Part shown: positions 1 through 64,000 of the stretch, in pieces
How the letters are laid out: every line of letters begins with the position of its first letter
Numbering within the stretch: the stretch's first letter is position 1
NCBI GenBank assembly: GCA_041650995.1
Contig: JBAZJZ010000001.1
Coordinates: 299,302 to 363,301 of the forward strand
From: Patescibacteria group bacterium
GTDB lineage: Bacteria; Patescibacteriota; Patescibacteriia; XYB2-FULL-38-15
Reading direction: 5' to 3'
Length of the DNA: 64,000 nucleotides
Position numbers and translations under genes: made by a program
The notes under the pieces: model-generated
Databases searched by the model: none
The model's input: only the letters and a program-made list of their open reading frames with translations
Told to the model about the DNA's origin: nothing

Positions 1-349
1 TTTGTTTATAAGTTTGTTCGGCAAAAACGGGTTTAACCAATCCGGATCTCACCAAAAAATTTCCCTCTATCTCCTCAGCCTGCTTATGCAAATCCATCAG
101 CAAATCGTAAACTTTTTTTCCCTTTTCTCTTACTACCTTCATTTGGTCGAGCATCTGTTCTGTGGTGTAGTTTTTATAGCCGTACATTGATAATCGAACA
201 TTTTCTTCCTGAAAGTTTAGATATTCGTTGTACAAAGATACGGACTGCTTATCAAAATTTTTTGTTTCTTTTGTTAAATTTTTCCAGGCAAAAAATGAAG
301 CTCCTGCGATCACCAAGATTATCATGATAAAAACAATTATTTTTTTCAT
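1..349 (-). CDS. hypothetical membrane-anchored protein, 3'-truncated at window edge
   Basis: Open minus-strand frame from ATG at 349-347 running off coordinate 1 (MKKIIVFIMIILVIAGASFFAWKNL...); N-terminal hydrophobic helix; not in ORF track because it lacks a stop inside the window. Confidence 0.35.
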   Translation of the reverse strand, partial: MKKIIVFIMIILVIAGASFFAWKNLTKETKNFDKQSVSLYNEYLNFQEENVRLSMYGYKNYTTEQMLDQMKVVREKGKKVYDLLMDLHKQAEEIEGNFLVRSGLVKPVFAEQTYKQ

Positions 350-425
350 AAATTTAATATTATTCTTTAGTTCTATAATTTTATTATCTCATTATCTTGT
401 CATCTGGTCAAAATAAAGGTTTCTT

Positions 426-456
426 TGGCTTCGGGGGTGGGATTCTTTCCGAACCC
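426..456. repeat. partial copy of tRNA-Asn 3' end (distal att-like repeat); a shorter echo catggctccg at 487-496
   Basis: 19/20 identity to 12485-12504, followed by gaacccc after a 5-nt insertion. Confidence 0.65.
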
Positions 457-549
457 CAACAATGAAAAAACGAGTATCTAGTGACACTCATTTTTTCATG
501 GCTCCGAGCTGTGAGAGAACTTAGAACTATCATTTTAAGCGGTTGGAAG

Positions 550-612
550 TCCTACGAACTGGACGCGGCCGTGGATATGCTGGAAGGAAAGTTCCCACTA
601 AACTACTAATTC
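550..612. repeat. 63-bp direct repeat copy A (pairs with 1053-1115)
   Basis: tcctacgaactggacgcGgccgtGgatatgctggaaggaaagttcccactAaactaCtaattc; 59/63 identical to copy B; flanks the 108-aa membrane protein gene. Confidence 0.8.
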
Positions 613-649
613 GATAAATTCCCTAAAAACTGGCGAGGAAATGAGAAAA

Positions 650-976
650 TTACTTTTTATACCCAACTACTAAATATAAAATTCCCGGAATAAGGGGTGT
701 AAGCAAATTAACGCTGAAGTTTGCGTCCGTTAAAAGTCCGACAACAAAACCGATTATTATAGGAATGATCACAAGAAATCCTCCTGCCTTGGGATATTTC
801 CAACCCAAAACCAAGCCGATAAAGACCAGTGGCATCATGGCCAGCGCGACATTTTCCCATAATGAATAATCCGGCTTGGCAAACGGCAAAGGATTGCCGT
901 AGCCGAAATAAAACGGCAAGGTAAAGATTAAAATACACAATGCAAGTATTCTGGCAACCCATTTTATTGCTTTCAT
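650..976 (-). CDS. small polytopic membrane protein (108 aa), unknown function
   Basis: ORF track; about four hydrophobic segments; bracketed by the 63-bp direct repeats. Confidence 0.5.
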   Translation of the reverse strand: MKAIKWVARILALCILIFTLPFYFGYGNPLPFAKPDYSLWENVALAMMPLVFIGLVLGWKYPKAGGFLVIIPIIIGFVVGLLTDANFSVNLLTPLIPGILYLVVGYKK

Positions 977-1052
977 ATTTTTATTGTTAGTTTAATTATT
1001 TTAAATTCCATCTATATTATAACAGGAATCGTTTTTATATGATATATGGCGC

Positions 1053-1115
1053 TCCTACGAACTGGACGCAGCCGTAGATATGCTGGAAGGAAAGTTCCCA
1101 CTGAACTATTAATTC
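1053..1115. repeat. 63-bp direct repeat copy B
   Basis: See copy A; it overlaps the stop codon of the 198-aa gene. Confidence 0.8.
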
Positions 1116-1705
1116 TTATGACGTTCTATCTCACGCGAAATTTTCTCTACCCCTTTATTGATCCCTTCAATATTTTTTGCCATCTCGTAAATTGGTGGCG
1201 TACCAAGCTGCCGTTCAACTAAACTCTTAAAACCCATAAGGTATTTATCGTTATAAGTATGTTCAAGGGAGTGATCACTATATTCCAACGAGATGGTCAC
1301 ATCTTTTTTCTGCAGGTCGTCTACTCTACCTACCAAAGAGAGTAAGGGAATTTTTATAGTTTGTTGAGGAGCGAGGGTGGGAAGACCGTTTTTTATAATT
1401 TCGATCTCGTTAAGATTTTCCTTCTCATTAAAAAGGGTCAAATTTCCGTCCACAATAAAGGAAATATTTCGAGCGATTCCGTTCCCGTAGTTACCGATCA
1501 CTAACTCTATCAAATTCAGCCAATCTTCCCTTTGAGCAATAAAAACTGCTATCCGAGGACGTCTATTTTCCTCCTCAGTTTTAGACATCAGCTGAACTGT
1601 GCGTTTCGTTTGCCATGCATAATAGGCCGTTATAACCACTAGCAGTAAAGTAGCAACTGCCTGAACAAAACCGCTATTATTATTTAACCAATTGACTATT
1701 TGCAT
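1109..1705 (-). CDS. hypothetical protein with N-terminal transmembrane anchor (198 aa)
   Basis: ORF track; N-terminal hydrophobic helix (AVATLLLVVITAYYAW); starts 5 bp after the 1261-aa ORF, so probably co-transcribed. Confidence 0.55.
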   Translation of the reverse strand: MQIVNWLNNNSGFVQAVATLLLVVITAYYAWQTKRTVQLMSKTEEENRRPRIAVFIAQREDWLNLIELVIGNYGNGIARNISFIVDGNLTLFNEKENLNEIEIIKNGLPTLAPQQTIKIPLLSLVGRVDDLQKKDVTISLEYSDHSLEHTYNDKYLMGFKSLVERQLGTPPIYEMAKNIEGINKGVEKISREIERHKN

Positions 1706-1709
1706 AAAA

Positions 1710-4700
1710 TTAATCCCAACGTAAATCTGTTAAATCTGATTCGATATCATGACCTTTAGCTTCGTTTTCGTATGACTCAGAAATAGACTTAAGCAATGCT
1801 CCAGTTCTTGGCCATCTATTTTTTACAGAATCACTCATAGCCTTATATCTTTGAGATAATTCACGCTCCTGCTTTCCTCCATCCATTAATCCGCGAGAAG
1901 TGACTCCTCGGCTATTATATATTTCAACTTGAACATGTTCGTCAATCGTCTTACTATTGAGCTTCTCTATAAGGTTTCTTACGGCTGTATGAGGCCATAC
2001 TCCATCTGGATCGCTGGGTGCATGGGCTAGTATAAAGCCTATCTGTAAATCGCCACCGATTGTGTGATTTGTTTCGGCACATTTCTCCCTGGCAGATTCG
2101 ACCCACTCAGTCAATTCTTTTTCATCGACACTTCCGTCACTTTTTACGCCCGGCAATAGATACCAAGAGTCTAGTGCTTCGCGGGCAACACGTGCTCGTC
2201 TTTCAAGTAATATATCATCCACTTTTTCTTTTTCCGGATCGGGCGCACGATCATCTCGCCTGTAAATAAATGAAATTAATTGGGCAAAAAAACCTGGGTC
2301 TTTTTGTAATAATCTATGAATCGCAGTAGATGATGAAGTATATCGTTTTAAATCGTCAAAAAGAGCAGCGAAAGGCCATTCTAATTTAACCATTTCTTCC
2401 ATGGAGAGATCATCATTTTTATAGAGCTGATCGAAAACATGACCCAAATGATATTCCTCCATTACACCTGCTTTTAACTTTTTATCCTCAAGCTTTAAAA
2501 TCTCTTCGAGTAATCGTTTAAGTAATATACTTGGAAGTAATAACTTGGGATCGCCCGCAATCCGTAATGCCACCTCTGGCCGTTTTACATCGAGTAGTTT
2601 TTCAATAGCAATAGGTGCTTCCTCGCTTTTGTCAGCCCTAGAATAACCGCTTGCAATTTTCCAATAAGCCTCCTCGGCCTCTTTACCTTGGGAGTTAACG
2701 GCTGACCAGGTTTCCGCGTTTTCTGGTAATCCAAGATACAAAAGCGCACACGCTTCAGATGAATAATTCCCCTTGGTTTTTAAACGTTTGATTTGCTGCT
2801 CAACCCATCCTGGTCCAGCGACCTCAACTCTTCCAAGTGCGTATCCTCGGATAAGAAGCGATGCATCGCCAATTCGGTCGATCATCCCATCTAAATTTTT
2901 TGCATCCTCTTCCTCGTCACAGATTACTTTACCGAGCGCATGACCAAGAACTCCTACGTATTGGATCGTTCCAGCATATTCGATAATTCGCTCTAAGGAT
3001 GCCTTGTCGAGTACCTCACGAGCCACTTTTTCTCGACTCGCATTTATAGTGGTATCCTTTGCGTCATATCCTTTTGGCTCCCCCTCGGGTAATCGTGGCC
3101 ATGGATCACTTAAAAGCCAGCCAACACGGTCCAGTATGTCTTCGGGTTGGAATTTTTCAAGCACTCGATATAGAGCAGGGACTTGTTTTTTTCTTTCATC
3201 ATCTCCATAGCTATTGACCCAATTACACGCCTCTCTAATACATTGGAGCAACCTAATTTTTTCTTCCCTTGAAAATGAATTAATATCGGCTTCTTCGAGT
3301 GTATTTAAAAGTTTTTCCCTGATTTCTAAAGGTAGTCGCGTAAATTCGTCGACGGATGAAATAAGATTCTCTCTTGAACATGCTAAATCGGTAAGTTTCG
3401 GTATTAATCCAGCCACATACTTCTGATGAGTCTCATTGCCTTCTGGCTCAAGTCCACGGCGATTGCCACCCATATCGCGCCAGCGAAACCGGTGTGCTTC
3501 GCTCATAGAACCATCCCCAAAATAATGCTGAGCGAATTTCCAAACAGTCTGCGAATCTTTAACAGTTATTGTGTCCCATGTAGCCAAACGTTCTTCTGGT
3601 GTTGCATACGTTTGTGGAAGCCCAGGAACAAAAATATCTTTCAAACTATTTATGGCTCGATTATTCCAGGTGCCGCCCTTATCAATTCTGGCTAGATCAA
3701 ATAACAAATTCACTGCGCGAAAAAAATATTCTGAGCTCCATGCCATACCCTCTAATGCCCAAAGTAAGCCAGAATGTTTACAGTCACCAAATATACCTCC
3801 CTCGTCAGTCATTAATTCCTGAAAAAGAGCTGGAAATTTTTTTATTTGTTGTTCTGTGGCCTCCATAAAATCATCTGGGGCAGCCTCAGCAAGAAGTGGA
3901 GTGACGTCTTTCAAAGATGCCCAAGTCTCCCATTTATCTGCATTAGCAAAAACTTCTTTGACTACTTGATTAGCAAAGGTTTGTGTAGATGAAATATGCG
4001 AGGAACGATTTCCATATACCGCAATTAGGACTAATGATTCCACTATACCGGTTCTAAGCCATTCTGAGTAAGGGTTTGATTTACCGTAGATTCCCGCTGC
4101 CCATCGTTTATCAGCAGACAATTCATATTTTGGGTCTGTCTTAGTAAGAACTGAAAGGATCGCTCGTTCAAATAGCTTCAAATCAGCTTCAGTCAAATGC
4201 TGTGCGAGCATAAACCATGCATCCAGTGGAGATTTAAGCATCCAAATGCTCCCGACTTTACGTATTGGAGCGTCATCAGTTGAAAGAAATGGTTTTAATT
4301 TTTCAATAAATTTATCGTGCGATTCTCCTGATAAAAGCTCAATAACTTGTCTATCTCCGTCCTTGCGTTCGTCCCAAGAACCAACAAATAAAACAGGCAA
4401 TAAAACCCTGGCTGAGGTTTCTTCCGCCCAGGTTGGGGCCTTTGCACTGGATAAAAATAGATGCCGACGCAGCACCGGAATACTTCTGCCCATATCACGT
4501 GCTATACGTTGAGCCTCTACTTCAGATAGACCATTTTTATTTAAATTCTTCTCAATTATTTCGCGTCTAGGACGGGATAATTCAAAAAGATTGCTTCGAA
4601 AATCGATTGATTTAGAATCAGCGCTAAGAAAAACATAATGACCTTTTTCAACTGCAAAACCTGCTGCTTCCCGGCACTCTGCCGGAGCGGCTATAATAAG

Positions 4701-5495
4701 AGAATTCTGGAAAGTAGTAGCACAAGACCTTAGCTGGTTAATGTTTTCAACTAATACGCAACGAGACAGGGCTCGTATTTTTTCGTTTTCAGGAAGGTTT
4801 GCAATCGCACTATACAAGAATGCAAATGGTTCATCGGGAGAATCTCCGCGGACCTCAAGAATCGAAGGACCTTTGGCTATCCATTGCTGAATCCTTTCCA
4901 TATCTGAAAGGCGGCCGCCAATAACAATCTCCGTTGTCATTTTAGGTTTTGTTGCAGCTGACCATTCTTCCCAAAAACCTTCTATATCACGAATGTTATC
5001 TGATAAATTCTTAATTTGTCTGCCCAACCATAGAGCCACGGCTGGAGCTAAATCAAGCCATTGCTCAATAGCATCGGCAGCAATTACTCTGACATCTTTC
5101 CAAGCGGCAGTGGCTCTTTTTTCGTTTTGCCATTTTACTCTACCAGGCCAAGCTCTGGGAGTAACAAAAACAAAACTGGTATCTTTCTGGGTAAACCCTA
5201 AAGGATCGGCAGTGCGTTTTAAGTAATCCTCTTCTGCTTTTTTACCTGGCGAAGCTTCTGTTCCGATCTCCCAAGCAGAACTTCCTGTCGGGAAAAGAGT
5301 AGAAGCTACGGGTGTTTTTAAACGACCATCCCATCCGGGATTTGCAACGCTGTCACCACTAGGAAACTCAATTTCTTCAATGGTTGGAGCAGTAGCAAAA
5401 ACAAGACGGCGGATAAGTTCCGGCAACGTCTGAGCACAATGTCGTTGATTGCTAGTTATCCAATTTTTAATATCTCCTGCTGTTATCCACTTCAT
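1710..5495 (-). CDS. large uncharacterised protein (1261 aa); island cargo, possible defence/abortive-infection component
   Basis: Single uninterrupted 3.8-kb ORF, Trp-rich, no clear P-loop apart from a weak AAGIYGKS; no family recognised by eye. Confidence 0.7.
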   Translation of the reverse strand: MKWITAGDIKNWITSNQRHCAQTLPELIRRLVFATAPTIEEIEFPSGDSVANPGWDGRLKTPVASTLFPTGSSAWEIGTEASPGKKAEEDYLKRTADPLGFTQKDTSFVFVTPRAWPGRVKWQNEKRATAAWKDVRVIAADAIEQWLDLAPAVALWLGRQIKNLSDNIRDIEGFWEEWSAATKPKMTTEIVIGGRLSDMERIQQWIAKGPSILEVRGDSPDEPFAFLYSAIANLPENEKIRALSRCVLVENINQLRSCATTFQNSLIIAAPAECREAAGFAVEKGHYVFLSADSKSIDFRSNLFELSRPRREIIEKNLNKNGLSEVEAQRIARDMGRSIPVLRRHLFLSSAKAPTWAEETSARVLLPVLFVGSWDERKDGDRQVIELLSGESHDKFIEKLKPFLSTDDAPIRKVGSIWMLKSPLDAWFMLAQHLTEADLKLFERAILSVLTKTDPKYELSADKRWAAGIYGKSNPYSEWLRTGIVESLVLIAVYGNRSSHISSTQTFANQVVKEVFANADKWETWASLKDVTPLLAEAAPDDFMEATEQQIKKFPALFQELMTDEGGIFGDCKHSGLLWALEGMAWSSEYFFRAVNLLFDLARIDKGGTWNNRAINSLKDIFVPGLPQTYATPEERLATWDTITVKDSQTVWKFAQHYFGDGSMSEAHRFRWRDMGGNRRGLEPEGNETHQKYVAGLIPKLTDLACSRENLISSVDEFTRLPLEIREKLLNTLEEADINSFSREEKIRLLQCIREACNWVNSYGDDERKKQVPALYRVLEKFQPEDILDRVGWLLSDPWPRLPEGEPKGYDAKDTTINASREKVAREVLDKASLERIIEYAGTIQYVGVLGHALGKVICDEEEDAKNLDGMIDRIGDASLLIRGYALGRVEVAGPGWVEQQIKRLKTKGNYSSEACALLYLGLPENAETWSAVNSQGKEAEEAYWKIASGYSRADKSEEAPIAIEKLLDVKRPEVALRIAGDPKLLLPSILLKRLLEEILKLEDKKLKAGVMEEYHLGHVFDQLYKNDDLSMEEMVKLEWPFAALFDDLKRYTSSSTAIHRLLQKDPGFFAQLISFIYRRDDRAPDPEKEKVDDILLERRARVAREALDSWYLLPGVKSDGSVDEKELTEWVESAREKCAETNHTIGGDLQIGFILAHAPSDPDGVWPHTAVRNLIEKLNSKTIDEHVQVEIYNSRGVTSRGLMDGGKQERELSQRYKAMSDSVKNRWPRTGALLKSISESYENEAKGHDIESDLTDLRWD

Positions 5496-5496
5496 A

Positions 5497-5512
5497 AATT
5501 ATTTAAATAATT
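5497..5512. promoter_or_regulatory. 16-bp perfect palindrome AATTATTTAAATAATT in the divergent promoter region between the 1261-aa ORF and the LexA-MTase gene; candidate operator
   Basis: Exact dyad symmetry, read directly. Confidence 0.4.
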
Positions 5513-5596
5513 ATTCACAATAGAGGGTATTCCATTTTCGTAAGATTTTCGGTATACTATAAATATATCACTTAGTTTTAAAAACATCAATCCATT

Positions 5597-7195
5597 ATGC
5601 CTATACCAATTACAAAAAGACAAAAAGAAGTTTTAGACTTCATTAAGGGGTTCGTAAAAAAGAAGAAATATCCCCCAACTCTAGAGGAAATATGTAGTGG
5701 GCTTAAGCTTTCCGCTGTATCTACTGTTCATCAACACATTGAAGCTCTTGCCGAAAAAGGATACCTAAAAAAGGCCGGCAATAATGCCCGGTCAATTGAT
5801 GTGAGCGAACCAGAAACAATGATTAAAATTCCTCTACTTGGAACAATTGCGGCCGGAGAACCGATTGAAGCAATTCAGCAAAATGAATTTATTGCTGTAC
5901 CCAAAACAAAATTACCGGCGCATGGTGAAGTTTATGCCCTTCGAGTAATTGGCAACAGTATGATCGACGAGAATATTAACGATGGAGATATTGTCCTGGT
6001 TAAACATCAGAGTACAGCTGAAAACGGCCAAAAAATTGTCGCGCTTATAAACAATCAAGAAACTACCTTAAAAAAATTCTATAAAGAAAAGGGGCACATA
6101 CGTTTACAACCGGCAAATAAAACCATCGAACCTATTATTTTAGACAGAGGAACTCCATTGGCTATCCAGGGAATAGTTTTGGATGTAATAGAAAGTCAAC
6201 CAAGAATAGAGGTCTCAAACAAACAAGAGCCAAAAAAAGAGACTGCGCAGCAACTCCTTTCGCTATCACAAAAGAAAATTAAAATTTCTCATAAACCAGC
6301 CACAGATGCCGACGTGATACTTTTTCATGGTGACCGGCTTGATCTTATGAAAGGATTACCTGATAAATCCGTAAAACTTGTCGTCACTTCACCACCATAC
6401 AACATTGGCAAAGAATACGAAAAAAGAAAAGATTTAGATTTGTATCTGGCCGAACAAGAAGAAACTATAAAAGAAGCGATCCGTATTCTTACTGATGATG
6501 GCAGTATTTGCTGGCAGGTTGGAAATCATATCGGCAAAGACGGTGAGGTCTTTCCGCTCGATGCGCTCATTTATGCTATAGGGAAAAAACTAGGTCTTAA
6601 ATTACGGAATAGAATTATTTGGCGATTTGGGCACGGCCTACATTGTACAAAGAGGTTTTCAGGACGACACGAAACGATTGTTTGGTTTACCAAGGGCGAT
6701 AATTATACTTTCAACCTTGATCCTGTCCGCGTGCCCCAAAAGTATCCAGGCAAAAAGAATTTTAAGAAAAATGAAAAGTATGGAACCTTATCAGGCAATC
6801 CCCTAGGAAAGAACCCTGAAGATGTGTGGGATATACCAAACGTCAAAAATAATCATCCGGAAAAAACAAATCATCCATGCCAGTTTCCAATTGAGCTTAT
6901 AGAGCGTTTGATATTATCCATGACCAACCCGGGAGATGCTGTGCTTGATCCGTATTTGGGCGTAGGGAGCGCAATCTGCGCTGCAGTGATTCATAACCGC
7001 AAAGGATATGGATCGGACATTATGAAGGGGTATTTGGATACTGCTGAAGAAAGAGTCAAGGCAGCTGCAAATGGCACACTAAACCGCCGGATGATGGGAA
7101 CACCGGTTTATCAACCAACCAGCAATGTAAAGCTTGCTGAATTACCAGATGAGTTTAAGAAAGCTCGTGAGAGTCTATTTGGGCCCGGGCTTTGA
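5597..7195 (+). CDS. LexA-like repressor (HTH plus S24 autopeptidase) fused to a beta-class DNA N4-C/N6-A methyltransferase (M.BglII-like)
   Basis: N-terminal half: LexA wHTH (TLEEICSGLKLSAVSTVHQHIEALAEKGYLKK), Ala-Gly cleavage site (IAAGEPIEA), Ser nucleophile (GNSMIDENINDGDIVLV) and Lys (TLKKFY). C-terminal half: VVTSPPYNIGKEY (motif IV DPPY-type) followed by LDPYLGVGSAICAA (motif I FxGxG); this beta-class order is read as N4C/N6A. Confidence 0.8.
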   Translation: MPIPITKRQKEVLDFIKGFVKKKKYPPTLEEICSGLKLSAVSTVHQHIEALAEKGYLKKAGNNARSIDVSEPETMIKIPLLGTIAAGEPIEAIQQNEFIAVPKTKLPAHGEVYALRVIGNSMIDENINDGDIVLVKHQSTAENGQKIVALINNQETTLKKFYKEKGHIRLQPANKTIEPIILDRGTPLAIQGIVLDVIESQPRIEVSNKQEPKKETAQQLLSLSQKKIKISHKPATDADVILFHGDRLDLMKGLPDKSVKLVVTSPPYNIGKEYEKRKDLDLYLAEQEETIKEAIRILTDDGSICWQVGNHIGKDGEVFPLDALIYAIGKKLGLKLRNRIIWRFGHGLHCTKRFSGRHETIVWFTKGDNYTFNLDPVRVPQKYPGKKNFKKNEKYGTLSGNPLGKNPEDVWDIPNVKNNHPEKTNHPCQFPIELIERLILSMTNPGDAVLDPYLGVGSAICAAVIHNRKGYGSDIMKGYLDTAEERVKAAANGTLNRRMMGTPVYQPTSNVKLAELPDEFKKARESLFGPGL

Positions 7196-7849
7196 CCCGT
7201 TGTATTTGCGAAGTTTTATTTTTGCTAGAGCCTCTGTTTTATTTGTTTTGAAAAGCTCTCTAAGAGTTTGGGATTTTGTTTTTTCTTCATCGGTCAAGCC
7301 GATACTTAAAACGAATACCGGAATATCAATATTACTTTCTCCTCGATTCTCAAAATCAACAAGTAGCTGTTCAAATGAGGAAACGCCGGTAGACATCAAT
7401 TTTACTAGCTCACTACTAGGCACGATCTCTATTCCGCATTCGATATATTTGAGATTTTTGAAAATGATCATCTTAGAAAAAATGTCATAACCCATAAAGG
7501 CATATTTTCCAAACTGAATTTCCAACCCAACTTTATTTTTTATTCCATCCATTTCACGAAATCTGCCTTTACCAAAAGCATGACGTGGCTCAACGAAATC
7601 CCGTTTCTTACCGTCTTTTGATTTCTCGGTCCAACCCTTTTTGTGAAGCTCATGTTTTAAATAATCATTCATGTCCACCGGCGAGAAGAGAACTTGTCCT
7701 TTTTTAGTTTTTTCTTTGCTCTCCTTCGTTAAACAAATAGTGCTATCCAAGGATTTTATTGCATTAAAAACTTCCTGAAGTTCTTTCGGGTGTTTTTCTT
7801 TGAGAAATTTCTCTCCGCCCTTAAATGAATAAGTATTGATAACCTTCAT
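7175..7849 (-). CDS. type II restriction endonuclease, BglII/BstYI family
   Basis: 224 aa. By-eye similarity to BglII: FSPVDMNDYLKHELHKKGW versus FDPVGTNQYIKDELVPKHW, and GLEIQFGKYAFMGYDIF versus LVEVQFSNYPFLLNNTV. Tail-to-tail with the MTase, overlapping it by 21 bp. Confidence 0.65.
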   Translation of the reverse strand: MKVINTYSFKGGEKFLKEKHPKELQEVFNAIKSLDSTICLTKESKEKTKKGQVLFSPVDMNDYLKHELHKKGWTEKSKDGKKRDFVEPRHAFGKGRFREMDGIKNKVGLEIQFGKYAFMGYDIFSKMIIFKNLKYIECGIEIVPSSELVKLMSTGVSSFEQLLVDFENRGESNIDIPVFVLSIGLTDEEKTKSQTLRELFKTNKTEALAKIKLRKYNGSKPGPK

Positions 7850-7965
7850 AAACCTATCTAAATTAGAAATCCCTTATAACTACAGGATATCAGAGAAATT
7901 GAAAAAAATCTATAACTAAGTTTTTGTCAGCTTTTGCCAGAATAATTTATCCACAGGGGGCCCTA

Positions 7966-8124
7966 TTGACGGCGGCCTTTATGGTCCGCTATTATGGACC
8001 TGTAAGATAGGAGTTTGCCTGACGGCGTTCCGATTTATCGGAACTAAGTGAGACGAGGCTACGACTTCTGTCATTAAGCACTACGTGTTTTTTGCTTGAT
8101 GATTAGAAGTGGTAGCCTCTTTTT
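7966..8124 (+). ncRNA. candidate small RNA: sigma70-like promoter (TTGACG-18-TATTAT, 7966-7995) to an intrinsic terminator (gaggctacgacttctg...tagaagtggtagcctc plus T5, 8055-8124)
   Basis: Promoter-like hexamers and a long GC-rich hairpin followed by a T-run in an otherwise AT-rich intergenic region; internal hairpin gttccgatttatcggaac. Confidence 0.3.
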
Positions 8125-8230
8125 ATTTATATAAATTAATTTAATACCCTTCTGAGGCAATCGCCTGGATAGGACATACATTTTGATAAGACGAGATTAG
8201 AGGCTAGCTCCCAGTTGGGGCCAGCCTTTT

Positions 8231-8431
8231 ATGTTGCCCCAAGAAGCAGTCCAACAATTCAAAGAATTATACGAAAAACGCTACGGCGTAAATCTCACTG
8301 ACGAGGAGGCTTCTTTGCGCGCTAACAATCTTTTTAATCTTTATAAAATCACCTATATCGGTGAACCTTCAATAAAAGACTTTAATAAAAAAGTAGTGAA
8401 AAGCCATGACCTCAAACCAAACCATAATTAG
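8231..8431 (+). CDS. hypothetical small protein (66 aa)
   Basis: ORF track only. Confidence 0.3.
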   Translation: MLPQEAVQQFKELYEKRYGVNLTDEEASLRANNLFNLYKITYIGEPSIKDFNKKVVKSHDLKPNHN

Positions 8432-8714
8432 CGAAATCCAATTCTACCCCGTTAAGCCCAAGGACGGACTCCTCGGGTTCGTTTCGTTTGTCCTGGACGG
8501 AAAATTCTGGATGGGGTCAGTGGCAGTATTCAGCAGGCCAGATGGCAATTACAGGTTGGTTTATCCGACACGTAAAGTAGCGGGTCAGAATATTAATATT
8601 TTTCATCCGATCACATATGAGGTCGGCCAACAGGTCGAAGTGGCCGTCAGTGAAAAAGTAGCTGAAATATTTAGTGAAAATTATGGACCAGACGAACCAA
8701 CAAGAAGCGAATGA
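8406..8714 (+). CDS. spoVG: SpoVG-family protein
   Basis: GFVSFVLDGKFWMGSVAVFSRPDGNYRLVYPTRKVAGQNINIFHPITYEVGQQVEVAV matches the SpoVG core (ASITIDNEFVVHDLRVIDG...RTPDGEFRDIAHPIN). Confidence 0.6.
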   Translation: MTSNQTIISEIQFYPVKPKDGLLGFVSFVLDGKFWMGSVAVFSRPDGNYRLVYPTRKVAGQNINIFHPITYEVGQQVEVAVSEKVAEIFSENYGPDEPTRSE

Positions 8715-9117
8715 AAAACATTTTAATTGTTTTTTCACTCCGCATAAAATTTTTGATGATGAAAAATTATGCCGGTCATTGACTCACGCCGAACACGGTT
8801 TTTTTACAGCTTTATGCCATTTACATAACCGTTGTGCTAACAAAGATGGATGGTTCTGGCATGTAGATCATTCTTTTACAGATAAAAACGGAAAGAAACT
8901 GGGATTTGCCACCATGGGTTTTGGCAGTTCAACCTGTAAGAGAGCGCGAATTAAATTAGTCAGACTTAAATTGATAGAAATCAAACCGTATATTACCGAT
9001 GAAAGTACTTGGCCGGCTACAATGTATCGCATTAATCCAAAACTCCTCTACGGTACCGGAGACCAAATTGGTCCACGGTCGAAGACCAATTTGAACTCTG
9101 GCCCGGGACCACCATGA
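8674..9117 (+). CDS. hypothetical protein (147 aa), island cargo
   Basis: ORF track; no recognisable motif. Confidence 0.45.
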   Translation: MKIMDQTNQQEANEKHFNCFFTPHKIFDDEKLCRSLTHAEHGFFTALCHLHNRCANKDGWFWHVDHSFTDKNGKKLGFATMGFGSSTCKRARIKLVRLKLIEIKPYITDESTWPATMYRINPKLLYGTGDQIGPRSKTNLNSGPGPP

Positions 9118-9192
9118 GCCCCTAAGTAATAAAGAGTAAATAATAAAAAATAATTAAGATTGCCTAATTAAGGCGAGCAAGCTCGTAAAAAT

Positions 9193-9813
9193 ATGAATCA
9201 ACAACCTACAACTTCAAAGATGCCAAAAGAAACCGAGCAGCAATACACGGCTTGGCTTTTGTATTGCGAATACGGGAGCATCGACAAACTGCTTCAGGCT
9301 TGGCAAGGAATCGAGAGGCGGACAAAGGCGGATGAAAGGCGGACAGAATTTGAAGCTCTAATGGAGAAATTAGGTAATCCTCCGGCGCGAACCACCATAG
9401 GAGAATGGTCAATAAAATATCAATGGATAAAAAGAAAAGAAATGAAGATAGCGGAAGATTTGGAAGCTCTACGAGAAAAGACGAAAAAAATAAAGCGAGA
9501 AAAGCTCCATAGGATCGCTGAAATATTTGACCGAATTACTAACAAAATTCTCAAAGGGCTTCGAGGAAATGAAGAACCAACTATTTCAGAATGGAAAATG
9601 GTCTGGGACATGTTTCAGATCGAGCTTGGCAAACCTACCACCAGAGGCGAATTAAAGACAGAACCAGAACAACGACCACTGACTCCCGAAGAAAAAGAGC
9701 ACGGAAAGAGACTTCATAAAGCTGTGGAATGGTATTTGGAAAACCAGCTGGATGATGAAGACAAATGGCAAGAATTCCAAAAGCTCATTGAGAAAAATAA
9801 GAAAATGAGATAA
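9193..9813 (+). CDS. hypothetical protein (206 aa), charged/coiled-coil
   Basis: ORF track. Confidence 0.5.
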   Translation: MNQQPTTSKMPKETEQQYTAWLLYCEYGSIDKLLQAWQGIERRTKADERRTEFEALMEKLGNPPARTTIGEWSIKYQWIKRKEMKIAEDLEALREKTKKIKREKLHRIAEIFDRITNKILKGLRGNEEPTISEWKMVWDMFQIELGKPTTRGELKTEPEQRPLTPEEKEHGKRLHKAVEWYLENQLDDEDKWQEFQKLIEKNKKMR

Positions 9814-9821
9814 AATAGAAT

Positions 9822-9966
9822 TGCGTCCTACAAGTTTGAATTAAAGCACAGGGTAATTGCTTCTTTTGAAGCCCAATTGCGGGCTGAAAGGGGCGACTAT
9901 CCTCCACAATTGGTTGCCTTGTGCAATTCAATCTTGTGGGACGCAGGCTCTGGTCGTCCCTTTTTG
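9822..9966 (+). promoter_or_regulatory. structured leader with mutually exclusive anti-terminator (9822-9835 pairing 9934-9947) and terminator (gggacgcaggctctggtcgtccc plus T5, 9938-9966); attenuator/riboswitch-like
   Basis: A 12-bp long-range stem gcgtcctacaag/cttgtgggacgc shares gggacgc with the terminator 5' arm; it encloses a ~100-nt GC-richer domain with an internal ccaattg/caattgg stem. Confidence 0.35.
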
Positions 9967-10041
9967 TTTTGTTTGACTTCCTAAAACCTTCGGCCCATGT
10001 TGTGTGTAGAAAGGCCGAAATCAATATTAAGTAAATAATTA

Positions 10042-10914
10042 ATGAACAAACATATGAAAAATAAAGCCATAATTTACGCCGTAATCGCCATTGTAGCGGT
10101 CTTTGGGGCAGGTTACGGAGTTTATCACCTTCTAAGCAACGTACCGCAGAATAAAGGCAACGTTGATGTAGCCTCAATAACGACATTCGAGGCATGCAAC
10201 AAAGCAGGCTTCCCGACCATCAAACATTATCCCGACCAGTGCCAGACTCCTGACGGGAGAATCTTCGTCAATGAAAATCCTCCGAGCGAAGCCGAGCTCG
10301 CCAAAGCAGAATCTGCGATCAAGACATTTATGGGAGAGCCGAATCTGGAGCTTGAATACATAACGCAAAAAAGACATCCCGCAAACTTCTCAGTCTTAAG
10401 CAACGTCAAACAAAATGACGGCGGGTTCACAGCCGACACTCCCGAAGAATGGTATCGCCCAGTCTACATTTTCCAGCAAAAGAATTATATCAATGACCGA
10501 TGTGAAGTCTACCAATACCAAGTGACGATCAAAACAAATCAGGTCGTGGAGATTGGAATTGTCTACCCGATAGAACGCAATGCCACAACGCCAGGCAATT
10601 GCCCTGATAATGGTTCGCTTGAGACTCCGTTAAAGACCAAAGCCGAGATTGAGCAGATTGCATTTGCTTATTTCGGCAGAGACCCGGAACACACAAAATT
10701 CATGCTCCGATCAGACATCCAGCCTCAATATATTCCAAGCAAGGCAGGCGCAGCGAATCCCGCACAAAACGAATGGCGATGGGAAGATAAAAATGTCTCG
10801 CTCCCAGATGGACTAACAGGCGATCCCTGGCAACATCCAATCGCCAGAATAATAATATCGAGTGGCGGTAAGCTGATTTATTACCTGAACACCACCGACT
10901 TATTTAAAAACTAA
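10042..10914 (+). CDS. secreted/membrane-anchored hypothetical protein (290 aa)
   Basis: N-terminal signal anchor (AIIYAVIAIVAVFGAGYGVY). Confidence 0.55.
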   Translation: MNKHMKNKAIIYAVIAIVAVFGAGYGVYHLLSNVPQNKGNVDVASITTFEACNKAGFPTIKHYPDQCQTPDGRIFVNENPPSEAELAKAESAIKTFMGEPNLELEYITQKRHPANFSVLSNVKQNDGGFTADTPEEWYRPVYIFQQKNYINDRCEVYQYQVTIKTNQVVEIGIVYPIERNATTPGNCPDNGSLETPLKTKAEIEQIAFAYFGRDPEHTKFMLRSDIQPQYIPSKAGAANPAQNEWRWEDKNVSLPDGLTGDPWQHPIARIIISSGGKLIYYLNTTDLFKN

Positions 10915-10915
10915 T

Positions 10916-12526
10916 ATGAACTCAGAGGAATTAACAAAAATAACATATTTCCTCTACGCCAGAAAATCATCTGAACAAGAAGACAGACAAGTACTCTCAA
11001 TTGATTCTCAGAAAAGTGAGCTTGAATCATTAGCTAAAAAAGAAAGACTAAATATTGTAAGTCGGTTTGAGGAATCATACTCGGCCAAAGGCCCGGGCAG
11101 AAAAATCTTTAATGAAATAATCGCCCGGATAGAAAAAGGTGAAGCCAATGCTATTCTTGCGTGGCATCCAAACAGGCTCTCAAGAAACTCGGTTGATACC
11201 GGATATTTGATCTATCTCATGGATCAAAACAAATTGCTTGAAATCCGGACTCCGGGCCAGACATTCAAAAATACTCCCAACGATAAATTCCTTCTTAACC
11301 TGCTTTGCAGCCAGGCCAAACTTGAAAACGACAACAAAGGCATAGATGTGAAGCGCGGGTTGAGGCGCAAAGTAGAATTGGGATGGCATCCCGGTCCGGC
11401 TCCGATCGGCTATTTAAACACGCCCGACAAAGAAAAAGGATTTAAGACAATCCGTAAAGATTCAAAAATGTTCCCGATTATCAGGAAAATGTTTGATATG
11501 GTCTTGAGCGGGAGCTATACCGCACCAAGAGTGCATGAGATCGCAGTCAATCAATGGGGTTTAAAGAAATTGGCCCGAAGCGGCTTCTATCGCACGCTTT
11601 ATAATCCCTTCTATTATGGCTGGTTTGAATGGCCAAGAGGTAGTGGTAACTGGCATAAAGGTAAACACGAACCGATGATCACGCGCGAAGAATTCGATCG
11701 CGTCCAACAGCTACTCCATCCTGGTCAAAAACCAAAGCCCGAAAAGCACGTCTTCGCTTATACCGGCATGATCCGCTGTGGCGAGTGTGGCTGTATGGTT
11801 ACGGCCGAAAATAAAGTTAAAAGAAATAAGCAGGGTGGCGAACATTATTATACTTATTACCACTGCACGAAGCGCAAAGGCCCGTGCAGTCAGCAATGCA
11901 TTGAAATAAAGGATTTAGAAAAGCAGATAGCAAAAACTCTGACCGGCATTGAAGTACCGCCAGAATTCCACAGCTGGGCTATGACATGGCTCCGGGCCGA
12001 GAACGGCAGAGAATCAAGCGACAGAAATAACATTCTTAACAATCTACAAAAGAATTACGAGGTGTGTGTCCGTAAGCTGGACACGCTGATTGATATGCGC
12101 GCTGCCGGGGAGATCACTGAAGAAGAATTTAACAAAAAGAAATCGACGGTGACCCAGGAAAAAGCCAGACTCCAGGAACTTTTAAATGACACTGACAACC
12201 GCGTAGACAGCTGGCTCGATGTTGCAAACCGGGTCATTAGATTCTCTGAAGACGCAAAAGAAGCATTCGAAAACAAAGGACTTCAGGCCAAGAAAATCAT
12301 TCTGGCCGGCCTCGGTTCGAACCTCCTCTTAAAAGACAAAATACTCGAGATTGACGTACAAAATGCACTCCTGCCCATGCAACTCGTCTCTTCCGGGGCG
12401 AAAATAAAAACAAACCGGTTAGAACCGGTCAAAGTGAGCCTAAATAAAGAGAAAAGCAGAGCTTTTGGCTCTGCAAATCCCACATGGCTCCGGGGGTGGG
12501 ATTCGAACCCACGACCAATCGGTTAA
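10916..12526 (+). CDS. large serine recombinase (resolvase N-domain, recombinase domain, Zn ribbon); putative island integrase
   Basis: YARKSSEQEDRQ...SIDSQ catalytic Ser region, NRLSRN, CGECGC...YYHCTKRKGPC zinc ribbon. The last ~14 codons are read through the tRNA-Asn 3' end. Confidence 0.85.
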   Translation: MNSEELTKITYFLYARKSSEQEDRQVLSIDSQKSELESLAKKERLNIVSRFEESYSAKGPGRKIFNEIIARIEKGEANAILAWHPNRLSRNSVDTGYLIYLMDQNKLLEIRTPGQTFKNTPNDKFLLNLLCSQAKLENDNKGIDVKRGLRRKVELGWHPGPAPIGYLNTPDKEKGFKTIRKDSKMFPIIRKMFDMVLSGSYTAPRVHEIAVNQWGLKKLARSGFYRTLYNPFYYGWFEWPRGSGNWHKGKHEPMITREEFDRVQQLLHPGQKPKPEKHVFAYTGMIRCGECGCMVTAENKVKRNKQGGEHYYTYYHCTKRKGPCSQQCIEIKDLEKQIAKTLTGIEVPPEFHSWAMTWLRAENGRESSDRNNILNNLQKNYEVCVRKLDTLIDMRAAGEITEEEFNKKKSTVTQEKARLQELLNDTDNRVDSWLDVANRVIRFSEDAKEAFENKGLQAKKIILAGLGSNLLLKDKILEIDVQNALLPMQLVSSGAKIKTNRLEPVKVSLNKEKSRAFGSANPTWLRGWDSNPRPIG

Positions 12527-12559
12527 CAGCCGAACGCTCTGCCACTGAGCTACCCCGGA
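12485..12559 (-). tRNA. tRNA-Asn (anticodon GTT), CCA encoded
   Basis: Reverse complement tccggggtagctcagtggcagagcgttcggctGTTaaccgattggtcgtgggttcgaatcccacccccggagcca gives a cloverleaf with a GTT anticodon loop. Confidence 0.9.
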
Positions 12560-12601
12560 ATATCTTAAAAATTACCAAAATTACTTTGGTTTTATACTTT
12601 A

Positions 12602-13837
12602 TCAATAATCTCTTAATTTTTCAATACCCTTAAATCCCTGCACTTTTTCAAGCGCCTTAGCTTCAATTTGACGGATACGTTCGCGCGTTACGCCAAACTC
12701 TTCACCGACTTCTTCCAAGGTATGCGAAACTCCATCAGAAAGTCCGAAACGCATTTCCAAAATTTTTTGTTCGCGAGGCAACAAATCTTTAATTGCTTCT
12801 TTAACATATTCGCGCAAAAGTTGCAGCGCCGCGGCGCGGTCCGGAGAAACATTTTTAAAATCTTCTATAAAATCTTCAAGCACACTGTCTTCATCTTCAT
12901 CACCAACCGAAGTATCAAGAGAAACCGTGTCTTGCGAAATCTGAATTAAATTTCTGATTTTTTCCACATCCTCGCCCATTTCCGAAGCAATTTCTTCCGG
13001 CAATGGTTCGCGTCCTAAATCCTGAATTAATTGCCGCGCCACCTGCTGGTAACGATTAATTGTTTCCACCATATGCACCGGAATTCTGATAGTTCTTGAC
13101 TGATCAGCGAGGGCGCGCGTGACAGCCTGACGGATCCACCAGGTCGCGTAAGTAGAAAATTTATAACCCTTACTCGGATCAAATTTTTCCACGGCACGCA
13201 TCAAACCGATATTCCCTTCCTGGATTAAATCTGCTAAAGATAAATTTTTTCCCACGAATTTTTTGGCAATAGAAACAACAAGACGCAAATTGGCGACCAT
13301 CAACCTCTGTGCCGCTTCCTGATCACCCTGGTCTTTTCGGCGAGCCAACGCCATTTCTTCTTCGGTTGTTAAAAGGGGGACCTTGCCGATTTCGCGGAGA
13401 TACATCTGAATAGAATCAGTAGAAATATCACCGAGGTCTAGCCGCTTTTTTTCTTTACTGACTCCAATGTCTGCTAAAAGTTTTTTTCTTTCTTCAACGC
13501 GTCCCAAAATATCGCTCTTTACTTCGACCACGGAAATTCCGACCTCATCTACTTTATCTAAAAACTCTTCGTATTTTTTAATATAGTTTTCCAAATCAGA
13601 AAAAGTAAAAAGTATTTCCGAGTCAGTTAAAAAACCTCTCATGCGACCCTTGTCCAGGAGAGTTTTTGTCGCTACTTCGCTTGGCGGAAGAATTTTTGGT
13701 GTGAGAGCTCTCGCTGCTTTTTTCGCTTTATTTTTTTCCCCGCGTTTAACAATCTTTTTCTTCCCGACGCGCTTTTTAACTTTAATTTTTTTAGCGCTGC
13801 TTTTCTTCTTCGGCCGACGCGCTTTTTTAGTTTTCAT
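12602..13837 (-). CDS. rpoD: RNA polymerase sigma-70 factor RpoD
   Basis: [13 protein letters not shown] and [13 protein letters not shown] regions; highly basic N-terminal extension. Confidence 0.9.
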
Positions 13838-13924
13838 TTATTTTAAATATTCAAAAATTTTAATCAAATCCTTAACCGCCAAAGACAAATTACAAAACTC
13901 CCCTCCCTATTTTATACTTCTACT

Positions 13925-15718
13925 TCAAATATTTATTAGCTGATTGAATTCTTCCGCCAATTCTTTTATTCGGCCAAGTTCTTTATTTTCTTCCGCTTTT
14001 TTCATTTCAGCTTGCAGCCGCCGGCGTTCGTTTTTAATATAGTTTTCACGCAATGATTTTGCGTTCTGCAAAATTTCATTACCAATTTCTTCTTCGCTAA
14101 ATTCGGCAAAATCTTTTTCCGCTAAAAGAAATAAGCTCGCAATATATTTTTTTTCATTTGGATCATCCGAAATACTAACCATTACGTTCTCTAAATCTTC
14201 TTTATCCACAGACTTATTATAGTATAAAATTAAGTTTTTGTAAATTTCCCCGAAAGGCTCTTCCGGAAACATAAACGGCTCAAGATAAGGAACAGCCAGG
14301 GATAATTGATTGGGATATTTAAAAACCAAAGCAATAAATCTCTCAGCTAAAAGAGGGCGGCGTTTTTTTGCGGCGGCGGTAATGATTTTTTCTCCGGGCA
14401 ACGACGGACTTGCCGCGATTTTTTCGTGAGGCAGGGATTCACGTAAAATCTGCTCCGGCACCCCTAAAATATTAGCTAATTTTTCCAGATAAAAATTTTG
14501 TTCAACTTTATCAGGAATTTTTATCAATTCCGCAAGTAGTGTTTTTGCCGCCTTCTTTTTGTCTTCCACCTTACGCAAATCAAGTCCGTTCAGAGTTTTT
14601 TTAATATAATAATCCATGAAGGCCATGGAGTTTGTAATCGCCTCGCGCCAAAGATTTGGATCTTTTTTTATATAATCATCGGGATCTTTTCCAATTTCCG
14701 GCGTTAACATTATAACTTTTATATTAATCCCTTCTTTCAGGGCGACGTCAATTCCCCGCATCGCCGCCGTATTACCCGCTAAATCCGCGTCAAAAGAAAT
14801 CGCGAGGTTTGGCGAATATCTTTTCAATAAATTTATTTGTTCTACGGTCATGGCCGTGCCGGAAGACGCTACAACATTTTGCACACCCGCCTGATGCGAA
14901 GCAATTACATCCATATTACCCTCAACCATCACTGCCAAGTTTTCTTTTTTAATTTCCTGTTTGGCAAAATCTAAACCATAAATCACCCGACTTTTATCAT
15001 AAACCAAAGTCTGCGGCGTGTTCACATATTTCCCGCCGGCGTTTTCCTTTTTCTCCGCCTCGGGCATCAAACGCGCCGTAAATCCGACAACGTGGCCGTG
15101 GATGTCGCGGATGGGAAACATTATTCTTCCCCGAAAACGATCGTAATATCCCGCGCCCCGCTCTTTTTTTACGGAAAGCCCGGCCAAAAAAATGTCTTTT
15201 TCAGAAAAACCTTTTCCGCATAAAAATTTTATCGCGCTATCCCAGGAATTCGGCCCGAAACCAAGAAAAAATTTCTCTACTGTTTCTTCAGTCAATCGAC
15301 GTTTTTCAAAAAGATAATTTCTCGCCGCTTCAGCTTCGGGCATTTTTAATAAATTATAATGATAAAATCTCGCTGCCGCTTCCAAAACATCTAACAATTT
15401 TGTTTTTTGGCTTGAAAGACTTTTATCTTCATAGCGAAGCGTTACTCCGGCGCGCTTGGCCAAAATTTTTAAAGCTTCGGGAAATTCAATATTTTCAATC
15501 TTCTGGACAAAACTTATTACGTCGCCGCCCTCACCGCAGCCAAAACAATGCCAGATTTGTTTGTCGCGAGAAACCATAAAAGAAGGTGTCTTCTCGTTAT
15601 GAAACGGGCAAAGACCCTTCCAATTACCACCCGCCTGTTTCATATTGGACACATACTCGCCAATAACTTCCACAATGTCCAGGCGGTTTTTAATTTCCTC
15701 AACTTGCGAATCGGGCAT
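13925..15718 (-). CDS. dnaG: DNA primase DnaG
   Basis: CHC2 zinc finger CPFHNEKTPSF...HCFGCG; TOPRIM region; classic dnaG-rpoD arrangement. Confidence 0.9.
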   Translation of the reverse strand: MPDSQVEEIKNRLDIVEVIGEYVSNMKQAGGNWKGLCPFHNEKTPSFMVSRDKQIWHCFGCGEGGDVISFVQKIENIEFPEALKILAKRAGVTLRYEDKSLSSQKTKLLDVLEAAARFYHYNLLKMPEAEAARNYLFEKRRLTEETVEKFFLGFGPNSWDSAIKFLCGKGFSEKDIFLAGLSVKKERGAGYYDRFRGRIMFPIRDIHGHVVGFTARLMPEAEKKENAGGKYVNTPQTLVYDKSRVIYGLDFAKQEIKKENLAVMVEGNMDVIASHQAGVQNVVASSGTAMTVEQINLLKRYSPNLAISFDADLAGNTAAMRGIDVALKEGINIKVIMLTPEIGKDPDDYIKKDPNLWREAITNSMAFMDYYIKKTLNGLDLRKVEDKKKAAKTLLAELIKIPDKVEQNFYLEKLANILGVPEQILRESLPHEKIAASPSLPGEKIITAAAKKRRPLLAERFIALVFKYPNQLSLAVPYLEPFMFPEEPFGEIYKNLILYYNKSVDKEDLENVMVSISDDPNEKKYIASLFLLAEKDFAEFSEEEIGNEILQNAKSLRENYIKNERRRLQAEMKKAEENKELGRIKELAEEFNQLINI

Positions 15719-15720
15719 AA

Positions 15721-16407
15721 TTATATTTTTTCTATTCTAATATTTTTGGAAAACATATCCTTTTCTTGTATATAAAATTCATCATTGAATGAAAGTATAT
15801 AAGATTGTGAAAATGTTTTTACATTATCGGCCCCAATCAATAAATCTAATTGATATTTTCCTGCTTCTAAAATATTGGGATAGACATCCCCCTCAACCTT
15901 ATTGGGCTGTGCCACGGTATCGATTTTAAACATAATCCGGTTATCCTTGATTAATACAAAAAAACCTATATCGCAGTGTCTAAAATGTTTGGGCAAAATT
16001 TTTTTAATAGTAATATCCCTATAATGACTCCATACTAAATTCATGGGTAAAAATTTCTTTAGCTCGTCTTTTTTCTCGCCATCAAATTTCCAACATTTAT
16101 TTATCATAACCTCAACATTTTCTGCCGGATGCTTTCCTATATTCACTACTTTCATCCTCATATAGAATGAATCACTTTCACTGCCCGTTTCTCGATCTTT
16201 TAATTTTATTTTGTGACAATCTGGCGGCTCTAGTTTGATATCGCTCTCTATTTTTGTTTTTTTGAAACGGGCGGTTATTTTTACCTGAAATAAAGCAACC
16301 AGTGCAGTAAAAAACATCACTACTGCTACTATTATATTAACAACCAAATTTGTGGGATCTGTTAAGACGGGAATAATTTGTGGTGCTTGTTTTATTACTT
16401 CATTCAT
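15721..16407 (-). CDS. hypothetical membrane-anchored protein (228 aa)
   Basis: ORF track; N-terminal TM helix; directly upstream of dnaG. Confidence 0.5.
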   Translation of the reverse strand: MNEVIKQAPQIIPVLTDPTNLVVNIIVAVVMFFTALVALFQVKITARFKKTKIESDIKLEPPDCHKIKLKDRETGSESDSFYMRMKVVNIGKHPAENVEVMINKCWKFDGEKKDELKKFLPMNLVWSHYRDITIKKILPKHFRHCDIGFFVLIKDNRIMFKIDTVAQPNKVEGDVYPNILEAGKYQLDLLIGADNVKTFSQSYILSFNDEFYIQEKDMFSKNIRIEKI

Positions 16408-16501
16408 ACAAAAATCACTATTATATAAATCAATTTTATGCTACAATTACAAAAGTATTTTGCCTTAATATTGTAGTTTAAAATCAGTTTTAAGTAAAGA
16501 T

Positions 16502-18193
16502 ATGGCTGACAAAAAAATTCCCGAATTAAAAAATCTTGCAAGTGAACCGAAAATCGCTTATTTTACGATGGAAATCGGTCTTCGCGAAGAAATTCCAACT
16601 TATAGCGGGGGCCTTGGAATTTTGGCTGGCGATGCGACAAAATCCGCAGCAGATTTGGAAATTCCTTTTGTCGCAGTTACCCTTTTAAACCATAAAGGGT
16701 ATTTTACACAAGAGCTAACAAAGAACGGCCAACAAATCGAATACCCGGTAAAATGGAATCATAAAAAATATTTAACACCGCTACCCTTCACGACCGAAGT
16801 TCATATTCATGGCCGGAGAGTTATAATTAAGCCTTGGCTTTACACTATACGCGGCGCGACCGGCGCGAAAGTCCATGTTATTTTTTTAGATACGGATATT
16901 AAAGAAAATATTTTAAAAGATCGAAAAATTTCTTATTTTCTCTATGGCGGCGATGCTAAATACCGATTGAAACAAGAAATCGTTTTAGGAGTTGGCGGGA
17001 CGCGCATTTTAAAATCGCTCGGTGTTGATGTAAAAAAATACCACATGAACGAAGGCCATGCCGCGTTTTTAACTTTGGAACTTTTGCGAATGAATAATTT
17101 TAATTTGGAAGAAACTAGAAAAAAATGTGTTTTTACGACACACACTCCGGTTGCCGCCGGGCACGACCATTTTGATTACGCCCTCGCGGAAGAACAAATG
17201 GAGCCGCTTGTCGCGCCGACACTTCTCCGGAAACTTTGCGGAAAAGAAAATTTAAATATGACTCGCCTCGCCTTCAATATGAGCAATTATGTGAACGGCG
17301 TGGCCAAACGGCATCGGGAAATTTCTGAAAAAATGTTCCCGGGATACGAAATTCACGCAATCACAAACGGCGTCCATTCTTTTACTTGGACTCATCCCGC
17401 CTTCCGAAAACTTTATGATAAATATCTTCCTGGGTGGGAGGCTGAACTAGAGCTTTTTATCCGTGCATCAATAATTCCCAATGAAGAAATTTGGAAGGCC
17501 CGCGACAAGGGAAAAAAAGAACTAATTGATTTTGTAAATAAAATAACTCATGTCGGGATGGAAAAAGATGTTTTAACGATTGGCTTTGCCCGCCGCGCCA
17601 CGGCCTACAAAAGACATAATTTTATTTTTAAAGATTTGGAACGCCTTGAAGAAATTGCCAAAAAGTTTCCATTGCAAATAATTTTTGCGGGCAAAGCTCA
17701 TCCGCGCGACCTTGGCGGAAAAAAAATAATTAAAGAAGTATTCCAAAATATCAAAAACCTAAAGGGAAAAATAAAAATAGTTTATCTCCCGAACTACAAC
17801 ATTGAAATGGCAAAAAAATTAACTTCCGGATGCGATGTTTGGCTGAATAATCCAGAACGGCCGATGGAAGCCTCGGGAACTTCAGGAATGAAAGCGGCGC
17901 ATAACGGAGTTTTAAATTTTTCAGTATTAGACGGCTGGTGGCTTGAGGGATTCGTGGAGGGTGTAACCGGGTGGGCAATCGGACCAAAACCTGATGAAAA
18001 AATAGGTCCAGTAGAAGCGGAAAAAAGAGAATTGGACGATTTGTACAACAAACTTGAATACACGATTTTACCGATGTATTACGACCGCCGCGACGAATGG
18101 ATGACAATGATGGAAAATTCTATCAGCAAACTGGCTTATTATTTTAATACGCACCGCATGATGCGACGCTATGTCCTTTATGCGTATCTATAA
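16502..18193 (+). CDS. alpha-glucan (glycogen/maltodextrin) phosphorylase family protein, GT35
   Basis: FTMEIGL...YSGGLGILAGD N-terminus and PLP site EASGTSGMK. Confidence 0.8.
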   Translation: MADKKIPELKNLASEPKIAYFTMEIGLREEIPTYSGGLGILAGDATKSAADLEIPFVAVTLLNHKGYFTQELTKNGQQIEYPVKWNHKKYLTPLPFTTEVHIHGRRVIIKPWLYTIRGATGAKVHVIFLDTDIKENILKDRKISYFLYGGDAKYRLKQEIVLGVGGTRILKSLGVDVKKYHMNEGHAAFLTLELLRMNNFNLEETRKKCVFTTHTPVAAGHDHFDYALAEEQMEPLVAPTLLRKLCGKENLNMTRLAFNMSNYVNGVAKRHREISEKMFPGYEIHAITNGVHSFTWTHPAFRKLYDKYLPGWEAELELFIRASIIPNEEIWKARDKGKKELIDFVNKITHVGMEKDVLTIGFARRATAYKRHNFIFKDLERLEEIAKKFPLQIIFAGKAHPRDLGGKKIIKEVFQNIKNLKGKIKIVYLPNYNIEMAKKLTSGCDVWLNNPERPMEASGTSGMKAAHNGVLNFSVLDGWWLEGFVEGVTGWAIGPKPDEKIGPVEAEKRELDDLYNKLEYTILPMYYDRRDEWMTMMENSISKLAYYFNTHRMMRRYVLYAYL

Positions 18194-18905
18194 AAATATG
18201 CAGCAAAAAAAATTGCAAGCAATTAAAAAAAATCCGGCACAGATCGCCAAATACATTGATCATACCGAAGTCAGCCCGAATTCCACGGCAGCGGATATCC
18301 GAAAGCTTTGTGCCGAAGCGAAAAAATATGAGTTTTATTTGGTTATGGTTTTGCCGTATTACGCCGCGCTTGCGAAAAAATTGGTGCGAGGTACAAAAAT
18401 AAAAGTTGGTGTGGTCATGGGTTTCCCTTTTGGCGCGCAATGTACTGAAGCAAAGCTCGCGGAAATGAAGAAAGCGTTTCCTTTTACTGATGAATTTGAT
18501 TTTGTCATCAACCGCCAAGCCTTAAAAAATAAAGATTATGGATTTATCCTAAAAGAGCTAAAAACTTTGGCCAGGGCGAAACGCGGAAAAATTATGAAAG
18601 TTATAATTGAATCGCCGGAACTCACAAACGCGGAAATTTACAAAGCGTCGCAACTGGTTTTGGCTTCTGGCGCTGATTTTGTAAAAACTGCGGTCGGCCT
18701 GCGCGCCGGAGCGAAAATTTCCGACGTAAAAATAATGAAAAAAGTTGTAGATGATAAAATTAGAATTAAAGCCTCTGGCGGAATCAAGAATTTAAAAACC
18801 GCTTTGGCATTTCTCTCGGCTGGCGCCTCACGGCTCGGTACTTCGCACGGAGTGGAAATTATAAAAAGCGGGGTTAGTAAAAAGAAAAGTTATTTTCACG
18901 AATGA
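18171..18905 (+). CDS. deoC: deoxyribose-phosphate aldolase
   Basis: GADFVKTAVGL and KASGGIKN motifs. The true start may be the internal Met at about 18201. Confidence 0.75.
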   Translation: MSFMRIYKNMQQKKLQAIKKNPAQIAKYIDHTEVSPNSTAADIRKLCAEAKKYEFYLVMVLPYYAALAKKLVRGTKIKVGVVMGFPFGAQCTEAKLAEMKKAFPFTDEFDFVINRQALKNKDYGFILKELKTLARAKRGKIMKVIIESPELTNAEIYKASQLVLASGADFVKTAVGLRAGAKISDVKIMKKVVDDKIRIKASGGIKNLKTALAFLSAGASRLGTSHGVEIIKSGVSKKKSYFHE

Positions 18906-19549
18906 AAACCATAATTCTAAAAATAAATTCTAAGAAACCAGAAAAAGAAAAAATAAAAACAGCCGCCTCTGTTCTTCGCCGAGGCGGTTTAGTTGCGTTT
19001 CCCACGGATACGGTTTACGGCCTAGCCGCTGACGCCACAAATTCAAAGGTAGTTAAAAAAATTTATAAAGTCAAAAAAAGACCGCTCGCAAATCCCCTGC
19101 CAATTTTAATCGCAAAAAAAAGTGATTTGAAAAAATATACGCTCGGCGCGCGTGGAAAAATTAAAAAATTAACTGATAAATTCTGGCCGGGGCCGTTGAC
19201 AATTGTCCTTGAAAAGAAAAAAATTATTTCTAACATAATTACTGCCGGAAAAAATTCCGTGGGCATTCGCGTGCCGGCAAATCCCATCGCGATAGCTATC
19301 ATTAACGCGCTCGGCCGACCTCTTGCCACAACTTCCGCAAATATTTCAAATAAAAAAAGTCCGACTACCTCGCGCGACGTAAAAAAATATTTGAACACAA
19401 AAATTGATCTTATTTTAGACGGTGGAAAAACCAAACTTGGCAAAGAATCAACTATTTTGGACTGCACGACTTCGCCGCCAACTATTCTCCGTCCCGGCGC
19501 AATTTCCAAAAATACGCTAGAAAAATTGATTGGAAAAATTAAAACATAA
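18902..19549 (+). CDS. tsaC: L-threonylcarbamoyladenylate synthase TsaC/YrdC
   Basis: VLRRGGLVAFPTDTVYGLAADA...KRP YrdC signature. Confidence 0.8.
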   Translation: MKTIILKINSKKPEKEKIKTAASVLRRGGLVAFPTDTVYGLAADATNSKVVKKIYKVKKRPLANPLPILIAKKSDLKKYTLGARGKIKKLTDKFWPGPLTIVLEKKKIISNIITAGKNSVGIRVPANPIAIAIINALGRPLATTSANISNKKSPTTSRDVKKYLNTKIDLILDGGKTKLGKESTILDCTTSPPTILRPGAISKNTLEKLIGKIKT

Positions 19550-19576
19550 AAACGGGCCTCGTGGCCCGTTTTTTTA
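19546..19576. terminator. bidirectional intrinsic terminator between the convergent tsaC gene and the small membrane protein gene
   Basis: aaaaacgggcc-tcgt-ggcccgttttttt. Confidence 0.7.
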
Positions 19577-19588
19577 TTAATACTACTT

Positions 19589-19951
19589 TTATCTAACAAA
19601 AATATTTACCAGAAATGCCGACAAGAGAATTACAAATAAATTCGCCACGGTAAAAAGGAGCATTTTAATCGCTTCTTTTTTCTTATCATTTAACCAAAGA
19701 TAAATCGGCCGACCAAAAACTAAAAGTCCGCACACAAGCGCCGAAAAAACAAAAAGCAAAAGGAATGCTACTGGTCCCCAAAAATTTTCCATCTGGCCAA
19801 AAATTTTCTCGCCGTTCGTTATAACCAAAACCACAAGCATCACATAGGCAAAAACTCCGATGGCGTTAACTGCCGACCACAACCAAATTTTTTGGTTCTT
19901 CATAAATTTTATTAAATTATTATTCTTTTTTAAGAGCAACAATCGGTTCAA
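19589..19951 (-). CDS. small membrane protein (120 aa)
   Basis: ORF track; three hydrophobic segments. Confidence 0.45.
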   Translation of the reverse strand: MNRLLLLKKNNNLIKFMKNQKIWLWSAVNAIGVFAYVMLVVLVITNGEKIFGQMENFWGPVAFLLLFVFSALVCGLLVFGRPIYLWLNDKKKEAIKMLLFTVANLFVILLSAFLVNIFVR

Positions 19952-21200
19952 GGCGCGCCGCGGCGCGAGCAGGATAAATTCCAGAAATTAAACCGACTAA
20001 AACAGAAACGCTAACTGCGAGAACAATATATTGCGGCGATAAATGAAATTGCCAGGCAAATCCCAAAGAATTAGCAATCACGCTCACAGCTAAGGAAATA
20101 AGCGTGCCTAAAATGGTTCCGGCCACGCCACCCAAAAAAGTTATACTAACAGCCTCTACTAAAAACTGATTTAAAATATCACGACTCTTCGCGCCAATGG
20201 CTTTACGCAATCCAATTTCAAAAGTCCGCTCGGCAACAGCAACATACATCACATTCATAATTCCTACGCCTCCGACAACAAGTGAAATACTAGCTAGGGC
20301 AAAAAGTAAAATTTTTATCGCGCCAGTAATTGTACCAAGTAACGCTAAACCTTCTGCCGCGGACATCACGGCAAAATCATCTTTTTTAGGATCGTCAATT
20401 TTATGCAATTCGCGCATTCTCGAGATAACATCTTCAACCGTAACTTCTGTGCGAGCAGTATCCTCAACTTGAATAAAAATAAATTGAATGTAATCTATGC
20501 CCAAAACTAATTTTTGTAAAGTACGCAATGGTAAAATGGCAATATCGTCAAAAGAAAAAACTCCGGCACTTCCCCTCTCTTTCATTACGCCAATAACCCT
20601 ATAATTTTGTTTCCCAATTTTTATCCGTTTCCCAATAGCATCTTCATCACCAAATAAATTTTTCTTGATATTACTGCCAAGAACAACAACTCGCGCCAGA
20701 CTTTTATCTTCCGCATCAGTGAAAAAACGACCCCTTTCTACTTCTCCGGAATCTATCGCGTCAAACGAAGATGTGACACCAAAAATTAAAGTTACTTTAT
20801 TCTGATCTTTATAGGAAAAAACTGCCTGGCCGGTCTGCCCGGAATAAATATCACGGACATTGGCAAGTTTCTTTAATTCGTCCGCATCTTTTTCTTTTAG
20901 AGTAGTAACCGTGACGCCCTGCGCCATACCAGCCACGTTTTCGCTTGAGACATGCCCTGTTGAGGGAACTTTTACTTCTACTTCAATGTAGTCTGTTCCA
21001 AACATTGTCACTTGCCCAATAATAAAGTCTTCAATGGCTCGTCCAGCTGAAAGCACGACAATCACGGCAGTAATGCCGACTGTAATGCCTAAAACAGTTA
21101 AAATAGTTCTGAGTTTATGCCGCAAAAGCGCGTCAGTGGCAATATTGATCGGTGTTTTTAAAAAAGAAAAATTCATTTTATTCGTAGCGCAAGGCTTCAA
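19920..21200 (-). CDS. ABC transporter permease, MacB/FtsX-like
   Basis: FtsX-type C-terminal TM bundle, large periplasmic domain, paired with the adjacent paralogue and ATPase. Confidence 0.8.
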   Translation of the reverse strand: MKPCATNKMNFSFLKTPINIATDALLRHKLRTILTVLGITVGITAVIVVLSAGRAIEDFIIGQVTMFGTDYIEVEVKVPSTGHVSSENVAGMAQGVTVTTLKEKDADELKKLANVRDIYSGQTGQAVFSYKDQNKVTLIFGVTSSFDAIDSGEVERGRFFTDAEDKSLARVVVLGSNIKKNLFGDEDAIGKRIKIGKQNYRVIGVMKERGSAGVFSFDDIAILPLRTLQKLVLGIDYIQFIFIQVEDTARTEVTVEDVISRMRELHKIDDPKKDDFAVMSAAEGLALLGTITGAIKILLFALASISLVVGGVGIMNVMYVAVAERTFEIGLRKAIGAKSRDILNQFLVEAVSITFLGGVAGTILGTLISLAVSVIANSLGFAWQFHLSPQYIVLAVSVSVLVGLISGIYPARAAARLEPIVALKKE

Positions 21201-22419
21201 TCGGATTTAATTTTGCCGCCCGCCGTGCCGGATAAATTCCAAATACTAGTCCTATTAAAATGGAAATCGAGCAAGCAAGCAAAATTGCTTTGTAAGAAAT
21301 TATAAGATCCCATTCGTAACCAAGCTGCCTGGCCACAAGAGCAACTAAAAAAGAAATCGAGATGCCAAAAATTATTCCGACAACCCCTCCGGACAAAGTG
21401 ACAACAATCGCTTCGGCTAAAAATTGGCTTAAAATATTTTTATTTTTAGCTCCCAGGGATTTTCGCAAACCGACTTCCCTGGTCCGCTCCACCACGGCGA
21501 TTAACATTATGTTCATAATTCCAATACCGCCGACTAAAAGAGATATCGCGGCAATAGCCGCTAAAAAATATGTCAGGGAATCGGTAATGGAAGAAAAAAT
21601 TTCAAGAGCCTGAGTTTGCGCCCTGAGACTAAAATCATCAGGTTCATTTTTCTCAAGTTTATGGCGGTCACGAAGAAGCGCCCTGATGTCAGCCACGGCT
21701 CGGTCAACGTTTTCCTCGGAATCTATTTGAACTCTGGCCAAAGAAACGTAATTAACGCCCAACATTATCTTCTGCGCAGTCGAAATCGGAATGAAAGATA
21801 GGGCATCTTGATTTTCAAACATTTGCGTACCCTGTTTTTCCATAACGCCAATTACTTTAAATTCTTCTTTTTTTATTTTAATATTTTTTCCAATAGGATT
21901 ATTATCTCCAAATAATTCTTCGGCAACATCTGATCCCAGCACAACTACCCTGGCCAGGCCCTTTTCTTCGTCCTCACTAAAAAAACGTCCGCTTGCTACC
22001 TCCGCGCCGTGCACTTTAGTATAACTCACCGTTGTTCCGACAAATGTTCCGTCATATTTTCTTTCCCGCCACTGGAAAGTTCCTACTCCGCGATTGTAAT
22101 AAGTCACAGCTATGGCATTCGGGACATTATTGTTTTTCAAAATCGCGTCGAGGTCGGCATTTTTTAAAGTAGTATTAACAATTCCAAGCGCCGACGGCGG
22201 CGGCCCCTCTTCTTCCGACGCGCCTGGAAAAATTCCGATTAAATTTGACCCCATTCCCTTTACTTGATTTAAAATCAAACTCTGCGCTCCACCACCCACG
22301 GAAACAATAATGATGACTGAGGCAATACCAATAATTATCCCGAGCATTGTCATAAATGTTCGGGATTTTTTTGTTTTAAGTCCGATGTAAGCAATGCGAA
22401 TTGTTGACTGCAAATCCAT
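21178..22419 (-). CDS. ABC transporter permease, MacB/FtsX-like (paralogue)
   Basis: Same architecture; the shared motif LRKSLGAKNKNILSQFLAEA corresponds to LRKAIGAKSRDILNQFLVEA in the neighbour. Confidence 0.8.
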   Translation of the reverse strand: MDLQSTIRIAYIGLKTKKSRTFMTMLGIIIGIASVIIIVSVGGGAQSLILNQVKGMGSNLIGIFPGASEEEGPPPSALGIVNTTLKNADLDAILKNNNVPNAIAVTYYNRGVGTFQWRERKYDGTFVGTTVSYTKVHGAEVASGRFFSEDEEKGLARVVVLGSDVAEELFGDNNPIGKNIKIKKEEFKVIGVMEKQGTQMFENQDALSFIPISTAQKIMLGVNYVSLARVQIDSEENVDRAVADIRALLRDRHKLEKNEPDDFSLRAQTQALEIFSSITDSLTYFLAAIAAISLLVGGIGIMNIMLIAVVERTREVGLRKSLGAKNKNILSQFLAEAIVVTLSGGVVGIIFGISISFLVALVARQLGYEWDLIISYKAILLACSISILIGLVFGIYPARRAAKLNPIEALRYE

Positions 22420-22423
22420 AGCA

Positions 22424-23155
22424 CTATTTTATTAAAACATCTTCGTTTCTAGCAAAAAGGCGCTGCTTAACCTCCTCGTCTGCCTGAACTGTCCCGTCCA
22501 TAACTTTTATAATACGCCGCGCGTGTTCGGCTGTATATTTTTCATGAGTGACAAGAATAATAGTTTTCCCCTTTTCATTCAAAGTTTGCAAAATTTCCAT
22601 AACTAATTTTCCACTTTTAGAATCAAGGTTGCCGGTCGGTTCGTCGGCAAAAATAACTTCTGGCTCAGTTACAAGCGCCCGGGCAATAGCCACTCTCTGT
22701 TTTTCGCCGCCCGATAATTGATTAGAAAGATTATCCATGCGGTGGTATAGCCCGACTGCCTTAATCGCCTCAACAATAGCCTCGTGCTGATCTTTTATTC
22801 TCTTTTTTTCATCGTAGAGAAGCGGAAGGCGGACGTTGTCATACACGGAAGTTTTGGGTAAAAGATTGAAAGACTGAAAAATAAAACCTATCTTCTCGTT
22901 TCTAATTACGGCTAGTTCATCATCAGTAAATTGTGCTCCATCCTTACCCTCAAAAAAATATTGTCCGCAGGTTTGCCTCTCCAAAAAACCTAAAATCTGC
23001 ATCAGAGTTGATTTTCCCGAACCGGACGGCCCCATAATCGCGACAAACTCCCCTCTCCTAATTTCAAGGTCAATGTTATGCAGAACCTTAGTGATTACTC
23101 CATCGTTATCGTATTCTTTGCAAAGATGAATAGTTTTTATAAGCGGCTGTTCCAT
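22424..23155 (-). CDS. ABC transporter ATP-binding protein (MacB/LolD-type)
   Basis: Walker [10 protein letters not shown], signature [15 protein letters not shown], Walker B IIFADEPT. Confidence 0.9.
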
Positions 23156-23156
23156 A

Positions 23157-25025
23157 TTAAGGTTTTTTCTCTAAAATAATAACTTTGTCTCCGACCGAGA
23201 GGCCCGAAATAACCTCTACCTCGCCTTCATCGCCGCGCAAACCCACCTCCACGTCTTTCTCTATCGGTTTGCCATCTACGAGAATTTTTACAAATTGTCT
23301 GCCATTTTCATCTTCTTCAAGCGCCCGATAAGGCATAGTCAAAACATTTTCCCGACTTGCTGTTAAAATATCGCAGTTTGCCGTCATGCCAATTTTTATT
23401 TCATAAGTTGATTCATCTATTTCCGCTTTAACTTTATAATAAACAACGTCTTGAATAACTGTTTCCGCCGGATAAACTAAAATTACCTGACCATTAAACT
23501 TGACACTATCAGGGTAGGCATCAAGCGTTATGGAAACTTTATTTCCAACTTTAACCTTGGCGATATCAGATTCGGGAATATCAACCTCAACATAAAATTT
23601 ATTTTTTCCAAGCATAGAAACAACAGCCTTTGTTAAACTTAGCTGCTCGCCCACACTATAATTCACAAATGTTATTTTTCCATCAGTTGGAGCTTTCAGG
23701 ATATAATCATCGAGCTGGCTTCTATAAAATTGGAGCGAAGCGCTCGCCTGCGCGACCTGGGCACGATAATAAGATACGTCTACTGTGCGTGGTGTGGCTG
23801 TTTTATAATCACGTTGGGCTTTAGCTAAATTATAAGAACCCAGGGCGCTATCCACAATAGCCTTTGAACTTGCGAGTTGAACATCTTTACTCGCCATAGC
23901 CGTGGAAAGATTTGTTCTCGCGGCTGTAAGAGTATTGTTAGCGGTATTTACTGCCGCCTGATAAGTATCAATCTGCGTTTGATAATTATTTTCCGCATTT
24001 AAAAGAGCCTGCTGAGCTGACTGAACCGCCGATAAGGCCGTAGAAATTGAAGTTTGATCTGTCTTAACATTTGTTTTTACTGATTCAATTGTCGTCAACT
24101 CTCCTGGATTGCCGGCCGCGGCCGTAGAAACTGCCGCTAAAAGATGAGAAAGTGAAGTTAAAATTTTATTCAATGTGGAACTGACCTGGCTCAAAGCCAA
24201 ACGCACGTCATCTTTACTTTCAGTTATTTTTGCCAAAGCTAAAGTTGATTTGGCAATACCCGATTCATTAACAGCCATCGCCCTATCATTGTCGGCGGCG
24301 TAAATTTCTTGCTGATTAGCCGTAATGCCGCTTCTTACAATTGATAAATTATAATTGATGTTATTCAAAACTATATCACCCAAAAGTAAGTTTGTTTCCA
24401 TGGCAACAATTGCGCTACTTCTGGAATTTACAACTGCCTGATCGTAATAAACTTTTGCGTTTTCCAAATTTTTCCAGCTATCAGCGAGCGAAGTCTCCGC
24501 CGAAGTTACGGCTTTTTCATAACCATCTATATCTTTATCCAATTTTGCCGCCAGGGCATCGTAATCGCGTTTAGCATTTTCATAAGCAATTTTGGCGTTA
24601 TTAACTGTCTCTTCGGAAATTTTAATGTCTTCAGAGCTGGCCCCAGCTAAAATTTTATTTAAATTAGAAACAGCCGAAGATAAACTAGCCTGGGCTTGCG
24701 CCACCTGCGCCTGAGCCGCGCGATTATCAAGACGGGCTAAAACTTGGCCAGTCTTAACTTCATCGTCTTCGCTCACGGAAATCTCGGTCAGCGTTCCCGT
24801 TACTTTAAAATTTAAATCAATTTTTTCAGAAGTAGTAACCGCGCCTGTCGCCGAGACCGTCTGGCTTACGTTACTCATCTTGGCTTCTTCGGTAACATAC
24901 TCAATTTTGTTAGCCTTCATCGCGGCATTAACAAAATATGAACCGCCAAGAATGGCTATAACTAAAATTATCCAAAAAGTCTTTTTTTTGACTAAAGACT
25001 GTAAAAAACTAAATACTTTTCCCAT
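23157..25025 (-). CDS. HlyD-family periplasmic adaptor (membrane fusion protein), unusually long coiled-coil
   Basis: N-terminal TM, long Ala/Gln-rich coiled-coil, C-terminal beta-barrel region; operonic with the ABC components. Confidence 0.7.
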   Translation of the reverse strand: MGKVFSFLQSLVKKKTFWIILVIAILGGSYFVNAAMKANKIEYVTEEAKMSNVSQTVSATGAVTTSEKIDLNFKVTGTLTEISVSEDDEVKTGQVLARLDNRAAQAQVAQAQASLSSAVSNLNKILAGASSEDIKISEETVNNAKIAYENAKRDYDALAAKLDKDIDGYEKAVTSAETSLADSWKNLENAKVYYDQAVVNSRSSAIVAMETNLLLGDIVLNNINYNLSIVRSGITANQQEIYAADNDRAMAVNESGIAKSTLALAKITESKDDVRLALSQVSSTLNKILTSLSHLLAAVSTAAAGNPGELTTIESVKTNVKTDQTSISTALSAVQSAQQALLNAENNYQTQIDTYQAAVNTANNTLTAARTNLSTAMASKDVQLASSKAIVDSALGSYNLAKAQRDYKTATPRTVDVSYYRAQVAQASASLQFYRSQLDDYILKAPTDGKITFVNYSVGEQLSLTKAVVSMLGKNKFYVEVDIPESDIAKVKVGNKVSITLDAYPDSVKFNGQVILVYPAETVIQDVVYYKVKAEIDESTYEIKIGMTANCDILTASRENVLTMPYRALEEDENGRQFVKILVDGKPIEKDVEVGLRGDEGEVEVISGLSVGDKVIILEKKP

Positions 25026-25074
25026 ATAATTTATAAATAATTATTATTTACATTATTATATCACTAATATCTCT

Positions 25075-25314
25075 TCACGTCTTTTTATATTTTTTTATTT
25101 TTTTTAATACTCCCGTCATTTCATTAATAAGGGCATTAAATTTTTCTGGCTTAATCATGGCGACAATTTCATCATCGTGGGCGAAAACGAAAAATTTTTC
25201 CCCAGAATGGGTTTTCATCACAGATCGGACTTCCTTCGGAATGACAATCTGACCACGTTCTCCGACCGTGGTCACTCCATAAAATTTAAAATCGCTTGGT
25301 GAAAAGTGTGACAT
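25075..25314 (-). CDS. AbrB/MazE/SpoVT-family DNA-binding protein
   Basis: GVTTVGERGQIVIPKEVR looped-hinge helix motif. Confidence 0.7.
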   Translation of the reverse strand: MSHFSPSDFKFYGVTTVGERGQIVIPKEVRSVMKTHSGEKFFVFAHDDEIVAMIKPEKFNALINEMTGVLKKIKKYKKT

Positions 25315-25420
25315 AAAATTTTATAATTAGATTTGAAAAGTATGATTTATCATATTTTTGATAATATCAAAAGAACCGCATCGTGTCAATACGGTTCTTG
25401 TGGATAAATTTTATAAAAAA

Positions 25421-25651
25421 TTATTTCTTTTCAACTACTAAGGTACATTTGGTAAGTACGCCCGCAACGGCGCCGACAGCGGCTAAAATCGGAAGAAGAA
25501 CTGCGCCAACCACGACAAAAGTGAGAGGAATTTCGATTATTGTCTCCCCTTTTTCACTTTTGATAATAATTTTTCGGGCGTTTCCCTCCTTGATAATTTC
25601 TTTAATTTTTTTCAAAATTTCTTCGCCGGAAATTTTAAATTCTTCAGTCAT
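25421..25651 (-). CDS. small membrane-associated hypothetical protein (76 aa)
   Basis: ORF track. Confidence 0.4.
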   Translation of the reverse strand: MTEEFKISGEEILKKIKEIIKEGNARKIIIKSEKGETIIEIPLTFVVVGAVLLPILAAVGAVAGVLTKCTLVVEKK

Positions 25652-25666
25652 AAAAATACAAATAAA

Positions 25667-25933
25667 TTATTTATGCTGTTTATTTTTTATGTCAAATTTA
25701 ATGGTAATTATCGTTCCCGCAAAAGCTCCGAGCGCCGCTGGAATCAAATACCACCTGTTATCAACATAAGCCAAAACAACGAGGCCACCTAGAAGAACAA
25801 TGAGCGAGGAAAAAGCCGCCGCGGAAATCGCTTTACCCTTGCTTGTTCGGCGAATATAAAAAACCCAGAGAACATCGGAGGCCGCAGTAGCCAAAAAAAT
25901 TAAAATTACTTCAAACCAGTTAATCTCCGACAT
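25667..25933 (-). CDS. small membrane protein (88 aa)
   Basis: ORF track; two TM helices. Confidence 0.4.
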   Translation of the reverse strand: MSEINWFEVILIFLATAASDVLWVFYIRRTSKGKAISAAAFSSLIVLLGGLVVLAYVDNRWYLIPAALGAFAGTIITIKFDIKNKQHK

Positions 25934-25944
25934 AATTAAATAAA

Positions 25945-26526
25945 TTATTTTTTAGTTTCTAAAATTATCGTCTTTAAACTTAACTCGCCCTCGCCGACCT
26001 GAACTGATACCGGCCCGGGCGGCGGCATAAGGTCTGCCGGAAAATTACCCTGGTTAAAATAAATCACGTAATCACCCGGTTTGATTTTAAAAGTAGCGAC
26101 TCCATCCGCGTTCGTATTTCTAAATCCCCCCTGAGGCGGCTGGCCAGTTTCCTTGGCCACATCAACTTCAATGTTAACCACGGGCGCGCCGTTCTGCCGC
26201 ATGACGGTTACTTGTAACTCCGCGTCTCCACTGATATTTTCCGGCATCACACCGCGTCCTAAACTAAAAAGAAGAAACAACAGCAACAATAAGAGAACAA
26301 CATCCAGTCTGAATCTTATTTTTGTCGTCACCAAAAAATATACGCTGACGGCAATTGATGGAATGGCAAAAACGACGAATGGCGACATTATATAAAAATA
26401 CGCGACCGTTATAAAATCTTGGTTAGCTAATATCGGCGTAATAAAAAATAACCAAACCAAAATCAGCAAACCAAAAACGAATCTAGCATACTTGATGATT
26501 TTTACTTTCTGCTCAGACGAAATCAT
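25945..26526 (-). CDS. membrane protein with C-terminal carboxypeptidase-regulatory-like beta domain
   Basis: Polytopic N-terminus and C-terminal TNADGVATFKIKPGDYVIYF beta-sandwich-like region. Confidence 0.45.
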   Translation of the reverse strand: MISSEQKVKIIKYARFVFGLLILVWLFFITPILANQDFITVAYFYIMSPFVVFAIPSIAVSVYFLVTTKIRFRLDVVLLLLLLFLLFSLGRGVMPENISGDAELQVTVMRQNGAPVVNIEVDVAKETGQPPQGGFRNTNADGVATFKIKPGDYVIYFNQGNFPADLMPPPGPVSVQVGEGELSLKTIILETKK

Positions 26527-26536
26527 AAAATTAAAG

Positions 26537-27001
26537 TTAATGAATATTTTCCAGATTATTTTTAATTCTATCTGTTAAAAATCTAGAAAAAGCAAGATAA
26601 TCACTTATTGTTCGGCTGTCCACAAAATCAGACCACAAATTTTCCAGGGCGATTTTATCCTGCTTGTCGGTTAATTTCTTAATTTGTGCTTCAATTTCCT
26701 CAACCTCAGAACTGCCAAGCGAGGCAACCTTTATGTCTCCTGCAACTAAAAAGGTTTCAGATGAATCCTTAAGGAGCGACGCGCTAAATTTTGCTTTTTC
26801 CAAACTCTGATCAATCAAGTTGCGAAGTCGATCCAATTCTTCTATATTTCGTTGTAATTCATTTTCTGTTCGTGCCAAATCGTCTCGCGTTATCGCTAAT
26901 TTTTCTTTGTCCACTCCTCCCTGCCAATAAAAATAACCGGCAACAGAAATTGCTAAAACCGCGACAACAATCGCGATTATCAAGTAAATTCTTTGATTCA
27001 T
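26537..27001 (-). CDS. hypothetical coiled-coil protein with N-terminal TM anchor
   Basis: ORF track. Confidence 0.45.
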   Translation of the reverse strand: MNQRIYLIIAIVVAVLAISVAGYFYWQGGVDKEKLAITRDDLARTENELQRNIEELDRLRNLIDQSLEKAKFSASLLKDSSETFLVAGDIKVASLGSSEVEEIEAQIKKLTDKQDKIALENLWSDFVDSRTISDYLAFSRFLTDRIKNNLENIH

Positions 27002-27043
27002 AATAAAATCGATTAACTTTATACCCGATTTTTAAAGACCACT

Positions 27044-27256
27044 CTACGCCCCAAGCACAGAGAATACTCTGTATGCCAAAAACGCCGGCCAAACTATTGC
27101 TTTTAATACTCCCAGCACACCCGCCCAAAAACCGTGTGATTGCTGTACAAAATAAACAGCCGTGCCAATTACGGTTAAAAAATAAAATCCACAAATTGAA
27201 CCACGGGGACCACGCCATTTACGATAATCGCATTTTTCATTTTTTTCATTTTCCAT
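27044..27256 (-). CDS. small membrane protein (70 aa)
   Basis: ORF track. Confidence 0.35.
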   Translation of the reverse strand: MENEKNEKCDYRKWRGPRGSICGFYFLTVIGTAVYFVQQSHGFWAGVLGVLKAIVWPAFLAYRVFSVLGA

Positions 27257-27298
27257 AATTTTTTTATTAATAATTTTTCTACGTAATGTATATTTATC

Positions 27299-27345
27299 AA
27301 AACGGAGAGGGCGAGATTCGGGCTCCTCGGCGCAAGGTCGGCCGC
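27299..27345 (-). repeat. 3'-half pseudo-copy of tRNA-Ser (att-site scar)
   Basis: aaaacggagagggcgagattcg is identical at 27299-27320 and 27417-27438. The homology continues through a variable-arm-like ccttgcgccgagg. Confidence 0.6.
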
Positions 27346-27420
27346 AACGGGCCAGCGGTGTGAGTTCTCATCAAAACCCTCAATTTTTTTCAAATCTGCC
27401 AAAGGGCAAATTTGTAAAAA

Positions 27421-27505
27421 CGGAGAGGGCGAGATTCGAACTCGCGATACCTTGCGGTATGCACGCTTTCCAAGCGTGTGCACTAGGCCACTATGCGACC
27501 TCTCC
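27421..27505 (-). tRNA. tRNA-Ser (anticodon GGA), class II with long variable arm
   Basis: Reverse complement ggagaggtcgcatagtggcctagtgcacacgctTGGAAagcgtgcataccgcaaggtatcgcgagttcgaatctcgccctctccg. Confidence 0.9.
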
Positions 27506-27588
27506 ACATTTTACAATTTTAATCTATTTCTTTATAAAAATCAAACTCCCGCCAATCGCGGCGGGAGTTTTTATCGCTATAAAACCTA

Positions 27589-28338
27589 TTATAAATAGCT
27601 ATCAATAATTTGCTTAAATTGCTCATAAGGAACCGCTCCGCTCACCAACTCTCCGTTCACGAAAGTCGCGGGCGTACCTTCCACTCCGGCGGCTAATCCC
27701 TCTTCTTCTTCAGCGGCAATTTTACTCGCGTATTTTCCGGAATCTAAACATTCATTAAATTTCTTTGTATTCAACCCAAGATTTTTTGCTTCCGCTTTCC
27801 ATTTATCCACGCCCATTGTTCCGGCTTCGTTAGCCGCAAATATTTTATCATACATTTCCCAAAATTTTCCTTGCTCGGCCGCGCATTCTGAAGCTTCAGC
27901 CGCTTTTTGTGCGTTCGCATGGAAAGAAAGCGGATAATGACGAAAAACAACTCTCACCTTATCGCCGTAATTTTCCATAATTTGGTCCGTAGTTTTTTTA
28001 TGGTTTGCGCAATAAGGACATTCAAAATCAGAATATTCAATTAAAGTCACTTTGGCATTTGCGGAACCCTTCACGTGGTCATCAGAAGTCACGGCCGGCA
28101 CTGGGGTATATGACACTTCCGTCGGTTCGTTCGCGACAGGCTGATTAACATTTACTACGGCGTTTGTGTTATTATTTCCATTCTCTTTAGCCAAATTTAT
28201 CCCCTGCCCAGAAAAAGCCAAAGCAAAAAAACCAACTAAGGCGAATGTGCTCATCCCGGCGATTCCGCACATAAGTCCAAGAAAAAAAGATGTTCGCCGC
28301 GTTCCATTTACTAAGTCATTATTCATTTGATCATTCAT
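27589..28338 (-). CDS. DsbA-like thiol:disulfide oxidoreductase (thioredoxin fold, CPYC)
   Basis: FECPYCANH active site; N-terminal TM anchor. Confidence 0.75.
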   Translation of the reverse strand: MNDQMNNDLVNGTRRTSFFLGLMCGIAGMSTFALVGFFALAFSGQGINLAKENGNNNTNAVVNVNQPVANEPTEVSYTPVPAVTSDDHVKGSANAKVTLIEYSDFECPYCANHKKTTDQIMENYGDKVRVVFRHYPLSFHANAQKAAEASECAAEQGKFWEMYDKIFAANEAGTMGVDKWKAEAKNLGLNTKKFNECLDSGKYASKIAAEEEEGLAAGVEGTPATFVNGELVSGAVPYEQFKQIIDSYL

Positions 28339-28403
28339 AAATTTTAATTAAAAAAATTAATGTTTAATGAGTTAAAAAATTTTACTATAAATATCTGCCG
28401 CTG

Positions 28404-29180
28404 TCAAATTGCACTTTTACTATCAACTTTATTGCGGCGTTTTAATTTGTAAAATAACCAAATTCCGCCCGCCGACAAAATTATTGATAAATACTGCGCT
28501 AAGGTTAATCCAAGGTATCTCGGATCAGAACCGACTAAATCTTCTGCTCGAAAAAAATCCAAGAAAAAACGAACTGCTCCGTAAAAAATGGCAAAGGTTG
28601 AGACGTAAAAACCCGTGAACCGTTCTTTGCGCCGCAAAAATAAAAATATCAAAAAAATAGCTAGACCAAGTAGGGCGTCATATAATCCTAAATCATGGCG
28701 AACGCCGTCAGGAAAATTTACTCCTAAAAAAAATTCTGTTTTTATCCCAGGATGATCGTGAATTGAAAAGCACCCCAGTCGCCCGATAAAAAGCCCGAGT
28801 GGTAAACCGAAGGCCACTGCGTCGGCATATTGCCAAAAATCTAGTTTATATTTTTTTAAATAAATCACTGCGGCAAAAATAGCACCAAAAAATCCCCCAT
28901 AAACCGACATTCCGCCGTGCCATAATTTTAAAATCTCAAGCGGCGCGGCAGAATAAAAATTCAAGTGTTCCACGACAAAAAATATTCGACCGCCGATTAA
29001 AGCAGACAAAATTATCCAAAAAGCTAAATCATAAATGCGATTGGCGTCCAGTTTTCTTTTCTTTAATTCAAAGTAAGCGACAACCATTCCGATAACAAAA
29101 CCCAAGGATACAAAAATTCCCCAAACATTCAATTTCAGAAAACCCAAATAAATTGAGTGATATTCAAACCAAGGAATCAT
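28404..29180 (-). CDS. lgt: prolipoprotein diacylglyceryl transferase
   Basis: GGRIFFVVEH and GLFIGRLGCFSIHDHPG, corresponding to the Lgt signature GRIGNFINGE. Confidence 0.7.
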   Translation of the reverse strand: MIPWFEYHSIYLGFLKLNVWGIFVSLGFVIGMVVAYFELKKRKLDANRIYDLAFWIILSALIGGRIFFVVEHLNFYSAAPLEILKLWHGGMSVYGGFFGAIFAAVIYLKKYKLDFWQYADAVAFGLPLGLFIGRLGCFSIHDHPGIKTEFFLGVNFPDGVRHDLGLYDALLGLAIFLIFLFLRRKERFTGFYVSTFAIFYGAVRFFLDFFRAEDLVGSDPRYLGLTLAQYLSIILSAGGIWLFYKLKRRNKVDSKSAI

Positions 29181-29187
29181 ATTGACC

Positions 29188-29865
29188 TTATATTTTTCCT
29201 AAAATCATCAAAACGCCTAAAGCAAGCGCTCCTAATCCAAGAATTAACCTTAACCATTTCCTATTCTTGGTTCTCCACTCCTCAATCTGTTTCGCGGAAA
29301 TACCGAAATAAACTAAGCCCAAAATAATAAAAAGAGGCAAGACAAAAATAAAATTATAAAGCAATAAATATGGCACAGCGGAAAGTTGCGTTTCCCGGCT
29401 CGCGAGCAGTCCCAAAATCGCGAGATATACTCCACCAGTGCAAGGCAGTTCAAAAGCAGAAACTAAAAATCCGAGAGCTACGGCCGCGGGAATTGAAGCC
29501 TTGCGCACATATTTTTCAATCAATGGCTTTTTTGATTCCGGAATTGCCAGAGTAAAGCCTTTTCCATACCAAAAAAAATCTTTAACATTAATAAGCCCGA
29601 CAAAAATTAGAATCACGGCGGCAACTTTATACATAATCGCCGCGACGCCAAATGCTGTTAAGACTCTCAACAATCCCAGCCCAGCAAGAAAATAAACTAT
29701 AAAAATTGTGGCGATATAAACCAAGCCGACCCGTAAAATTAATTTTGACGAGCCTAATGCAAGAAGATAGCCCAATAAAAAAATTATTACGGCAAAAGCG
29801 CACGGATTGATTGAATCAATCGCCGCTCCGCCAATAAGCGCTGGGATGGTTAAATTATCAAACAT
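29188..29865 (-). CDS. ccdA: cytochrome c biogenesis / DsbD-like transmembrane electron transporter CcdA
   Basis: DSINPCAFAVIIFLL conserved Cys-containing TM1; six TM helices. Confidence 0.75.
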   Translation of the reverse strand: MFDNLTIPALIGGAAIDSINPCAFAVIIFLLGYLLALGSSKLILRVGLVYIATIFIVYFLAGLGLLRVLTAFGVAAIMYKVAAVILIFVGLINVKDFFWYGKGFTLAIPESKKPLIEKYVRKASIPAAVALGFLVSAFELPCTGGVYLAILGLLASRETQLSAVPYLLLYNFIFVLPLFIILGLVYFGISAKQIEEWRTKNRKWLRLILGLGALALGVLMILGKI

Positions 29866-30391
29866 TATTTTTTATCTTAATAATAAAAAATGTAAATATA
29901 ATGCCAAACGTTACAATTACGACAATTACTATCCATCCGACAATTTCGTTTTGGTTATTATTATTCCTCGGCTGGTTGGCATTTAAAGCCGAGTTAACAT
30001 TGTTTTCCGCGGCGGCAAGTTTATCAGCTGGCGACAAGCAAGGTTCAAGAGAACATCTCTCCATGGCGCTTTTTAATTTTTCATAATTTTCACCAATTAT
30101 TGCTTCATTGCCAATAAAAATAGCGGGCACACCATTGGAGGAGATTTTGTAGGCCGTGGCCATCTTTTCAAATAAATCTTGATTTTCTCGATTAAAATAA
30201 ACTTCAAAATCTTTCACAACAAGATTTGGATAGTCAGTTTTTAAACCCTCCAAAAAACTTTTCATCTTGGCGCAGTGCTGACAGCCTTGGCCTTCAAAAA
30301 AATACAATTCTATGGAATTTGCCGCCGATCCAACTGTTGGTAAAACTAAAATTAAGAGAAAAACAATAAAAATAATCTTTTTCATATTCAT
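29858..30391 (-). CDS. secreted thioredoxin-family protein (CxxC)
   Basis: FEGQGCQHCAKMK; signal peptide. Confidence 0.7.
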   Translation of the reverse strand: MNMKKIIFIVFLLILVLPTVGSAANSIELYFFEGQGCQHCAKMKSFLEGLKTDYPNLVVKDFEVYFNRENQDLFEKMATAYKISSNGVPAIFIGNEAIIGENYEKLKSAMERCSLEPCLSPADKLAAAENNVNSALNANQPRNNNNQNEIVGWIVIVVIVTFGIIFTFFIIKIKNNV

Positions 30392-30500
30392 CTATTTTAT
30401 AATAAAAAACTGACTCAGTCAAACTTCCCAATCTTTTTAGTCCGCTATAATTAAAATAGCCCGCCGACTTGGCGAGCCATTTTTGTAAATCTACCAAAAA

Positions 30501-31406
30501 TTACTTTCTTTTTCTTTCGGCCAATTCCTGCCAAACGACAAGCGCGGGGCTCGCGATGAAAATCGAGGAATAAGCGCCGAGGCCAATGCCGACAATCAAA
30601 GCCAGGGCGAAATATTTTACCGACTCCCCTCCCCAAAAGAAGATTGCCACGAGCGCGAGCAGGGTTGTCAATGTCGTGTTGATGGAACGCGCGAAAGTTT
30701 GATTCACGCTTTCATTCACAATTTTATCAAAGTTTTCATAATCTCCGCCGGCGTGAATTAAATTTTCTCGCACGCGGTCAAAAACCACTATCGTATCATT
30801 TACGGAGTAACCAACAATAGTTAAAATTGCCGCTACAAAAGCACTATTCACCTCCACTCCGGCAAAATGCCCAAGCACGGCAAAAAGACCAATCGGAATA
30901 CCCACGTCGTGAAGCAACGCAAAGACGGCTATCACGCCATACTTCCAGGAAGCGACCGGTTTTGAAACTTTTCTAAAAGCCCAGGCAATATAAAGAATTA
31001 TACAAATCAAAACAATCAAGATTGAGTACGTCGCTTTTGTCCGCAACTCCTTGCCAATCGTCGGTCCGATAGATTCAAATCTTTTTTCCTCTACTTCACC
31101 AAATTTTTCTCCGAGATGTTTTAAAATTTCTTGATGCCGAGCTTCATCAACTGACTTAAAACGTAAAAGCATGCCGTCTTCCCCTACCGACTGAATACTA
31201 ACATTCTCCGCGCCAAAACTCGCAAGGTCAGAGGCTAAATCCGCGGTTGCCGGACGATTTACAAAAGACAATTCCAAAAGCGAACCGCCAGTAAAATCAA
31301 TGCCAAATTTTAATCCCCAAATTGAAATAACCACAATGCTCGCCACGATTAGCGTGCCAGCAACAAGAAGCCATATTTTTCTGTGTCCAATTACGTTGAG
31401 TTTCAT
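30501..31406 (-). CDS. secF: protein translocase subunit SecF
   Basis: SecF TM bundle; directly downstream of secD. Confidence 0.85.
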   Translation of the reverse strand: MKLNVIGHRKIWLLVAGTLIVASIVVISIWGLKFGIDFTGGSLLELSFVNRPATADLASDLASFGAENVSIQSVGEDGMLLRFKSVDEARHQEILKHLGEKFGEVEEKRFESIGPTIGKELRTKATYSILIVLICIILYIAWAFRKVSKPVASWKYGVIAVFALLHDVGIPIGLFAVLGHFAGVEVNSAFVAAILTIVGYSVNDTIVVFDRVRENLIHAGGDYENFDKIVNESVNQTFARSINTTLTTLLALVAIFFWGGESVKYFALALIVGIGLGAYSSIFIASPALVVWQELAERKRK

Positions 31407-31440
31407 ATTTGCGTAAGTAGATTAAATGCGTAGTAAATTT

Positions 31441-33498
31441 TTATTTTTTCTTGACCCCAAATATCCATGTTCCATGAAACCACGGCGCGATAAAGTTCAA
31501 AAAAGATCGCGTGATAAAGATGGCCGAAAATAAACTCATAATAACACCGACTGAAAGCGTCAAGGCAAATCCTTTAATCATGCTCGTGGAAAACCAAAAT
31601 AAAACAAAACAGGAAATTAAAGTGGTAATATTGCCATCACGAATTGAGGGCCAAGCGCGTATGAATCCTTCATTAATCGCCGAGCCGAGCGGTTTTCCTA
31701 ACCGCAATTCTTCTTTCATTCTTTCGAAAATCAAAACATTTGCGTCAACGGCCATGCCGACCGATAAGACAAACCCCGCGATGCCAGCCAAAGTCAATGT
31801 GACGGGGATCAATTTGAAAAGCGCGAGAACAAGCACGGCGTAAAAAATTAAAGATAGGGCCGACAAAAATCCGGGCAAACGATAATACAAAATCATAAAA
31901 ACAATCACGGCTAAAAATCCGATTAAACCGGCAATTAAACTTTTTGTCACTGATTCTTGGCCCAGGGCCGCGCCAATTGTTTCCTGACTGATTAGATTGA
32001 TCGGGACCGGAAGAGCGCCAGCATTCAACCGTTGTGCCAAAATTTTTGCTTCGGGAATTGTAAAGCTTCCGCTGATAATCGCGCTGCCATCTTTAATCGG
32101 TTCCTGAACGGTTGGAACGCTAATTGGTTCGCCATCCAAGAAAATCGCAACAAGCTTGCCAACATTTCTTTCCGTAATTTCACCAAATAATTCTTTCCCT
32201 TCGTCATTGAATTCCAAACCTACCTGCGGAGCGCTAGTATTCGGGTCAAACTGAACTTGAGCGCGCACTAATTGTTTTCCGGTAAGCCCGGTATAAATCC
32301 ATTCTTCTGATGGAGGCACAACTTCTGATGAAGTTTTTTTATCAATCAAAATTCTCGAGACGCGATATTCTTTTACCGCCCGTTCATCGGTTTTATAAAT
32401 TAAGTGATAGCCGAATTGTGTTTCAATCACATCGGAAATTTCTCCAACTTTCATGGCAAAAGTCGCTTCTTCAAACGGCTTTACCATCATGTCTTTTCCA
32501 AACCAACCCAAATCTCCGCCGGATTCCGAAGCGCCCGGTTCGCTTGAGTTCGCCTTAACTAAATCTATAAAATTAGCGGCTGTCGCTTCTGTTTTTAATT
32601 CATCAATTTTTTTCTTAGCGTCTTCTTTTGATAAATTTCCCGTGCAACTTTGCGCTCCTTCCCAACAGATCAAGAGATGATTGGCTTTTACTTCCTTTGA
32701 ATCCTGCACGGCAACCAATTTTATGATGCCGATATATTCATCAGTTTCAATCAAACCGCTAACTCCTCCAACTTTTAATTTTGCCGCGTCATCATACCAA
32801 TCCGCATAAACACCATCTTTTGTAATAAAGCCCAAATCGCCTCCAACGCTCTTTGTCGCTTCATCAGTGGAATACTCCTCCACTAGGGTAGCAAAATCCG
32901 CGCCCTTTGCCCGGGCTTTTTTCAAAGCTTCATTTGCCGTTTTTTTTGCCGTGGAATTATAATCATTCATTTCTTTTTTCTGTTCATCAGTTAAAATTTG
33001 CGCTGTTCCAATGTCTGGATTTTGCTCTTTAAATTCCAAAAGCGGCGTTTCGCCGATCATTTTAATGGCCTCTGACACATCTTTTATTCCAGCCAATTCA
33101 ACAATAATACGCTGACTGTCTCCAGCACTCGTTGTCTGGACAACCGGCTCGGCCACGCCAAACGCGTTCACGCGGCGTTCAATCACGTCTCTCGCACCTT
33201 CAAGCGCGTCGTCGCGGTCTTTATCTGGAATTGCCGAAGTGTCGGCTTCGTAAATCAAATGTGTTCCGCCTTGTAAATCCAACCCGAGGCGAAATGGTAA
33301 TTTATAAAATTCCGGCAAAGCAATGCCAGTAGTTTTTCTAAGCCAATTCACGCCCTGATCATAATATTTTGGATAATCCAAAAATCCGGCCAAAACTGTA
33401 ATAGCTAAAATTAAAATGATAAGCCACCAAACTTTAGCTCTGGCGGTCGTAAATAACTTCTTTCCCGCGTTCGCGAAGAATCTTTTGATTTTGTTCAT
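31441..33498 (-). CDS. secD: protein translocase subunit SecD with two inserted parvulin-type PPIase domains
   Basis: SecD TM core and P1 head, plus two parvulin signatures: GGDLGFITKDG... and GGDLGWFGKDMMVKPFEEATFAMKVGEISDVIETQFGYHLIYK. Confidence 0.85.
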   Translation of the reverse strand: MNKIKRFFANAGKKLFTTARAKVWWLIILILAITVLAGFLDYPKYYDQGVNWLRKTTGIALPEFYKLPFRLGLDLQGGTHLIYEADTSAIPDKDRDDALEGARDVIERRVNAFGVAEPVVQTTSAGDSQRIIVELAGIKDVSEAIKMIGETPLLEFKEQNPDIGTAQILTDEQKKEMNDYNSTAKKTANEALKKARAKGADFATLVEEYSTDEATKSVGGDLGFITKDGVYADWYDDAAKLKVGGVSGLIETDEYIGIIKLVAVQDSKEVKANHLLICWEGAQSCTGNLSKEDAKKKIDELKTEATAANFIDLVKANSSEPGASESGGDLGWFGKDMMVKPFEEATFAMKVGEISDVIETQFGYHLIYKTDERAVKEYRVSRILIDKKTSSEVVPPSEEWIYTGLTGKQLVRAQVQFDPNTSAPQVGLEFNDEGKELFGEITERNVGKLVAIFLDGEPISVPTVQEPIKDGSAIISGSFTIPEAKILAQRLNAGALPVPINLISQETIGAALGQESVTKSLIAGLIGFLAVIVFMILYYRLPGFLSALSLIFYAVLVLALFKLIPVTLTLAGIAGFVLSVGMAVDANVLIFERMKEELRLGKPLGSAINEGFIRAWPSIRDGNITTLISCFVLFWFSTSMIKGFALTLSVGVIMSLFSAIFITRSFLNFIAPWFHGTWIFGVKKK

Positions 33499-33583
33499 AG
33501 ATTAAAAAAATTATCCTCCTTGTGGATATTTTATGAGTTTAGCGCAAGTTGATTGAAGTGTAAAGGATCGCTGGCGTGAAAGG

Positions 33584-33997
33584 TTAGTAAAATATTTCAA
33601 AACCCTTAGCCTCGGCCTCACCTGCTCTTTGGGGATTATGAAATCTGGAAAACTTAACTTCACCATTGCGCATAATCATCCATCGGTTCCACCCTCCATT
33701 CCCGTAAACAGAATAAACTGCATTTCCCGATTCTTCGGGTTCCTTTCCTTCGCTTCTCAATTCCTCGTCAAACGCGGCCAATCTTTTTAAATGTTCAATC
33801 GCGCCGCGAGTCGTGTAATCTGTCTTTTTACTATTTTGATCCTTATTAAACCAAGCCTCGCCTTCCACCTCGGCCATAGCGCGAATAGTTTCTTCGTAGT
33901 TTGTTAGAAGATTAAATTTTGCTGGCCGTTCTCTTTCTTCAATTTTTCCTTCTGATAATTTTTCTGGCATATTTATTTTATTTATTTCCCGCAACAC
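33584..33997 (-). CDS. hypothetical protein
   Basis: ORF track. Confidence 0.45.
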   Translation of the reverse strand: MLREINKINMPEKLSEGKIEERERPAKFNLLTNYEETIRAMAEVEGEAWFNKDQNSKKTDYTTRGAIEHLKRLAAFDEELRSEGKEPEESGNAVYSVYGNGGWNRWMIMRNGEVKFSRFHNPQRAGEAEAKGFEIFY

Positions 33998-33999
33998 TT

Positions 34000-34308
34000 T
34001 TAACTTCTTAATATCGCCCCAAGGGAAATGATTTCCATTTTATCGTAGCCACTCAATTCTTGAATTATTTCTTCCGTAAGTTCGTCGAAAAATTTATATT
34101 TGATCTTCAGTTCATTAATACCGCCTGTTATTTTCTTGACTGACATGATCCTTACTTCTAGACCCCACTCTGTTTTTAAAATATCTCCTTCCTTGAACTT
34201 TTCATATTCGTTGCTAACTCGAATTGTATAAACAATCTTTCCGTTATTAAGTCTGGATTTAATACTATCCCATTCATTTTTGGGAAAACTTATTATGTTC
34301 ATACACAA
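34000..34308 (-). CDS. hypothetical protein
   Basis: ORF track. Confidence 0.4.
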   Translation of the reverse strand: MCMNIISFPKNEWDSIKSRLNNGKIVYTIRVSNEYEKFKEGDILKTEWGLEVRIMSVKKITGGINELKIKYKFFDELTEEIIQELSGYDKMEIISLGAILRS

Positions 34309-37020
34309 TTATCTCCCGCAACACTTTTTGTATTTCTGCCCGCTGCCGCAGGGACACGGATCGTTTCTCCCGATTTTTTCTCCCTCAGCCGTGCGAGGTT
34401 TGGCTTTGATGTCGGCCGGCGCATTGCGACTGTCGCCTTCTTTTGCCGGCGCGGATAATTTTATACCCTGGCGTTGCATCAAAGATGGCGCAGTTTTTGT
34501 TTCCAAGCCAACTTTATAAACATTATAAACAACTTCTCTGTTTATAAAATGCATCAACTCCTGGAACATTCTATATGTTTCTTTTTTGTATTCAACAAGC
34601 GGATCGTGTTGGCCATAGCCGCGGAGGCCAATGCCAGTACGTAAATAATCAACCGCGCTCAAATGATCAACCCAAAGAGAATCAATCGCCCGAAGTGTCA
34701 TGGCACGTTCAATCTGGCGCATAATTTTTTCTCCGTCCTGATTTATTTTCGCCGCCTGCTCGGCAATACGTTTTTCCAAATCTTCATAAGCCTTTCGCGC
34801 GAGTTCCATTAAATACTCAATAATGCGAGTGCGAACCGCAGCGTCGTGCATTTTGTCACCAGCCCATCTCTTAATATCGTCCATTTTGATGCGCGCTTCC
34901 GGCGGCATCGGGAAAATCGTGCTGACAACTTCATAAATTTCTTCCAAATTCCATTCCCCTTCTTGTTCTGACGCAGTATGAAATAAAACAACTTGTTCAA
35001 TTTCATCTTCAACCATTTCCAAAACTTTGGTCTTGCTATCTTCGGCCGCCAAAATATCCCGCCGTTTTTTATAAACTACTTCACGATGCTTATTTAAAAC
35101 ATCGTCGTAATCAAGTAAATGTTTTCTAATATCAAAATTACGGCCTTCCACGCGGCGCTGCGCTGACTCAAGAGAGCGGGAAACCATTTTATTTTCAATC
35201 GGCATATCTTCCGGCATATTGAGCCGTGTCATCAAACCTTTCAGCCGATCGCCGGCAAAAATTCTCATCAAATCATCTTCAAGCGAAAGATAAAATTGCG
35301 ACGAACCGGGATCGCCCTGACGTCCGGCACGGCCGCGCAACTGATTATCAATTCGACGGGATTCGTGCCGCTCGGTGCCAAGAATGTGGAGGCCGCCCAA
35401 TTCGCGAACTTTTTTTGCTTCTTCCGGATCGGCCGGGTTTCCACCTAAAATAATATCCACGCCGCGGCCAGCCATGTTTGTCGCGACAGTCACAGCGCCT
35501 TGCCGCCCGGCCTGAGCAATAATTTCCGCTTCTTTTTCATGATGTTTAGCATTCAAAACCTGATGCTTCACACCTTCGCGTTCCAACATTTGGCTTAAAA
35601 TTTCATTTTTTTCAATGGAAATTGTGCCAACCAAAACCGGCTGTCCTTTTTCATAGCGCTCTTTTATTTCCCGAACCACGGCTGTAAATTTTCCTTGCTC
35701 TGTCCGATAAATTCTGTCGGCCAAGTCTCCGCGGATCATTGGCTTGTTGGTCGGAACAGAAACTACTTCCAACTTATAAATTTTGGAAAATTCTTCCGCT
35801 TCGGTTAAGGCAGTACCGGTCATACCGGCCAATTTTTTGTAAAGCCTAAATAAATTTTGAAAAGTAACCGTGGCTAAAGTTTTTGATTCTTCGCGAACGC
35901 GCACGCCTTCTTTGGCTTCAATCGCCTGATGTAAACCTTCGCTATATCGCCGGCCAATCATAAGGCGTCCGGTAAATTCATCAACAATTATTACTTCTCC
36001 CTCGCGCACGACATAATCTCTGTCGCGCTTAAATAAAGTTTCGGCGCGCAAAGCCTGTTCAATGTGATGAACCATGGTAATTCCGCCGGCCGTATAAATA
36101 TTTTCCACGCCGAGCCATTTTTCCATTTTGGCAATGCCCGCTTCGGTCAATGTCGCTGCGCGCATTTTTTCATCAATATTATAATCTTCCTTTTCTTTCA
36201 AACCGCGCACAAGATTGGCAAATTTAGCGTAAAGATCTCCCGACTCCTCTGCCGGCGCGGAAATAATCAAAGGAGTCCGGGCTTCATCAATCAAGATACT
36301 GTCAACTTCATCAATAATCGCGTAATTCAATTCCCGCTGTACCATATTCTCCAAACTCGTCACCATGTTGTCGCGCAAATAATCAAAGCCAAACTCATTA
36401 TTTGTGCCATACAAAATATCCGCGGCATAAGCTTCTTTTCTTGAAACCGGTCGCAAAAATTCTTGGACAACCTTAAAGCTGGCTTCCTGGCCGCTCTCTT
36501 CCGCCGTGGCTTCACCTTTATATGTTGAGTCGTATAAAAACGCCGCGTCGTGCTGAATACAGCCGACGGATAAACCCAGGGCGCCATAAACTTGCCCCAT
36601 CCAAACCGCGTCTCTTTTTGCCAAATAATCATTAACTGTAACAACGTGCACGCCGCCGCCCGTAAGCGCATTCAAGTATACCGCCAGAGTAGCGGTCAAA
36701 GTTTTTCCTTCACCGGTTTTCATTTCAGAAATTTGTCCGCGATGCAAAACCACGCCGCCGATTAACTGAGCGTCAAAATGACGCTGACCCAAAACTCTCT
36801 TCGCTATCTCGCGAACTACGGCAAATGCTTCAGGTAAAATATCATCCAGGGTCTCATCTTTCCCGAGCCGCTCCTTAAAATCCGCCGTCATCTTTCTCAA
36901 TTCTTCAAAAGAAAACGACTCGAATTTAGATTCGAGTTCGTTTATTTGCCGGATAATCGGCATTATTTTTTCTATTGTTTTTTTATTTGGATCACCAAAA
37001 ATCTTTTGAAGTAATGGCAT
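34309..37020 (-). CDS. secA: preprotein translocase ATPase SecA
   Basis: DEAD-like motor motifs, preprotein cross-linking domain, C-terminal zinc finger [14 protein letters not shown]. Confidence 0.95.
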
Positions 37021-37027
37021 AAAAAAA

Positions 37028-37570
37028 TTAAGGAACTAATACCGCCGCGGAAATCACCGTCGTCCACAAACCATTTTTGTCTGCCACGGCTGATTGCGTA
37101 ATATTTGTTGTTTTAACTATTTTTCCGCTGACTTTATAAATTTGTTCTCGCTCATCCCAAGCTCTATCCATATCAAATTCAACGCCAAGAGTTGAGGCAA
37201 GCATGGAGGCAGCTAAGTCTTCGGCGTAATCACCGGCTTTTTCTTCCGTTTCGCCAAATGAATGATGTTCGGAAAGATATCCATAATGCGAAGTATCAGC
37301 CGGAACAGCCAGACCGATTGAGGCGGCTAAAAGGCGGTTTGGCTCATTTGTTTCGTTACGGGCCATTACACAATAAACGATTTGTCCAGCCTTAAGTTCG
37401 GCCAGCCCATTGGCTTTTTGAACCATTTTGGCTCCCGGCGGAAAAATACTTGAAACACAAACAATGTTAAATTTTTCAATTCCCGCGTCACGAAGCGCGG
37501 CTTCAAATGATTGAAGTTTTTCTTTATGTTTACCAACTCCTTTGGTAAAAAAAACTTTACTTGGAACCAT
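37028..37570 (-). CDS. pdaD: pyruvoyl-dependent arginine decarboxylase
   Basis: [17 protein letters not shown] matches the PdaD self-cleavage site region (VNLIRISSIMPPEAEIV). Confidence 0.75.
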
Positions 37571-37599
37571 TTCTTTAAAATTATGAATTAATTAATAAA

Positions 37600-38028
37600 T
37601 TAAATTCCTTCTTCCCGTTCTCGTTTTCCTTTAATTTCTTCGTCTCTCGGTCGCACGCCTTTTGCTACAACCGTCATTCTCTTCGCCAACCGCCCTCCCC
37701 TTTTCACCTTCGCATCCCTGGCACCTTTATAAGATTTTATCTGCCTCTCCAATTCTTTTTTTATTTTAACAATTGCCTGGCGCAAATCTTTGTGTGTTTC
37801 TTCCGCCCGCAAAATTTTTCCTGGCAAACGGAGATCAGTTTCTGCAAGATAAACCATGCCTCCGGTTTTGTGGTGCTTCGTCGTCCGCGCTACTTCTACC
37901 CACGCCTCGGCCACGCCGTCGGCATCATAAGTCGGAATAAACTTTGCCAGGCCACCGATTTTTTCATCAACAAAAACACTGATGCTTTCTATCGGCTCTA
38001 GGTTCGTCCATTTTAAAGTAATTTTCAT
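37600..38028 (-). CDS. hpf: ribosome hibernation promoting factor (HPF/RaiA family)
   Basis: Beta-alpha-beta YfiA-like pattern with KELERQIKS terminal motif. Confidence 0.7.
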   Translation of the reverse strand: MKITLKWTNLEPIESISVFVDEKIGGLAKFIPTYDADGVAEAWVEVARTTKHHKTGGMVYLAETDLRLPGKILRAEETHKDLRQAIVKIKKELERQIKSYKGARDAKVKRGGRLAKRMTVVAKGVRPRDEEIKGKREREEGI

Positions 38029-38078
38029 AAAATAGCAATAAATTTATATTAAAGCATTATAACACTTTTCAATCATCA

Positions 38079-39068
38079 CTAAAATCCAACATACTCCACT
38101 TCTTCCTGCAATTGCACGCCAGTCTCGTCGCGGACTTTCATTTTTACCAAACTCGCGAGGGCAATGACATCAGCCGCCGTCGCGCTCCCCGCGTTCACAA
38201 TAAAATTGGCGTGCTTTTCGGAAATTTTCGCTCCACCGATCCGCTTTCCCTTTAAATCACATTGCTCAATAAACCAAGCAGCGGGAATTTTTCCTTTTTG
38301 AATGTAGTCGGTCGGCACATCTTCGTGCGTATGTTCTTTGATAATTTTTATAATCTCCTCCGTCACTTCCACATTTTTAAAAAAAGATCCGGCGCTTGCA
38401 TCAGTCGGAATTTTCCCGTCCCGCGCCGCGAAAATTTTATCCATCTCTTCTTTAATTTTATTTTTATCACCCGGAACTAATTTAAAAACCACTTTCAAAA
38501 CAATCCCTCCTTCTTTTTTAAAAATACTTTCCCGATAACCAAACTTGCAATCTTCTTTTTTATATTTTTCAACTTTCAATTTTTGATTTAACACTTCAAC
38601 TTCTTCTACCGCGTCACTCGTCGCCTTTCCATACGCTCCGGCATTTCCCCGCACCGCCCCGCCGACCATTCCCGGAATCCCCGCCGCCCATTCCAGTCCG
38701 CTCAAACCATTTTCCGCCGCCGCGTTTACAATTTCCGCGAGTTTCACTCCGGCCTCGACTTCAATTTTAGTGTCTTGTATTTTGTATTTTGTATTTTGTA
38801 TTTTAATTATTAAACCATCAAAACCTATATCCGCGAAAAGCACATTACTTCCGCCACTCAAAACAAAAATTTTCAAACCCAAATCTTTCGCCGCCTTTAC
38901 CGCTTTTACAATTTCCTCAGAATTTTTTGCGACAAAAAAATATCTGGCCGGTCCGCCGATTTTAAAAGTGCAGTGATTGGATAGGGGTTCATTTTCCAAA
39001 ACTTCCTCGCCCAATTTTTCCCGCAATTCTTTAATCATATTTCTAATAAAGTTTACCAAAAATAACAA
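38079..39068 (-). CDS. murB: UDP-N-acetylenolpyruvoylglucosamine reductase
   Basis: FAD-binding N-domain (FKIGGPARYF, SGGSNVLF) and MurB C-terminal domain. Confidence 0.85.
   Translation of the reverse strand: MLFLVNFIRNMIKELREKLGEEVLENEPLSNHCTFKIGGPARYFFVAKNSEEIVKAVKAAKDLGLKIFVLSGGSNVLFADIGFDGLIIKIQNTKYKIQDTKIEVEAGVKLAEIVNAAAENGLSGLEWAAGIPGMVGGAVRGNAGAYGKATSDAVEEVEVLNQKLKVEKYKKEDCKFGYRESIFKKEGGIVLKVVFKLVPGDKNKIKEEMDKIFAARDGKIPTDASAGSFFKNVEVTEEIIKIIKEHTHEDVPTDYIQKGKIPAAWFIEQCDLKGKRIGGAKISEKHANFIVNAGSATAADVIALASLVKMKVRDETGVQLQEEVEYVGF
38777..38804. repeat. (gtatttt)x4 heptanucleotide tandem repeat inside murB
   Basis: Read directly; encodes KIQNTKYKIQDTK in MurB. Confidence 0.8.
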
Positions 39069-39080
39069 GTAAATACAAGA

Positions 39081-39288
39081 CCATCATAACAGCCTAAAGG
39101 CTGTCAGTCCGTTATTGGGGAGTGACACCCTTTAGGGTGTTAATTAAGTCCTCACTAAAGTGAGGAGTCCGTTGAAATTGGAGTCCATTATAACAGCCTA
39201 AAGGCTGTCAGTCCGTTATTGGGGAGTGACACCCTTTAGGGTGTTAATTAAGTCCTCACTAAAGTGAGGAGTCCGTTGAAATTGGAGT
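39081..39288. repeat. 2 x 104-bp tandem duplication (1 mismatch), each unit carrying three short tetraloop hairpins
   Basis: cagccTAAAggctg, acacccTTTAgggtgt, cctcacTAAAgtgagg per unit; a fourth hairpin tcccgacTTTAgtcggga follows at 39290-39307. Confidence 0.85.
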
Positions 39289-39377
39289 CCCGACTTTAGT
39301 CGGGATTTTGTCTTAAATAAAAAAACCCGCACCAGCCGAACTCCAGATGAACCGGAATTGACCGATGCGGGCGTACT

Positions 39378-39803
39378 TCACTCCTTGTCTTCGCGTGGCT
39401 CGCTCTTCGGGAAGAAGGCGAGAATTTTCTTGAGCACCTCCCCTGCCTCTCGTCGGGATTCTTCGTACTGTCTGTCGCTCTGGTCCGGCTTTTTCTCGAG
39501 AACAAACTCACCGCAAGCGGGGCAAAGCCAGCCCACAATAATCGTCTGGACGCGAAAGAGAGGGATCCTCGTAGCCCTGTCCTTGGCCAGAGAGAATTCG
39601 AACATTCCCCCGCCGCATTCATGCGCCTTGTCGGACGGGTTCAGGTTGCAGCGAACGTTTTCTCTGCTTTCGTCGTCAACAGATCCCGCGTAGAGACGAC
39701 GACCGCGCCGAAGAGAAAGATCAGTGCGGCCGGTCAACATGAAGACCAGCCATGTGCTCCAAATACCCACCAAGGCGCCAACCACCAACGAGGTCATGTC
39801 CAT
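39378..39803 (-). CDS. GC-rich small membrane protein with CxxC pair (141 aa), probably horizontally acquired
   Basis: Visibly GC-richer than flanks; TM helix and CGGG...CPAC; own terminator and promoter-like motif. Confidence 0.5.
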   Translation of the reverse strand: MDMTSLVVGALVGIWSTWLVFMLTGRTDLSLRRGRRLYAGSVDDESRENVRCNLNPSDKAHECGGGMFEFSLAKDRATRIPLFRVQTIIVGWLCPACGEFVLEKKPDQSDRQYEESRREAGEVLKKILAFFPKSEPREDKE

Positions 39804-39851
39804 GGGTTTTTCTCTTTCTACCCGAATGCCAATCCACTAACTGACTTTATA

Positions 39852-39880
39852 AACTAACATGATTTTAAAAAATTGTCAAG
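39852..39880 (-). promoter_or_regulatory. conserved 29-bp promoter-like motif (minus sense cTTGACAattttttaaaatcatgtTAGTTt); second copy at 47433-47462
   Basis: Near-identical sequence upstream of two unrelated GC-rich small membrane protein genes; contains TTGACA-17-TAnGTT. Confidence 0.5.
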
Positions 39881-39928
39881 AATTTTAAGCTTGTCTTAAA
39901 TCACAATCTTCTATAAACTTTAAATATC

Positions 39929-40693
39929 ATGAATCATAAAAAACCTGAGTCCGACGATCCGTTGGCCGAAAAAAAATATTCGCCGGTTCGAGGGATTGTC
40001 CATAAATATCCTGACCGCGTGATTTTTTGTCCAACCTTCGCTTGTCCCTCGCGTTGTTCTTTTTGTTTTAGAAAAAATCTTGTTGATGGCAAAAACGGAC
40101 GGCTTTCCGAAAAAGAAATGGCCGCGGCAATTGATTATATTAAAAAAGATAAAAAAATACGCGAGGTAATTTTGTCCGGCGGCGACCCCTTATTTTTGAA
40201 TGATAAAACTTTGTCGGATATTTTAAAAAAACTTCACGCCATTCCGCATGTTCGGCTGCTGCGAATTCACACCCGGATCCCAGTTACTCTACCCTCACGT
40301 GTCACAAAAAAATTAGCGGCCATTTTAAAAAAATCAAAACCGCTTTGGGTTGTTGTTCACATAAATCACCCGAAAGAAATTACGCCGAAATTTAGGGAAG
40401 CCGCCGCCAAATTCAAAGTAGTCGGCATTCCCCTTCTCTCTCAATCGGTTTTACTTCGCGACGTAAACGACAACGCCGAAACTTTAAAAAAATTATTTTA
40501 CGGACTCGTGAAACTCGGTATCAAACCTTATTATCTGCACCAATGTGATCCGGCACGAGGCACAAAAAAATATTGGGTTTCAATAAAAAAAGGTAAAAAA
40601 ATAATGCGCCAATTGCGCAAAGAAATTTCCGGAATTTGTCTTCCGACTTATGTCCAAGACTCGCCTCATTGCGGCAAAACGCCACTATACTAA
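39929..40693 (+). CDS. KamA-family radical SAM protein (lysine 2,3-aminomutase-like, short form)
   Basis: YPDRVIFCPTFACPSRCSFCFR (CxxxCxxC) and GGDPL motifs. Confidence 0.65.
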   Translation: MNHKKPESDDPLAEKKYSPVRGIVHKYPDRVIFCPTFACPSRCSFCFRKNLVDGKNGRLSEKEMAAAIDYIKKDKKIREVILSGGDPLFLNDKTLSDILKKLHAIPHVRLLRIHTRIPVTLPSRVTKKLAAILKKSKPLWVVVHINHPKEITPKFREAAAKFKVVGIPLLSQSVLLRDVNDNAETLKKLFYGLVKLGIKPYYLHQCDPARGTKKYWVSIKKGKKIMRQLRKEISGICLPTYVQDSPHCGKTPLY

Positions 40694-42061
40694 TTTTTTC
40701 AACAACAATTCTCCAACTCGCCAAACGTCTCCCGCGCCCATTGTGATTACCACATCTCCACTTTTCACTTCTTTCGCCAAAAACTCCGCCGCTTCAGAAA
40801 TAGTCGAAATATAGAGAGCATCCTTGCCCTCTTTTTTTATTAATTCAACGAGCTCGCCGGAACTTACTCCGCCGGCGACTTCGCGCGCCGAACCATAAAT
40901 ATCAATCACAATTGTTTTATCAACCGCGCCAAATGATTTTGCAAAATCAGAAAGCAACGCTTTAGTTCTTGTAAAAGTGTGCGGATGGAAAACGCACCAA
41001 ATTCGCCGGCCAGGATATTTTTGCCGCGCCGCTTCAAGCGTTACTTTAATTTCTGTTGGATGATGACCGTAATCGTCAATCACTAAAACGCCGCCCGCCT
41101 CTGCTTTTATTTCAAACCGCCGAACCGCGCCTGAAAATTTTTCTAATGCCTCGCGAATTTTTTCTAAATCAAAACCCAACTCTCTCGCCGTGGCGATTAC
41201 CGCCAAAGCGTTTGCCACATTATGATTACCGAATAACTGAATTTTAAAAATCCCATGCGATTCGCCATATTCCAAAACTTCAAATTCCATTCCGCAGACG
41301 CGCGCTAAAATATTCTCTGCTCGCCAGTCGCCAGCTGTCAATCCATAGGAAATTATTTTACACTTTGCCGACTTAGAAATTTCTAAAACACTTTTATCAT
41401 CCCCGCACGCTACCAAAAATCCGTCTACTGGAATTTTTTCCACAAACTTTCTGAAAGCATCATTATATTCTTCTGGAGTTTTGAAAAAATCCGGATGATC
41501 ATATTCCGCGCTCGTCAAAATTATTGCCCGCGGATCAAAATACAAAAATTTATTTTGATATTCATCAGCTTCAATAACAACATACTTTCCTCCGCCAGCC
41601 CGGGCGTTTCCTCCGAGTTGCGGCACCGCCGAACCAACAATCACCGTTGGATCCGCGCCCAATTCCCGCAAAACAAATCCGAGCATTGCCGTGGTTGTCG
41701 TTTTTCCGTGCGTGCCAGAAATCGCGATCCCAAAACCTTCTTTCAAAATTTGTCCGAGCGCCTCCGGATAACTTAAAATCGCAACTCCACTTTTCCGCGC
41801 CGCGGCCAATTCCGGATTTTCTTCAGTATAAGCCGTGGAATAAATTACTAAATCCGGTTTTTCCGCCGCTAAATTTTTTGCATCAAATCCTTCATAAAAT
41901 TTTATTCCATTTTTCGCCAAAACTTCGTCAGTAAAAAACTTCTCATGCGTATCGGAACCAGTAACTTCCGCTCCGCGCAATTTAAAAACTTGGGCAATCG
42001 CGGTCATGCCTACGCCCTTTATGCCGATGAAATAAATTTTCTTGGAATCTTTTAAATTCAT
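40685..42061 (-). CDS. murC: UDP-N-acetylmuramate--L-alanine ligase
   Basis: IYFIGIKGVGMTAIAQ, GTHGKTTTT P-loop, Mur ligase C-domain. Confidence 0.9.
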   Translation of the reverse strand: MNLKDSKKIYFIGIKGVGMTAIAQVFKLRGAEVTGSDTHEKFFTDEVLAKNGIKFYEGFDAKNLAAEKPDLVIYSTAYTEENPELAAARKSGVAILSYPEALGQILKEGFGIAISGTHGKTTTTAMLGFVLRELGADPTVIVGSAVPQLGGNARAGGGKYVVIEADEYQNKFLYFDPRAIILTSAEYDHPDFFKTPEEYNDAFRKFVEKIPVDGFLVACGDDKSVLEISKSAKCKIISYGLTAGDWRAENILARVCGMEFEVLEYGESHGIFKIQLFGNHNVANALAVIATARELGFDLEKIREALEKFSGAVRRFEIKAEAGGVLVIDDYGHHPTEIKVTLEAARQKYPGRRIWCVFHPHTFTRTKALLSDFAKSFGAVDKTIVIDIYGSAREVAGGVSSGELVELIKKEGKDALYISTISEAAEFLAKEVKSGDVVITMGAGDVWRVGELLLKKLV

Positions 42062-42071
42062 CTCTCACAGA

Positions 42072-42160
42072 CTGTCATTCTCGCCCCGCATCAAGTGCGG
42101 GGTAAACTCCAGCGGGAATCCAGGAATAGGAACTGGATCCCCGATCAGGTCGGGGATGAC
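42072..42160. mobile_element. MITE-like palindromic element with TGTCAT termini (89 bp)
   Basis: tgtcattctcgccccg...cggggatgaca; internal hairpins; shares gcgggaatccag with the inverted repeats of the GIY-YIG element. Confidence 0.5.
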
Positions 42161-42185
42161 AATATTATTTTGATTTTTCATCCTA

Positions 42186-42917
42186 TCACTTTTTCGCGAT
42201 TGTGACAATATTCTTCCCGTTCCAAAAATGCGCTTTTTTATCATCAATTGAATAAAAATTTTCTAAAATTTCAAAGCCTGATTCTTTGACGAGACGTTTC
42301 AATTCCCGTAAAGTAAAAGCGTGAACATAGCGTTCGGCCATAACCTTACCGGTTTCAGAACTCTTCCAAGGAACCGAGGCATCGCCAAAATCCAAATCGC
42401 TCCGGCCTAATAATTTTAAAATAATATTTTTCGTGACAAGCATCAGGTATTTTTTTCGGAATAGTGCCCAGTTGGTCATAATTAAAAAGCCGTTTGGCGC
42501 AAGAACCCGGCCGACATTTTCCAAAACTTTCTTGCGCAAATCCCGGGATGGTATGTGGTGCAAAGTGGCAATCAAAAAAACCACGTTATATTTTTCACCT
42601 TTCCACCAATCCAAATTTATCGCGTCGCCCAATAAAAATTTCCGAGATGCGTTTTCACCCCATCTTTTTTTAGCAAGATCCAAAAGTTCTGACGAATTAT
42701 CAACGCCGGTATAATCGATTGACTTATCTTTTAGAACCTCGTACAATCTTCCATTGCCGCAACCCAAATCAAGCACACGATCGCCCGACCCTAAACTTTC
42801 GGCAAAATCACGCATCTCATCCCAAAATTTTTGTCTTTTTGCCGAAAACTGAGGCGCGATAATCGCGTAATCAGTCTTAACTTTATTTAATATTTTTCCC
42901 GCGACTTCTTTTTTCAT
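42186..42917 (-). CDS. class I SAM-dependent methyltransferase
   Basis: VLDLGCGNGR motif I. Confidence 0.7.
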   Translation of the reverse strand: MKKEVAGKILNKVKTDYAIIAPQFSAKRQKFWDEMRDFAESLGSGDRVLDLGCGNGRLYEVLKDKSIDYTGVDNSSELLDLAKKRWGENASRKFLLGDAINLDWWKGEKYNVVFLIATLHHIPSRDLRKKVLENVGRVLAPNGFLIMTNWALFRKKYLMLVTKNIILKLLGRSDLDFGDASVPWKSSETGKVMAERYVHAFTLRELKRLVKESGFEILENFYSIDDKKAHFWNGKNIVTIAKK

Positions 42918-42991
42918 TTTAATTATTGCCTGAGCTTGTCGAAGGCCCTTCGACTCACTTCGTTCGTTCAGGGAATAAAATATAAAGTCAG

Positions 42992-44560
42992 ATGAACACC
43001 ATCGAAACCATCACTAAAAAAATTATCAAATCACGGCCAGAAAGCCGTGCCGACTTGGCGCAGATTAAACGCCAGACCGCGGGTAAATTTAAATTACCGC
43101 CGCCTCTCTCCGCTGATATTTTTAAAATTTATAAAAAACTTTTGCGGCAGAAAAAAATTAAACGCGACGAACGGCTGGAATTGCTTTTGAAAAAACGCGA
43201 AGTGCGGACAATTTCCGGCGTCGCGCCCATTGCCGTTTTAACAAAATTCTATCCTTGTCCTGGAAAATGCGCATATTGCCCAACAGAAAAAAACATGCCA
43301 AAATCTTATCTTTCCAACGAACCGGCTGTAATGCGCGCCATCACTTTTAATTTTGATCCCCAAAAACAAGTTGCCGGGAGAATTAAGGTTTTGGAAATGA
43401 ACGGACACCCCACCGACAAACTGGAATTGATTGTTATCGGCGGAACCTGGTCTGCTCTGCCCGACCGCTACCAAAAATGGTTTATCCAAAAATGTTTTGA
43501 CGGGGCGAACGGCAGAAAATCTTCTTCACTTGCCTCGGCGCAAAAAATAAACGAAACTGCCAAACACAGAATTATCGGCATTACTCTTGAAACCCGCCCT
43601 GATTATATTACACCCGTTGAAATAAAGCGAATGCGCGAACTTGGAGCCACAAGAGTTGAACTCGGCGTCCAAAGCATTTACAATTCTATCTTACAGCGAA
43701 ACCGCCGCGGGCACAATGTCGCCGAAACTATCCGCGCCACGAAATTGCTAAAAGACGCTGGCTTTAAAATTTGTTATCACATGATGCCCAATCTTCCAGG
43801 TTCCACACTAGCTAAAGATTTTAAAATGTTCCGCGAAATTTTTACGAATCCAGATTTCCAGTCGGATATGCTTAAAATTTATCCCTGCGTTGTGACGCGC
43901 GATTCAGAAATTTATAAATGGTGGAAACAGGGGAAATATAAACCATACACAGAAAAACAACTCGTGGAGCTGCTCATTAATATTAAAAAATTTCTCCCGC
44001 CTTACGTCCGCGTGAATCGTTTAATCCGCGACATCCCGAGCCCAAGCATTGCCGCGGGAAATAAAGTTTCTAATCTGCGCGAAGTTGTTACCGCGGAAAT
44101 GGCGCAACGCGGGCTACGATGCAAATGCATCCGCTGCCGGGAAGTCGGCCACCAAAAAAATCTCAAACACTCTGCTCCTAAACTATCCGTAAAAAAATAT
44201 CTGGCATCAGACGGCACGGAATATTTTATAAGTTTTGATTCGCCAGATAAAAAAATACTCTACGCTTTTGTCAGATTACGAATTCCTAACTTAAAAACCG
44301 ATCCCATTTTACCAGAGTTAAAAAATGCAGCGCTTATCCGTGAATTGCACACTTACGGTCATCTTGTTCCAATTGATAAAAAATCTCCCGGCGCGACACA
44401 GCATCTTGGACTGGGAAAAAAATTAATGGCCGAAGCGGAAAAAATCGCGCGAAAATCAGGCGTAAAAAAAATGGCCGTCATCTCCGGCGTCGGCGTCCGT
44501 GAATACTACAAAAAAATTGGATATCAAAAAGACGGAACTTACGTGACAAAAAATTTATAA
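42992..44560 (+). CDS. Elp3-like radical SAM/GNAT protein (tRNA wobble uridine modification family)
   Basis: Radical SAM CPGKCAYCP cluster and C-terminal acetyltransferase fold. Confidence 0.8.
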   Translation: MNTIETITKKIIKSRPESRADLAQIKRQTAGKFKLPPPLSADIFKIYKKLLRQKKIKRDERLELLLKKREVRTISGVAPIAVLTKFYPCPGKCAYCPTEKNMPKSYLSNEPAVMRAITFNFDPQKQVAGRIKVLEMNGHPTDKLELIVIGGTWSALPDRYQKWFIQKCFDGANGRKSSSLASAQKINETAKHRIIGITLETRPDYITPVEIKRMRELGATRVELGVQSIYNSILQRNRRGHNVAETIRATKLLKDAGFKICYHMMPNLPGSTLAKDFKMFREIFTNPDFQSDMLKIYPCVVTRDSEIYKWWKQGKYKPYTEKQLVELLINIKKFLPPYVRVNRLIRDIPSPSIAAGNKVSNLREVVTAEMAQRGLRCKCIRCREVGHQKNLKHSAPKLSVKKYLASDGTEYFISFDSPDKKILYAFVRLRIPNLKTDPILPELKNAALIRELHTYGHLVPIDKKSPGATQHLGLGKKLMAEAEKIARKSGVKKMAVISGVGVREYYKKIGYQKDGTYVTKNL

Positions 44561-44625
44561 AGAAAGCCCGCCTAACCGGTGGGTTTTTGAAATAAAAAAC
44601 TCCCGGGAATTTCACTTCACGGGAG

Positions 44626-44979
44626 TCACTCATTACGGCAAGAAAGAAAACCGTTGTCTTCCGCCGTTTCGAGAAAATCCAACATTTCCTCGCAGACCGA
44701 GCCGCAATACGGATCGCTCCGCCCCCTTTCAATGTAGGCGCCGAACTCCTCGCGTAAGCGCTGTAAATCCTGAAGGGCGTTACGTATAATTGCTCTTCTC
44801 TTTTCAGAGGACAACCCGATGCCCTGACAAGAGGCCGCCTCCATGCGCGCTATCGAAATATGCAGATGCAGCGCTAGAACCGCGTCGGCGCTCGGTCGAA
44901 CCACCTCGGTTTTGGCAGTGCAACCAACGAACGCAGCCAAGAGAATCGCGTAAATTTTCTTCATCGCCCCTCCTCTCAT
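44626..44979 (-). CDS. GC-rich small lipoprotein (117 aa), paralogue of the next gene
   Basis: Lipobox FVGC; shares the C-terminal DPYCGSVCEEMLDFLETAEDNGF..CR motif with the 136-aa neighbour. Confidence 0.45.
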   Translation of the reverse strand: MRGGAMKKIYAILLAAFVGCTAKTEVVRPSADAVLALHLHISIARMEAASCQGIGLSSEKRRAIIRNALQDLQRLREEFGAYIERGRSDPYCGSVCEEMLDFLETAEDNGFLSCRNE

Positions 44980-45386
44980 GGCCGGCAGAAAAAACCGTTC
45001 TGCCTTGCCTCTTCCAGGAACTTAGTTATCTCGAGGCAGACTGGACCGCAGTAACAGTCAGTCCGTCCCGCCGCGTGGTAAACGTCGAACTCCGCACCGA
45101 GACGACTCACGTCGCGCTCGGCAGCATTTCTCACGGCTTGTCTTGCACCAACTTCCGACATCGCTGCCTCGCAGATTCCGACTTCTGTCCGCCAAGCAGC
45201 CAGCTGGTAGTACTGTCCGGCAGTTCCGCCAAGTGTTGGTTCGCAGGTAACTACCTCGACTGTAACCGGATCAGTTGGCTCTGACAAACTTCCGCCACAA
45301 CCGAAAACGAGAAACAGGAGCCCCAGAATGGCGCCGATTCCTCCGCCATAGTAACGCCGTTGTAGCGTGTATCCACTCTGTTCCAT
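44976..45386 (-). CDS. GC-rich small lipoprotein (136 aa), paralogue
   Basis: Lipobox VFGC; DCYCGPVCLEITKFLEEARQNGFFCR. Confidence 0.45.
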   Translation of the reverse strand: MEQSGYTLQRRYYGGGIGAILGLLFLVFGCGGSLSEPTDPVTVEVVTCEPTLGGTAGQYYQLAAWRTEVGICEAAMSEVGARQAVRNAAERDVSRLGAEFDVYHAAGRTDCYCGPVCLEITKFLEEARQNGFFCRP

Positions 45387-45488
45387 CCCTCAACCCTCCT
45401 TCTATCGCTCGTTTCAGGCGAATATAAAATTTTCTAACTTTTTTTGCTTTTTGTCAAGGAGAGATGTAAAATAAAAACACCCATCCTT

Positions 45489-45899
45489 GTCATTCCCGCG
45501 AAAGCGGGAATCCAGTTTTATGAAAAATTATTATGTTTATATAATGACAAACCGACGAAATGGTACGCTATACATTGGAGTAACAAATGATTTAACCCGC
45601 AGAGTTTACGAACACAAACATAATTTAGCAGATGGATTTACTAAAAAGTATAACATACACCTATTGGTGTATTACGAGGGAACGCCCAATGTTGTAAGCT
45701 CTATTCAAAGAGAAAAACAACTCAAGAAATGGAATAGAAAATGGAAACTTGCACTAATTGAAAAAATTAATCCCGAATGGGAAGATTTATATAATAAAAT
45801 AATTCAATGACTACACTCTTTGTCATCCTCAATTTAAAGCCACAAGTGGCCTTGACCCGGAGATCCAGCGATCTGGATTCCCGCTTTCGCGGGAATGAC
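45489..45899. mobile_element. small element with perfect 27-bp terminal inverted repeats carrying a GIY-YIG nuclease gene
   Basis: gtcattcccgcgaaagcgggaatccag (45489-45515) and its exact reverse complement ctggattcccgctttcgcgggaatgac (45873-45899). Confidence 0.65.
45520..45810 (+). CDS. GIY-YIG domain nuclease (UPF0213/URI-like)
   Basis: YYVYIMTNRRNGTLYIGVTNDLTRRVYEH GIY-YIG core. The track ORF start at 45487 would translate the inverted repeat, so the start is more likely the Met at 45520. Confidence 0.7.
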   Translation: MKNYYVYIMTNRRNGTLYIGVTNDLTRRVYEHKHNLADGFTKKYNIHLLVYYEGTPNVVSSIQREKQLKKWNRKWKLALIEKINPEWEDLYNKIIQ

Positions 45900-45913
45900 A
45901 TTGTGGGTCGGGC

Positions 45914-47209
45914 ATGACAAATACAACTATGTCTTTTTTATCAAAATTCGATCCCGAAATCGCAAACGCGATTGAAAATGAAATTAACCGCCAGCGGTCT
46001 GGTCTCGAAATGATCGCTTCGGAAAATATCGTTTCCCGCGCAGTTTTGGAAGCCATGGGCACGCCACTCACCAATAAATATTCCGAGGGTTATCCTGGCA
46101 AACGTTATTATGGTGGAAATCAGTTTATTGACGTCTCGGAAAATCTGGCCATTGACCGCGCAAAAAAAATCTTTAACGCCGAGCATGCCAATGTCCAGCC
46201 GCACTCCGGCAGCCAGGCCAACGCCGCGGCTTATTTGGCGCTTTTGAATCCTGGCGACAAAATTTTAGCCATGAACTTGGCGCACGGCGGACATCTTTCG
46301 CACGGCTCGCCTGTAAATTTTTCTGGAAAATTTTATAATGTTGTTTTTTACGGGGTGGACAAAGATACCGGCCGAATTGATATGGATGAAGTCAAAGAAA
46401 TCGCGCTTCGGGAAAAACCGCGCCTGATTTTGACTGGAGCTTCGGCTTATCCTCGCGAGATTGATTTTGCCGCTTTTCAAAAAATTGCTGATGAAGTTGG
46501 AGCGTATTTAATGGCTGACATTGCTCATATCGCCGGACTCGTTGCCGCGAAAATTCATCCTAATCCAATTCCCGTTTGCGACGTTGTGACGACCACGACT
46601 CACAAAACTTTACGCGGTCCGCGCGGCGCTTTAATTTTATCAAAAATTGCCGACCGCCTGCGCCCGGAAGATAAAAAAAATCTGGCGCAAAAAATTGACT
46701 CGGCCGTTTTCCCGGGAATGCAAGGCGGTCCGCTTGAACATATAATCGCCGCCAAAGCCGTGGCCTTTCTCGAAGCGCTCCAGCCGGATTTCATTGAATA
46801 CCAAAAACAAATTGTAAAAAATGCCAAAGTTCTGGCGGAGACATTGCTTGGCGGCGGATTAAAATTAGTTTCCGGCGGCACGGATAATCATCTGATTTTG
46901 ATTGACCTCTCCGAGACCGGCCTCGGAGGAAAACAAGTTGAAGACGCGCTGGGCGAAGTGGAAATTTATGTCAACAAAAACATGATTCCTTTTGACACTA
47001 GAAAACCGACCGATCCTTCCGGCATTCGTCTTGGCACCCCAGCCTTGACTACTCGCGGCATGAAAGAAGATGAAATGAAAAAAGTTGGCGAAATGATTGT
47101 AAAAATTATAAAAAATATTTCCGATGAAAATGTAAAAAAAGAAGTCCGCGAAAGTGTTCACGGACTTGTGACGAAGTTCCCGATCTATCCGGGGCTGACT
47201 GTTTTGTAG
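45914..47209 (+). CDS. glyA: serine hydroxymethyltransferase
   Basis: [30 protein letters not shown]-lysine region. The true start may be the Met at 45929. Confidence 0.9.
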
Positions 47210-47222
47210 TAGAGGCGCCCGG

Positions 47223-47411
47223 CTACTTCATACGAGGCTTGGCCATGCTAGCGATCAAGAGTGAAACAATGATCAGCTCAACTGGCCGCACGTATTCCGT
47301 AATACCTACGGTGAAGTGCCGATAGATAATCCACCCGAATATCCCGATGTAGGGAATGAGGAAATCCGCCACTTGCCACACACGCCTAATCAGGCTTTTC
47401 TTCTCACCCAT
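47223..47411 (-). CDS. GC-rich small membrane protein (62 aa)
   Basis: ORF track; RBS aaggagg; preceded by the conserved promoter-like motif. Confidence 0.4.
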   Translation of the reverse strand: MGEKKSLIRRVWQVADFLIPYIGIFGWIIYRHFTVGITEYVRPVELIIVSLLIASMAKPRMK

Positions 47412-47432
47412 TTCTGTCCTCCTTTCCGAGAA

Positions 47433-47462
47433 AACTTAACATGATTTTAAAAAAATGTCAAG
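47433..47462 (-). promoter_or_regulatory. second copy of the conserved promoter-like motif (minus sense cTTGACAtttttttaaaatcatgtTAAGTt)
   Basis: See 39852-39880. Confidence 0.5.
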
Positions 47463-47465
47463 GAT

Positions 47466-48290
47466 ATGCCCGCTCAAATAATTGATGGCAAAAAAATCGC
47501 CGCGGAAATCCGCGTGGAAATAAAAAAAGAAATCGCTGAATCGGGAATTACACCCGGTTTGGCCGTGATTTTAGTTGGGGCTGATCCGGCCTCGCATTTG
47601 TATGTTGGCCTTAAAGAAAAAGCCGCCGCCGAAGCTGGCATTCATTTTGAAAAATATTTATTTTTCGCCACTGAGCCAGAAGAAAAAATTACTATGAAAA
47701 TTCAGGAACTAAACGCCCGGCCGGATATCCACGGAATCCTGGTTCAGCTTCCCCTGCCAGGCGGCTACGACGAAAGTAAAATCATCGCCGCGATTGATCC
47801 AAAAAAAGACGCCGATGGTTTTCATCCGGAAAATATTAAAAAACTTATTTCTGCCGCGCCGGAAATTATTCCACCAGTCGTCTCTGGAATTTTAAAATTG
47901 ATTGAATCAACCGGCGTGGAATTAAAAAATAAAAAAATCGCCATCTTGGCGAACAGCGAAATTCTAGCAAAACCGCTGGAAAAAATTCTAACAGGTAATG
48001 ATATCCAAACCATCATCGCCCCGGAAACATTGACCACAGAAATTGCCGACGCCGATATCATTATCTCGGCGCTTGGCCGAGCAAAAATTATAACTGCCGA
48101 CGCCATAAAACCCGGCGCGATTTTGGTTGATGTCGGAACAACTCGGCTGGATGACGGCACAACGGTCGGCGACGTTGACTTTGAATCAGTAGCCGCGAAG
48201 GCCAGCTGGATTACGCCCGTTCCCGGAGGCGTTGGACCAATGACCGTGGCAATGCTCTTGCAAAATGTCGTGAACATCGCAAAAAAATAA
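47466..48290 (+). CDS. folD: bifunctional methylenetetrahydrofolate dehydrogenase/cyclohydrolase
   Basis: IIDGKKIA...ILVQLPLP, GVGPMTVAML. Confidence 0.9.
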   Translation: MPAQIIDGKKIAAEIRVEIKKEIAESGITPGLAVILVGADPASHLYVGLKEKAAAEAGIHFEKYLFFATEPEEKITMKIQELNARPDIHGILVQLPLPGGYDESKIIAAIDPKKDADGFHPENIKKLISAAPEIIPPVVSGILKLIESTGVELKNKKIAILANSEILAKPLEKILTGNDIQTIIAPETLTTEIADADIIISALGRAKIITADAIKPGAILVDVGTTRLDDGTTVGDVDFESVAAKASWITPVPGGVGPMTVAMLLQNVVNIAKK

Positions 48291-48295
48291 TTCTA

Positions 48296-48325
48296 AAAAC
48301 ACGGCCCTCGAGACGTGTTTTTTAT
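48296..48325 (+). terminator. intrinsic terminator after folD
   Basis: acacggccctcgagacgtgt followed by tttttt. Confidence 0.6.
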
Positions 48326-48329
48326 TCTC

Positions 48330-48770
48330 TTAAATTTTGTATAGTAGCCAATTTTTCCCTTCCATTTTTACCAGCGCATAATCGCCTTTCAATTTCTCGC
48401 CATACATTTCAATTTTCATGGCCTTGGTATTTTTCTCTTTCAAAATAAATTTCCCCTTGTCCCAAATCAACACTTTTCCCGCGCCGTATTGGCCCTCGGG
48501 AATTACGCCCTCAAAATCAATATATTCAACCGGATGATCCTCAACTTGCACCGCCAACCGCTTTACTCCCGCGACCTCCGGCGGACCCTTTGGCACAGCC
48601 CAAGATTTTAAAACTCCATCCATTTCCAGACGAAAATCATAATGCAAGTGTCTCGCGTGGTGCTCTTGAACAACAAACCGACTTTGGCCGGTTTTTTTAA
48701 TTTCACCCCTTGGTTCAGAAGTAACGGAAAATTTTCTTTTTACCCGATAATTTTTTAAATCCGAAGCCAC
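48330..48770 (-). CDS. stand-alone DNA ligase D 3'-phosphoesterase (LigD-PE) domain protein
   Basis: [32 protein letters not shown]...[23 protein letters not shown]. Confidence 0.75.
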
Positions 48771-48781
48771 AAAATTTTTCT

Positions 48782-49918
48782 TTAGAATTCAGGATAAATT
48801 ACTTTATAAATAATTCCCAAAATAAATACAAACGCCACCAGACTCAAGACCCATTCGGAAATTTTAACTTTATATTCCGGAGTTCTTTTCCCTTCTTTTT
48901 CCGCCTTGAGCCAAATCAAAATTATCAAAAGCCCCTCGATTCCTCCGAGCACCGCGCCGGTAAAAGCAGCGACAGAAATAAATTCCGGTCGAGCCAAAAG
49001 AAAAATTATAAATGGAACCAGGCATGCCAAAAGCCAGGAAAGCCAGCCATTCACCTTGTAATCTAATTTAAAAATCTCTTTGAGATTCAGTCCCAAAACA
49101 AGAAAAGAAGTAGTAATAGCCAAAAAACCGAAAATCGCGCCAAAGAGAACAATATTGCTTCCAAGCGGCCCGACTAAACCGCTGATTGCTTCTGACGTGG
49201 TATTTTCTCCGCTGATCCCGATTACCACGAAAGAAAAAAGAATTGTAATGACAATCGGAATTGCCGTGCCCCAGATCAACGCCTTTTTCATTTTCTTTTC
49301 CTGGCCACGTAGCAAATCTCTGATTTCAGGAACTGCCGCCGCCCCACCTAGGGCGAATAAAATCACGCCGTAAGGGAAAAATATTTCTTTCAAATTCATG
49401 ACAAATAAATTTGGATACCAAACGTAAGACAGACCAAAAATAAAAATTATCGCTACTACGGCCAGAAGAAACATTGTCATCGCGAATTCAATCGGCGCCA
49501 CGAGGCGAAGGCCGACTCCGACCGTGAGCGACGTAACAATAAAAAATCCGATTTGATAAGCCAAAATCGTTCCGCCAAAAACCGGCGAGAGAAGCAGGTG
49601 TAAAAATTGTCCGCCAATAATTATATAGGCGATAAGCGCGCCGTAAAAAGAAAAAATTTGCGCCAGAGCCGCTACTATTTTTCCCTTACTCCCAAGATAT
49701 ATTTCCGCATAACCAACCAACCGATGTTTCCCTTCGGTGCGGAGAGCTACTTCACCATAGAGAACATGCACAAGCAATAGAAGCATGCCCAAAATAAAAA
49801 TATAAGTGGCGCCAAGAGCAAAGCCCACTTTCTCCACGGCGTAAGGCACGCCAAAAAGCCCCACTCCTACGATCATGCCAACCATCATGGCGATGGCATG
49901 AAAAAATCTTTTATTCAT
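48782..49918 (-). CDS. polytopic permease (amino-acid/aromatic amino acid transporter-like)
   Basis: About 11 TM segments; family assignment is by eye only. Confidence 0.55.
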
Positions 49919-50066
49919 AACTCTCTAAAATTAGTTCTAATAGTTTAGAACATTATAACATAAACGAAATTATAACTCAAAATAAGGCTATTTTTAAACG
50001 TGGACAAAATGTGCAAAAATCCATTTGCCTTTTTCCCCCAAATCATCTAAGATTTAAGAACCTAAA

Positions 50067-51440
50067 TTGCCAACTATGGCTACCGAAAAAATCACTCCGC
50101 AAAATATTGAAGCCGAACAATCTCTTTTGGGAGCGCTTTTAATTGATAAAGATTCTGTCATCCGCGTTGCCGATATTGTCCGGACGGAAGATTTTTATAA
50201 AGAAAGCCACGCCGTGATTTATGAAGCGATCTTGGATCTTTTCGGTCGCCATGAGCCGATTGATATTTTAAGTTTAACTTCAAAACTTGAAGAACGCGAC
50301 AAATTGGAAATGATCGGCGGAAGAAGTTATTTGATGACTCTCGCTAATTCCGTCCCGACCGCCTCGCACGTTGTCCATTACGCCAATATTGTCCAGAAAA
50401 AAGCGACTTTACGACGGCTTCTAACCGCAGCCGGAGAAATCACCTCACTTGGCTACAACGAAGAAGAAGACGTGGAGGTTGTTTTGGATAAAGCTGAACA
50501 AAAACTTTTTTCCGTTTCCCAAAAATATTTAAAACAAATTTTCATCCCGATTAAAAATATTTTAACCGAAGCCTTTGATCGCATTGACGAATTGCATCGG
50601 GAAAAAGGAAAACTCCGAGGCCTCACGACCGGCTACCATGATTTGGATAATCTCTTGGCTGGGCTTCAAAAATCGGATCTTGTGATTTTAGCCGCCCGCC
50701 CTTCCGTCGGTAAAACTTCGCTTGCCTTGGATATCGCGCGAAATGTCGCTACCAAAGCAAAAGTCCCGGTCGGTATTTTTAGCTTGGAAATGTCAAAAGA
50801 ACAACTTGTTGACCGCCTACTCTGTTCCGAAGCCGGGGTGGATCTTTGGAAAATGCGCACGGGCAAACTGTCCGACCGTGATGAAGACGATGATTTTCCG
50901 CGTATCGGCCACGCCATGGGAACTCTTTCCGAAGCCCCGATTTTTATTGACGATTCGGCAACTTCAAATATAATGGAAATCCGGACTAAAGCCCGACGGC
51001 TTCAAATTGAAAACGGTTTGGGTCTTCTGATTATTGACTATTTGCAATTGATGGAATCCCGTTCGCAAAAAGCCGACAACCGCGTCCAAGAAGTCGCGGA
51101 AATCACGCGTTCGCTAAAAGGTATTGCTAGAGAATTAAATATCCCCGTGCTTGCCTTGTCTCAATTATCCCGCGCCGTGGAAGCGCGTTCCCCGGCCATC
51201 CCGAAACTCGCGGATCTCCGCGAATCGGGCTCAATCGAACAGGACGCCGACGTGGTTTTGTTTATTTATCGCAAAGCCATGGACCGCAACTTCCGCGAAA
51301 TAACTCCGGAAGAAAGAAACATCGCCGAAATTCACATTGCCAAACACAGAAACGGCCCGACCGGAATCGTCAATCTCTTCTTTGATGAAAACCGGGTCAG
51401 TTTTAAAAATTTGGAACGGCGCGCGGAAGAACAGCAATAG
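50067..51440 (+). CDS. dnaB: replicative DNA helicase DnaB
   Basis: N-terminal EAEQSLLGALL, Walker A ARPSVGKTS, RecA-like fold. Confidence 0.9.
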   Translation: MPTMATEKITPQNIEAEQSLLGALLIDKDSVIRVADIVRTEDFYKESHAVIYEAILDLFGRHEPIDILSLTSKLEERDKLEMIGGRSYLMTLANSVPTASHVVHYANIVQKKATLRRLLTAAGEITSLGYNEEEDVEVVLDKAEQKLFSVSQKYLKQIFIPIKNILTEAFDRIDELHREKGKLRGLTTGYHDLDNLLAGLQKSDLVILAARPSVGKTSLALDIARNVATKAKVPVGIFSLEMSKEQLVDRLLCSEAGVDLWKMRTGKLSDRDEDDDFPRIGHAMGTLSEAPIFIDDSATSNIMEIRTKARRLQIENGLGLLIIDYLQLMESRSQKADNRVQEVAEITRSLKGIARELNIPVLALSQLSRAVEARSPAIPKLADLRESGSIEQDADVVLFIYRKAMDRNFREITPEERNIAEIHIAKHRNGPTGIVNLFFDENRVSFKNLERRAEEQQ

Positions 51441-51442
51441 TT

Positions 51443-51511
51443 AGTAACGGGTAACGCGTAAATTGAATATTTTAAAAATTACTGGTTACTGATTACACGT
51501 TACTGGTTACT
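51443..51511. repeat. imperfect inverted repeat agtaacgggtaacgcgtaa / ttacacgttactggttact between dnaB and recR
   Basis: 19-bp arms with 3 mismatches and a 31-bp AT-rich spacer. Confidence 0.5.
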
Positions 51512-51517
51512 TCAACA

Positions 51518-52129
51518 ATGTCTAAATTCCCCTTATCACTACAAAATCTCGTCGATCATTTCTCTAGTTTGCCGGGCGTTGGCCCCAAAACCGCGCTCCG
51601 GTTTGTTTTTTATTTGTTAAAACAACCGAAAGCAGAAGTGGAAAAATTCGCGGTGGCGCTTGGGTCTTTAAAAAATGTTCTAGCGACTTGTAGTGTCTGC
51701 CAAAACTTTTCTGAAAAAAATCCCTGCGCAATCTGCGGCGATTTGAGACGCGACCACGGAACAATTTGCGTTGTAGCCGAGCATCAAGATTTACCGGTTA
51801 TTGAAAATACCGGCATCCATAACGGGACTTATCATGTTTTGGGTGGAGTTTTAGACGCGCTTCACGGCATTACTCCAGACCAGCTAAAAATTAAAGAACT
51901 GGTTACCCGTATCCAAAATGGCAATGGAAAAATTAAAGAAATAATTCTGGCCCTTAACCCTGATTTGGAAGGCGAAACAACTATGCTTTATCTCACAAAA
52001 CTCATGAAGTCATTCGGTAAAAATATAAAGATCACTCGCCTCGCCCGCGGGCTTCCCATGGGAAGCGACCTTGAATACGCTGACGAAGTGACTGTTTCCG
52101 ACGCTCTGAAAGGAAGAAAAGAAATATAA
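51518..52129 (+). CDS. recR: recombination protein RecR
   Basis: C4 zinc finger CSVCQNF...CAIC, Toprim domain. Confidence 0.9.
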   Translation: MSKFPLSLQNLVDHFSSLPGVGPKTALRFVFYLLKQPKAEVEKFAVALGSLKNVLATCSVCQNFSEKNPCAICGDLRRDHGTICVVAEHQDLPVIENTGIHNGTYHVLGGVLDALHGITPDQLKIKELVTRIQNGNGKIKEIILALNPDLEGETTMLYLTKLMKSFGKNIKITRLARGLPMGSDLEYADEVTVSDALKGRKEI

Positions 52130-52137
52130 AAGAATTA

Positions 52138-52168
52138 AAAAAATCAGCCGCGTTTGGGCTGATTTTTA
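52138..52168. terminator. bidirectional terminator between recR and rplU
   Basis: aaaaatcagcc-gcgtttgg-gctgattttt. Confidence 0.65.
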
Positions 52169-52173
52169 TTTTA

Positions 52174-52485
52174 TTATTTTATACTCGTAACTTTTACTTT
52201 CGTGAACATCTGTCTGTGGCCATTCTTTCGGCGATAACGAACTTTTGGTTTGTACTTTATGATGTTCAACTTTTTTGCCCGGCCTTGCTCTAAAATTTCT
52301 CCGGAAACTTTCGCCCCAGAAACCGTCGGTTTTCCAACTTTTACATCCTTACCGTCTTCGTCAGCCAAAAGCAAAACTTCAAAATCAATCTTATCGCCGG
52401 CTGCTCCGCCGATTTTTTCGATTTTTAAAATATCCCCTTCTTTAACTTTATACTGCTTTCCGCCTGTTTTAATTACTGCAAACAT
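52174..52485 (-). CDS. rplU: 50S ribosomal protein L21
   Basis: [15 protein letters not shown]-terminus. Confidence 0.9.
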
Positions 52486-52566
52486 AATTTATTTTTGAGT
52501 ATTAAAAAATTAACATTCAACTATTAAAACATCTATTTAAAAAACTGTCAACTTCTTCCAGTTTTC

Positions 52567-53133
52567 CTAACGCCCTTTTCCCAGCTCCTTGTCGATCGCC
52601 GCGACAAAACTTCTAAATTGATTCAGATCCGGATCATCCTGGGCTCTTTTCAAATCTTGCCTTATTTCTTCCTGTCCTTGACCAACTCTTCCGATAGCAT
52701 CATCTATATTACCAATCTCCTTAAGGATAGTCTGGGCTCTTTTAAAATTTTCCTCTCGCTTAGCCCTTTCCAATTCCCCAAGAAGTCGCGCGCTTTCTTT
52801 ATTGAGTTTGTCTACCTTTGGCTTCGCGGCTGCTATTGCCTCGCGCAAATCCCTGGCCATTTGCAGTGCCGCCCGTTCCTTTCTCCCTACAAGCGCCGCG
52901 AAATATTCTCTAGCTAACGAAAGCTGCCCTCTTTTTAAGGAATTAATAACTCCTTCCAGATTTTCAATACTCTGCTGCCTCGCTTTCCCGCTCTGTTCAT
53001 TAAACACTCCAAAATTTTTGGTTTGACGTAATTCGCGCTGGAGAAAATCAACCATTGCTTCTTTAATTTTTAAAAAATCTTTCCCCTCTATACTTCTTTC
53101 TTCCTCCACTCCGAGTATCTCAATCCTATGCAT
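52567..53133 (-). CDS. hypothetical coiled-coil protein
   Basis: ORF track. Confidence 0.5.
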   Translation of the reverse strand: MHRIEILGVEEERSIEGKDFLKIKEAMVDFLQRELRQTKNFGVFNEQSGKARQQSIENLEGVINSLKRGQLSLAREYFAALVGRKERAALQMARDLREAIAAAKPKVDKLNKESARLLGELERAKREENFKRAQTILKEIGNIDDAIGRVGQGQEEIRQDLKRAQDDPDLNQFRSFVAAIDKELGKGR

Positions 53134-53139
53134 ATTTTT

Positions 53140-53595
53140 CTAAATTTTAATATCCACCTTATCTCCTATTTTTATCCCGTGCTCCGCGGCAAACCCGGCG
53201 TTGACTTCTAAAACATAATTAGCTGGTTCTCTCGGTGTGTAGGTTGATAAAAATTCCGCGGCCGTAACCGGAAGATTTGGCGCGATATCAACAACTACAT
53301 TATTTTTAATCCAAATAATATCAATGGAAAAATTCATATCTTTCATCCAAAATGCCGGCTGACCGGGGGTAGCAAAAATAAAAAGCATTCCATGATTTTT
53401 ATCCAAACTTTTACGGTTGCTTAAACCTTTTGCCATTTCCATCGGCTCATCAGCGATTTCCACTTTAACTTTTACATCATCAATAATTACTGAGCCGTGT
53501 TCTTCGACGTATTGGCCTACTTTTAAAAATCCCGCCGCCGCCAAAATTACGATAAAAATGACCGAATAAAAACGTTCCATAACATTCAATGTCAT
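53140..53595 (-). CDS. DUF192 domain protein
   Basis: MAKGLSNRKSL...GMLFIF...FWMKDMNFSIDIIW pattern. Confidence 0.65.
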   Translation of the reverse strand: MTLNVMERFYSVIFIVILAAAGFLKVGQYVEEHGSVIIDDVKVKVEIADEPMEMAKGLSNRKSLDKNHGMLFIFATPGQPAFWMKDMNFSIDIIWIKNNVVVDIAPNLPVTAAEFLSTYTPREPANYVLEVNAGFAAEHGIKIGDKVDIKI

Positions 53596-53667
53596 TACGA
53601 GCTTAGCGAAGCAATCTCATTTATGGGATTGCCGCGTCGCTCATTTTATTCGCTCCTCGCAATGACA
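53590..53667. mobile_element. MITE-like palindromic element with TGTCATT termini (78 bp)
   Basis: tgtcattacgagc...gctcctcgcaatgaca. Confidence 0.5.
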
Positions 53668-53724
53668 AAATAATTCTTTTAATTATTGTACCAAAATATC
53701 ATAAAATCGCAAGCTAAATAAAAA

Positions 53725-53811
53725 CCCTGGAGTGAGTGAGCAATCCTCGAATATCCAGACAAACAGAGAGAGATTTGTTTGCTGAACGAGGCTTACTCAC
53801 TCGCTTCAGGG
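53725..53811. repeat. 87-bp imperfect palindrome (ccctggagtgagtgag...ctcactcgcttcaggg with inner caaaca...tgtttg)
   Basis: Read directly; lies at the left boundary of the GC-rich segment. Confidence 0.6.
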
Positions 53812-54017
53812 TTCAAACATTTTTTGAGGCCACCACCCGACTGAAATTCATGTTAACTAATTTGAGCGGGTGACATTCTCGAAAAATGCGGGGAGTTACT
53901 AAGCATAAACTTTTCACTCCCCCGAGGCTCTGCTTCCTCTGGGCTCACCACTGCGCAGGTGACGCGTTCGGGCGCGGCTGGCGAACGTTGACCTTGCGGT
54001 CAAGCGATGGCAGCTAT

Positions 54018-54191
54018 CTATCTCACGCCTACCTCCTTCTTTTCGCCGAGCAGGAACCGGACGAACTGGTCCAGCTGCGGCTCGTACCGCTGCATGAGCC
54101 GGGCCGTCGCCTGCGGTGTGATCCGGTCGGCGATTCTGACCACAAGTACTGTGGAGACGAGAATCGCCGTGCTAGCGATCTCCCATGCCAT
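54018..54191 (-). CDS. GC-rich small membrane protein (57 aa from MAWEIAS...)
   Basis: RBS agggag; start chosen at the internal Met of the track ORF. Confidence 0.4.
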   Translation of the reverse strand: MAWEIASTAILVSTVLVVRIADRITPQATARLMQRYEPQLDQFVRFLLGEKKEVGVR

Positions 54192-54211
54192 CTTCACAAT
54201 TTTTCTCCCTT

Positions 54212-54493
54212 CTAGCCGATCTTCCGAGGATTTGTTGCGACGAACACCAAGTACGCCGCGACGAGCAGAACGACGTTCAGGAGGACGGCACCGAGATTGG
54301 CGGCCGGTCTCCACCAGGCGTTCGGCAACGCCAGATAGAACTCTCTGTAGATCGTCGCCCCTCCCGCGAGGACAGCCACGATCGTGAACACGAAGGCTCC
54401 ACCTGGAGAACCTTGCGCCCAGCGGAGGATGATCATCGCCCCGAAGGCAACGATCATCACCCAGAACGCGATCGTTCCGATTGCTTCGAGCAT
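54212..54493 (-). CDS. GC-rich small membrane protein (93 aa)
   Basis: ORF track; three TM helices. Confidence 0.45.
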   Translation of the reverse strand: MLEAIGTIAFWVMIVAFGAMIILRWAQGSPGGAFVFTIVAVLAGGATIYREFYLALPNAWWRPAANLGAVLLNVVLLVAAYLVFVATNPRKIG

Positions 54494-54505
54494 CTTCTTC
54501 TCTTT

Positions 54506-54640
54506 CTACCCGCCGAGGACCAGCAAGGTCCCGACGAAAGCGAAAAAGACAATGAACAGAAAAACATTGCCCTCGGCTCCGTCTTCTGCCCCACCGACAA
54601 CCATGAGCCGCCGGCGTTCCAGTTTTTGCACTCCTTTCAT
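54506..54640 (-). CDS. GC-rich small membrane protein (~45 aa, MKGVQKLERRR...)
   Basis: The upstream part of the track ORF is translation of the leader repeat; the start is trimmed to the first Met downstream of the repeat. Confidence 0.35.
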   Translation of the reverse strand: MKGVQKLERRRLMVVGGAEDGAEGNVFLFIVFFAFVGTLLVLGG

Positions 54641-54898
54641 GAGAATGTACAGGTACGCTCCTACCACCAAAACTCCCAATGCCAACCTGAACAATCTCTT
54701 TTCCTCCTTCTTTGAAAGCACCACTTCTCGTGATGCCCTCGAAAAAGGGCGGAACTCATTTTTTAGGTGGGTTCCGCTAACTCGCTTAAGTTGCTCGTCG
54801 CGCATTACTGCGTGATTTCGCAAAACTTTAGCGAGCGCTCAACCTAGGATGGTTGAACTTTCCTGGCATACTTTGGAAGCCAGGACGTTGGGAAGGAA
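54641..54898 (-). repeat. leader repeat unit 1 (homologous to 55286-55586 and 56067-56333)
   Basis: Shared blocks gatgccctcgaaa.agggcggaactcatt..ggtgggttccgct...gcaagccgctcaacctaggatggttgaactttcctggcatactttgg. Confidence 0.8.
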
Positions 54899-55285
54899 CT
54901 ACGAGCAGCCCTCGTCGACCGTGCCGTCGCAGTCGTCATCGACCCTATTGCAGTCCTCTTCGGTCGAGACGAATTGCGACTTGCAGGCAGTCCACTCACG
55001 GTTCAGGCAGGTGCTCATGCCGATTGCGCAAATGCCACGCGCGCCATCCACCGAACAAGTCTGTACCGAACCCTCCGGCACCTCCTCTAGACGGCCGTCC
55101 TCGTAGACGAGGCACCCTCCTTCTACCGCCTCCGTACCCGCCGGCTCGTCGATGATAGGCTGGCTCGTACCGCCGAAATCGAAAGTGTAGTACTGCGAGA
55201 GCCAAGCCGCGAGACCGATGCCGACGAGAATCAATCCCACGACGATCGCCGCGACCTCCGCTCTCTTCGACCTCTGCGTCATCAT
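54899..55285 (-). CDS. GC-rich secreted Cys-rich protein with C-terminal DDDCDGTVDEGC metal-binding-like motif (128 aa)
   Basis: Signal anchor; 10 Cys; RBS aggaaggaagggg. Confidence 0.5.
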   Translation of the reverse strand: MMTQRSKRAEVAAIVVGLILVGIGLAAWLSQYYTFDFGGTSQPIIDEPAGTEAVEGGCLVYEDGRLEEVPEGSVQTCSVDGARGICAIGMSTCLNREWTACKSQFVSTEEDCNRVDDDCDGTVDEGCS

Positions 55286-55586
55286 ATCTCTCCCTCCCCT
55301 TCCTTCCTTGTTTGTTGCCCAATGAAGGGCAGTGTAAAGAACTTTGTCCCGGACACGCGAGATATTCGCGGCCGAGAAACTTTCCTCTCTTCGAGCTCAC
55401 CACTTGCATGATGCCCTCGAAAGAAGGCGGAACTCATTTTTGAGGTGGGTTCCGCTGGAGCTCGCTTGGTTGCTTGTCGCACACTTGCGTGTGAGATTTT
55501 ACAAACCTTTGCAAGCCGCTCAACCTAGGATGGTTGAACTTTCCTGGCATACTTTGGTTTGAATTTGCCAGGACGTTTGGAAGGAG
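55286..55586 (-). repeat. leader repeat unit 2
   Basis: See unit 1. Confidence 0.8.
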
Positions 55587-56066
55587 CTACGAACTGCAGC
55601 CAAGCATCTGCGGCGTCAGCAACAGATTGCCTTCGCCGCCGATCCACGGATGGCGAATCACTGCCGGTTCCACCGAGAGACCGTCAACGGTAACCATGAG
55701 ACGGTCGAGCATGCCCAGATCGCCGTACCAGCGTCCGTCGGTACGTCGAGCATTGACCTCGACGCCTCCCGCGCGACCGCAGGCCTGCGCCTTGGTCAGC
55801 CGCACCTCGAACATGGCCGGCCCGTAGGACACATCTCCGTTCGAGGCATCACCGGGATCGACTGCGTGAAAGATGTAAATCTCGGCCGACTGCTCATCCT
55901 TGGAGTTAATCCGAACCGTCACGGAGTCCCGCTGCTTGTCCGCGCGCTTGTCTGCCAGCAGAGCCAGAAGACCCAAGCTCAACATGCCGAACATGAAAAA
56001 GCAAACCGCACCCACAAGCCACCAATTGCGCCACCAGTTGCTGAGAGCCTTCAGTGCCTTCTTCAT
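55587..56066 (-). CDS. GC-rich membrane-anchored protein (~160 aa from MKKALKALSNWW...)
   Basis: RBS aaggagaag; the longer track ORF (to 56162) runs into the repeat. Confidence 0.45.
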   Translation of the reverse strand: MKKALKALSNWWRNWWLVGAVCFFMFGMLSLGLLALLADKRADKQRDSVTVRINSKDEQSAEIYIFHAVDPGDASNGDVSYGPAMFEVRLTKAQACGRAGGVEVNARRTDGRWYGDLGMLDRLMVTVDGLSVEPAVIRHPWIGGEGNLLLTPQMLGCSS

Positions 56067-56333
56067 CTTCTTCTCCTTTTTCCTTCCTTGTTGTAAAGAA
56101 CTTTGTCCCGGACACGCGATGATTCGCGCGCCGAGAAAACTTCCTCTCTTCGAAAGTACCACTTTCGTGATGCCCTCGAAAAAGGGCGGAACTCATTGTG
56201 GTGGGTTCCGCTAAACTTGCTTGGTTGCTTGTCGCACATTACTGTATGATTTTGCAAAACCTTGCAAGCCGCTCAACCTAGGATGGTTGAACTTTCCTGG
56301 CATACTTTGGAAGCCAGGACGTTGGGAAGGAAG
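56067..56333 (-). repeat. leader repeat unit 3
   Basis: See unit 1. Confidence 0.8.
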
Positions 56334-56693
56334 CTATGGCACACATTCGCAGATGCCGTAGTCACAGTAGCCAAACTTCTCTCTGCAAGAATTCCGGCAC
56401 TCTTCATCCCTGCAGAATCTCTCATCGTTCAGGTCGCACCGTTCGCCGATGCCATCATTGTCCGCATCGAACTGGTCGGGGTTAGGATCAATAGGACAGT
56501 TGTCCCAACGATCTGGAATCTTGTCGCCATCCTGATCCTTTATCATGACCGGCTGAACAACCACGCCCCGCCAGTGGAGAGAAGCCGCTCGGGAAACTTC
56601 CAGGCAAAAACCGCGCAACGCGCAGAAAAACGTGAAAACGACGAACGTGAACGACGCTACCGTGATTACTGTCCTTGCCACTTTTCCATTCAT
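56334..56693 (-). CDS. GC-rich secreted protein with thrombospondin-type-3-like Asp-rich Ca-binding repeats and Cys-rich C-terminus (119 aa)
   Basis: DKIPDRWDNCPIDPNPDQFDADNDGIGERCDLNDE; signal peptide. Confidence 0.5.
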   Translation of the reverse strand: MNGKVARTVITVASFTFVVFTFFCALRGFCLEVSRAASLHWRGVVVQPVMIKDQDGDKIPDRWDNCPIDPNPDQFDADNDGIGERCDLNDERFCRDEECRNSCREKFGYCDYGICECVP

Positions 56694-56786
56694 TATGTTT
56701 TTACTTCCTTATTTCATCCGCCAAAGGCGGACTGGTCAATGAACTATTCCCTTGTCGCACCATGCGGTTTAGGAAATCTCTTCAGT

Positions 56787-56867
56787 GGCGCTGGTGGGAA
56801 TTGAACCCACTCTGACCCGGTCGACCCTTGCGGGCTCTCTCCTTGAGACTTTTTGACCGGCAGCGCC
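56787..56867 (-). other. tRNA-like element (T-arm gtgggttcaattcccac plus 7-bp acceptor-like stem ggcgctg/cagcgcc) lacking a normal D/anticodon arm
   Basis: Minus-sense ggcgctgccggtcaaaaagtctcaaggagagagcccgcaagggtcgaccgggtcagagtgggttcaattcccaccagcgcc-a; a second long-range stem ccggtc/gaccgg replaces the D/anticodon region. Confidence 0.3.
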
Positions 56868-56955
56868 CCTCGAGCAGAAACTCGTGCTTCTGCCCTGGCT
56901 TGAATCGATGAATACTCATCGCCTCAAGTCATTTAGACAAACAAAAACGGGCGAG

Positions 56956-57104
56956 GAGAGAATCCGCCCGAAATTAAATTATTTGTACAAATAATTTAGG
57001 GTGGTTTCCCGCCAAATCGGCGGGTCTCTCTCAAACCAACTTATCTTATTGTCAACAAATTAGTATACCATAAAAACAACAATCTGTCAAGAGTTTTTGA
57101 CAGA
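56956..57104 (-). ncRNA. candidate ~110-nt small RNA: near-consensus promoter (TTGACA-17-TATACT, 57076-57104) to an intrinsic terminator (cgggcggattctctcctcgcccg plus T5, 56956-56984)
   Basis: Hexamers and spacing read directly. The -35 box lies in a 7-bp perfect inverted repeat ctgtcaa-gagttt-ttgacag (57098-57117). Internal hairpin cccgccgatttggcggg. Confidence 0.4.
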
Positions 57105-57142
57105 TTTATACATTCCACTCTATTTTTCCTTTTAAATTAACC

Positions 57143-57628
57143 AAATTTACCCCTCCCCTTAAGAATTGACTACTCTTCCCCTCCTCCCTGAGGAGGGGTT
57201 GGGGGTGGTGCGTAATTTTTGCAAAATTATTGCCAAAGCATTATCTAAACTATCTCTCACATCGTTGTCTGTAAAACGCACAACTCTTATGCCAGCCCTT
57301 TCAATAAATTCTTGTTTTACGCGGTCGTGTTCCGCAGCTCCAATTTGATAATGACTATCACCATCAATTTCCACCGCGAGTTTAGCTTCCGGACAATAGA
57401 AATCGACAACATACGGCCCTATTCCTTGCTGCCGGCGAAATTTGTAGCCGCCCAGATTATTCCCACATAAATAATGCCAAATTATTTTTTCAGAACACGT
57501 GGGACGGTTGCGAAGATTTCGACGCGTTAACTTTTGTGATTTGCGGTTAAATAGTTTGATCATAACCACCCCTTGATCCCCTCCTTGGAAAGGAGGGGAA
57601 ACTACAACCTTAAGAGGGGGAAATTTAC
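57143..57628. mobile_element. small element with imperfect terminal inverted repeats plus subterminal cccctcc...ggagggg hairpins at both ends, carrying a DUF559 nuclease gene
   Basis: Left aaatttacccctccccttaag and right cttaagagggggaaattt; hairpins at 57177-57198 and 57578-57599. Confidence 0.5.
57159..57569 (-). CDS. DUF559 (Vsr/PD-(D/E)xK-like) endonuclease domain protein
   Basis: RRQQGIGPYVVDFYCPEAKLAVEIDGDSH...RVVRFTDNDV pattern. Confidence 0.7.
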   Translation of the reverse strand: MVMIKLFNRKSQKLTRRNLRNRPTCSEKIIWHYLCGNNLGGYKFRRQQGIGPYVVDFYCPEAKLAVEIDGDSHYQIGAAEHDRVKQEFIERAGIRVVRFTDNDVRDSLDNALAIILQKLRTTPNPSSGRRGRVVNS

Positions 57629-58713
57629 TCCCCTATTTTATGCTCGTTCCGACGGCCTTTTATCAAAACAACTGTCCAGGCTACGCCCAAAATTCCCAAA
57701 ACTACCAAAGCAAAAACTTTGCCCCCAGATTTTAAAATCAAAGTTGAAGTGCCAAAAGCCAAAGTCACAAAATACAGTGAAAGCACGGCCTGGCGCTGGG
57801 TCATCCCGGCGCGAAGCAGGCGAAAATGCAGATGTTTTTGGTCAGCCAAAACCAAACTTTTCGGCCGGCTCCAAAGTCGCCGTAAAATGACAATCGCGGC
57901 ATCCAAAATCGGCAAACCCATAATCAAAAGTGTGGTCGCGATTTTACCGCCGGCAATGATGGATAAAACCCCTAAAATAAATCCTGTAAACAGGCTTCCG
58001 CCCTCGCCCAAAAAAATCTTCGCCGGATTAAAATTCCAAACTAAAAATCCGGCGCAAGCTCCGGCAAAAATTATCGCGAGCATCGCTGTCCCCGGCTGGG
58101 CGACTTCGGCCATTAAACTGACGAAAAAAATTATTATTGCGCCGATGGTTGAAACTCCGGAAACCAAACCGTCCAAGCCGTCCAAAAATTTTGTCGTGTA
58201 CATCATTCCCATCAACCAAATAAAAGTGAAAAGATCGGCGAGGATTGTAATTTTATAAGGAATACCATCCCACCAAAAAATAATTTTCTGCCAGGAATCA
58301 AGATGTAATAGTCCGCCGAAAGGGTTGGTGATCTGGCTAATTCCCACGCCGCCTATAATTACAGCAATCACCGCCGCAATCGGCCAGATGATTTGATATT
58401 TTGGCGCCAATTTATATTTGTCATCCAAAAATCCGCCAATCATCAAAAGCGCGCCGCCCAAAAACACGCCAATTAAATTTTTCGCAAAAATTTCCGTACC
58501 TAAAACTTTGTCGGAGAAAAAAATATAATAAACTAAAACTCCGAAAAAAGATAAAAAAATCGCCAACCCGCCCAGAAGCGGCATTGGCTTTTTATGAATT
58601 TTTCTTGTTTCATTCGGCTCGTCAACCACGCGCCACTTCAAAGCCAACCGGCGGACAAGCCCGGTCAAAAAAACCGCCAACAAAAAAGTGACGATGAATG
58701 AAGTAAAATACAT
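57625..58713 (-). CDS. glycosyltransferase family 4 polyprenyl-phosphate sugar-1-phosphate transferase (MraY/WecA-like)
   Basis: PLLGGLAIF, LDDKYKL, DGLDGLVSG, FLGEGGS motifs; 10-11 TM helices. Confidence 0.75.
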   Translation of the reverse strand: MYFTSFIVTFLLAVFLTGLVRRLALKWRVVDEPNETRKIHKKPMPLLGGLAIFLSFFGVLVYYIFFSDKVLGTEIFAKNLIGVFLGGALLMIGGFLDDKYKLAPKYQIIWPIAAVIAVIIGGVGISQITNPFGGLLHLDSWQKIIFWWDGIPYKITILADLFTFIWLMGMMYTTKFLDGLDGLVSGVSTIGAIIIFFVSLMAEVAQPGTAMLAIIFAGACAGFLVWNFNPAKIFLGEGGSLFTGFILGVLSIIAGGKIATTLLIMGLPILDAAIVILRRLWSRPKSLVLADQKHLHFRLLRAGMTQRQAVLSLYFVTLAFGTSTLILKSGGKVFALVVLGILGVAWTVVLIKGRRNEHKIGE

Positions 58714-58724
58714 GGCATTTCATT

Positions 58725-61490
58725 TTATAATTCTCTCGCCTTCTCGATTTTAAAATTCCCACCGACTTCAAAAATAATTTTGTCCCGTCGGCCGACTTGT
58801 TTTGTTAAAAGCAAATTTGCCAAACCATCTTCCACTTTTTCCTGAATTACGCGGCGAAGAGGCCTCGCGCCAAAAACCGGGTCAAAGCCGGCTTTGGCGA
58901 GTTCGCGAACCGCTTCGGGTGTCGCCTCAAAAATAATTCCATGCTTATTTTCCAATTGTTTGCTAATTTTGTCAAGCATCAGACCTGCGATTGTTTCAAT
59001 CTCATTTTCCGCGAGAGGTTTATAAACAATTACCCCGTCAAAACGATTCAAAAATTCCGGACGAAAATACGGTTTTAGCTCCGTGTTTATCAGGCGATCT
59101 TTAATCGCTTCAATTGATAATCCGCCCCTGATCCCCTCCTGAATCGCCGGTGAGCCGGCGTTTGAAGTCGCGATTAAAATTACGCTCGTAAAATCAATTG
59201 TTCTTCCCTGATTATCAGTCAAGCGGCCGTCATCCATTACTTGTAAAAAAACATTTAAAATATCTGGGTGGGCTTTTTCAATTTCATCCAGGAGCAACAA
59301 AGTAAAAGGACTTTTCCGAACTGCTTCAGTTAAAAATCCTGATGAATCCCCTGCCGGCGCGCCGATTAATTTATAAATACTCGCCTGATCCTGATATTCT
59401 GACATATCAAGGCGAATCATATTTTCTTCGCTGCCAAAATAAACTTCTGCCACGGTTTTCGCGGTTTCAGTTTTACCAACGCCAGTCGGCCCCAAAAATA
59501 AGAAATTGGCAATCGGCCGTTTGCCTTCGCGAAGTTCGGCCCGAGAACGCCGCAGCGCCGCGGCCACCATTTTCACGGCTTCATCCTGGCCGATAACGCG
59601 ACGATGCATCACTTCTTCCAGCCGCAAAAGTTTTTCGGTTTCGCCTTCGGTCACGGCCGTTACCGGAATTTTCGTTTTCTGCGCCACAACTTCGGCTACA
59701 TCTTCGCCGGCGACCACCGCGCCTTCGCCTTTTTTACTCCGCGTATAGTGCGCCGACTCGCGCAAAATTTCTATGGCCTTTTCCGGCAAAAATCTTTCAT
59801 GCAAATACCTGTCGGACAAAGTCACGGCCTTTTCCAGAGCGTCGTAAGAAAAAAATACTTTGTTTTGATATTCCACGCCGCCAACTTTTGCTTCCAAAAT
59901 TTGGATCGCTTCATTTATTTCCGGCTCGCGGACTTCAACTTTTTGCAAAACATTGCCCAAAGGCGAACCTTCAACATGCCTGCTCCAATTCATCGGCGTG
60001 GCCGTTGCCAAAACAAAGAAATAACCCTTGGCAAGTTCATCCGCCAAAACGCGAGAAAGATCAACGCTTTCCTCCGCCCCCGCGGTTATGCCGATTAATC
60101 CTTCAATGTCTTGGATATAAAGAACAATATTTCCGGCGCGGGCAATTTCATTACAAATAATCAAAAGCCGTTCCTGGGCATCGGCTGGAGACGCACCTGC
60201 CACAAGTTGACCAATATTTAAACTGATCAATCTTTTATCCTGTAAAATTTTTGGCACATCTTCTTCAAGCATTCTTTCGGCAATGCCTTCAATAATTGTA
60301 TTTTTCCCGACGCCGGGATGACCGATTAAAATTACGCTCTGGTGTCCGCCTTCAATAATTCTCATTATTTCTTCTGCTTCTTTTTCGCGGTCAATACAGG
60401 GCGCGAGATACGCAAACTTCGCCATTAAAGTCAGATCTCGGCTGAATTGATCCAAATACGGCGTGGCCATGGCCGTCATCGCGCGAGACATTGTTCCGCC
60501 CGGGCGAAGCCGCGCCAAGGCGCGCGCCTGTTTCCATTTCTTCCGCAAAAGTTCGGAAATTTTCAGCCACTCCACCACGTTTCTAAGTTTCGCTAAATCA
60601 ACTTCCATGGAATACAAAACTTCTTGGATTAATTCTTCTGATTCGGCCGACGCTAAAATAAGTTCGGCAATATCAATTTGTTCGCGGCGCGCGGCGTATG
60701 CTTTAAAATATGATTCAAAAAATACTAAAATCCCTGCCGAAGAAAGCGCGGGTTCTCCTCGTTCCGGCAAATTTACGGGAAGCGCACCTAATTGTTTAAT
60801 AATTTTTTCCTGTAAAATTTTTAAATTAATGCCAAGCCGCCCGAAAACCACAGCCGATTTTCCGGAAAAAAGAAGCGCGCCAAAAATATGGAGCGGCAAA
60901 ACTTCCGCGTGGCCAAATTTCAAGGCCGCTTTCCAAGCGTCAACGAGCGCGTGCTCGGCCTCCTGGCTCAAAGTTTTGGCCACATTTATTTTTTCTTTTG
61001 CCGGCAACTGCCGAACAGCCGCCCAGTCGGTGATTTCCCCAACCGGCGCCGTTTTTATTCTTTCATCCACTTTTTCCGAATATTCCCGCTTTTCCACTTT
61101 TCCCGTTAATGCCCGCTCCAAAGAAAACTGGTAAACTAAATAAAAATCACCGACAAGAGATAATAAAAATAAAATTACTTCCAGCCGCCCGGAAATCCAA
61201 AAAGTAGTGTCAAAAATTGAAATAAAACCGACTTCCCAAATTCGCCAGCCTAAAAATAAAATAGCGCCCAAGCCAAAAATCAAGGTAGCTCCGGCGAGGA
61301 CAACTTTCAAAAATTTTTCTATCTTTTTTCTTTGCAGTTCGCGCTTGGTAATTATTTTATTCCAATACAAAAATCTGCTATTTCGCCAAAGGCCCGCCCC
61401 AAATCCCTGGCAAGCCAGACATTTTCCGGCTCCCACTTTTCCGCTGCCATTGCAGGCGGGGCAAATTAAAATATTTTGGTTAGGCGTCAT
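58725..61490 (-). CDS. Clp/Hsp100-type AAA+ ATPase with N-terminal zinc ribbon and two TM helices
   Basis: Two AAA modules (GHPGVGKNT; GPTGVGKTE...LLLDEIEKAHPD); CPACNGSGK...CLACQG ribbon. Confidence 0.85.
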   Translation of the reverse strand: MTPNQNILICPACNGSGKVGAGKCLACQGFGAGLWRNSRFLYWNKIITKRELQRKKIEKFLKVVLAGATLIFGLGAILFLGWRIWEVGFISIFDTTFWISGRLEVILFLLSLVGDFYLVYQFSLERALTGKVEKREYSEKVDERIKTAPVGEITDWAAVRQLPAKEKINVAKTLSQEAEHALVDAWKAALKFGHAEVLPLHIFGALLFSGKSAVVFGRLGINLKILQEKIIKQLGALPVNLPERGEPALSSAGILVFFESYFKAYAARREQIDIAELILASAESEELIQEVLYSMEVDLAKLRNVVEWLKISELLRKKWKQARALARLRPGGTMSRAMTAMATPYLDQFSRDLTLMAKFAYLAPCIDREKEAEEIMRIIEGGHQSVILIGHPGVGKNTIIEGIAERMLEEDVPKILQDKRLISLNIGQLVAGASPADAQERLLIICNEIARAGNIVLYIQDIEGLIGITAGAEESVDLSRVLADELAKGYFFVLATATPMNWSRHVEGSPLGNVLQKVEVREPEINEAIQILEAKVGGVEYQNKVFFSYDALEKAVTLSDRYLHERFLPEKAIEILRESAHYTRSKKGEGAVVAGEDVAEVVAQKTKIPVTAVTEGETEKLLRLEEVMHRRVIGQDEAVKMVAAALRRSRAELREGKRPIANFLFLGPTGVGKTETAKTVAEVYFGSEENMIRLDMSEYQDQASIYKLIGAPAGDSSGFLTEAVRKSPFTLLLLDEIEKAHPDILNVFLQVMDDGRLTDNQGRTIDFTSVILIATSNAGSPAIQEGIRGGLSIEAIKDRLINTELKPYFRPEFLNRFDGVIVYKPLAENEIETIAGLMLDKISKQLENKHGIIFEATPEAVRELAKAGFDPVFGARPLRRVIQEKVEDGLANLLLTKQVGRRDKIIFEVGGNFKIEKAREL

Positions 61491-61494
61491 AAAA

Positions 61495-61863
61495 TTATCC
61501 TGCCAAATTTAAAATAATTCCTAAAACTACGAAGAGCGGTAGAACAATCCAAACAAAAAAGACCAAGATCATAATCATGGTCCATAAAAACAAAACCAGC
61601 GTCCGGCCGATTATCTGAAAAATTCTCATGAAAAAACTGATAAGCACTCCGGCAATATCATGCTGGCCAAACATCGGTTTGAAAATATTTACCGCCCAGA
61701 CTTTGACGCCAAGGCGGACTTCCATATTCTTTATTCTCTGCCAGGAAAAATTCGCCGCCATCGCAAGCCCCTTCGTATACCACCAAATTGGGAAATACAA
61801 AATTTCCCGGATAATATCCAGAAACACGTCTCGTATGAGACCGCTTGTCACCTTTTGAACCAT
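61495..61863 (-). CDS. small polytopic membrane protein
   Basis: ORF track. Confidence 0.45.
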   Translation of the reverse strand: MVQKVTSGLIRDVFLDIIREILYFPIWWYTKGLAMAANFSWQRIKNMEVRLGVKVWAVNIFKPMFGQHDIAGVLISFFMRIFQIIGRTLVLFLWTMIMILVFFVWIVLPLFVVLGIILNLAG

Positions 61864-62050
61864 ACCCCGTAGTAGAACTTCGACTCGCGAATAAGTCTCG
61901 GCTCCTCTATATTTTATTTATTTACGCTCCGCGATGAACTTTGACACATAATTTTGCTAACATTATTCGCTAAAGGCGAATTGTCGAAGTTTCACTACGG
62001 GGCATATTTAATTATTTTAGCACAAAAAACGTTTTTAGAGAAACCCCAAG

Positions 62051-63770
<1,720 letters not shown>

Positions 63771-63771
63771 A

Positions 63772-63996
63772 TTATATTTTTATTTCTCCTTGTTTTACTT
63801 TTTCAAAAAACTTTTTAGTGCCGGGATATAATTTTAATTCAAGCGCCTCGTCCGGCGTCACCCATTTAAACTCAGACGCTTCGCTTTCATCAATTTTTAA
63901 ATCGCCGCCAATTATTTCAGCCAGCCAGAACGAAACTGTTTTAACTTTTGTATCTGCTTTTGTTGTCCAAAGTTTTTTAATTGGCTTAACTTTCAA
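63772..63996 (-). CDS. hypothetical protein, possibly C-terminal part of a NUDIX-like hydrolase; may extend past the window edge
   Basis: ORF track; start Met is 4 nt from the window end. Confidence 0.3.
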   Translation of the reverse strand: MKVKPIKKLWTTKADTKVKTVSFWLAEIIGGDLKIDESEASEFKWVTPDEALELKLYPGTKKFFEKVKQGEIKI

Positions 63997-64000
63997 ACCG

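Follow-up and report, generated by a model that had tools for sequence, protein, structure and literature searches.

Two near-identical sites on the minus strand of the 64,000-nt stretch analysed here (the window), at 39852-39880 (site 1) and 47433-47462 (site 2), lie upstream of two small-protein genes. We consider it likely, with good confidence, that each copy is the core promoter (approximately -36 to -5) of a monocistronic small-protein gene, and that both promoters are old and vertically inherited and do not belong to a recent cassette. Rereading of the window bore out the near-identity and the positions of the two sites as they were given in the preliminary description. A 25-nt core, AACATGATTTTAAAAAAWTGTCAAG, is common to both sites with one mismatch; it occurs exactly twice in the window (39856-39880 and 47438-47462), and none of 100 dinucleotide shuffles gave any match. 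No further site within three mismatches of this core was found in the 64-kb window. On the minus strand, the likeness extends over ~33 nt and reads C-TTGACA-[A/T]TTTTTTAAAATCATGT-TA[-/A]GTTT, with one mismatch and one indel. Beyond this stretch the flanks of the two sites are unrelated on both sides, and the likeness stops near the predicted transcription start.

The two sites have the same promoter architecture. At site 1 (core promoter 39851-39880, minus strand), a C and the -35 element TTGACA (39879-39874) are followed by the 17-nt spacer ATTTTTTAAAATCATGT and the -10 hexamer TAGTTT (39856-39851), with a predicted transcription start at ~39846-39844 on the same strand. At site 2 (47433-47462, minus strand), a C and TTGACA (47461-47456) are followed by the 17-nt spacer TTTTTTTAAAATCATGT and the hexamer TAAGTT (47438-47433); the predicted start, also on the minus strand, is at ~47427-47425 and is followed by a 14-15-nt leader that contains GGAGG. 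The minus-strand layout proposed earlier, cTTGACA-N17-TA(A/G)GTT, was right, and its -10 hexamers had to be corrected to TAGTTT and TAAGTT. The -35 element matches the consensus at 6/6 positions in both sites, and the spacers both end in TGT, which places a TG in the extended -10 position (39859-39858 at site 1 and 47441-47440 at site 2). The -10 hexamers retain T1, A2 and T6 but match TATAAT at just three of six positions. Downstream of each promoter core, at a distance of 21-48 nt, come a ribosome-binding site and an orphan open reading frame rich in GC3, and the ribosome-binding sites and ATGs fall 15-47 nt past the end of the shared similarity. GGAGG stands 7 nt before the ATG of the site 2 gene (orf62). 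AGGAG or GGAGG precedes the site 1 gene (orf141) in three related loci (L003, L005 and L048), and the corresponding sequence is weaker in the window.

The earlier suggestion that the motif is promoter-like gains support from the -35 element, the spacer length, the TG, the key positions of the -10 hexamer, and the Shine-Dalgarno sequence and ATG downstream. We read the sites as promoters because relatives keep the -35 element and the T-A-T of the -10 hexamer, because the similarity ends at the predicted start, and because 23/25 database matches carry the -10 T. We infer promoter activity and promoter strength from an architecture, a conservation and a synteny that can be read directly in the DNA. 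In the putative mechanism, a housekeeping sigma-70-type RNA polymerase holoenzyme would read each copy. Sigma region 4 would touch the perfect -35 TTGACA, sigma region 3 the TG that a single base separates from the -10 hexamer, and sigma region 2 the weak -10 element (TAGTTT or TAAGTT), whose weakness would be offset by the TG and by the perfect -35 at the optimal 17-nt spacing. Transcription would begin ~7 nt downstream of the -10 hexamer on the minus strand, with leaders of 42 nt for orf141 and 15 nt for orf62. Two other functions were considered and rejected. A bidirectional promoter at site 2 would find no room for a plus-strand -10 element before the folD ATG. A reading of the motif as an RNA element was set aside on account of its insignificant fold on both strands (-1.2 to -5.5 kcal/mol, z from -1.5 to +0.8, not better than shuffles) and the lack of an Rfam match, as a search of 39000-47500 returned nothing even at E <= 1.

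Site 1 belongs to a compact unit in the intergenic slot between murB and a KamA-family gene (slot A). Its gene, orf141 (39378-39803, minus strand), encodes an orphan 141-aa protein with an N-terminal hydrophobic segment and four cysteines, including a CxxC near the C-terminus. Just three to four homologues were found among 5.8 and 1.8 billion proteins. An intrinsic terminator at 39318-39372 (minus strand), composed of a 21-bp hairpin and U7 (-33.9 kcal/mol, z = -6.0), follows the gene, and therefore orf141 with its strong terminator constitutes a self-contained transcription unit. Site 1 stands divergently to a KamA-family radical SAM gene (39929-40693, plus strand; TIGR00238, 274.8 bits against a cut-off of 199.2). 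A KamA-family gene adjoins every orf141 homologue that has a readable upstream flank; the L005 sequence begins at the promoter, and murB lies downstream of its orf141 homologue. The stretch that separates murB from the orf141 terminator also contains a tandem pair of 104-nt units built of short hairpins (39071-39278; 95% identity); there is apparently one such unit in L005, and there is none in L006 or L044-L047.

The orf141 homologues allow the age of the site 1 promoter to be assessed. In L005, whose orf141 protein is 82% identical, the promoter is identical to site 1. In L003 and L004 (87% protein identity), TTGACA, the TG and a TAATAT -10 element are kept and the spacer has drifted; the L003 spacer is 18 nt long and diverged from that of site 1, with the TG still present. 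In L048, 27/30 promoter bases (90%) are kept despite an orf141 protein identity of only 45%, and the site 1 promoter must therefore be old. The terminator is 62/68 identical between L048 and the window, the orf141 coding sequence has 56% nucleotide identity, and the adjacent KamA gene has 77.5%. Across the whole unit (39310-39880 in the window against 560-1150 in L048), promoter and terminator, both ~90% conserved, have far outlasted the coding sequence. Change is thus much faster in the coding part than in its expression signals, and this suggests diversifying or relaxed selection on the protein.

Slot A differs in content among relatives. It is occupied by the orf141 family in the window, L003, L005 and L048, by a 79/109-aa family in L006 and L047, and by an 86/98-aa family in L044 and L046, and it is empty in L045. 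A comparison with relatives that lack the gene had been proposed at the outset, and it showed that in slot A the motif occurs only alongside orf141 and is absent where the slot is empty or otherwise filled, as expected of the gene's own promoter. A separate observation concerns the slot A promoter of L046 (~2650-2720, minus strand), which has a run of ~10 G inside the spacer of TTGACA...TAAAAT before the 86-aa gene; a homopolymer of this kind can render a promoter phase-variable.

Site 2 lies in the glyA-folD spacer (slot B), a ~250-nt region that holds an antisense small open reading frame in six genomes. In the window this is orf62 (47223-47411, minus strand), which encodes 62 aa with two hydrophobic segments and whose protein corresponds to the NCBI locus tag WC445_01960 from a Patescibacteria MAG. 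The divergent neighbour is folD (47466-48290, plus strand); these two neighbours, the KamA-family gene and folD, are the housekeeping genes against which the sites had been said to stand divergently, and both identifications held. At site 2, 4 nt separate the -35 box from the folD ATG, and the box overlaps the Shine-Dalgarno sequence of that gene, leaving folD no room for a promoter of its own before orf62. Therefore, transcripts from glyA probably continue into folD, in opposition to a strong convergent promoter, and such read-through meeting the orf62 promoter could give rise to antisense or transcriptional interference.

The slot B promoter can be aligned across relatives. In L006-L009, with an orf62 protein identity of 85%, 29/30 promoter bases are kept, and in the 4-kb alignment of the window with L006 the promoter is the most conserved 60-nt bin (98%). 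More distant syntenic genomes (L044-L047) were reached through FolD homologues of 88-75% identity. There, different-looking small antisense open reading frames with two hydrophobic segments fill the slot, and their promoters align with site 2, the -35 element abutting or overlapping the folD start codon. The promoter and an antisense small gene with two transmembrane segments are thus found in six related genomes, with FolD identity ranging from 100% down to 75%, and on this comparison site 2 is a putative promoter of old, vertical inheritance. We also considered whether the GC-rich open reading frames might be non-coding, as orf62 of the window differs from that of L006 at 4/5/6 sites in the three codon positions, with no excess in the third; orf62 is 92% conserved there, compared with ~82% for its flanks. 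This reading was rejected in view of the strong Shine-Dalgarno sites, the nine replacements in L006, all of them conservative or hydrophobic, and the presence of open reading frames with two hydrophobic segments in the slot of every relative.

Among 11 promoter sequences from five loci, TTGACA is invariant and the extended -10 TG nearly so; TTGACA is likewise invariant in all orthologues that carry orf141 or orf62 genes. The T-A-T positions of the -10 element are kept in the orthologous sites and the TG in most, and the spacers differ between loci and, in L003, within one locus. Intergenic TTGACA is scarce, with just eight occurrences in the 64 kb, and five of these precede the four GC-rich islands and rplU. 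The promoter of rplU (L21) is a looser third member of the group (52523-52551, minus strand; TTGACA-GTTTTTTAAATAGATGT-TTTAAT): the layout TTGACA-N-TTTTTTAAA-NNN-ATGTT, present at both sites, is found upstream of this native gene of normal composition as well. The pattern TTGACANTTTTTTAAANNNATGTT has three matches in the window against 0.11 expected, the third being at 52528-52551 (minus strand), before rplU. The rplU promoter is conserved in L006 and L044, and in L045-L047 the spacer differs while the -35 and -10 elements stay. Another promoter of the census, cTTGACA-N17-GAAAAT at 45429-45457 (minus strand), has a different spacer, stands before the GC-rich pair orf136/orf117 and is conserved in L006 and L044-L047. 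The strongest consensus promoter of the window, TTGACA-17-(TGg)TATACT at 57062-57090 (minus strand), heads a conserved leader RNA and a 3.4-kb GC-rich island.

Additionally, the pattern TTGACANNTTTTNAAAANCATGTTA was scanned in GTDB representative genomes, JGI metagenomes and IMG/VR, the first two without the source genome. It was found at 10, 20 and 5 loci, respectively, all of them singletons in unrelated taxa. A T at -10 position 6, a position left free in the search, is present in those 23 of the 25 distinct genome and metagenome matches (P = 4e-9). Most of these matches resemble TGTTATAAT (TGtTAtaat), some stand directly before tRNA genes, and all five viral matches read TGTTAT(A/G)AT. The exact site 2 25-mer recurs in L022 and L037, and L049 is one base off. 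Judged by their letters, the database matches look like generic consensus promoters. The motif therefore falls within the range of sequences that textbook strong promoters occupy, and it can arise independently. According to the preliminary description, a motif found upstream of many ordinary genes would be a generic promoter; this applies in part, through the native gene rplU.

How the two sites came to be so alike is a separate matter from their function. The chance estimate assumes that both are TTGACA-N17-TG promoters and compares the 15 free spacer positions, 14 of which match. The probability of such a match is ~8e-8 per pair with intergenic base composition and ~1e-5 per pair if spacers are 85% A+T; the expected number of such pairs is ~0.01 to 1 genome-wide and <0.01 within the window. 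Chance alone is thus an unlikely source of the 14/15 identity, which is well above what generic promoter constraints explain. Beyond the contacts of RNA polymerase, common descent or a bound factor may be conserved in the spacer. The near-identity reflects either an ancient duplication or reuse of a promoter under purifying selection, or convergence on one favoured design of strong promoter, its spacer a T-tract followed by an A-tract; we infer either origin from comparison of the loci. The rplU case and the independent database occurrences point to convergence or to a lineage preference for the T-tract/A-tract spacer.

Duplication or reuse has a substantial, though less than even, chance of being the correct account. 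The resident slot B promoter would have been copied, or transferred by gene conversion at a later time, to drive the orf141 family once that gene had taken up slot A, acting as a small "mobile promoter"; as this concerns origin, it is compatible with promoter function. Two promoters of independent origin would be expected to resemble each other far less than this pair does, and within the clade the type found in slot B is the ancestral one. Slot A is a hot spot of turnover, with three unrelated families and one empty state, and the motif is found there only with orf141. Moreover, site 1 of the window differs from site 2 of the window by one spacer mismatch and from its L048 orthologue by three, a weak hint at possible later homogenisation, and promoter reuse upstream of non-homologous genes has already been described (PMC3575422). 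However, the sites share only ~33 nt, exactly the footprint of the polymerase, so that no neutral flanking sequence is left that could prove copying. The same 25-mer has also appeared independently in unrelated organisms (in L022 and L037, and one base off in L049), and the rplU spacer seemingly gained its T6A3 form with no sign of copying.

A shared operator is an unlikely source of the resemblance. Here the spacer, or the imperfect dyad CTTGACAT-N12-ATGTTAAG, would bind one regulator of both small membrane proteins. Site 2 forms a palindrome with 18-nt arms and 83% complementarity, and the spacers have been kept over appreciable divergence (no change in L005, one in L006 and three in L048). 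However, the dyad consists mostly of the built-in symmetry of TTGACA and TGTTAA; an indel breaks it at site 1, and neither L044-L047 nor L003 preserves it. The rplU promoter has the spacer in common yet rplU is an unlikely regulon partner, and no regulator gene was found next to site 1 or site 2. It would be a long shot that one factor keeps both promoters alike, perhaps together with other cTTGACA promoters of the islands, and co-controls clade-specific small membrane or secreted proteins. If this were true, very fast-evolving small proteins in fixed intergenic slots would form a dedicated, diversifying surface or host-interaction regulon; orf62 would be nested antisense within the glyA-folD operon, where its strong promoter could also throttle folD.

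The preliminary description had favoured a portable promoter or insertion module travelling with foreign genes, and this proposal is not supported: a native gene, rplU, has the same layout, the promoters are old and syntenic, and no mobile hallmarks were found in the sequence read. A portable insertion module or miniature mobile element, with an outward-facing promoter and foreign GC-rich genes, is highly improbable. In its favour, the downstream genes deviate in composition, the content of slot A is variable (the whole intergenic region, promoter included, is non-homologous between the window and L006), and the orf141 unit stands between the two copies of an 11-nt direct repeat, TTGTCTTAAAT. 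Against it, this 11-mer is not conserved in L003 or L048 and is near or within chance expectation, synteny of the slot B unit extends over six genomes, the GC3-rich character is common to the small slot genes across the clade, and native rplU is driven by a similar promoter. Neither terminal inverted repeats nor a conserved target duplication was found around the motif, the sole palindrome being the internal symmetry of the -35 and -10 elements. Within the ~74 kb read of the source genome (the window and L040, which covers the 10 kb past its end, out of at least 567 kb), there are two close copies and one loose copy, with no extra close copies, and no further copies were found in the syntenic 20-kb loci of relatives.

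The compositional oddity that had been ascribed to the two genes is real. The GC content is 0.57 for orf141 and 0.49 for orf62, with GC3 values of 0.68 and 0.65, compared with 0.42 for the GC of the window and 0.32-0.48 for the GC3 of housekeeping genes. A BLASTP comparison of orf141 with orf62 gave no alignment, and the proteins are unrelated and non-paralogous. GC3 richness is common to the slot genes in relatives and is thus no mark of recent import; recombination-associated GC bias is one idea for its cause. A phage or defence origin of the small genes was rejected, as searches of PHROG, Pfam and NCBIfam gave no matches. In the window as a whole, all eight small orphan open reading frames (39378-39803, 44626-45386, 47223-47411 and 54212-56693) are on the minus strand, with GC3 values of 0.54-0.78 against 0.29-0.48 for their neighbours, and their counterparts in relatives are mostly GC3-rich too.

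Several other elements were observed in the window. Behind the promoter at 57062-57090 lies a ~115-nt non-coding RNA (56925-57061, minus strand) with three hairpins, the last of which is a terminator. It is 93-94% identical in L006 and L047, though FolD of L047 is just 75% identical, and the L045 version has an extra hairpin inserted in loop 1. The first stem has a GAGAGAG that could base-pair with a CUCUC of the terminator, an arrangement like that of a riboswitch or attenuator; no Rfam family was matched at E <= 0.2. A ~190-nt GC-rich intergenic element occurs three times on the minus strand (54722-54897, 55388-55585 and 56150-56331), where it separates different small genes within the island at 53.6-57 kb; a single copy is found in L006 (2598-2785), and the element also occurs in L045 (16750-16935). 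RNAalifold gave 47 pairs, 11 with compensatory double changes, and one 7-bp helix is nearly fully swapped between copies. From this modelled fold, the element looks like an unannotated structured RNA leader that recurs before unrelated GC-rich genes. At 56783-56867 (minus strand), a tRNA-like fold with an acceptor stem, a coaxial stem and the T-arm GUGGGUUCAAUUCCCAC ends in ACUG, not CCA. It folds at -43.5 kcal/mol (z = -3.5), gave a sub-threshold tmRNA/mascRNA match in Rfam (24 bits) and no ARAGORN call, and is 92% identical in L047 and missing at the same place in L006.

Repeats were noted at three further places. Perfect 28-nt inverted repeats bracket a GIY-YIG nuclease gene (45487-45810); one copy is at 45488-45515 and the other at 45873-45900, and both include the hairpin ATTCCCGC-GAAA-GCGGGAAT. 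The unit (45488-45900) is absent as a whole from L006, solitary copies of the 28-mer occur elsewhere in L044, and the unit looks like a small mobile GIY-YIG or REP-like element. The 3' end of tRNA-Ser(GGA) has a second copy 118 nt further downstream (27292-27325 and 27410-27443), with 88% identity across 34 nt; the duplication resembles the scar of an element integrated into a tRNA. Finally, a 63-nt direct repeat (550-612 and 1053-1115; 94% identical, 503 nt apart) lies close to the 3' ends of two small open reading frames that adjoin each other on the minus strand and are probably tandem paralogues.

Taken alone, the finding that each site is a core promoter is of limited importance, and the nearby RNA elements look more promising. 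It is a small, old case of one core promoter common to two unrelated genes, and it offers an example of predicted strong promoters in an uncultivated Patescibacteria lineage, with a perfect -35 element, an extended -10 element and a T-tract/A-tract spacer. The strongest consensus promoters in the 64 kb would mostly drive fast-evolving GC3-rich orphan genes in conserved slots, not housekeeping operons, and two unannotated conserved structured RNAs adjoin those promoters. Strong promoters and structured RNAs could guide searches for expressed accessory genes and regulatory RNAs in the genomes of candidate phyla.

Among known systems, the putative mobile promoters of Matus-Garcia, Nijveen and van Passel (2012) are defined operationally by an identity of 80% or more across a minimum of 50 nt between -150 and -50 (commentary, PMC3575422). 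As in those cases, highly similar upstream sequence stands before non-homologous genes of one genome, without a known mobile element. Unlike them, the pair shares only ~33 nt (-36 to -5), short of the 50-nt criterion, and both copies are ancient, not recent. The promoter-bearing miniature elements named in the same commentary include Correia, ERIC and REPIN (PMC3575422). The motif resembles these elements in being short, repeated intergenic DNA that could give its neighbours a strong promoter; they measure 100-200 nt, with terminal inverted repeats, target duplications and tens to hundreds of copies, and none of these features is seen at the motif. With the operator of a small regulon, the sites have in common the same ~30-nt sequence upstream of two unlinked genes and a partial dyad symmetry, but the dyad is unconserved in orthologues and coincides with the symmetry of the -35 and extended -10 elements. 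Extended -10 ("TGn") promoters of sigma-70/sigma-A, including the Gram-positive "-16 region" type, are an established class. Both sites agree with this class in TTGACA, the 17-nt spacer, the TGn and the T1, A2 and T6 of the -10 element, and they depart from it in their weak hexamers (TAGTTT and TAAGTT). The class does not require a spacer shared almost whole by two promoters of one genome, and that sharing is the feature of the pair described here.

Follow-up and report, generated by a model that had tools for sequence, protein, structure and literature searches.

The closest described relatives of the locus analysed here are the Ssn nucleases and their hairpin repeats. The NTS-ssn-NTS layout and its resemblance to insertion sequences were published in 2025 (Chenal et al., Nat Commun, PMC11893778). 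The four Ssn enzymes tested in that work cut only single-stranded DNA beside the hairpin, a few nucleotides 5' of the repeat, and show no activity on double-stranded DNA. Residues Y6, Y17 and E64 of SsnA have been identified as catalytic by mutagenesis, and in Neisseria meningitidis DNA that contains NTS transforms about 5-fold less efficiently owing to SsnA. The possibility that NTS-ssn-NTS is, or once was, mobile was raised there and left open (PMC11893778). A second related group is formed by the CGTC-tagged REPs, for which a survey reports no dedicated transposase (Di Nocera et al. 2013, PMC3733652); CGTC-1 is the dRS3 of Neisseria, and RPE-6 of Rickettsia belongs to the same superfamily.

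Analysis of a 64-kb stretch of Patescibacteria DNA (the window) revealed such a layout in the leader of glyA. The most probable reading, to which a probability of about 85% is given, is an NTS-ssn-NTS cassette, i.e. a resident Ssn nuclease gene accompanied by dispersed hairpin repeats in the manner of REPIN/RAYT, the cassette being gained or lost as a block and then inherited vertically. This reading is carried by observations on family membership, architecture, presence or absence at the orthologous site, selection and repeat turnover. The cassette is a clear further example of the known Ssn system; its architecture had already been described in 2025, hence it is explained rather than new. 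Judged from their sequence, the repeats are assigned to NTS/SRM, whose superfamily also takes in Neisseria dRS3 and the CGTC-tagged REPs.

The cassette, its hairpin repeats and the nuclease

The cassette consists of the following elements:

45488..45515, + strand: left NTS/SRM hairpin repeat, TGTCATTCCCGCGAAAGCGGGAATCCAG, forward, 4 nt upstream of the ssn start codon
45520..45810, + strand: ssn, encoding a 96-aa single-domain GIY-YIG nuclease of the Ssn family (evidence: PF01541, identity to SsnA, catalytic residues, dN/dS)
45873..45900, - strand: right NTS/SRM hairpin repeat, the exact reverse complement of the left arm, 62 nt downstream of the ORF

The perfect inverted repeat has a length of 28 nt (45488-45515 / 45873-45900), its arms are separated by 357 nt, and it is both the longest inverted pair and the only perfect one in the 64-kb window. 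The initial annotation, which described perfect 27-bp terminal inverted repeats around a 97-aa GIY-YIG ORF, was right about the perfect repeats and the intact ORF; the repeat is one nucleotide longer and the product one residue shorter, with the ATG at 45520 and the stop codon at 45808-45810. Two copies of the 28-mer were found in the window (at up to 3 mismatches), against none in 100 dinucleotide-preserving shuffles. Folded as ssDNA, each arm forms an 8-bp hairpin of -9 kcal/mol (z = -4.5; 0 of 200 shuffles equal), which bears out the earlier description of each inverted repeat as itself a hairpin. The repeat agrees with the Neisseria NTS consensus at 27 of 28 positions and also fits the published SRM pattern, the consensus and the degenerate search pattern both being taken from PMC11893778. 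This pattern has three matches in the window, where 0.12 are expected, and one in 431,517 bp of unrelated control loci. On each side of ssn it has a match inside 500 bp, at 45488-45515 (+) and 45873-45900 (-). The Logan contig L003 stops one base short of the end of the left arm, which may mean that the repeat broke the assembly or that the allele differs.

The protein encoded by ssn, of which the window holds one copy, is matched by Pfam GIY-YIG (PF01541, E = 1.1e-15, residues 3-76). At E <= 0.01 the only other Pfam match is T5orf172 (PF10544), whose 18.6 bits lie under its cut-off of 20, and Pfam and NCBIfam return just the generic GIY-YIG domain. In CDD, Ssn proteins fall under cd10448 (GIY-YIG_unchar_3). 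The closest solved structure is UPF0213 1zg2, a remote match (E = 3.9e-4). SsnA of N. gonorrhoeae shares 58% identity with the protein over 90 aa (113 bits, pairwise E = 1e-39; tblastn E = 2e-28 against 7.3 Gb). This comparison used the 94-aa gonococcal orthologue (L164:1513-1797), in which the Y6, Y17 and E64 reported for SsnA are present. These residues align with Y7, Y18 and E65 of the cassette protein, and Y7, Y18, R28, H32, E65 and N84 do not vary across the 13 family members compared. Membership in the Ssn family was defined in PMC11893778 by a BLASTP match to N. meningitidis CAX49033.1 with E < 1e-10 and at least 75% query coverage; against the gonococcal orthologue, the cassette protein lies within both values, and it possesses a single GIY-YIG domain in 96 aa, the upper limit being 150 aa. 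The comparison with reported GIY-YIG elements, proposed in the initial annotation, thus leads to the Ssn family in repeat, layout and protein alike (PMC11893778). By homology to the four tested enzymes, the protein should bind and cleave ssDNA hairpins.

A phage or plasmid vehicle for the cassette was considered and rejected: among 2.9 million viral contigs no close Ssn relative was found, the phage matches are only distant ones from Rhizobium phages, and the plasmid matches fall mostly on large replicons or mislabelled chromosomes.

The glyA leader in congeneric lineages

Around the cassette, the leader of glyA contains the following features:

45404..45476, + strand: conserved intergenic block upstream of glyA, at the left edge of the cassette insertion site, common to lineages with and without the cassette
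45821..45868, + strand: internal degenerate SRM-like unit, TGTCATCCTC...GGAGATCCAG, forward, in a head-to-head pair with the right NTS
45901..45919, - strand: truncated 3' half of a further SRM, TTGTGGGTCGGGCATGACA, aligning with the intact SRM CTGGATGCCCGATCAGGTCGGGCATGACA of the related lineage L083
45929..47209, + strand: glyA, serine hydroxymethyltransferase, with Pfam SHMT recorded and a conserved start codon

The cassette is probably co-transcribed with glyA, because it lies between the upstream block and the glyA start in the same orientation as this gene. The block is 80-88% identical to its counterparts in L084, L086, L087 and L088, all without the cassette, and is possibly the glyA promoter region; a consensus scan gave no sigma-70 match on the + strand. 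The glyA start (ATGTCTTTTTTATC, ATG at 45929) is kept in all relatives, and the ATG at 45914, called as the start, is spurious and lies within the truncated repeat remnant. Two starts of the ORF track had been noticed inside or next to the repeats, and this is correct: TTG 45487 (+) and ATG 45901 (-) lie on the repeats, and translation from either gives MSFPRKRES, an artefact of the repeat.

At its right end the cassette is built from three repeat pieces, and it is not the simple 410-bp element first described. L178 (with an intact SRM, TGTCATCCCCGACCCGATCGGGGATCCAG) and L179 both have a counterpart of the internal SRM-like unit at this position. The right NTS is found in the same two lineages, L083 having a different intact SRM instead, and the 45901..45919 remnant is common to the window, L178 and L179. 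At this end L083 is the odd one out. A recent acquisition of the right arm in the window lineage, considered on the basis of the comparison with L083, was rejected, since L178 and L179 share the composite right end.

In the genus sampled, the cassette is present in the glyA leader of four of nine lineages and absent without a footprint in five. The four copies (window, L083, L178 and L179) occupy the same site and are all orthologous. In L084, L086, L087 and L088 the synteny and the upstream block are kept, while the cassette, roughly 450 bp, is missing; its place is taken by about 30 bp, or in L088 by about 90 bp of another palindrome. The empty-site alleles that the initial annotation proposed to look for upstream of glyA therefore exist, and its view of the repeats and the GIY-YIG gene as one unit is upheld by the absence of the whole unit from the leader in the five lineages. 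These sites were located through glyA relatives; an exact-pattern search of a metagenome collection for the window flanks joined with 0-30 nt between them gave no match, and the junctions with the empty sites are not base-precise. Outside the repeats, neither a target-site duplication nor a flank or target consensus beyond the T of TGTC was found. The glyA tree is star-like and does not polarise gain versus loss of the cassette.

In the three intact copies the dS of ssn (0.47-0.60) is close to that of glyA (0.62-0.80), so that vertical inheritance of the cassette is a simpler reading than a recent arrival. The dN/dS of ssn among the orthologous copies is 0.07-0.20, and the L083 copy is frameshifted. 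The cassette is old and under purifying selection, and the recent insertion implied at the outset does not hold, since the orthologous copies of the relatives are about as diverged as the flanking genes. A cassette younger than its host lineages, considered because the element is 91-95% identical in the window and L083, was likewise rejected, given that dS is close to that of glyA; the difference between the window and L083 (92% against 87% over 286 nt) is marginal.

Repeats without a gene and homologues in other phyla

Two ORF-less elements of the window have ends similar to those of the cassette repeats:

42073..42161, no strand assigned: ORF-less head-to-head dimer of the cassette's repeat family; the left half is an NTS, the right half a reversed SRM, TGTCATCCCCGACCTGATCGGGGATCCAG
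53590..53667, no strand assigned: 78-bp ORF-less palindromic element with TGTCATT / AATGACA ends, of a different subfamily and not fitting the SRM pattern

The left-half NTS of the dimer holds in its loop a 29-nt nested insert (42084-42112), and such nested 29-nt inserts sit in different NTS copies. At the orthologous site of L181 (6124-6190) a clean dimer is present, whose left half is the exact 28-nt NTS. The palindromic element is missing at its orthologous site in L181, an 84%-identical copy being located elsewhere in that genome (6948-7029), and L181 carries after elp3 an SRM dimer (8622-8689) that is not present in the window. The shared termini reported for the ORF-less elements were thus recovered (TGTCAT / ATGACA ends at 42073-42161, formerly placed at 42072-42160, and at 53590-53667), as was the kinship of the first element with the inverted repeat, the dimer being of the same family with the identical 28-mer in the L181 left half. 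The occurrence of ORF-less TGTCAT-ended elements at different sites in related genomes supports the idea of a miniature-element family, these elements varying in presence and site among relatives. With one ssn and three SRM-pattern matches, the 64-kb window shows no repeat expansion of the Neisseria type.

The homologue survey covered the 80 closest homologues, from many phyla, with the downstream side scored in 76. The hairpin motif occurs upstream in forward orientation in 68 of the 80, downstream and reversed in 68 of the 76, and on both sides in 59 of the 76, where about 6% is expected per side. Inverted hairpins therefore flank most homologues, contrary to the absence of such repeats elsewhere that was named in the initial annotation as evidence against the element. 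The identical 28-mer is the commonest variant beside ssn homologues in other phyla. Compensatory changes were found at seven of the eight stem pairs of the hairpin, in a set pre-selected for at least 7 of 8 pairs, so that the percentage paired is inflated. The tag of the repeat is TGTC, with CGTC in 17 of 58 aligned variants. In the TGTC tag, the 8-bp stem, the compensatory changes at 7 pairs and the head-to-head dimers, the repeats show the features sought for CGTC-tagged REPs.

In about two thirds of cases, the point where nucleotide homology between loci breaks off is no more than 3 nt away from the repeat's outer T or A, and the two copies found in one MAG (L010/L011) are homologous only between TGTCAT and ATGACA. 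Homology that stops where the repeat does could mean that a recognition site is conserved, and need not mark the ends of a transposon. Proteins of 60-73% identity are scattered over very distant phyla, and the exact window protein is represented by one cluster member only. The Ssn family, with a near-unchanged 28-nt hairpin, reaches the reduced genomes of Patescibacteria and at least a dozen other phyla. Such conservation of hairpin and Ssn is striking for a protein-DNA pair and is relevant if Ssn enzymes are mined as programmable ssDNA cutters.

Mechanism, alternatives and comparison with known systems

Following the tested enzymes, Ssn would bind the repeat only in its extruded hairpin form on ssDNA and would cleave the strand concerned a few nucleotides 5' to the TGTC tag, leaving dsDNA, RNA and the complementary strand of the repeat uncut. 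Because the two repeats are inverted, the predicted cuts lie just outside the cassette, one per strand. Within the Patescibacteria genus, the whole cassette has been gained or lost as one block and afterwards inherited vertically under purifying selection, one lineage having a decayed copy, and the ORF-less dimers and related TGTCAT-ended palindromes have shifted position between the same genomes. This combination of block gain or loss, shifting repeats and an old, single-copy, selected gene resembles REPIN/RAYT more than an insertion sequence, with a resident nuclease gene and its dispersed hairpin repeats; the system does not behave like a freshly inserted homing element. Cleavage by Ssn may seed the spread of repeats or of the cassette. 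As GIY-YIG enzymes are not known to join DNA, the likeliest route would be recombination induced by a nick or break, or template switching from one repeat copy to another.

It is a tentative proposal that NTS-ssn-NTS cassettes and ORF-less TGTCAT-tagged dimers form a genuine mobile system, in which nicking of ssDNA hairpins would drive the copying of repeats, and occasionally of the gene, to new sites via host replication or repair. If true, transposition could proceed with no joining step of the transposase type, the mobilising enzyme that CGTC-type REPs have long lacked would be in hand, and the sampled genus would become a natural system in which to observe movement (cassette in four of nine lineages, shifting dimers, nested loop inserts). 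The nine-lineage comparison bears on the question, open since 2025, of whether NTS-ssn-NTS is mobile now or was so formerly.

A host-serving, domesticated function is a serious possibility, at somewhat less than even odds. Ssn would then cut incoming or exposed ssDNA at NTS sites and limit or shape the recombination of transforming, conjugative or ssDNA-phage DNA, and the hairpins on either side would serve as REP-like regulatory or target elements, not as the ends of a transposon. The lowered transformation caused by SsnA in N. meningitidis, the purifying selection with long-term retention at one locus and the same-orientation placement in the leader of a housekeeping gene all point in this direction, as does the left hairpin, which is followed by a T-rich tail and matches a terminator-like pattern. 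In L178 the glyA beside the cassette is a divergent allele between genes that are 81-86% nucleotide-identical, which fits altered recombination near NTS. Patescibacteria are commonly regarded as dependent on DNA uptake, which also counts for this function. On the other hand, the gene is dispensable, as it is absent from five of the nine lineages and frameshifted in one; the window offers very few NTS sites as substrates; Ssn is essentially missing from phage and viral collections; and among defence models (PADLOC) the sole match is a weak one, to the homing-endonuclease model HEase (E = 6.5e-4, 17.6 bits).

Instead of a resident nuclease gene with dispersed repeats, the cassette might be an autonomous, currently active IS-like transposon, with Ssn as the transposase, NTS as its ends and the TGTCAT elements as its MITEs; this we consider unlikely. 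The terminal inverted repeat architecture kept across phyla, the presence or absence of the whole unit at the orthologous site, the several copies in some MAGs with homology confined to the unit, the similar proteins in very distant phyla and the different sites of ORF-less elements in sister genomes are in agreement with it, as is the same loop variant in both arms within a genome (GAAAG in the window, GGAAG in L178). The hypothesis was, moreover, raised by the authors of PMC11893778, and CGTC REPs are reported without a known transposase (PMC3733652). In other MAGs (L010/L011) the unit does occur at different sites, with boundaries that conservation of the repeat for recognition would equally explain. 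The congeneric copies, however, all lie at the glyA locus; they date back as far as the host lineages and show purifying selection. Neither a target-site duplication nor a defined target was found, the window contains a single copy, the exact protein comes from one cluster member, and the mosaic right end provides no clean terminus. GIY-YIG nucleases are hydrolytic, with no known strand-transfer or ligation chemistry, and single-strand excision as in IS200/IS605 would be impossible, because inverted ends allow only one cut per strand.

A classical I-TevI-like GIY-YIG homing endonuclease, which would cut the empty dsDNA allele and spread by gene conversion, and to whose kind the element was first assigned, is highly improbable: the unit is missing from some alleles and its protein has weak N-terminal-motif matches to phage homing endonuclease families (E = 2e-5 to 7e-3), HEase (6.5e-4) and TIGR01453 (group I intron endonuclease, E = 2.2e-5), but the last reaches 24.6 bits against a cut-off of 56.05 and is confined to profile positions 4-86 of 215, the protein stops at residue 96 with no C-terminal DNA-binding region (matched homing enzymes have 150-570 aa), the gene lies outside any intron or intein, Ssn homologues have no dsDNA activity (PMC11893778), and the recognition sequence is on the element itself, not on the empty site.

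The preferred reading therefore remains a resident ssn gene with REPIN/RAYT-like repeats. In common with the Ssn family (PMC11893778), the cassette encodes a GIY-YIG protein of one domain and about 95 aa, in which the catalytic Tyr/Tyr/Glu align, and has the NTS-gene-NTS layout, with repeats at most 65 bp from the gene and agreement at 27/28 NTS positions. It differs from Neisseria in its Patescibacteria (CPR) host, in having 3 pattern matches per 64 kb and not hundreds, and in the first base of the tag, which is T and not C. In contrast to the described Ssn loci, it is located in a glyA leader and is polymorphic among congeners, its activity being predicted from homology. With the CGTC-tagged REPs it shares a short GC-rich hairpin, one end of which carries an unpaired (C/T)GTC tag, and head-to-head dimers, at 42073-42161 and at 45821-45900 (the right end of the cassette); unlike the REPs of the 2013 survey, the repeats here, as in PMC11893778, bracket an ssn gene.

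The GIY-YIG core (PF01541) is common to I-TevI-type homing endonucleases and to UPF0213 (YhbQ, BH0048); Ssn differs from the I-TevI type in being without a DNA-binding domain, not intron-borne and under the TIGR01453 cut-off. As in REPIN/RAYT and IS200/IS605, a small nuclease gene is flanked by hairpins recognised as ssDNA, here by homology, and again as in these systems the ORF-less repeat dimers are dispersed, the gene being single-copy and vertically inherited while the repeats move. The enzymes themselves are of different construction: RAYT and TnpA are HUH/Y1 proteins that form covalent intermediates, rejoin DNA and use two hairpins, one at each end of the same strand, whereas Ssn is a GIY-YIG hydrolase of no known joining activity, with inverted sites and one cleavable site per strand.

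The ssn cassette and its family

Through analysis of the window, an inverted repeat bracketing a GIY-YIG reading frame has been confirmed; its arms are exact reverse complements of 28 nt, instead of the 27 nt of the initial annotation, and lie 357 nt apart. The cassette (NTS-ssn-NTS) consists of the following features:

45488-45515, + strand: left repeat TGTCATTCCCGCGAAAGCGGGAATCCAG, 28 nt
45520 (ATG) to 45808-45810 (stop), + strand: ssn, one intact ORF between the arms, 96 aa
45821-45868, + strand: degenerate forward piece resembling an Ssn-related motif (SRM), downstream of the ssn stop codon
45873-45900, - strand: right repeat, 28 nt, exact reverse complement of the left one; a reversed NTS, second of three pieces 3' of the ssn stop
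45901-45919, - strand: truncated 3' half of a further reversed SRM, third piece 3' of the ssn stop

These arms are the sole perfect long inverted pair of the window. With up to three mismatches, the 28-nt repeat has two copies in the 64 kb, compared with none in 100 dinucleotide-preserving shuffles. As single-stranded DNA, both arms form a GC-rich hairpin with a stem of 8 bp (-9 kcal/mol, z = -4.5). The ORF, previously given as 97 aa, is intact but encodes 96 residues, of which 3-76 match Pfam GIY-YIG (PF01541, E = 1.1e-15). The starts called at 45487 (+) and 45901 (-) are translation artefacts of the repeat, read as MSFPRKRES in both cases.

The Neisseria repeat NTS has been defined as CGTCATTCCCGCGMAVGCGGGAATCYRG, and a degenerate SRM pattern has been given, by Chenal et al. 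2025 (PMC11893778). The same study shows that, in many bacteria, NTS/SRM hairpins flank members of the Ssn family (SsnA and relatives; almost equivalent to CDD cd10448), which are small GIY-YIG proteins with a single domain. Hairpin binding by SsnA and by three homologues requires single-stranded DNA; the cut falls a few nucleotides 5' of the hairpin, and dsDNA, RNA and the complementary strand are not acted on (PMC11893778). The window repeat fits the SRM pattern and matches the NTS at 27/28 positions, the sole difference being the first base (T for C). The pattern is matched three times in the window, against 0.12 expected from shuffles; unrelated control loci totalling 431,517 bp contain a single match. 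An SsnA orthologue was obtained from a Neisseria gonorrhoeae chromosome filed as a plasmid in PLSDB (L164); it has 94 aa, the residues Y6, Y17 and E64, and NTS copies around it. Both NZ_CP119140.1 and NZ_CP119142.1 are such misfiled 2.17-Mb chromosomes. The window protein is 58% identical to gonococcal SsnA over 90 residues (113 bits), and Y7, Y18, R28, H32, E65 and N84 (window numbering) are invariant among 13 aligned family members, while similarity to the UPF0213 structure 1zg2 is only remote. The proposed homing-nuclease-like character is not borne out, the group I intron GIY-YIG endonuclease model giving 24.6 bits, below its cut-off of 56.05. The SRM/NTS match, the identity to SsnA and the low homing-endonuclease score together assign the locus, on sequence grounds, to the Ssn/NTS system. 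Its repeats are at the same time part of the older “CGTC-tagged REP” superfamily, which includes dRS3 (CGTC-1) and typically forms head-to-head dimers; a 2013 survey described it as having no transposase of its own (PMC3733652).

A simple 410-bp transposon is not what the right end displays, since three repeat pieces follow the ssn stop. This composite end is common to the window and to L178 and L179, loci of other genomes; at a further locus, L083, a single SRM, different and intact, takes its place. The truncated SRM half is the source of the spurious ATG at 45914, and the glyA start conserved in relatives is 45929. The NTS loop is GGAAG in both arms of L178 and GAAAG in both arms of the window, a single case that hints at concerted evolution of the arms. 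The left NTS of L179 is interrupted by a 29-nt nested insert.

Hairpin repeats beside homologous nucleases

The homologue sample comprised the 80 closest from bacterial genomes, one genome per species, 58-73% identical to the window protein. They originate from Patescibacteria, Zixibacteria, Omnitrophota, Dehalococcoidia, Nitrospirales, Brocadia, Ignavibacteria, Bacteroidota, Spirochaetia, Clostridia and alpha-, beta-, gamma- and delta-proteobacteria. The strict published pattern located a repeat within 300 bp upstream of 39/80, downstream of 31/80 and on both sides of 20/80. Because it misses evident variants at many of the remaining loci, a looser definition was adopted: (i) a GTC(A/G)(T/C) tag; (ii) a following hairpin of at least 5 bp. 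A forward copy was then found within 150 bp upstream in 68/80, a reversed copy downstream in 68/76 and both in 59/76; the motif density in the rest of these loci predicts about 6% per side. An absence of terminal repeats around GIY-YIG homologues would have spoken against the initial annotation, and is clearly not what is observed.

Beside homologues, the exact 28-mer of the window is seen more often than any other variant, in 10 of 81 occurrences. Among aligned variants, seven of eight stem pairs have changes on both sides; the stem set was pre-selected for at least 7/8 pairs, and weight is given to the compensatory changes only, not to the percentage paired. Nucleotide homology between loci stops within 3 nt of the outermost repeat T or A in about two thirds of informative comparisons. 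One MAG has two copies whose 81% identity spans exactly TGTCAT to ATGACA, their flanks being unrelated. Beyond the tag, the homologue loci have neither a consensus in the flanks nor a target-site duplication.

A second small nuclease gene within hairpin inverted repeats is located at 57159-57600:

57159-57569, - strand: DUF559/Vsr-like endonuclease ORF, 136 aa (PF04480, E = 4.5e-28)
57176-57198: hairpin-forming arm TTCCCCTCCTCCCTGAGGAGGGG, flank of the DUF559 ORF
57578-57600: hairpin-forming arm CCCCTCCTTGGAAAGGAGGGGAA, flank of the DUF559 ORF

The arms are 83% complementary, and DUF559 genes flanked in this way were not described in the literature covered by a narrow search.

The glyA leader in related genomes

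Relatives for the empty-site comparison were found through glyA; they keep the gene order elp3-like radical SAM gene, small ORFs, glyA, folD. L084, L086 and L087 (glyA nucleotide identity to the window about 86%) keep both the glyA start and the conserved block upstream (45404-45476 in the window); an AT-rich spacer of about 30 bp, with no repeat remnant, stands where the window has the cassette of about 450 bp. At exactly this site, the cassette is found in L083, a MAG of Candidatus Falkowbacteria, and in L178 and L179, whose proteins P0002 and P0004 are the two closest homologues in a large protein database. It is present in 4/9 sampled congeneric lineages and absent from 5/9; as the glyA tree of the congeners is star-like, gain and loss are indistinguishable. 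Other small palindromes occupy the spot in L088 and L085, which makes it a hot spot where unrelated hairpin elements have landed repeatedly. The L088 insert (815-900) is a palindrome of about 90 bp (CTCTTCGAGCAAGCGAACGAAG...CTCGCTCGAACA). That of L085 (2947-2996) is a copy of a small palindrome, GCCTGAGCTTGTCGAAGGCCCTTCGACTCACTTCG..., found upstream of the elp3-like gene at window 42923-42980 and absent from the same site in L083.

The insertion proposed upstream of glyA stands as a block present or absent at an orthologous site, but not as a recent one: dS among the three intact copies is 0.47-0.60 for ssn, near the 0.62-0.80 of glyA, and by this estimate the copies at glyA are not recent. 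The dN/dS of ssn among them is 0.07-0.20; in L083 a 1-nt deletion breaks the frame after residue 69. The best reading is that the cassette entered, or was cleanly lost, as a block long ago and that, though dispensable, it has passed down vertically ever since, with purifying selection acting on it.

The glyA of L178 (3403-4653, against window 46050-47450) is a strongly divergent allele (62% amino-acid, 66% nucleotide identity), unlike elp3, ssn and folD of that locus (81-86% nucleotide identity). The divergent tract begins about 100-150 nt inside glyA, ends near folD and, from its sequence, looks like an allele replacement adjoining NTS sites. A Logan short-read contig from another sample (SRR8542065; L003), with an identical upstream gene, ends at window 45514, one base short of the end of the left NTS arm; the assembly could have broken at the repeat, or the allele could be a variant. 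Two small adjacent ORFs at 44626-45386 (- strand), of 117 and 136 aa, the latter with no Pfam match, show very rapid evolution, with nucleotide identities to relatives of about 45-60% (80-90% for neighbouring genes), and vary in number and length between lineages.

Dispersed elements, putative mechanism and known systems

Two ORF-less elements with TGTCAT-type ends are present in the window:

42073-42161, no strand assigned: head-to-head dimer, right half fitting the SRM pattern
53590-53667, no strand assigned: palindrome, not fitting the SRM pattern

The left half of the dimer is an NTS whose loop holds a 29-nt nested insert of the same kind as in L179; at the orthologous site of L181, a locus of another genome, this half is an exact 28-nt NTS. 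Another dimer of this kind follows elp3 directly in L181 (8622-8689) but not in the window. The palindrome is absent from the orthologous L181 site, and an 84%-identical copy lies elsewhere there (6948-7029). These differences indicate that TGTCAT-ended elements have moved since the genomes diverged, and the suggested miniature-element family gains support at least for the 42073 family. Overall, the earlier interpretation is partly upheld. The nested inserts of about 28-29 nt (window 42084-42112; L179:2961-2988), with the layout CCCC...hairpin...TAAACTCCAG, split the loops of two different NTS copies in two lineages; they could represent a mini-element targeting NTS loops, or conversion between short and long repeat variants.

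By analogy with the homologues for which this was shown, the hairpin would be recognised on ssDNA and cut a few nucleotides 5' of the tag. From the repeat orientation, the predicted cuts closely flank the cassette, one left of 45488 on the + strand and one right of 45900 on the - strand. Given that the cassette shares the orientation of glyA and is situated between the start codon of that gene and its conserved upstream block, ssn is probably co-transcribed with glyA; the left hairpin and its T-rich tail match a terminator-like pattern.

The element can be assigned to the Ssn/NTS system already described in 2025. What is new here is the evidence, from comparison within a Patescibacteria genus, that cassette and repeats act as units of gain or loss, which makes the question of Ssn-driven mobility more testable. 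Spread promoted by Ssn, if it occurs, would more likely depend on repeat copies recombining after a nick or break, or on template switching between them. The arrangement of a single-copy, vertically inherited nuclease gene with dispersed repeat dimers resembles REPIN/RAYT systems. A function for the host in the handling of incoming ssDNA, as known from Neisseria, would be compatible with this resemblance. In contrast to IS200/IS605 elements, the Ssn cassette has one cleavable site per strand and a hydrolytic GIY-YIG core, by which excision and pasting of the IS200/IS605 type are disfavoured.

Follow-up and report, generated by a model that had tools for sequence, protein, structure and literature searches.

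We found that a small groundwater bacterium of the Patescibacteria has a GC-rich putative operon whose surface-protein genes are unrelated to each other, with copies of one conserved, heavily folded RNA spacer between them. In the window (the whole stretch of DNA analysed, 64 kb long) six genes, g1 to g6, lie on the minus strand, and a copy of the spacer, hereafter the unit, follows each of the first three. Our best explanation, to which as a whole we give a probability of about 0.5, is that the locus is a lineage-specific, hypervariable surface-protein locus of a genus-level group of groundwater Patescibacteria; it would be transcribed as one operon, the units would gate expression of the genes behind them, and cargo genes would be exchanged by homologous recombination.

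Gene content and base composition

The preliminary description of this DNA had a GC-rich block of six minus-strand genes, which the ORF coordinates and the GC profile bore out. The GC content was 0.49-0.65 at positions ~53,850-56,900 compared to 0.34-0.48 in the remaining window and 41% in the genome, with a step from 0.38 to 0.6 at both borders of the block. The GC3 values of the operon genes were 0.61-0.79, while those of the adjoining genes were 0.36-0.48. The best explanation leaves this GC-richness without an account.

The first three genes code for cargo proteins. Gene g1 (56334..56693, minus strand, as are all operon features below) encodes a TM-anchored, Asp/Cys-rich protein of 119 aa with a single TSP_3 repeat (E=1.6e-5), in agreement with the TSP3-like cargo proposed earlier; no homologue was found in the ten related loci searched. 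The 159-aa product of g2 (55587..56066) has an N-terminal TM anchor; one NCBI MAG and two Logan assemblies had an identical protein, and locus L006 had a homologue at 71%. The 128-aa product of g3 (54899..55285) has a TM anchor and is Cys-rich, with the C-terminus DDDCDGTVDEGCS. Its C-terminal DDDCDGTVDEGC gave a weak match to the MopE motif (E=0.011, below Pfam's cut-off), and its sole relative in our searches was a 186-aa protein of L126, 50% identical.

The next three genes are tightly packed membrane-protein genes, as had been proposed, with gaps of 12 bp between g4 and g5 and 20 bp between g5 and g6. They encode a 62-aa protein with two TM segments and a TTG start (g4, 54506..54694; 85-86% identical to its counterparts in L126 and L131), a 93-aa protein with three (g5, 54212..54493; the most conserved gene of the locus) and a 57-aa protein with one (g6, 54018..54191), a homologue of which ends the array in L047. 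All six proteins had been called Cys-rich; this holds for g1 and g3 (10 and 8 Cys) but not for g2 (3) or g4-g6 (none). Genes for Lgt and a DsbA-like protein were found in the window.

Small mobile elements were said to flank the block, and this is plausible. A DUF559 gene, flanked by 23-nt inverted repeats (57176-57198 and 57578-57600), and a 74-nt palindromic insert (53668-53595) lie near it.

Promoter, leader and terminator

The top sigma-70-type match of the region (TTGACA-17-TATACT with TG, 57062..57090; 11/12) is kept in the syntenic loci. It is followed by a riboswitch-like attenuator leader (56943..57032), conserved in at least seven loci, in which a predicted fold of GAGAGAG with UUCUCUC and of CCACCC with GGGCGG competes with the terminator CGGGCGG..CGCCCG-U5. 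The sequence of the P2 hairpin of this leader differs among loci while the pairing is retained; no Rfam family matched the leader. Two further hairpins (56868..56935; fold -29.2 kcal/mol, z -4.7), kept in L008, L024, L064, L118 and L126, connect the attenuator to a tRNA-like element.

The 85-nt tRNA-like element (56783..56867; fold z -4.5) has a 7-bp acceptor stem and a T arm, without an anticodon arm, and gave weak end-to-end matches to tmRNA and mascRNA. Changed bases of the acceptor stem still pair in L008, L118 and L064. The element is missing from L006 and L024, and in L006 an H5 hairpin of the unit type stands where it would be. A tRNA gene, or a genomic island targeted to one, was considered and rejected because ARAGORN was negative on the element, the match extends to the acceptor and T arms only, the far border of the block has no repeat of the 3' end, and no integrase was found beside it. 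The tRNA-like structure noticed earlier at the edge of the block does exist, but it is not a tRNA gene and lies at the head of the operon, inside the leader.

The leader of the first cargo gene (56694..56782) consists of UUUCCUAAAC.., AGUUCAUUGAC, a hairpin and the RBS; it is kept in L006, L024, L064, L118 and L126. The same type of module replaces the 3' part of the unit in L132_a and L138_b. At the other end of the operon, a tail module (53815..53915; nhmmer E=0.033) has a degenerate H4-like hairpin, a U-tract and an H5-like hairpin, with equivalents in L047, L126, L127, L131 and L138. It is followed by the operon terminator (53716..53811), a long GC-rich hairpin and then UUUUUAUUU (fold -45.4 kcal/mol, z -5.8), kept in L127.

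We detected no conserved internal promoter; the sole internal match (9/12) is in unit B and is absent from the other units. Since there is a single strong promoter and a single strong terminator, with co-oriented genes and no conserved promoter between them, the block may well be one operon, as the best explanation holds.

The repeated unit

Three mutually homologous units, each running from a TAG stop to the next RBS, had been reported from this DNA, and we confirmed them. Unit A (56067..56336, 270 nt) has the full form, with hairpins H1 (56319-56295), H2 (56292-56271), H3 (56270-56214), H4 (56211-56186), H5 (56182-56147) and H6 (56146-56095) and a closing helix of 56332-56325 with 56087-56080. 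Unit B (55286..55589, 304 nt; MFE -125.1 kcal/mol, z -5.8) is also full, with an extra hairpin, H7, before the RBS. Unit C (54695..54901, 207 nt) is a short form, H1-H5, that ends after the fifth hairpin; the SD of g4 (AAGGAGG) sits in the 3' arm of its H5, and a short-form unit also precedes g4 in L126 and L131. The mean column identity of the three is 77%, and the invariant stretch is 41 nt long. The nhmmer E-values of the units (1e-51 to 1e-72) exclude chance.

Across loci the unit is ~200-390 nt long (207-390). It was found only inside the operon, in one orientation and in register with the stop codon and the RBS; a search of the 64 kb with nhmmer gave no copies beyond A-C and the one degenerate tail. 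A common IS or MITE unrelated to the adjacent genes, which had been named as something to check, was rejected on these grounds, as no dispersed copies exist in the 64 kb. The Rfam search of the window gave two tRNAs only; neither the unit nor the leader nor the tRNA-like element had a match at the gathering score, and inside the units there was none even at E<=10.

RNA structure of the unit

The unit folds into 6-7 hairpins and makes up the 3' UTR of one cargo gene together with the 5' UTR of the next. In an alignment of 14 units 96.9% of the cells were paired, with 15 compensatory pairs, and in an alignment of 21 units 92.2%, with 19. None of 500 shuffles equalled the covariation score in either case, and controls with a slid structure reached 31-44% and at most 46%, respectively. 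The pair table of the 14 units had 57 G-U cells (by tally), and the MFE of unit A was lower in the sense (-111.8 kcal/mol, z -7.4) than in the antisense direction (-96.8 kcal/mol, z -4.3); therefore, the unit is a structured RNA of the sense strand. The conserved unit thus behaves like an RNA leader, regulatory or structural, which is one of the two roles suggested for it earlier, as judged from covariation and pairing in the 21 units.

The lower stem of H5 pairs a pyrimidine tract with an SD-like purine tract (98.3% paired in 21 units, two compensatory pairs). For example, eight units have CG and eight have UA at pair 207-351, and at pair 212-346 there are 14 with UA and five with CG. The purine arm is the actual SD for g4 and for the first gene of the minimal locus L127. 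In full-length units no start codon follows this arm; therefore, sequestration of an SD by H5 would be confined to the minimal locus and to units of the short form. H5 is at least 36 nt long and takes MITE insertions of 50-110 nt in its loop.

For a UUCCUUCC tract that lies 0-2 nt past the upstream stop codon, pairing with the purine-rich RBS/start region of the next gene is predicted, and this closing helix appeared in the MFE structure of 13/13 units. It is without covariation: both strands are near-invariant, low-complexity pyrimidine and purine tracts, for which several registers are possible. In unit A it masks an upstream SD-like tract while the proximal AGGAG stays free.

The helix H4 (AGCGGAAC..AUGAGUUCCGCC) does not vary in any of the 21 units and shows no covariation, while all other helices vary. 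Such invariance appears to be more in keeping with a site read by a sequence-specific protein or RNase than with a helix of the generic kind. It could mean that the units are mainly signals of mRNA processing or stability: an endoribonuclease or RNA-binding protein would read H4, RNase P would read the tRNA-like element, and the transcript would be cut into stable monocistronic mRNAs with ends guarded by H1-H3 (3') and H5-H6 (5'). The acceptor/T-arm minihelix with compensatory changes in the leader of four loci, the H5 hairpin that takes its position in L006, and the tolerance of MITE insertions by the H5 loop alone would all agree with this. Still, we consider it rather unlikely, as no candidate nuclease gene was found in the locus and the position of the unit's 5' end next to the stop codon and its complementarity to the RBS would be left unaccounted for.

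On the other hand, H4 has a GC-rich 7-8-bp stem and, 1-2 nt behind it, UUUUUC, UCUUUC or UUUUCC, so that hairpin and tract read as a hairpin followed by C(C/U)UUUUUC, with the U-tract common to H5. The unit could be a transcription boundary or attenuator, in which H4 and the U-tract would end the upstream transcript partly or conditionally and H1-H3 would sense a ligand or protein, or a promoter in the unit would restart transcription, so that each cargo gene would be controlled singly. The same order of hairpin, U-tract and H5 is seen behind the true leader terminator and again in the operon tail, H1-H3 are well structured with a conserved H1 loop sequence, and unit B has its promoter-like site. 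However, the terminator scan, with a loop limit of 8, did not call H4, whose loop is 9-13 nt and whose U-tract is broken in many units; the promoter-like site is absent from units A and C and from other loci; H1 and H2 are absent from the working-looking units L006_b and L132_a, which would be odd for an aptamer; and no Rfam riboswitch matched. We find it less probable again than a mainly processing role.

Related loci and turnover of cargo

In about 15 related Patescibacteria assemblies a GC-rich operon occupies the same slot, with a Glycos_transf_4 gene on one side and a DUF192 gene on the other; the flanking genes are 76-94% identical in amino acids among loci (same-slot blocks: L006, L008, L024, L126, L127-130, L131 and L138). 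The earlier view of a modular, cassette-like locus was upheld: between the same flanks there are no cargo genes in L127, one in L126, L131 and L138, two in L008, three in the window and at least three in L132, with a unit after each. The cargo genes are mostly unrelated across loci, most of their proteins having no homologue in other loci; the cargo of relatives has lipoboxes and DDDCDG repeats, while that of the window is TM-anchored.

The same flanking genes and the same slot across relatives indicate a locus of the lineage, not an insertion or a chimera. As for the assembly itself, a misassembly had been named as a possible objection; it was rejected, since the block is present in independent assemblies, one of them an NCBI MAG in which the contig is 567 kb long. 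The block had also been called foreign, which, in the sense of a recent insertion, did not stand: high GC is found even in the minimal locus of relatives, which has no cargo, and we found no outside donor. A selfish MITE-like repeat, an assembly chimera or a recent foreign island at the tRNA-like site might be suspected from the GC step at both borders, the tRNA-like element at one of them, and the true MITEs and homing-endonuclease-type genes that adjoin the locus. However, the units are confined to the operon in one orientation and in register, the tRNA-like 3' end has no repeat at the far border and no integrase, the locus recurs between the same genes (with one cargo-free version), and no phage, plasmid or outside protein relatives were found. 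We regard these three origins as ruled out by the synteny, with hardly any probability left to them.

The units also appear to mark an exchange between strains. A mosaic block of 677 nt (55443..56119), made up of the H6 3' arm, the RBS, g2, H1-H3 and the H4 5' arm, is 100% identical in L004 and L005, from two other samples, while the flanks diverge: identity falls to 74-93% in the unit parts beyond the block, and another gene lies downstream. The two borders of the block are in different hairpin loops, at 56119 in that of H6 and at 55443 in that of H4. This evidence consists of two short Logan contigs ending in repeats, for which a graph mis-join is conceivable; the junction is the same in both samples. 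Since the ends fall at different positions of the unit, the block points to homologous recombination rather than to site-specific exchange of the integron type.

An integron-like recombination site had been offered as the other role for the unit. The units would then be attC-type sites, active as folded single-stranded DNA, and a recombinase encoded elsewhere would move the cassettes. In favor of this are the unrelated, promoterless, co-oriented ORFs after one promoter, the structured repeat with complementary ends after each, the number of cassettes differing among relatives, and a large serine recombinase in the window (10916-12526). However, the latter is 42 kb from the locus and abuts a tRNA-Asn near restriction-modification genes, and it looks like part of a separate integrated element. 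The Pfam lists for the 10 kb around the locus, here and in the syntenic L126, L127 and L131, contain no recombinase; at 21-44 kb of the window there was no integrase, and at 1.7-18.9 kb (ORFs of at least 220 aa) only the serine recombinase and no tyrosine recombinase. The units (207-390 nt, 6-7 hairpins) differ from attC, one imperfect hairpin of 57-141 nt, they include the RBS, and the exchanged block ends at two unit positions, not at a single crossover point. This origin of the array is thus largely refuted, and we give it very little credence.

A possible mechanism

In our best explanation, the single strong promoter would lead into the riboswitch-like attenuator, then in some genomes into the tRNA-like element, and then into zero to at least three variable cargo genes for membrane-anchored proteins or lipoproteins, often Cys/Asp-rich and TSP3- or MopE-like. 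The conserved small membrane proteins (g4-g6) and the strong terminator would close the operon.

We propose that the unit gates the expression of the downstream cistron. As modelled, H5 would mask the SD in g4 and in the first gene of the minimal locus by pairing the purine tract with the pyrimidine tract. The pairing of UUCCUUCC to the next RBS/start region would loop out the 200-390-nt spacer and bring stop and start side by side, so that a terminating ribosome could make the next start site accessible or begin translation anew from it, as in translational coupling. H4 with its U-tract may give partial termination or serve as a recognition site for a protein or RNase.

Since the module is common to all cargo genes, its copies could serve as portable homology, and cargo could be gained, lost and swapped by homologous recombination in them without a dedicated recombinase. 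The mosaic block is one example of such turnover as read from the contigs.

More tentatively, the unit might be a portable RNA module of a new, intercistronic class. Every cargo gene would travel with its own 3'UTR/5'UTR element, the stop-proximal pairing to the RBS would gate translation of the next cistron, and the shared homology would allow genes to be gained, lost and swapped. If true, Patescibacteria would have an integrase-free functional analogue of the integron, and frequent gene conversion at the locus would drive its anomalous GC-richness.

Comparison with known systems

The locus resembles integron arrays, such as those of Vibrio with VCR/attC sites, in that unrelated promoterless co-oriented ORFs follow a single promoter, a structured repeat stands behind each, and the content varies between close relatives. 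It differs in that we found no IntI tyrosine recombinase or attI beside the array; the Pfam lists, which covered 10 kb on either side of the locus in this DNA and in L126, L127 and L131, had no integrase. The unit is 2-4 times longer than attC, with many hairpins, an RBS and an mRNA-sense fold with many G-U pairs. An attC site is a single imperfect palindrome with R''/L'' and L'/R' cores that folds as bottom-strand ssDNA; the unit has one RYYYAAC/GTTRRRY pair, namely hairpin H2 (8 bp), in place of which relatives have other sequences. While integron cassettes have a fixed core site, the mapped exchange ends here do not fall at one, and the turnover looks homologous.

In the vpma locus of Mycoplasma, which comprises six genes, there is a unique promoter, the 5' UTRs contain recombination sites, and the Xer1 recombinase and a tRNA-Lys gene lie next to the cluster (PMC2268961). 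With this and other variable surface lipoprotein loci (vsp, vsa) our locus shares a reduced-genome, host-dependent bacterium, a surface-(lipo)protein cluster with conserved 5' UTRs and divergent coding parts (lipoboxes in the cargo of relatives, TM anchors in that of the window), one promoter and a tRNA or tRNA-like element at the edge. In Mycoplasma, however, the genes face both ways, and the adjacent tyrosine recombinase inverts DNA at ~70-bp sites, moving the promoter. In our locus a single strand carries all genes, no site-specific recombinase lies within 10 kb, the structured RNA of 200-390 nt begins at the upstream stop codon, and the variation seen so far is between strains rather than by phase switching.

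Operon mRNAs have been described as ORF-centred folded units (PMC5318159). The unit resembles the structured RNA motifs of Rfam 15 as a conserved multi-helix intergenic RNA with covariation, while no Rfam family matches it. Hairpins that sequester the SD, such as the fourU-type RNA thermometers, are a known class with which H5 can be compared: it pairs a U/C-rich run with a purine SD-like tract, has compensatory changes, and includes a functional SD in the short units and the minimal locus. H5 differs in its length, in the MITE insertions in its loop, and in its position away from the start codon in full-length units.

Translational coupling by long-range mRNA pairing is known for the coat and replicase genes of MS2 and for rpmI-rplT of E. 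coli. As in these, a sequence by the end of the upstream ORF complements the RBS region downstream, so that upstream translation could unmask the start. In the present locus the pairing is a predicted one, and the unit, in contrast to both, is a repeated, portable module of 200-390 nt that stands between unrelated genes.

Gene content and composition of the predicted operon

GC content was 0.49-0.65 at about 53,850-56,900 of the window, compared to 0.34-0.48 in the remainder. The six genes of this GC-rich predicted operon, g1-g6, are all on the minus strand. The three cargo genes code for proteins with a TM anchor: g1 (56693..56334; 119 aa, 10 Cys, 14 Asp and one TSP_3 repeat), g2 (56066..55587; 159 aa) and g3 (55285..54899; 128 aa, 8 Cys, with the C-terminal end DDDCDGTVDEGCS). 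The recorded gene call for g3 is 1 aa shorter. The small membrane genes g4 (54694..54506; 62 aa, TTG start), g5 (54493..54212; 93 aa) and g6 (54191..54018; 57 aa) are separated by gaps of 12 and 20 bp. The GC3 of g1-g6 was 0.61-0.79 vs 0.36-0.48 for adjacent genes, and GC by codon position followed the pattern of genuine coding sequence (GC1 > GC2 < GC3).

Searches of PHROGs and PADLOC gave no match for g1-g6, and NCBIfam produced only sub-threshold TSP3-repeat matches, to g1 alone; phage or defence roles were therefore dropped. Elsewhere in the window (27589-29180), the gene of the prolipoprotein diacylglyceryl transferase Lgt adjoins a gene of a DsbA-like thioredoxin, a pair that would fit the export of surface proteins that are lipidated and rich in disulfides.

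Structure of the spacer units

The cargo genes g1, g2 and g3 are followed by unit A (56336-56067), unit B (55589-55286) and unit C (54901-54695), respectively, all on the minus strand and each running from a TAG stop to the next RBS; unit C is a short form, ending after hairpin H5. The mutual homology of the three leaders, proposed in the preliminary description, was borne out by a mean column identity of 77% and an invariant run of 41 nt. An nhmmer profile of the unit found in the whole 64 kb just these three copies and one degenerate tail copy, so the unit is neither a chance similarity nor a dispersed repeat such as a common IS or MITE.

For 14 units, the predicted structure composed of H1, H3 (three nested helices), H4, H5 and H6 had 96.9% of cells paired, 57 of them as G-U, with 15 pairs altered on both sides; none of 500 shuffles equalled this, while slid controls reached 31-44%. 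With 21 units and H7 included, 92.2% of cells were paired and 19 pairs were compensatory; the covariation score was reached by 0 of 500 shuffles and slid controls stayed at or below 46%. H4 (AGCGGAAC..AUGAGUUCCGCC) was invariant in 21/21 units, and the U/C tract 3' of it makes the 5' arm of H5. Other hairpins were replaced in places: one group of units has another, longer hairpin instead of H2, and a unit of a related locus (L138_b) has a different stem instead of H1. The G-U cells and the folding predictions assign the structure to the mRNA-sense strand; unit A folded at -111.8 kcal/mol (z -7.4) in this sense vs -96.8 kcal/mol (z -4.3) in antisense. The structured motif is absent from Rfam 15, where no family matched the unit, and from the literature searched, where no description of such a locus was found.

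Two further readings of the units were considered. A candidate conserved upstream ORF (MSSALFRGHH..), beginning at the H4 loop's invariant ATG, was rejected because the frame is lost after ~10 codons and an SD is absent. Variable repeats of a DGR were rejected since the repeats begin 3' of the stop codon and not within coding 3' ends. In relatives, two MITE families are inserted specifically within the H5 loop of units.

Related loci and variability of the cargo

At least about 15 related loci were collected from Patescibacteria assemblies by scanning metagenomes for the hairpin of highest conservation, through homologues of g2 and g5, and by look-ups of their contigs; the unit does occur next to other cargo genes, for which the preliminary description had suggested a search. 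An unrelated sequence from the human gut, with a spacer of 13 nt, dominated the scan; 7 of 119 loci were real among the matches listed, and more probably exist. One match (L009) was rejected as a relative, its H4 sequence being an ordinary terminator in unrelated surroundings. The exact 21-base unit pattern found no unit among GTDB species representatives, diverged copies being beyond the reach of such a pattern; its match in L001 was due to chance, inside a trp operon. Scans of viral contigs with unit segments gave no match, the block had no phage or plasmid similarity, and protein relatives outside the lineage were almost none. The window sequence itself is present in a Patescibacteria MAG contig (ENA ERZ27247363 k141_2401970, 147.8 kb), and the g2 and g5 proteins of an NCBI MAG (567-kb contig) are identical to those of the window. 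The samples behind ERZ27247363 and the PRJNA292723 runs are of groundwater.

In every case with flanks present, the locus was bounded by Glycos_transf_4 and DUF192 genes, and the housekeeping flank proteins were 76-94% identical among loci. The content between these borders varied. Cargo genes numbered zero in L127-L130 (a leader, then g5 and one other small gene; GC still 0.58); L126, L131 and L138 each have a single cargo gene, L008 has two, the window three and L132 at least three. The cargo proteins were largely unrelated from genome to genome: g1 had no homologue among the ten related loci searched, g2 had one only in L006, there fused to a TSP3-like N-terminal part, and g3 only in L126. 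Many of the relatives' cargo proteins bear lipoboxes and repeated DDDCDGxxDE modules.

All related loci were GC-rich (0.55-0.66) in genomes of 0.41-0.44. Because the GC-rich locus recurs in relatives between the same flank genes, comparison of the assemblies excludes a misassembly as well as a strain-specific foreign insertion. The earlier characterization of the segment as compositionally foreign thus holds for its composition but not in the sense of such an insertion. The GC-richness extends to every part of the operon, the conserved g4-g6 among them, and is shared by the locus that has no cargo; our favoured guess for its cause is biased gene conversion at a hot spot of recombination. We also observed that a GC3 of 0.61-0.79 (window 54018-56693 and related loci) is maintained both in cargo and in the conserved genes of small membrane proteins, in genomes that differ by 6-24% in their housekeeping proteins. 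Had an old transfer been ameliorated, such persistence would not be expected.

The borders also carry small elements. A DUF559 (Vsr-like endonuclease) gene at 57159-57600 is bracketed by 23-nt inverted repeats; in relatives this intergenic position is occupied by a GIY-YIG gene flanked by inverted repeats of its own (L006, L008), by a DUF559 gene (L126, L131) or by nothing (L127), and it has the look of an insertion hot spot for small selfish genes. Immediately upstream of the start of DUF192 lies a palindromic MITE-like insert of 74 nt (53595-53668), on account of which the ATG annotated at 53595 is doubtful. MITE-like inserts also concern L006, L008, L047, L064, L071, L131 and L132.

Evidence of recombination

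The window segment 56119-55443 is 100% identical in two loci from two other samples (L004 and L005). The identical block spans the H6 3' arm, the RBS, g2, H1-H3 and the 5' arm of H4, while the remainder of both flanking units has only 74-93% identity. On the upstream side, the unit part in L004 and L005 is closer to unit B than to unit A; on the downstream side, the gene that follows codes for a different lipoprotein. Since the two ends of the block fall at unlike positions of the unit, the pattern, as read from these alignments, fits homologous recombination or gene conversion with the units as portable homology, and does not fit a site-specific crossover. The cognate recombinase that a cassette array would suggest was not found within 10 kb of the window locus or of three syntenic loci.

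Just one recombinase was seen in the window, a large serine recombinase (10916-12526, plus strand) that lies 42 kb from the locus and abuts a tRNA-Asn (12485-12559, minus strand) near restriction-modification genes. This region is probably a separate integrated element (5597-12559). Within it we noted an unusual fusion (5597-7195) that combines LexA-DNA-binding, S24 peptidase and N6-N4 methylase parts, as well as a BglII-like endonuclease (7175-7849).

Operon signals and possible control of translation

A single strong promoter (57090-57062, minus strand; 11/12 match) and a single strong final terminator (53811-53716) are predicted for the operon; no conserved internal promoter was found across the operon units. 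A conserved 90-nt riboswitch-like attenuator follows the promoter (56943-57032, minus strand), in which a terminator competes with an alternative fold: the 5' GAGAGAG and CCACCC are able to pair with two terminator segments, UUCUCUC and GGGCGG, that make up the loop and the 5' half of CGGGCGG..CGCCCG-U5. Its P2 hairpin has five sequence versions among relatives, with pairing kept in all. The attenuator has no Rfam match; it is naturally deleted in L131 and carries a ~70-nt insertion in the AU-rich P3 in L127.

The leader also contains an 85-nt tRNA-like element (56783-56867, minus strand) made of an acceptor stem and T arm only, with weak end matches to tmRNA and mascRNA. It was present in four loci, with the acceptor stem maintained by compensatory changes in L008, L118 and L064, and missing in L006, L024, L126, L127, L131 and L132; in L006 an H5 hairpin occupies its place. 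A T-box was considered, given this nearby element and the T-box-like reverse complement of GGAACCCACC, and was rejected because of the wrong strand and no Rfam match.

In the lower stem of H5 a pyrimidine tract is paired with a purine SD-like tract (98.3% paired, 21 units). For example, eight units have CG and eight have UA at pair 207-351, and 14 units have UA and five have CG at pair 212-346. The purine tract is the real SD of the next gene in short units (unit C of the window, L126, L131) and in the cargo-free L127; in full-length units H5 is followed by H6, in some cases by H7, and then by an RBS region of 20-25 nt that is rich in purines. The unit 5' end consists of the stop codon and UUCCUUCC, a tract beginning 0-2 nt 3' of TAG. 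In the MFE structures of 13/13 units this end pairs with that RBS region or with the next gene's start codon, and this closing helix makes the entire spacer one domain. From such geometry, joining the unit 5' end to the next RBS or start, we infer that the unit would gate, or couple, translation of the next cistron. Since the closing helix has several possible pairing registers and is without covariation support, the gating step is offered as a model.

Significance and comparison with known systems

Patescibacteria (CPR) are ultra-small episymbionts, mostly uncultured, and to our knowledge little is known about variation of their host-contacting cell surface. The locus is a hypervariable surface-protein operon that can be tracked from strain to strain. 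It carries a well-supported structured RNA of ~270 nt that is new to Rfam; the same predicted mRNA also includes a tRNA-like element and a riboswitch-like leader. A single RNA module may double as expression controller and recombination handle. The sharp GC anomaly across the lineage could test whether biased gene conversion shapes local bacterial base composition.

The layout is similar to that of an integron array; however, three of the four defining features of an integron, namely the integrase, the attC architecture and the fixed crossover point, do not hold here. The variable lipoprotein loci of Mycoplasma (PMC2268961) resemble this operon in their conserved 5' UTR, in having one promoter and in belonging to a symbiont with a reduced genome, but they have an adjacent recombinase and inversions, and this operon has neither. 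The proposed gating would be akin to long-range translational coupling and to SD-sequestering hairpins.

Follow-up and report, generated by a model that had tools for sequence, protein, structure and literature searches.

Bacteria of the CPR have tiny genomes with few recognisable regulators, and to our knowledge almost no regulatory RNAs have been described from them. The locus considered here raises the question of what three related elements are doing between the genes of one operon, which occurs in a few tiny groundwater bacteria of the CPR. Within the window (the whole 64-kb stretch of DNA that was analysed), each of these elements, or 'units', carries a hairpin followed by a U-rich tail, ahead of a gene for a putatively exported protein. 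A sequence-only reading had taken them for three copies of a single regulatory RNA, each a 5' leader in which an internal terminator would act by transcription attenuation. The question is thus whether the units are copies of one RNA, whether they are leaders, whether the hairpin is a terminator and, finally, what such an element might do between cistrons.

Operon organization and genomic context

On the minus strand, to which all of the features described below belong, the locus can be read as one operon, in the order promoter, leader, tRNA-like element, gene A, unit 3, gene B, unit 2, gene C, unit 1 and then genes D, E and F. A promoter scan located one sigma-70-type promoter for the whole operon (TTGACA-17-TATACT, 57062-57090), upstream of everything. 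The tRNA-like element lies in the 5' UTR of gene A (56786..56867); it matches only the ends of the Rfam tmRNA model, at 24.4 bits, which is below the gathering score, and the changes in its acceptor stem in one relative (L004) are compensatory. At the 3' end of the operon, genes D-E-F are followed by a terminal hairpin module (53922-53818) and by a long canonical terminator (53811-53716). An islet at approximately 53.8-56.9 kb has a GC content of 52-61%, as against approximately 38-46% for the genome.

Genes A, B and C encode small proteins that combine an N-terminal hydrophobic segment with Cys/Asp-rich domains. Gene A (56334..56693) specifies 119 amino acids, with an N-terminal TM/signal segment, a thrombospondin type-3 repeat and a Cys-rich composition; gene B (55587..56066, with its ATG at 56066) specifies 159 amino acids, with an N-terminal TM segment and no family match; and gene C (54899..55285) specifies 128 amino acids, with an N-terminal TM segment and a weak MopE-like Cys/Asp motif. 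Genes D (54506-54694, with a TTG start), E (54212-54493) and F (54018-54197) each encode a small membrane protein, and are close-packed (54018..54694) with no unit separating them; of the three, D and F show conservation among the islet-bearing genomes and E diverges. A comparison of A-F with Pfam, NCBIfam, PHROGs and PADLOC returned nothing beyond the thrombospondin repeat and the MopE-like motif.

Relatives of the islet were recovered by pattern scans of genome and metagenome contigs, together with homologues of D and F; the sources that carry it include JACRNW010000002, FWPV01016111, OZ246416.1, JBAZEY010000006 and several short contigs. Its flanks are constant, and consist of a gene for an MraY-like glycosyltransferase (usually then a gene for a DUF559 or GIY-YIG nuclease) and a DUF192 gene. 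Between related genomes the cargo genes at this same site vary both in number (0-3) and in identity. Many of them encode lipoproteins with a common N-terminus (...GC(D/N)NTF(I/V)DL), a profile of which found only 2 proteins. Beyond the syntenic Falkowbacteria-like loci, the genome and metagenome pattern scans gave only chance matches in coding regions or in a eukaryote-like repeat (L002, L003 and L005), and neither blastn searches of phage and plasmid collections nor two pattern scans of viral contigs produced a match to the units.

Three copies of one folded element

The three intergenic spacers can be aligned with one another at 77% mean column identity, in an alignment that begins with the stop codon (TAG) of the gene before, and a profile search with nhmmer found no copies in the 64-kb window beyond these three. 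The hairpin resembling a terminator is one helix (H4) of an RNA domain of 200-310 nt with six or seven helices, and such a domain occupies each of the gaps that separate the variable cargo genes. All of them fold with energies far below those of shuffled sequences (z -6.9 to -8.4), and almost all of the spacer nucleotides are paired in the predicted folds. Unit 3, between genes A and B (56067..56333), is a long form with a predicted energy of -111.1 kcal/mol (z -8.39); unit 2, between B and C (55286..55586), is likewise long (-122.6 kcal/mol, z -6.89); and unit 1, between C and D (54695..54898), is a short form that lacks helix H6 (-88.5 kcal/mol, z -7.34). The helices follow a common series, in which a post-stop pyrimidine tract is succeeded by H1, H2, H3, H4 and H5, then in units 2 and 3 by H6, and then by a long purine-rich SD.

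Unit 3 may serve to describe the series. Its post-stop tract CUUCCUUCC (56325..56333) has as its predicted partner either the SD of gene B (P1) or the GGAA of the 5' arm of H4, before that hairpin closes. H1 (UCCUGGC...GCCAGGA, 56295..56319) is followed by H2 (GUUCAACC...GGUUGAGC, 56271..56292) and by H3 (56214..56270), a long hairpin interrupted by bulges and ending in a GNRA tip (GUAA). The hairpin that resembles a terminator, H4 (GCGGAAC-N12-GUUCCGC, 56186..56211), leads into the tail CCUUUUUCGAG (56175..56185), which is at once the U-run and the 5' strand of H5; the latter helix, CCUUUUUCGAGGGCAUCAC-GAAA-GUGGUACUUUCGAAGAGAGG (56143..56185), has a predicted energy of -20 kcal/mol. H6 (56106..56137), which appears in independent folds of the long units only, and the purine-rich SD region of gene B (AAGGAAGGAAAAAGGAGAAGAAG, 56067..56089) complete the unit.

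The corresponding features of unit 2 are H1 (55542-55573), H2 (55518-55539), H3 (55459-55517), H4 (55427-55455), a tail of sequence CUUCUUUCGAG (55416-55426), H5 (55384-55427), H6 (55347-55378), an additional helix H7 (55316-55331) and the SD (55288-55309). Those of unit 1 are H1 (54861-54885), H2 (54837-54858), H3 (54780-54836), H4 (54749-54777), the tail (54738-54748) and H5 (54706-54748), the 3' strand of which extends into the gene D SD (54696-54710).

Much of what the sequence-only reading had seen in these units can be recognised in this description. The two further hairpins that it named (cctggc..gccagg and caacc..ggttg) are present as H1 and H2, the stems of which are CCUGGC/GCCAGG and UUCAACC/GGUUGAG in the window. 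Its paired TTGCAA boxes proved to be something other than boxes: they are the two strands of H3, and in homologues they are replaced by other sequences that are again mutually complementary. A promoter formed by those boxes was discarded for the same reason, and the sole promoter-like site found in the units, a 9/12 match in unit 2, is not conserved. As every unit, in the window and in the relatives, begins at the stop codon of the gene before it and has no conserved promoter, the description of the units as 5' leaders does not hold.

The operon does possess a true 5' leader, of approximately 124 nt (56938-57061). Here a canonical terminator (CGGGCGG...CGCCCG-UUUUUGUUUG) is accompanied by a competing antiterminator pairing: the segment GAGAGAG-ACCCGCC has two alternative partners, namely the neighbouring GGCGGG or the GGCGG-AUUCUCUC of the canonical terminator, and RNAalifold, applied to six genomes, chose the antiterminator pairing. 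This is a classical leader of the terminator/antiterminator (attenuator) type, present upstream of the whole operon, and what the sequence-only reading proposed, a leader with an internal terminator, suits it better than it suits the intercistronic units.

Conservation and covariation in related genomes

Homologous unit cores, 19 in all, occur in approximately 10 related CPR (Falkowbacteria-like) genomes, at one chromosomal site and with the layout H1-H2-H3-H4-U-run/H5(-H6). When 14 units, taken from the window and from seven related loci (eight sources in all), were folded independently, the order of helices was identical; five further cores, from loci L012-L017, joined the alignment to bring it to 19. 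Across the relatives the units are multi-branched, with sizes of approximately 170-320 nt and 5-7 separate helices.

In the alignment of 19 cores, 22 of 43 base pairs display compensatory changes (4 in H1, 4 in H2 and at least 11 in H3, 11 being the count assigned to H3 of unit 3). The covariation score is 0.38, whereas partners slid out of register give no more than 0.10 and none of 500 shuffles reaches 0.38; a 13-sequence version of the core alignment was also scored. Structure is thus conserved beyond primary sequence, contrary to one of the outcomes that would have refuted the sequence-only reading, and the proposal of a single structured cis-acting RNA in three copies is supported. H1, H2 and H3 differ greatly among unit types, both in their loops and in their stems (H2, for example, takes the forms CGUCCGAG...UCGGACG and CCGGUC...GACUGG in relatives). 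The domain that these three helices make up, of about 130 nt, covaries and has GNRA tips (GUAA or GCAA in H3) and conserved bases in its internal loops and junctions. G.U pairs are more numerous than A.C cells, by 84:31 and 52:27, as would be the case if the sense mRNA strand is the one that folds, although this comparison is partly biased because the structure was derived on the sense strand.

Rfam 15 was searched with the whole window at the gathering threshold and with 53400-57400 at E<=5; neither search matched the units, which belong to no described class of aptamer or leader, and no ribozyme in Rfam matched them. The units are a real, non-random and previously undescribed family of structured RNA, with a narrow distribution.

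The H4 hairpin and its U-rich tail

The 64-kb window contains exactly three matches to the pattern GCGGAAC-N{9,20}-GTTCCGCC, at 54748-54777, 55426-55455 and 56185-56211 and each of them on the minus strand, where dinucleotide shuffles lead one to expect 0.00; a hairpin with a U-rich tail is therefore present in each of the three units, as had been claimed. The loop is of 12-15 nt in the window units (GCGGAAC-N12-15-GTTCCGCC), and the tail is CCUUUUUCGAG in units 1 and 3 and CUUCUUUCGAG in unit 2, being of the C(C)UUUUU or CUUCUUU type. The positions first given for copies 1 and 2 did point to hairpins but were a few nucleotides off, hairpin and tail together occupying 54738-54777 and 55416-55455. 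Similarly, the distance of about 110 nt to the start codon is correct for unit 3 (113 nt from the last U) and not for unit 2 (135 nt) or for unit 1, which lacks H6 (48 nt).

Taken alone, H4 consists of 7 bp (5 of them GC), a 1x1 internal loop and 2 bp, with an energy of -10 to -11 kcal/mol in the window and of -10 to -12 kcal/mol more generally (and up to -20 in unit b of L008). It forms with a probability of approximately 1.0 in the predicted fold of RNA transcribed as far as the U-run. It is located 125-150 nt past the stop codon, behind three other conserved helices. Its stem is separated by 1-3 nt from a run of UUUUU, UUUUC or UUCUUU (3-5 consecutive U), after which comes CGAG. A tail score computed in the style of TransTermHP is -2.2 to -3.3 for H4 (-2.60 in unit 3), as compared to -5.4 for the leader and native terminators of the same locus, and the H4 site was absent from the output of a consensus terminator scan of the locus. 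Such a weak tail score fits a leaky signal, as any site internal to an operon must be.

The stem is identical in 18 of the 19 units, and its arms are 92-95% identical, as against 55-68% for H1-H3; they are the most conserved sequence of the unit. Identity of this degree exceeds what a generic terminator would need, which hints at sequence-specific recognition or at frequent recombination at H4. At the same position in other contexts, hairpins of quite different sequence are found. In L009 the place of H4 is taken by GAGGA/UCCUC, and after gene F by GGGGAGU/ACUCCCC (in the window and in L006) or GGGGAG/CUCCCC (in L001). In L012 it is the leader's canonical terminator that occupies the place of H4, with its own U-run and then H5. 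(In L006 the leader runs straight into H5; the leader terminator is missing there, and the contig begins inside the leader.) In the window this terminal module (53818..53922) has the following layout: the hairpin GGGGAGU...ACUCCCC (53890-53922), unrelated in sequence to H4, is followed by GCAUUUUUCGAG and then by an H5-like helix (53818-53888), with no gene behind it, and equivalent modules are also found in L001 and L006. Thus a stable hairpin lies directly 5' of the U-run in every context, whatever its sequence and even after the last gene, and the retention of 'any hairpin plus U-run' matches the prediction for a terminator or a pause.

As regards attenuation, the terminator-like hairpin is real; a conserved antiterminator that would compete with H4 was not found across the units, and the tail is weak. 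For the 5' arm of H4 there is one other partner only, the post-stop tract, through 4-5 bp of UUCC:GGAA. In most units this pairing, between GGAAC and the post-stop (G)UUCC, is the one predicted for RNA in which the 3' arm has yet to be synthesised, and blocking H4 would cost 5.6-14.5 kcal/mol (0 in L9_u, the sole unit with no predicted H4). By sequence comparison, H4 is a real and conserved hairpin that is weak as a terminator, and with its U-run it resembles a weak signal for stopping or pausing, placed between cistrons, more than it does a classical leader attenuator.

Several other explanations of the hairpin were considered and rejected. A double-stranded DNA operator is disfavoured by the spacing of the half-sites, which varies over 9-19 nt and suits a hairpin rather than a dimer site. 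Against a leader peptide, the AUG in the loop of H4 is not conserved (other units have AAUGUG, ACAAG or CAAAG there). The open reading frames on the antisense strand (MNFPGILW...) are a side effect of the repeat and are at odds with the compensatory changes. Finally, a resemblance to the T-box (GUGGUAC) sits downstream of the terminator-like hairpin and has no Rfam match.

The U-run as one strand of a helix

The U-run is the 5' strand of H5, the 3' strand of which is an SD-like purine tract (GAAGAGAGG or AAAGAAGG), with a tip of GAAA, GCAA or GAGAA. When H5 was aligned separately, with the long insertions at its tip collapsed, 7 pairs were found to have compensatory changes, positions of the U-run among them: U-A pairs within the run become C-G in 4 of 19 units, and the C-G at the base of the helix becomes U-A or A-U. 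The conservation of the U-run is fully explained by this pairing, since U is changed to C together with a change of its partner from A to G; what is preserved in the run is its pairing and not its purity. H4 and H5 adjoin, with 0-3 nt between them, and insertions of 20-120 nt are found at the tips of H5, above a base that is retained.

In short units the purine tract of H5 is the real SD of the next gene, whereas in long units it is not a functional SD, and H5 is retained in terminal modules that have no gene downstream. Masking of an RBS therefore cannot be the sole role of H5. A second pairing with the SD, that of the post-stop CCUUCC, is predicted to reach 7-8 bp in long units, and it is no better than that found in composition-matched shuffles; a closing helix of CCUUCC with the SD was for this reason dropped as a proven feature, and is retained below only as a conjecture.

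Possible functions of the units

The account that seems to us the best available, and that we hold tentatively, at something less than likely, models the units as intercistronic punctuation modules that would combine leaky termination or pausing, protection of the 3' end by a hairpin and the gating of an RBS. The cistron upstream of each unit would have H1-H4 as its structured 3' end. H4 with its short U-run might act as a leaky intrinsic terminator or pause and also as a protective hairpin for the 3' end, such that transcript abundance would step down cistron by cistron and give graded expression. In RNA that has been read through, the U-run would be taken into H5 by way of the purine-rich SD-like tract (the real SD in short units), the post-stop CCUUCC could pair with the SD of the next gene, and the resulting fold would gate translation of the next cistron, the gate probably being opened by a ribosome that terminates upstream. 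The H1-H3 domain, with its 130 or so covarying nucleotides, would be superfluous for a simple terminator or a simple stabiliser, and counts against either role in its plain form.

A post-transcriptional spacer in which nothing is terminated is rather unlikely, and of the competing explanations it survives best. The units would then be sites of RNase processing or stabilisation (with H4 as a 3' cap and H5 as a 5' cap), a translational gate, or both; the polycistronic RNA would be cut into protected monocistronic pieces, and the appearance of a hairpin plus U-run would be a by-product of the pyrimidine strand of H5. The covariation of the U-run with its H5 partner, the weak tail and the close apposition of H4 and H5 are what this explanation would lead one to expect. 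The tolerance of insertions at the tips of H5 over a constant base is typical of structural RNA, and near-complete pairing would give an untranslated spacer of such length protection against RNases and Rho. However, it leaves unexplained the hairpin that is constantly found 5' of the U-run, even where that hairpin is of unrelated sequence or is the leader terminator; moreover, a cleavage site or RNase motif is not identifiable in the units, and an Rfam ribozyme match is absent.

A sensor-controlled attenuator, which is the closest surviving relative of the sequence-only reading, appears unlikely. In such a device the H1-H3 domain, closed by the post-stop UUCC and the GGAA of the H4 5' arm, would be an aptamer-like or protein-binding domain, and a ligand, a protein or a ribosome on the adjacent stop codon would stabilise the closing helix, prevent H4 from forming and so regulate read-through. 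The complexity of the covarying domain, with its GNRA tips and its conserved internal-loop and junction bases, speaks for it, as does the position of a terminator-like H4 directly 3' of that domain, just as in riboswitch expression platforms; the H4 arms are most conserved, as expected of a segment with two alternative partners, and in most units the nascent GGAAC is indeed predicted to pair with the post-stop tract. Yet that alternative pairing amounts to just 4-5 bp and would have to close a multiloop of about 130 nt, with H4 favoured by the 5.6-14.5 kcal/mol already mentioned. The loops and stems of H1-H3 vary with unit type to an extent that would be unusual in a ligand pocket, and no Rfam aptamer matches. 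There are, in addition, up to three serial copies per operon, and one more after the last gene with nothing left to regulate; the terminator tail is poor; and a classical attenuator leader is already present ahead of the operon's genes.

Observations on the evolution of the units bear on a further explanation. Units a and b of L015 are 99% identical, which points to homogenisation within a genome; units are mosaics of module variants, with a recombinant H1 in L013 and breakpoints near H4; and among the genes called in the 14-kb syntenic loci L012, L013 and L015 no recombinase Pfam was found. It is improbable that the units are DNA-level cassette elements, with a structure that acts in single-stranded DNA, an H4 that serves as crossover core and cargo that is shuffled by homologous or hairpin-specific (attC-like) recombination: the cargo of 0-3 genes that differs between close relatives at a fixed site, the homogenised and mosaic units, and the arrangement of promoterless ORFs, each followed by a structured repeat, behind one upstream promoter (as in integron arrays) would all suit such an element, but no integrase or recombinase accompanies them in those loci, they are 2-4 times longer than attC and multi-branched, the G.U excess over A.C points to the sense strand (in attC it is the bottom strand that folds), the mosaicism needs no more than ordinary homologous recombination among repeats of 170 nt that are 85-99% identical, and units are missing from phage, plasmid and viral collections.

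Wider implications

To return to the punctuation modules that we favour, a bolder extension, which we regard as doubtful, would make the units a new CPR-specific class of large structured RNA: either a domain that senses a small molecule, a protein or the ribosome, stationed at every cistron and switching H4/H5, or an RNA/ssDNA element that both punctuates the expression of surface-protein cassettes and mobilises the cassettes that it flanks. In any event the locus offers an RNA fold of 200-300 nt, backed by covariation and belonging to no Rfam family, that is reused between the genes of a hypervariable CPR operon. The products of that operon (secreted, Cys-rich, adhesin-like proteins and lipoproteins) are of the type that an episymbiont would use for contact with its host. 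If the module does set graded or conditional expression of the cassettes, it would represent a new solution to the problem of operon-internal control; if it also drives their turnover, it would amount to an integron-like system without an integrase. Either way, the module provides a concrete and small RNA target for structure probing and in vitro transcription.

Comparison with known systems

Integron attC sites measure 57-141 nt, form a single imperfect bulged hairpin with R''/L''-L'/R' boxes and fold on the bottom strand. Like these sites, and like the Vibrio cholerae repeats, the units are structured repeats that each follow one of a series of promoterless ORFs of the same orientation behind a single promoter, in arrays of variable content; structure is conserved above sequence, and the repeats are homogenised within a genome. 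They differ from attC in their length (170-320 nt), in their multi-branched form, in the sense-strand bias of their G.U pairs and in the lack of an integrase in the locus. The only pair that fits the box motifs RYYYAAC/GTTRRRY lies in H2 (GTTCAAC...GTTGAGC), but its two halves are only 8 nt apart, and in half of the units the sequence is unrelated; units of type B do not have the motif.

Intercistronic hairpins that process or stabilise mRNA are known from the early RNase III sites of phage T7, from the puf operon and from REP hairpins. The units resemble these systems as repeated structured elements between cistrons that could leave protective hairpins on both products; they are, however, much larger and more complex, and have no recognisable cleavage site.

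Masking of an RBS is known from RNA thermometers of the fourU type, and translational coupling from MS2 coat/replicase and from secM-secA. The pairing of a U run (with CC) to the purine-rich SD in short units, and the complementarity of post-stop pyrimidines to the downstream SD, recall these systems. The units depart from them in that the H5 tract of long units is not a functional SD, the helix is kept where no gene follows, and the post-stop:SD pairing is at the level expected from composition.

With riboswitches and leader attenuators of the trp type, the units share a covarying domain that is immediately followed by a terminator-like hairpin, and in that hairpin the 5' arm has a possible other partner beside a stop codon. 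Unlike those leaders, they are intercistronic and promoterless, they occur up to three times per operon, and they have no stable conserved antiterminator, leader peptide or Rfam aptamer.

There remain the leaky intrinsic terminators found inside operons. In an intrinsic terminator, a U-tract of approximately 7-8 nt directly follows the stem, whereas the units have a spacer of 1-3 nt, then 3-5 U and CGAG, and a tail score of half the value reached by the locus's canonical terminators. They differ further in their near-invariant stem, in the inclusion of the U-run within a covarying downstream helix and in the three helices that precede H4. What they have in common with leaky internal terminators is a GC-rich hairpin with a U-rich stretch that is placed after each cistron, and again after the last gene, and the sequence of which can be replaced by that of another hairpin.

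The operon leader

The operon's true 5' leader and its promoter occupy 56938-57090 on the minus strand of the window. The promoter is strong and of sigma-70 type (TTGACA-17-TATACT), and the ~124 nt downstream of it form the leader, which is conserved in six genomes. Within the leader is a canonical terminator (tail score -5.4), with which an antiterminator pairing, GAGAGAG-ACCCGCC with GGCGG-AUUCUCUC, competes. The leader matched no family in Rfam, and is regarded as a candidate riboswitch or attenuator.

In two related loci (L012, 5040-5125, and L006, 40-110), this leader passes directly into UUCUUUCGAG, H5, H6 and the SD, the first four helices of the intercistronic unit (H1-H4) being absent. 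The leader's canonical terminator occupies the position of H4, the terminator-like hairpin, in L012; it is absent from L006, where the start of the contig falls inside the leader.

Unit helices and a module beyond the last gene

The H4 loop reads CCCACCAC or CCCAUCAC in 15 of the 19 aligned unit cores, and is complementary to GUGGUG of the H5 3' strand (window 56193-56203 with 56155-56160, units 1 and 2 being alike in this respect); it also resembles the H5 5' strand, CAUCAC. Judged from the sequence, the loop and GUGGUG could form a pseudoknot or an alternative pairing. The UUCC of the H1 loop is conserved as well.

A module of H4/H5 type is also found 3' of the last gene, F (53818-53922, minus strand), with no gene downstream of it, and equivalents are carried by L001 and L006. 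It consists of a hairpin (GGGGAGU...ACUCCCC) unrelated in sequence to the H4 of the units, the same UUUUUCGAG that the units contain, and an H5 with a compensatory change at its base (CAUUUUU...AAAAAUG). Ahead of the DUF192 gene stands a native terminator (53716-53811, minus strand), a perfect-stem hairpin of ~90 nt followed by UUUUUAUUU, which is kept in all related genomes; an Rfam match to MIR529 at these positions is spurious, and was caused by the long hairpin.

The islet and its chromosomal site

The islet (~53800-56900) is GC-rich, at 52-61% against ~42% for the genome, and its chromosomal site is fixed between a DUF192 gene and an MraY-like glycosyltransferase gene, the latter usually followed by DUF559 or GIY-YIG. 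Close relatives differ in cargo content, and units are homogenised within a single genome and are mosaics of helix variants. Directly 5' of the promoter (57140-57200, with equivalents in L001 and L004) are nuclease genes (DUF559 in the window, GIY-YIG in L004), together with short CCCCTCCCCTTAAGG-type repeats that are palindromic, an arrangement which suggests that the region just upstream of the promoter is an insertion hot spot.

The 5' UTR of gene A contains a tRNA-like element of 82 nt (56786-56867, minus strand), on which ARAGORN made no call. It is missing from L001, L012, L013 and L015; L004 has it, and there the acceptor stem shows two compensatory changes. The tmRNA and mascRNA models matched it at the acceptor/T-arm ends only (24-26 bits, below gathering), and it may be an insertion or serve as a signal for processing by RNase P.
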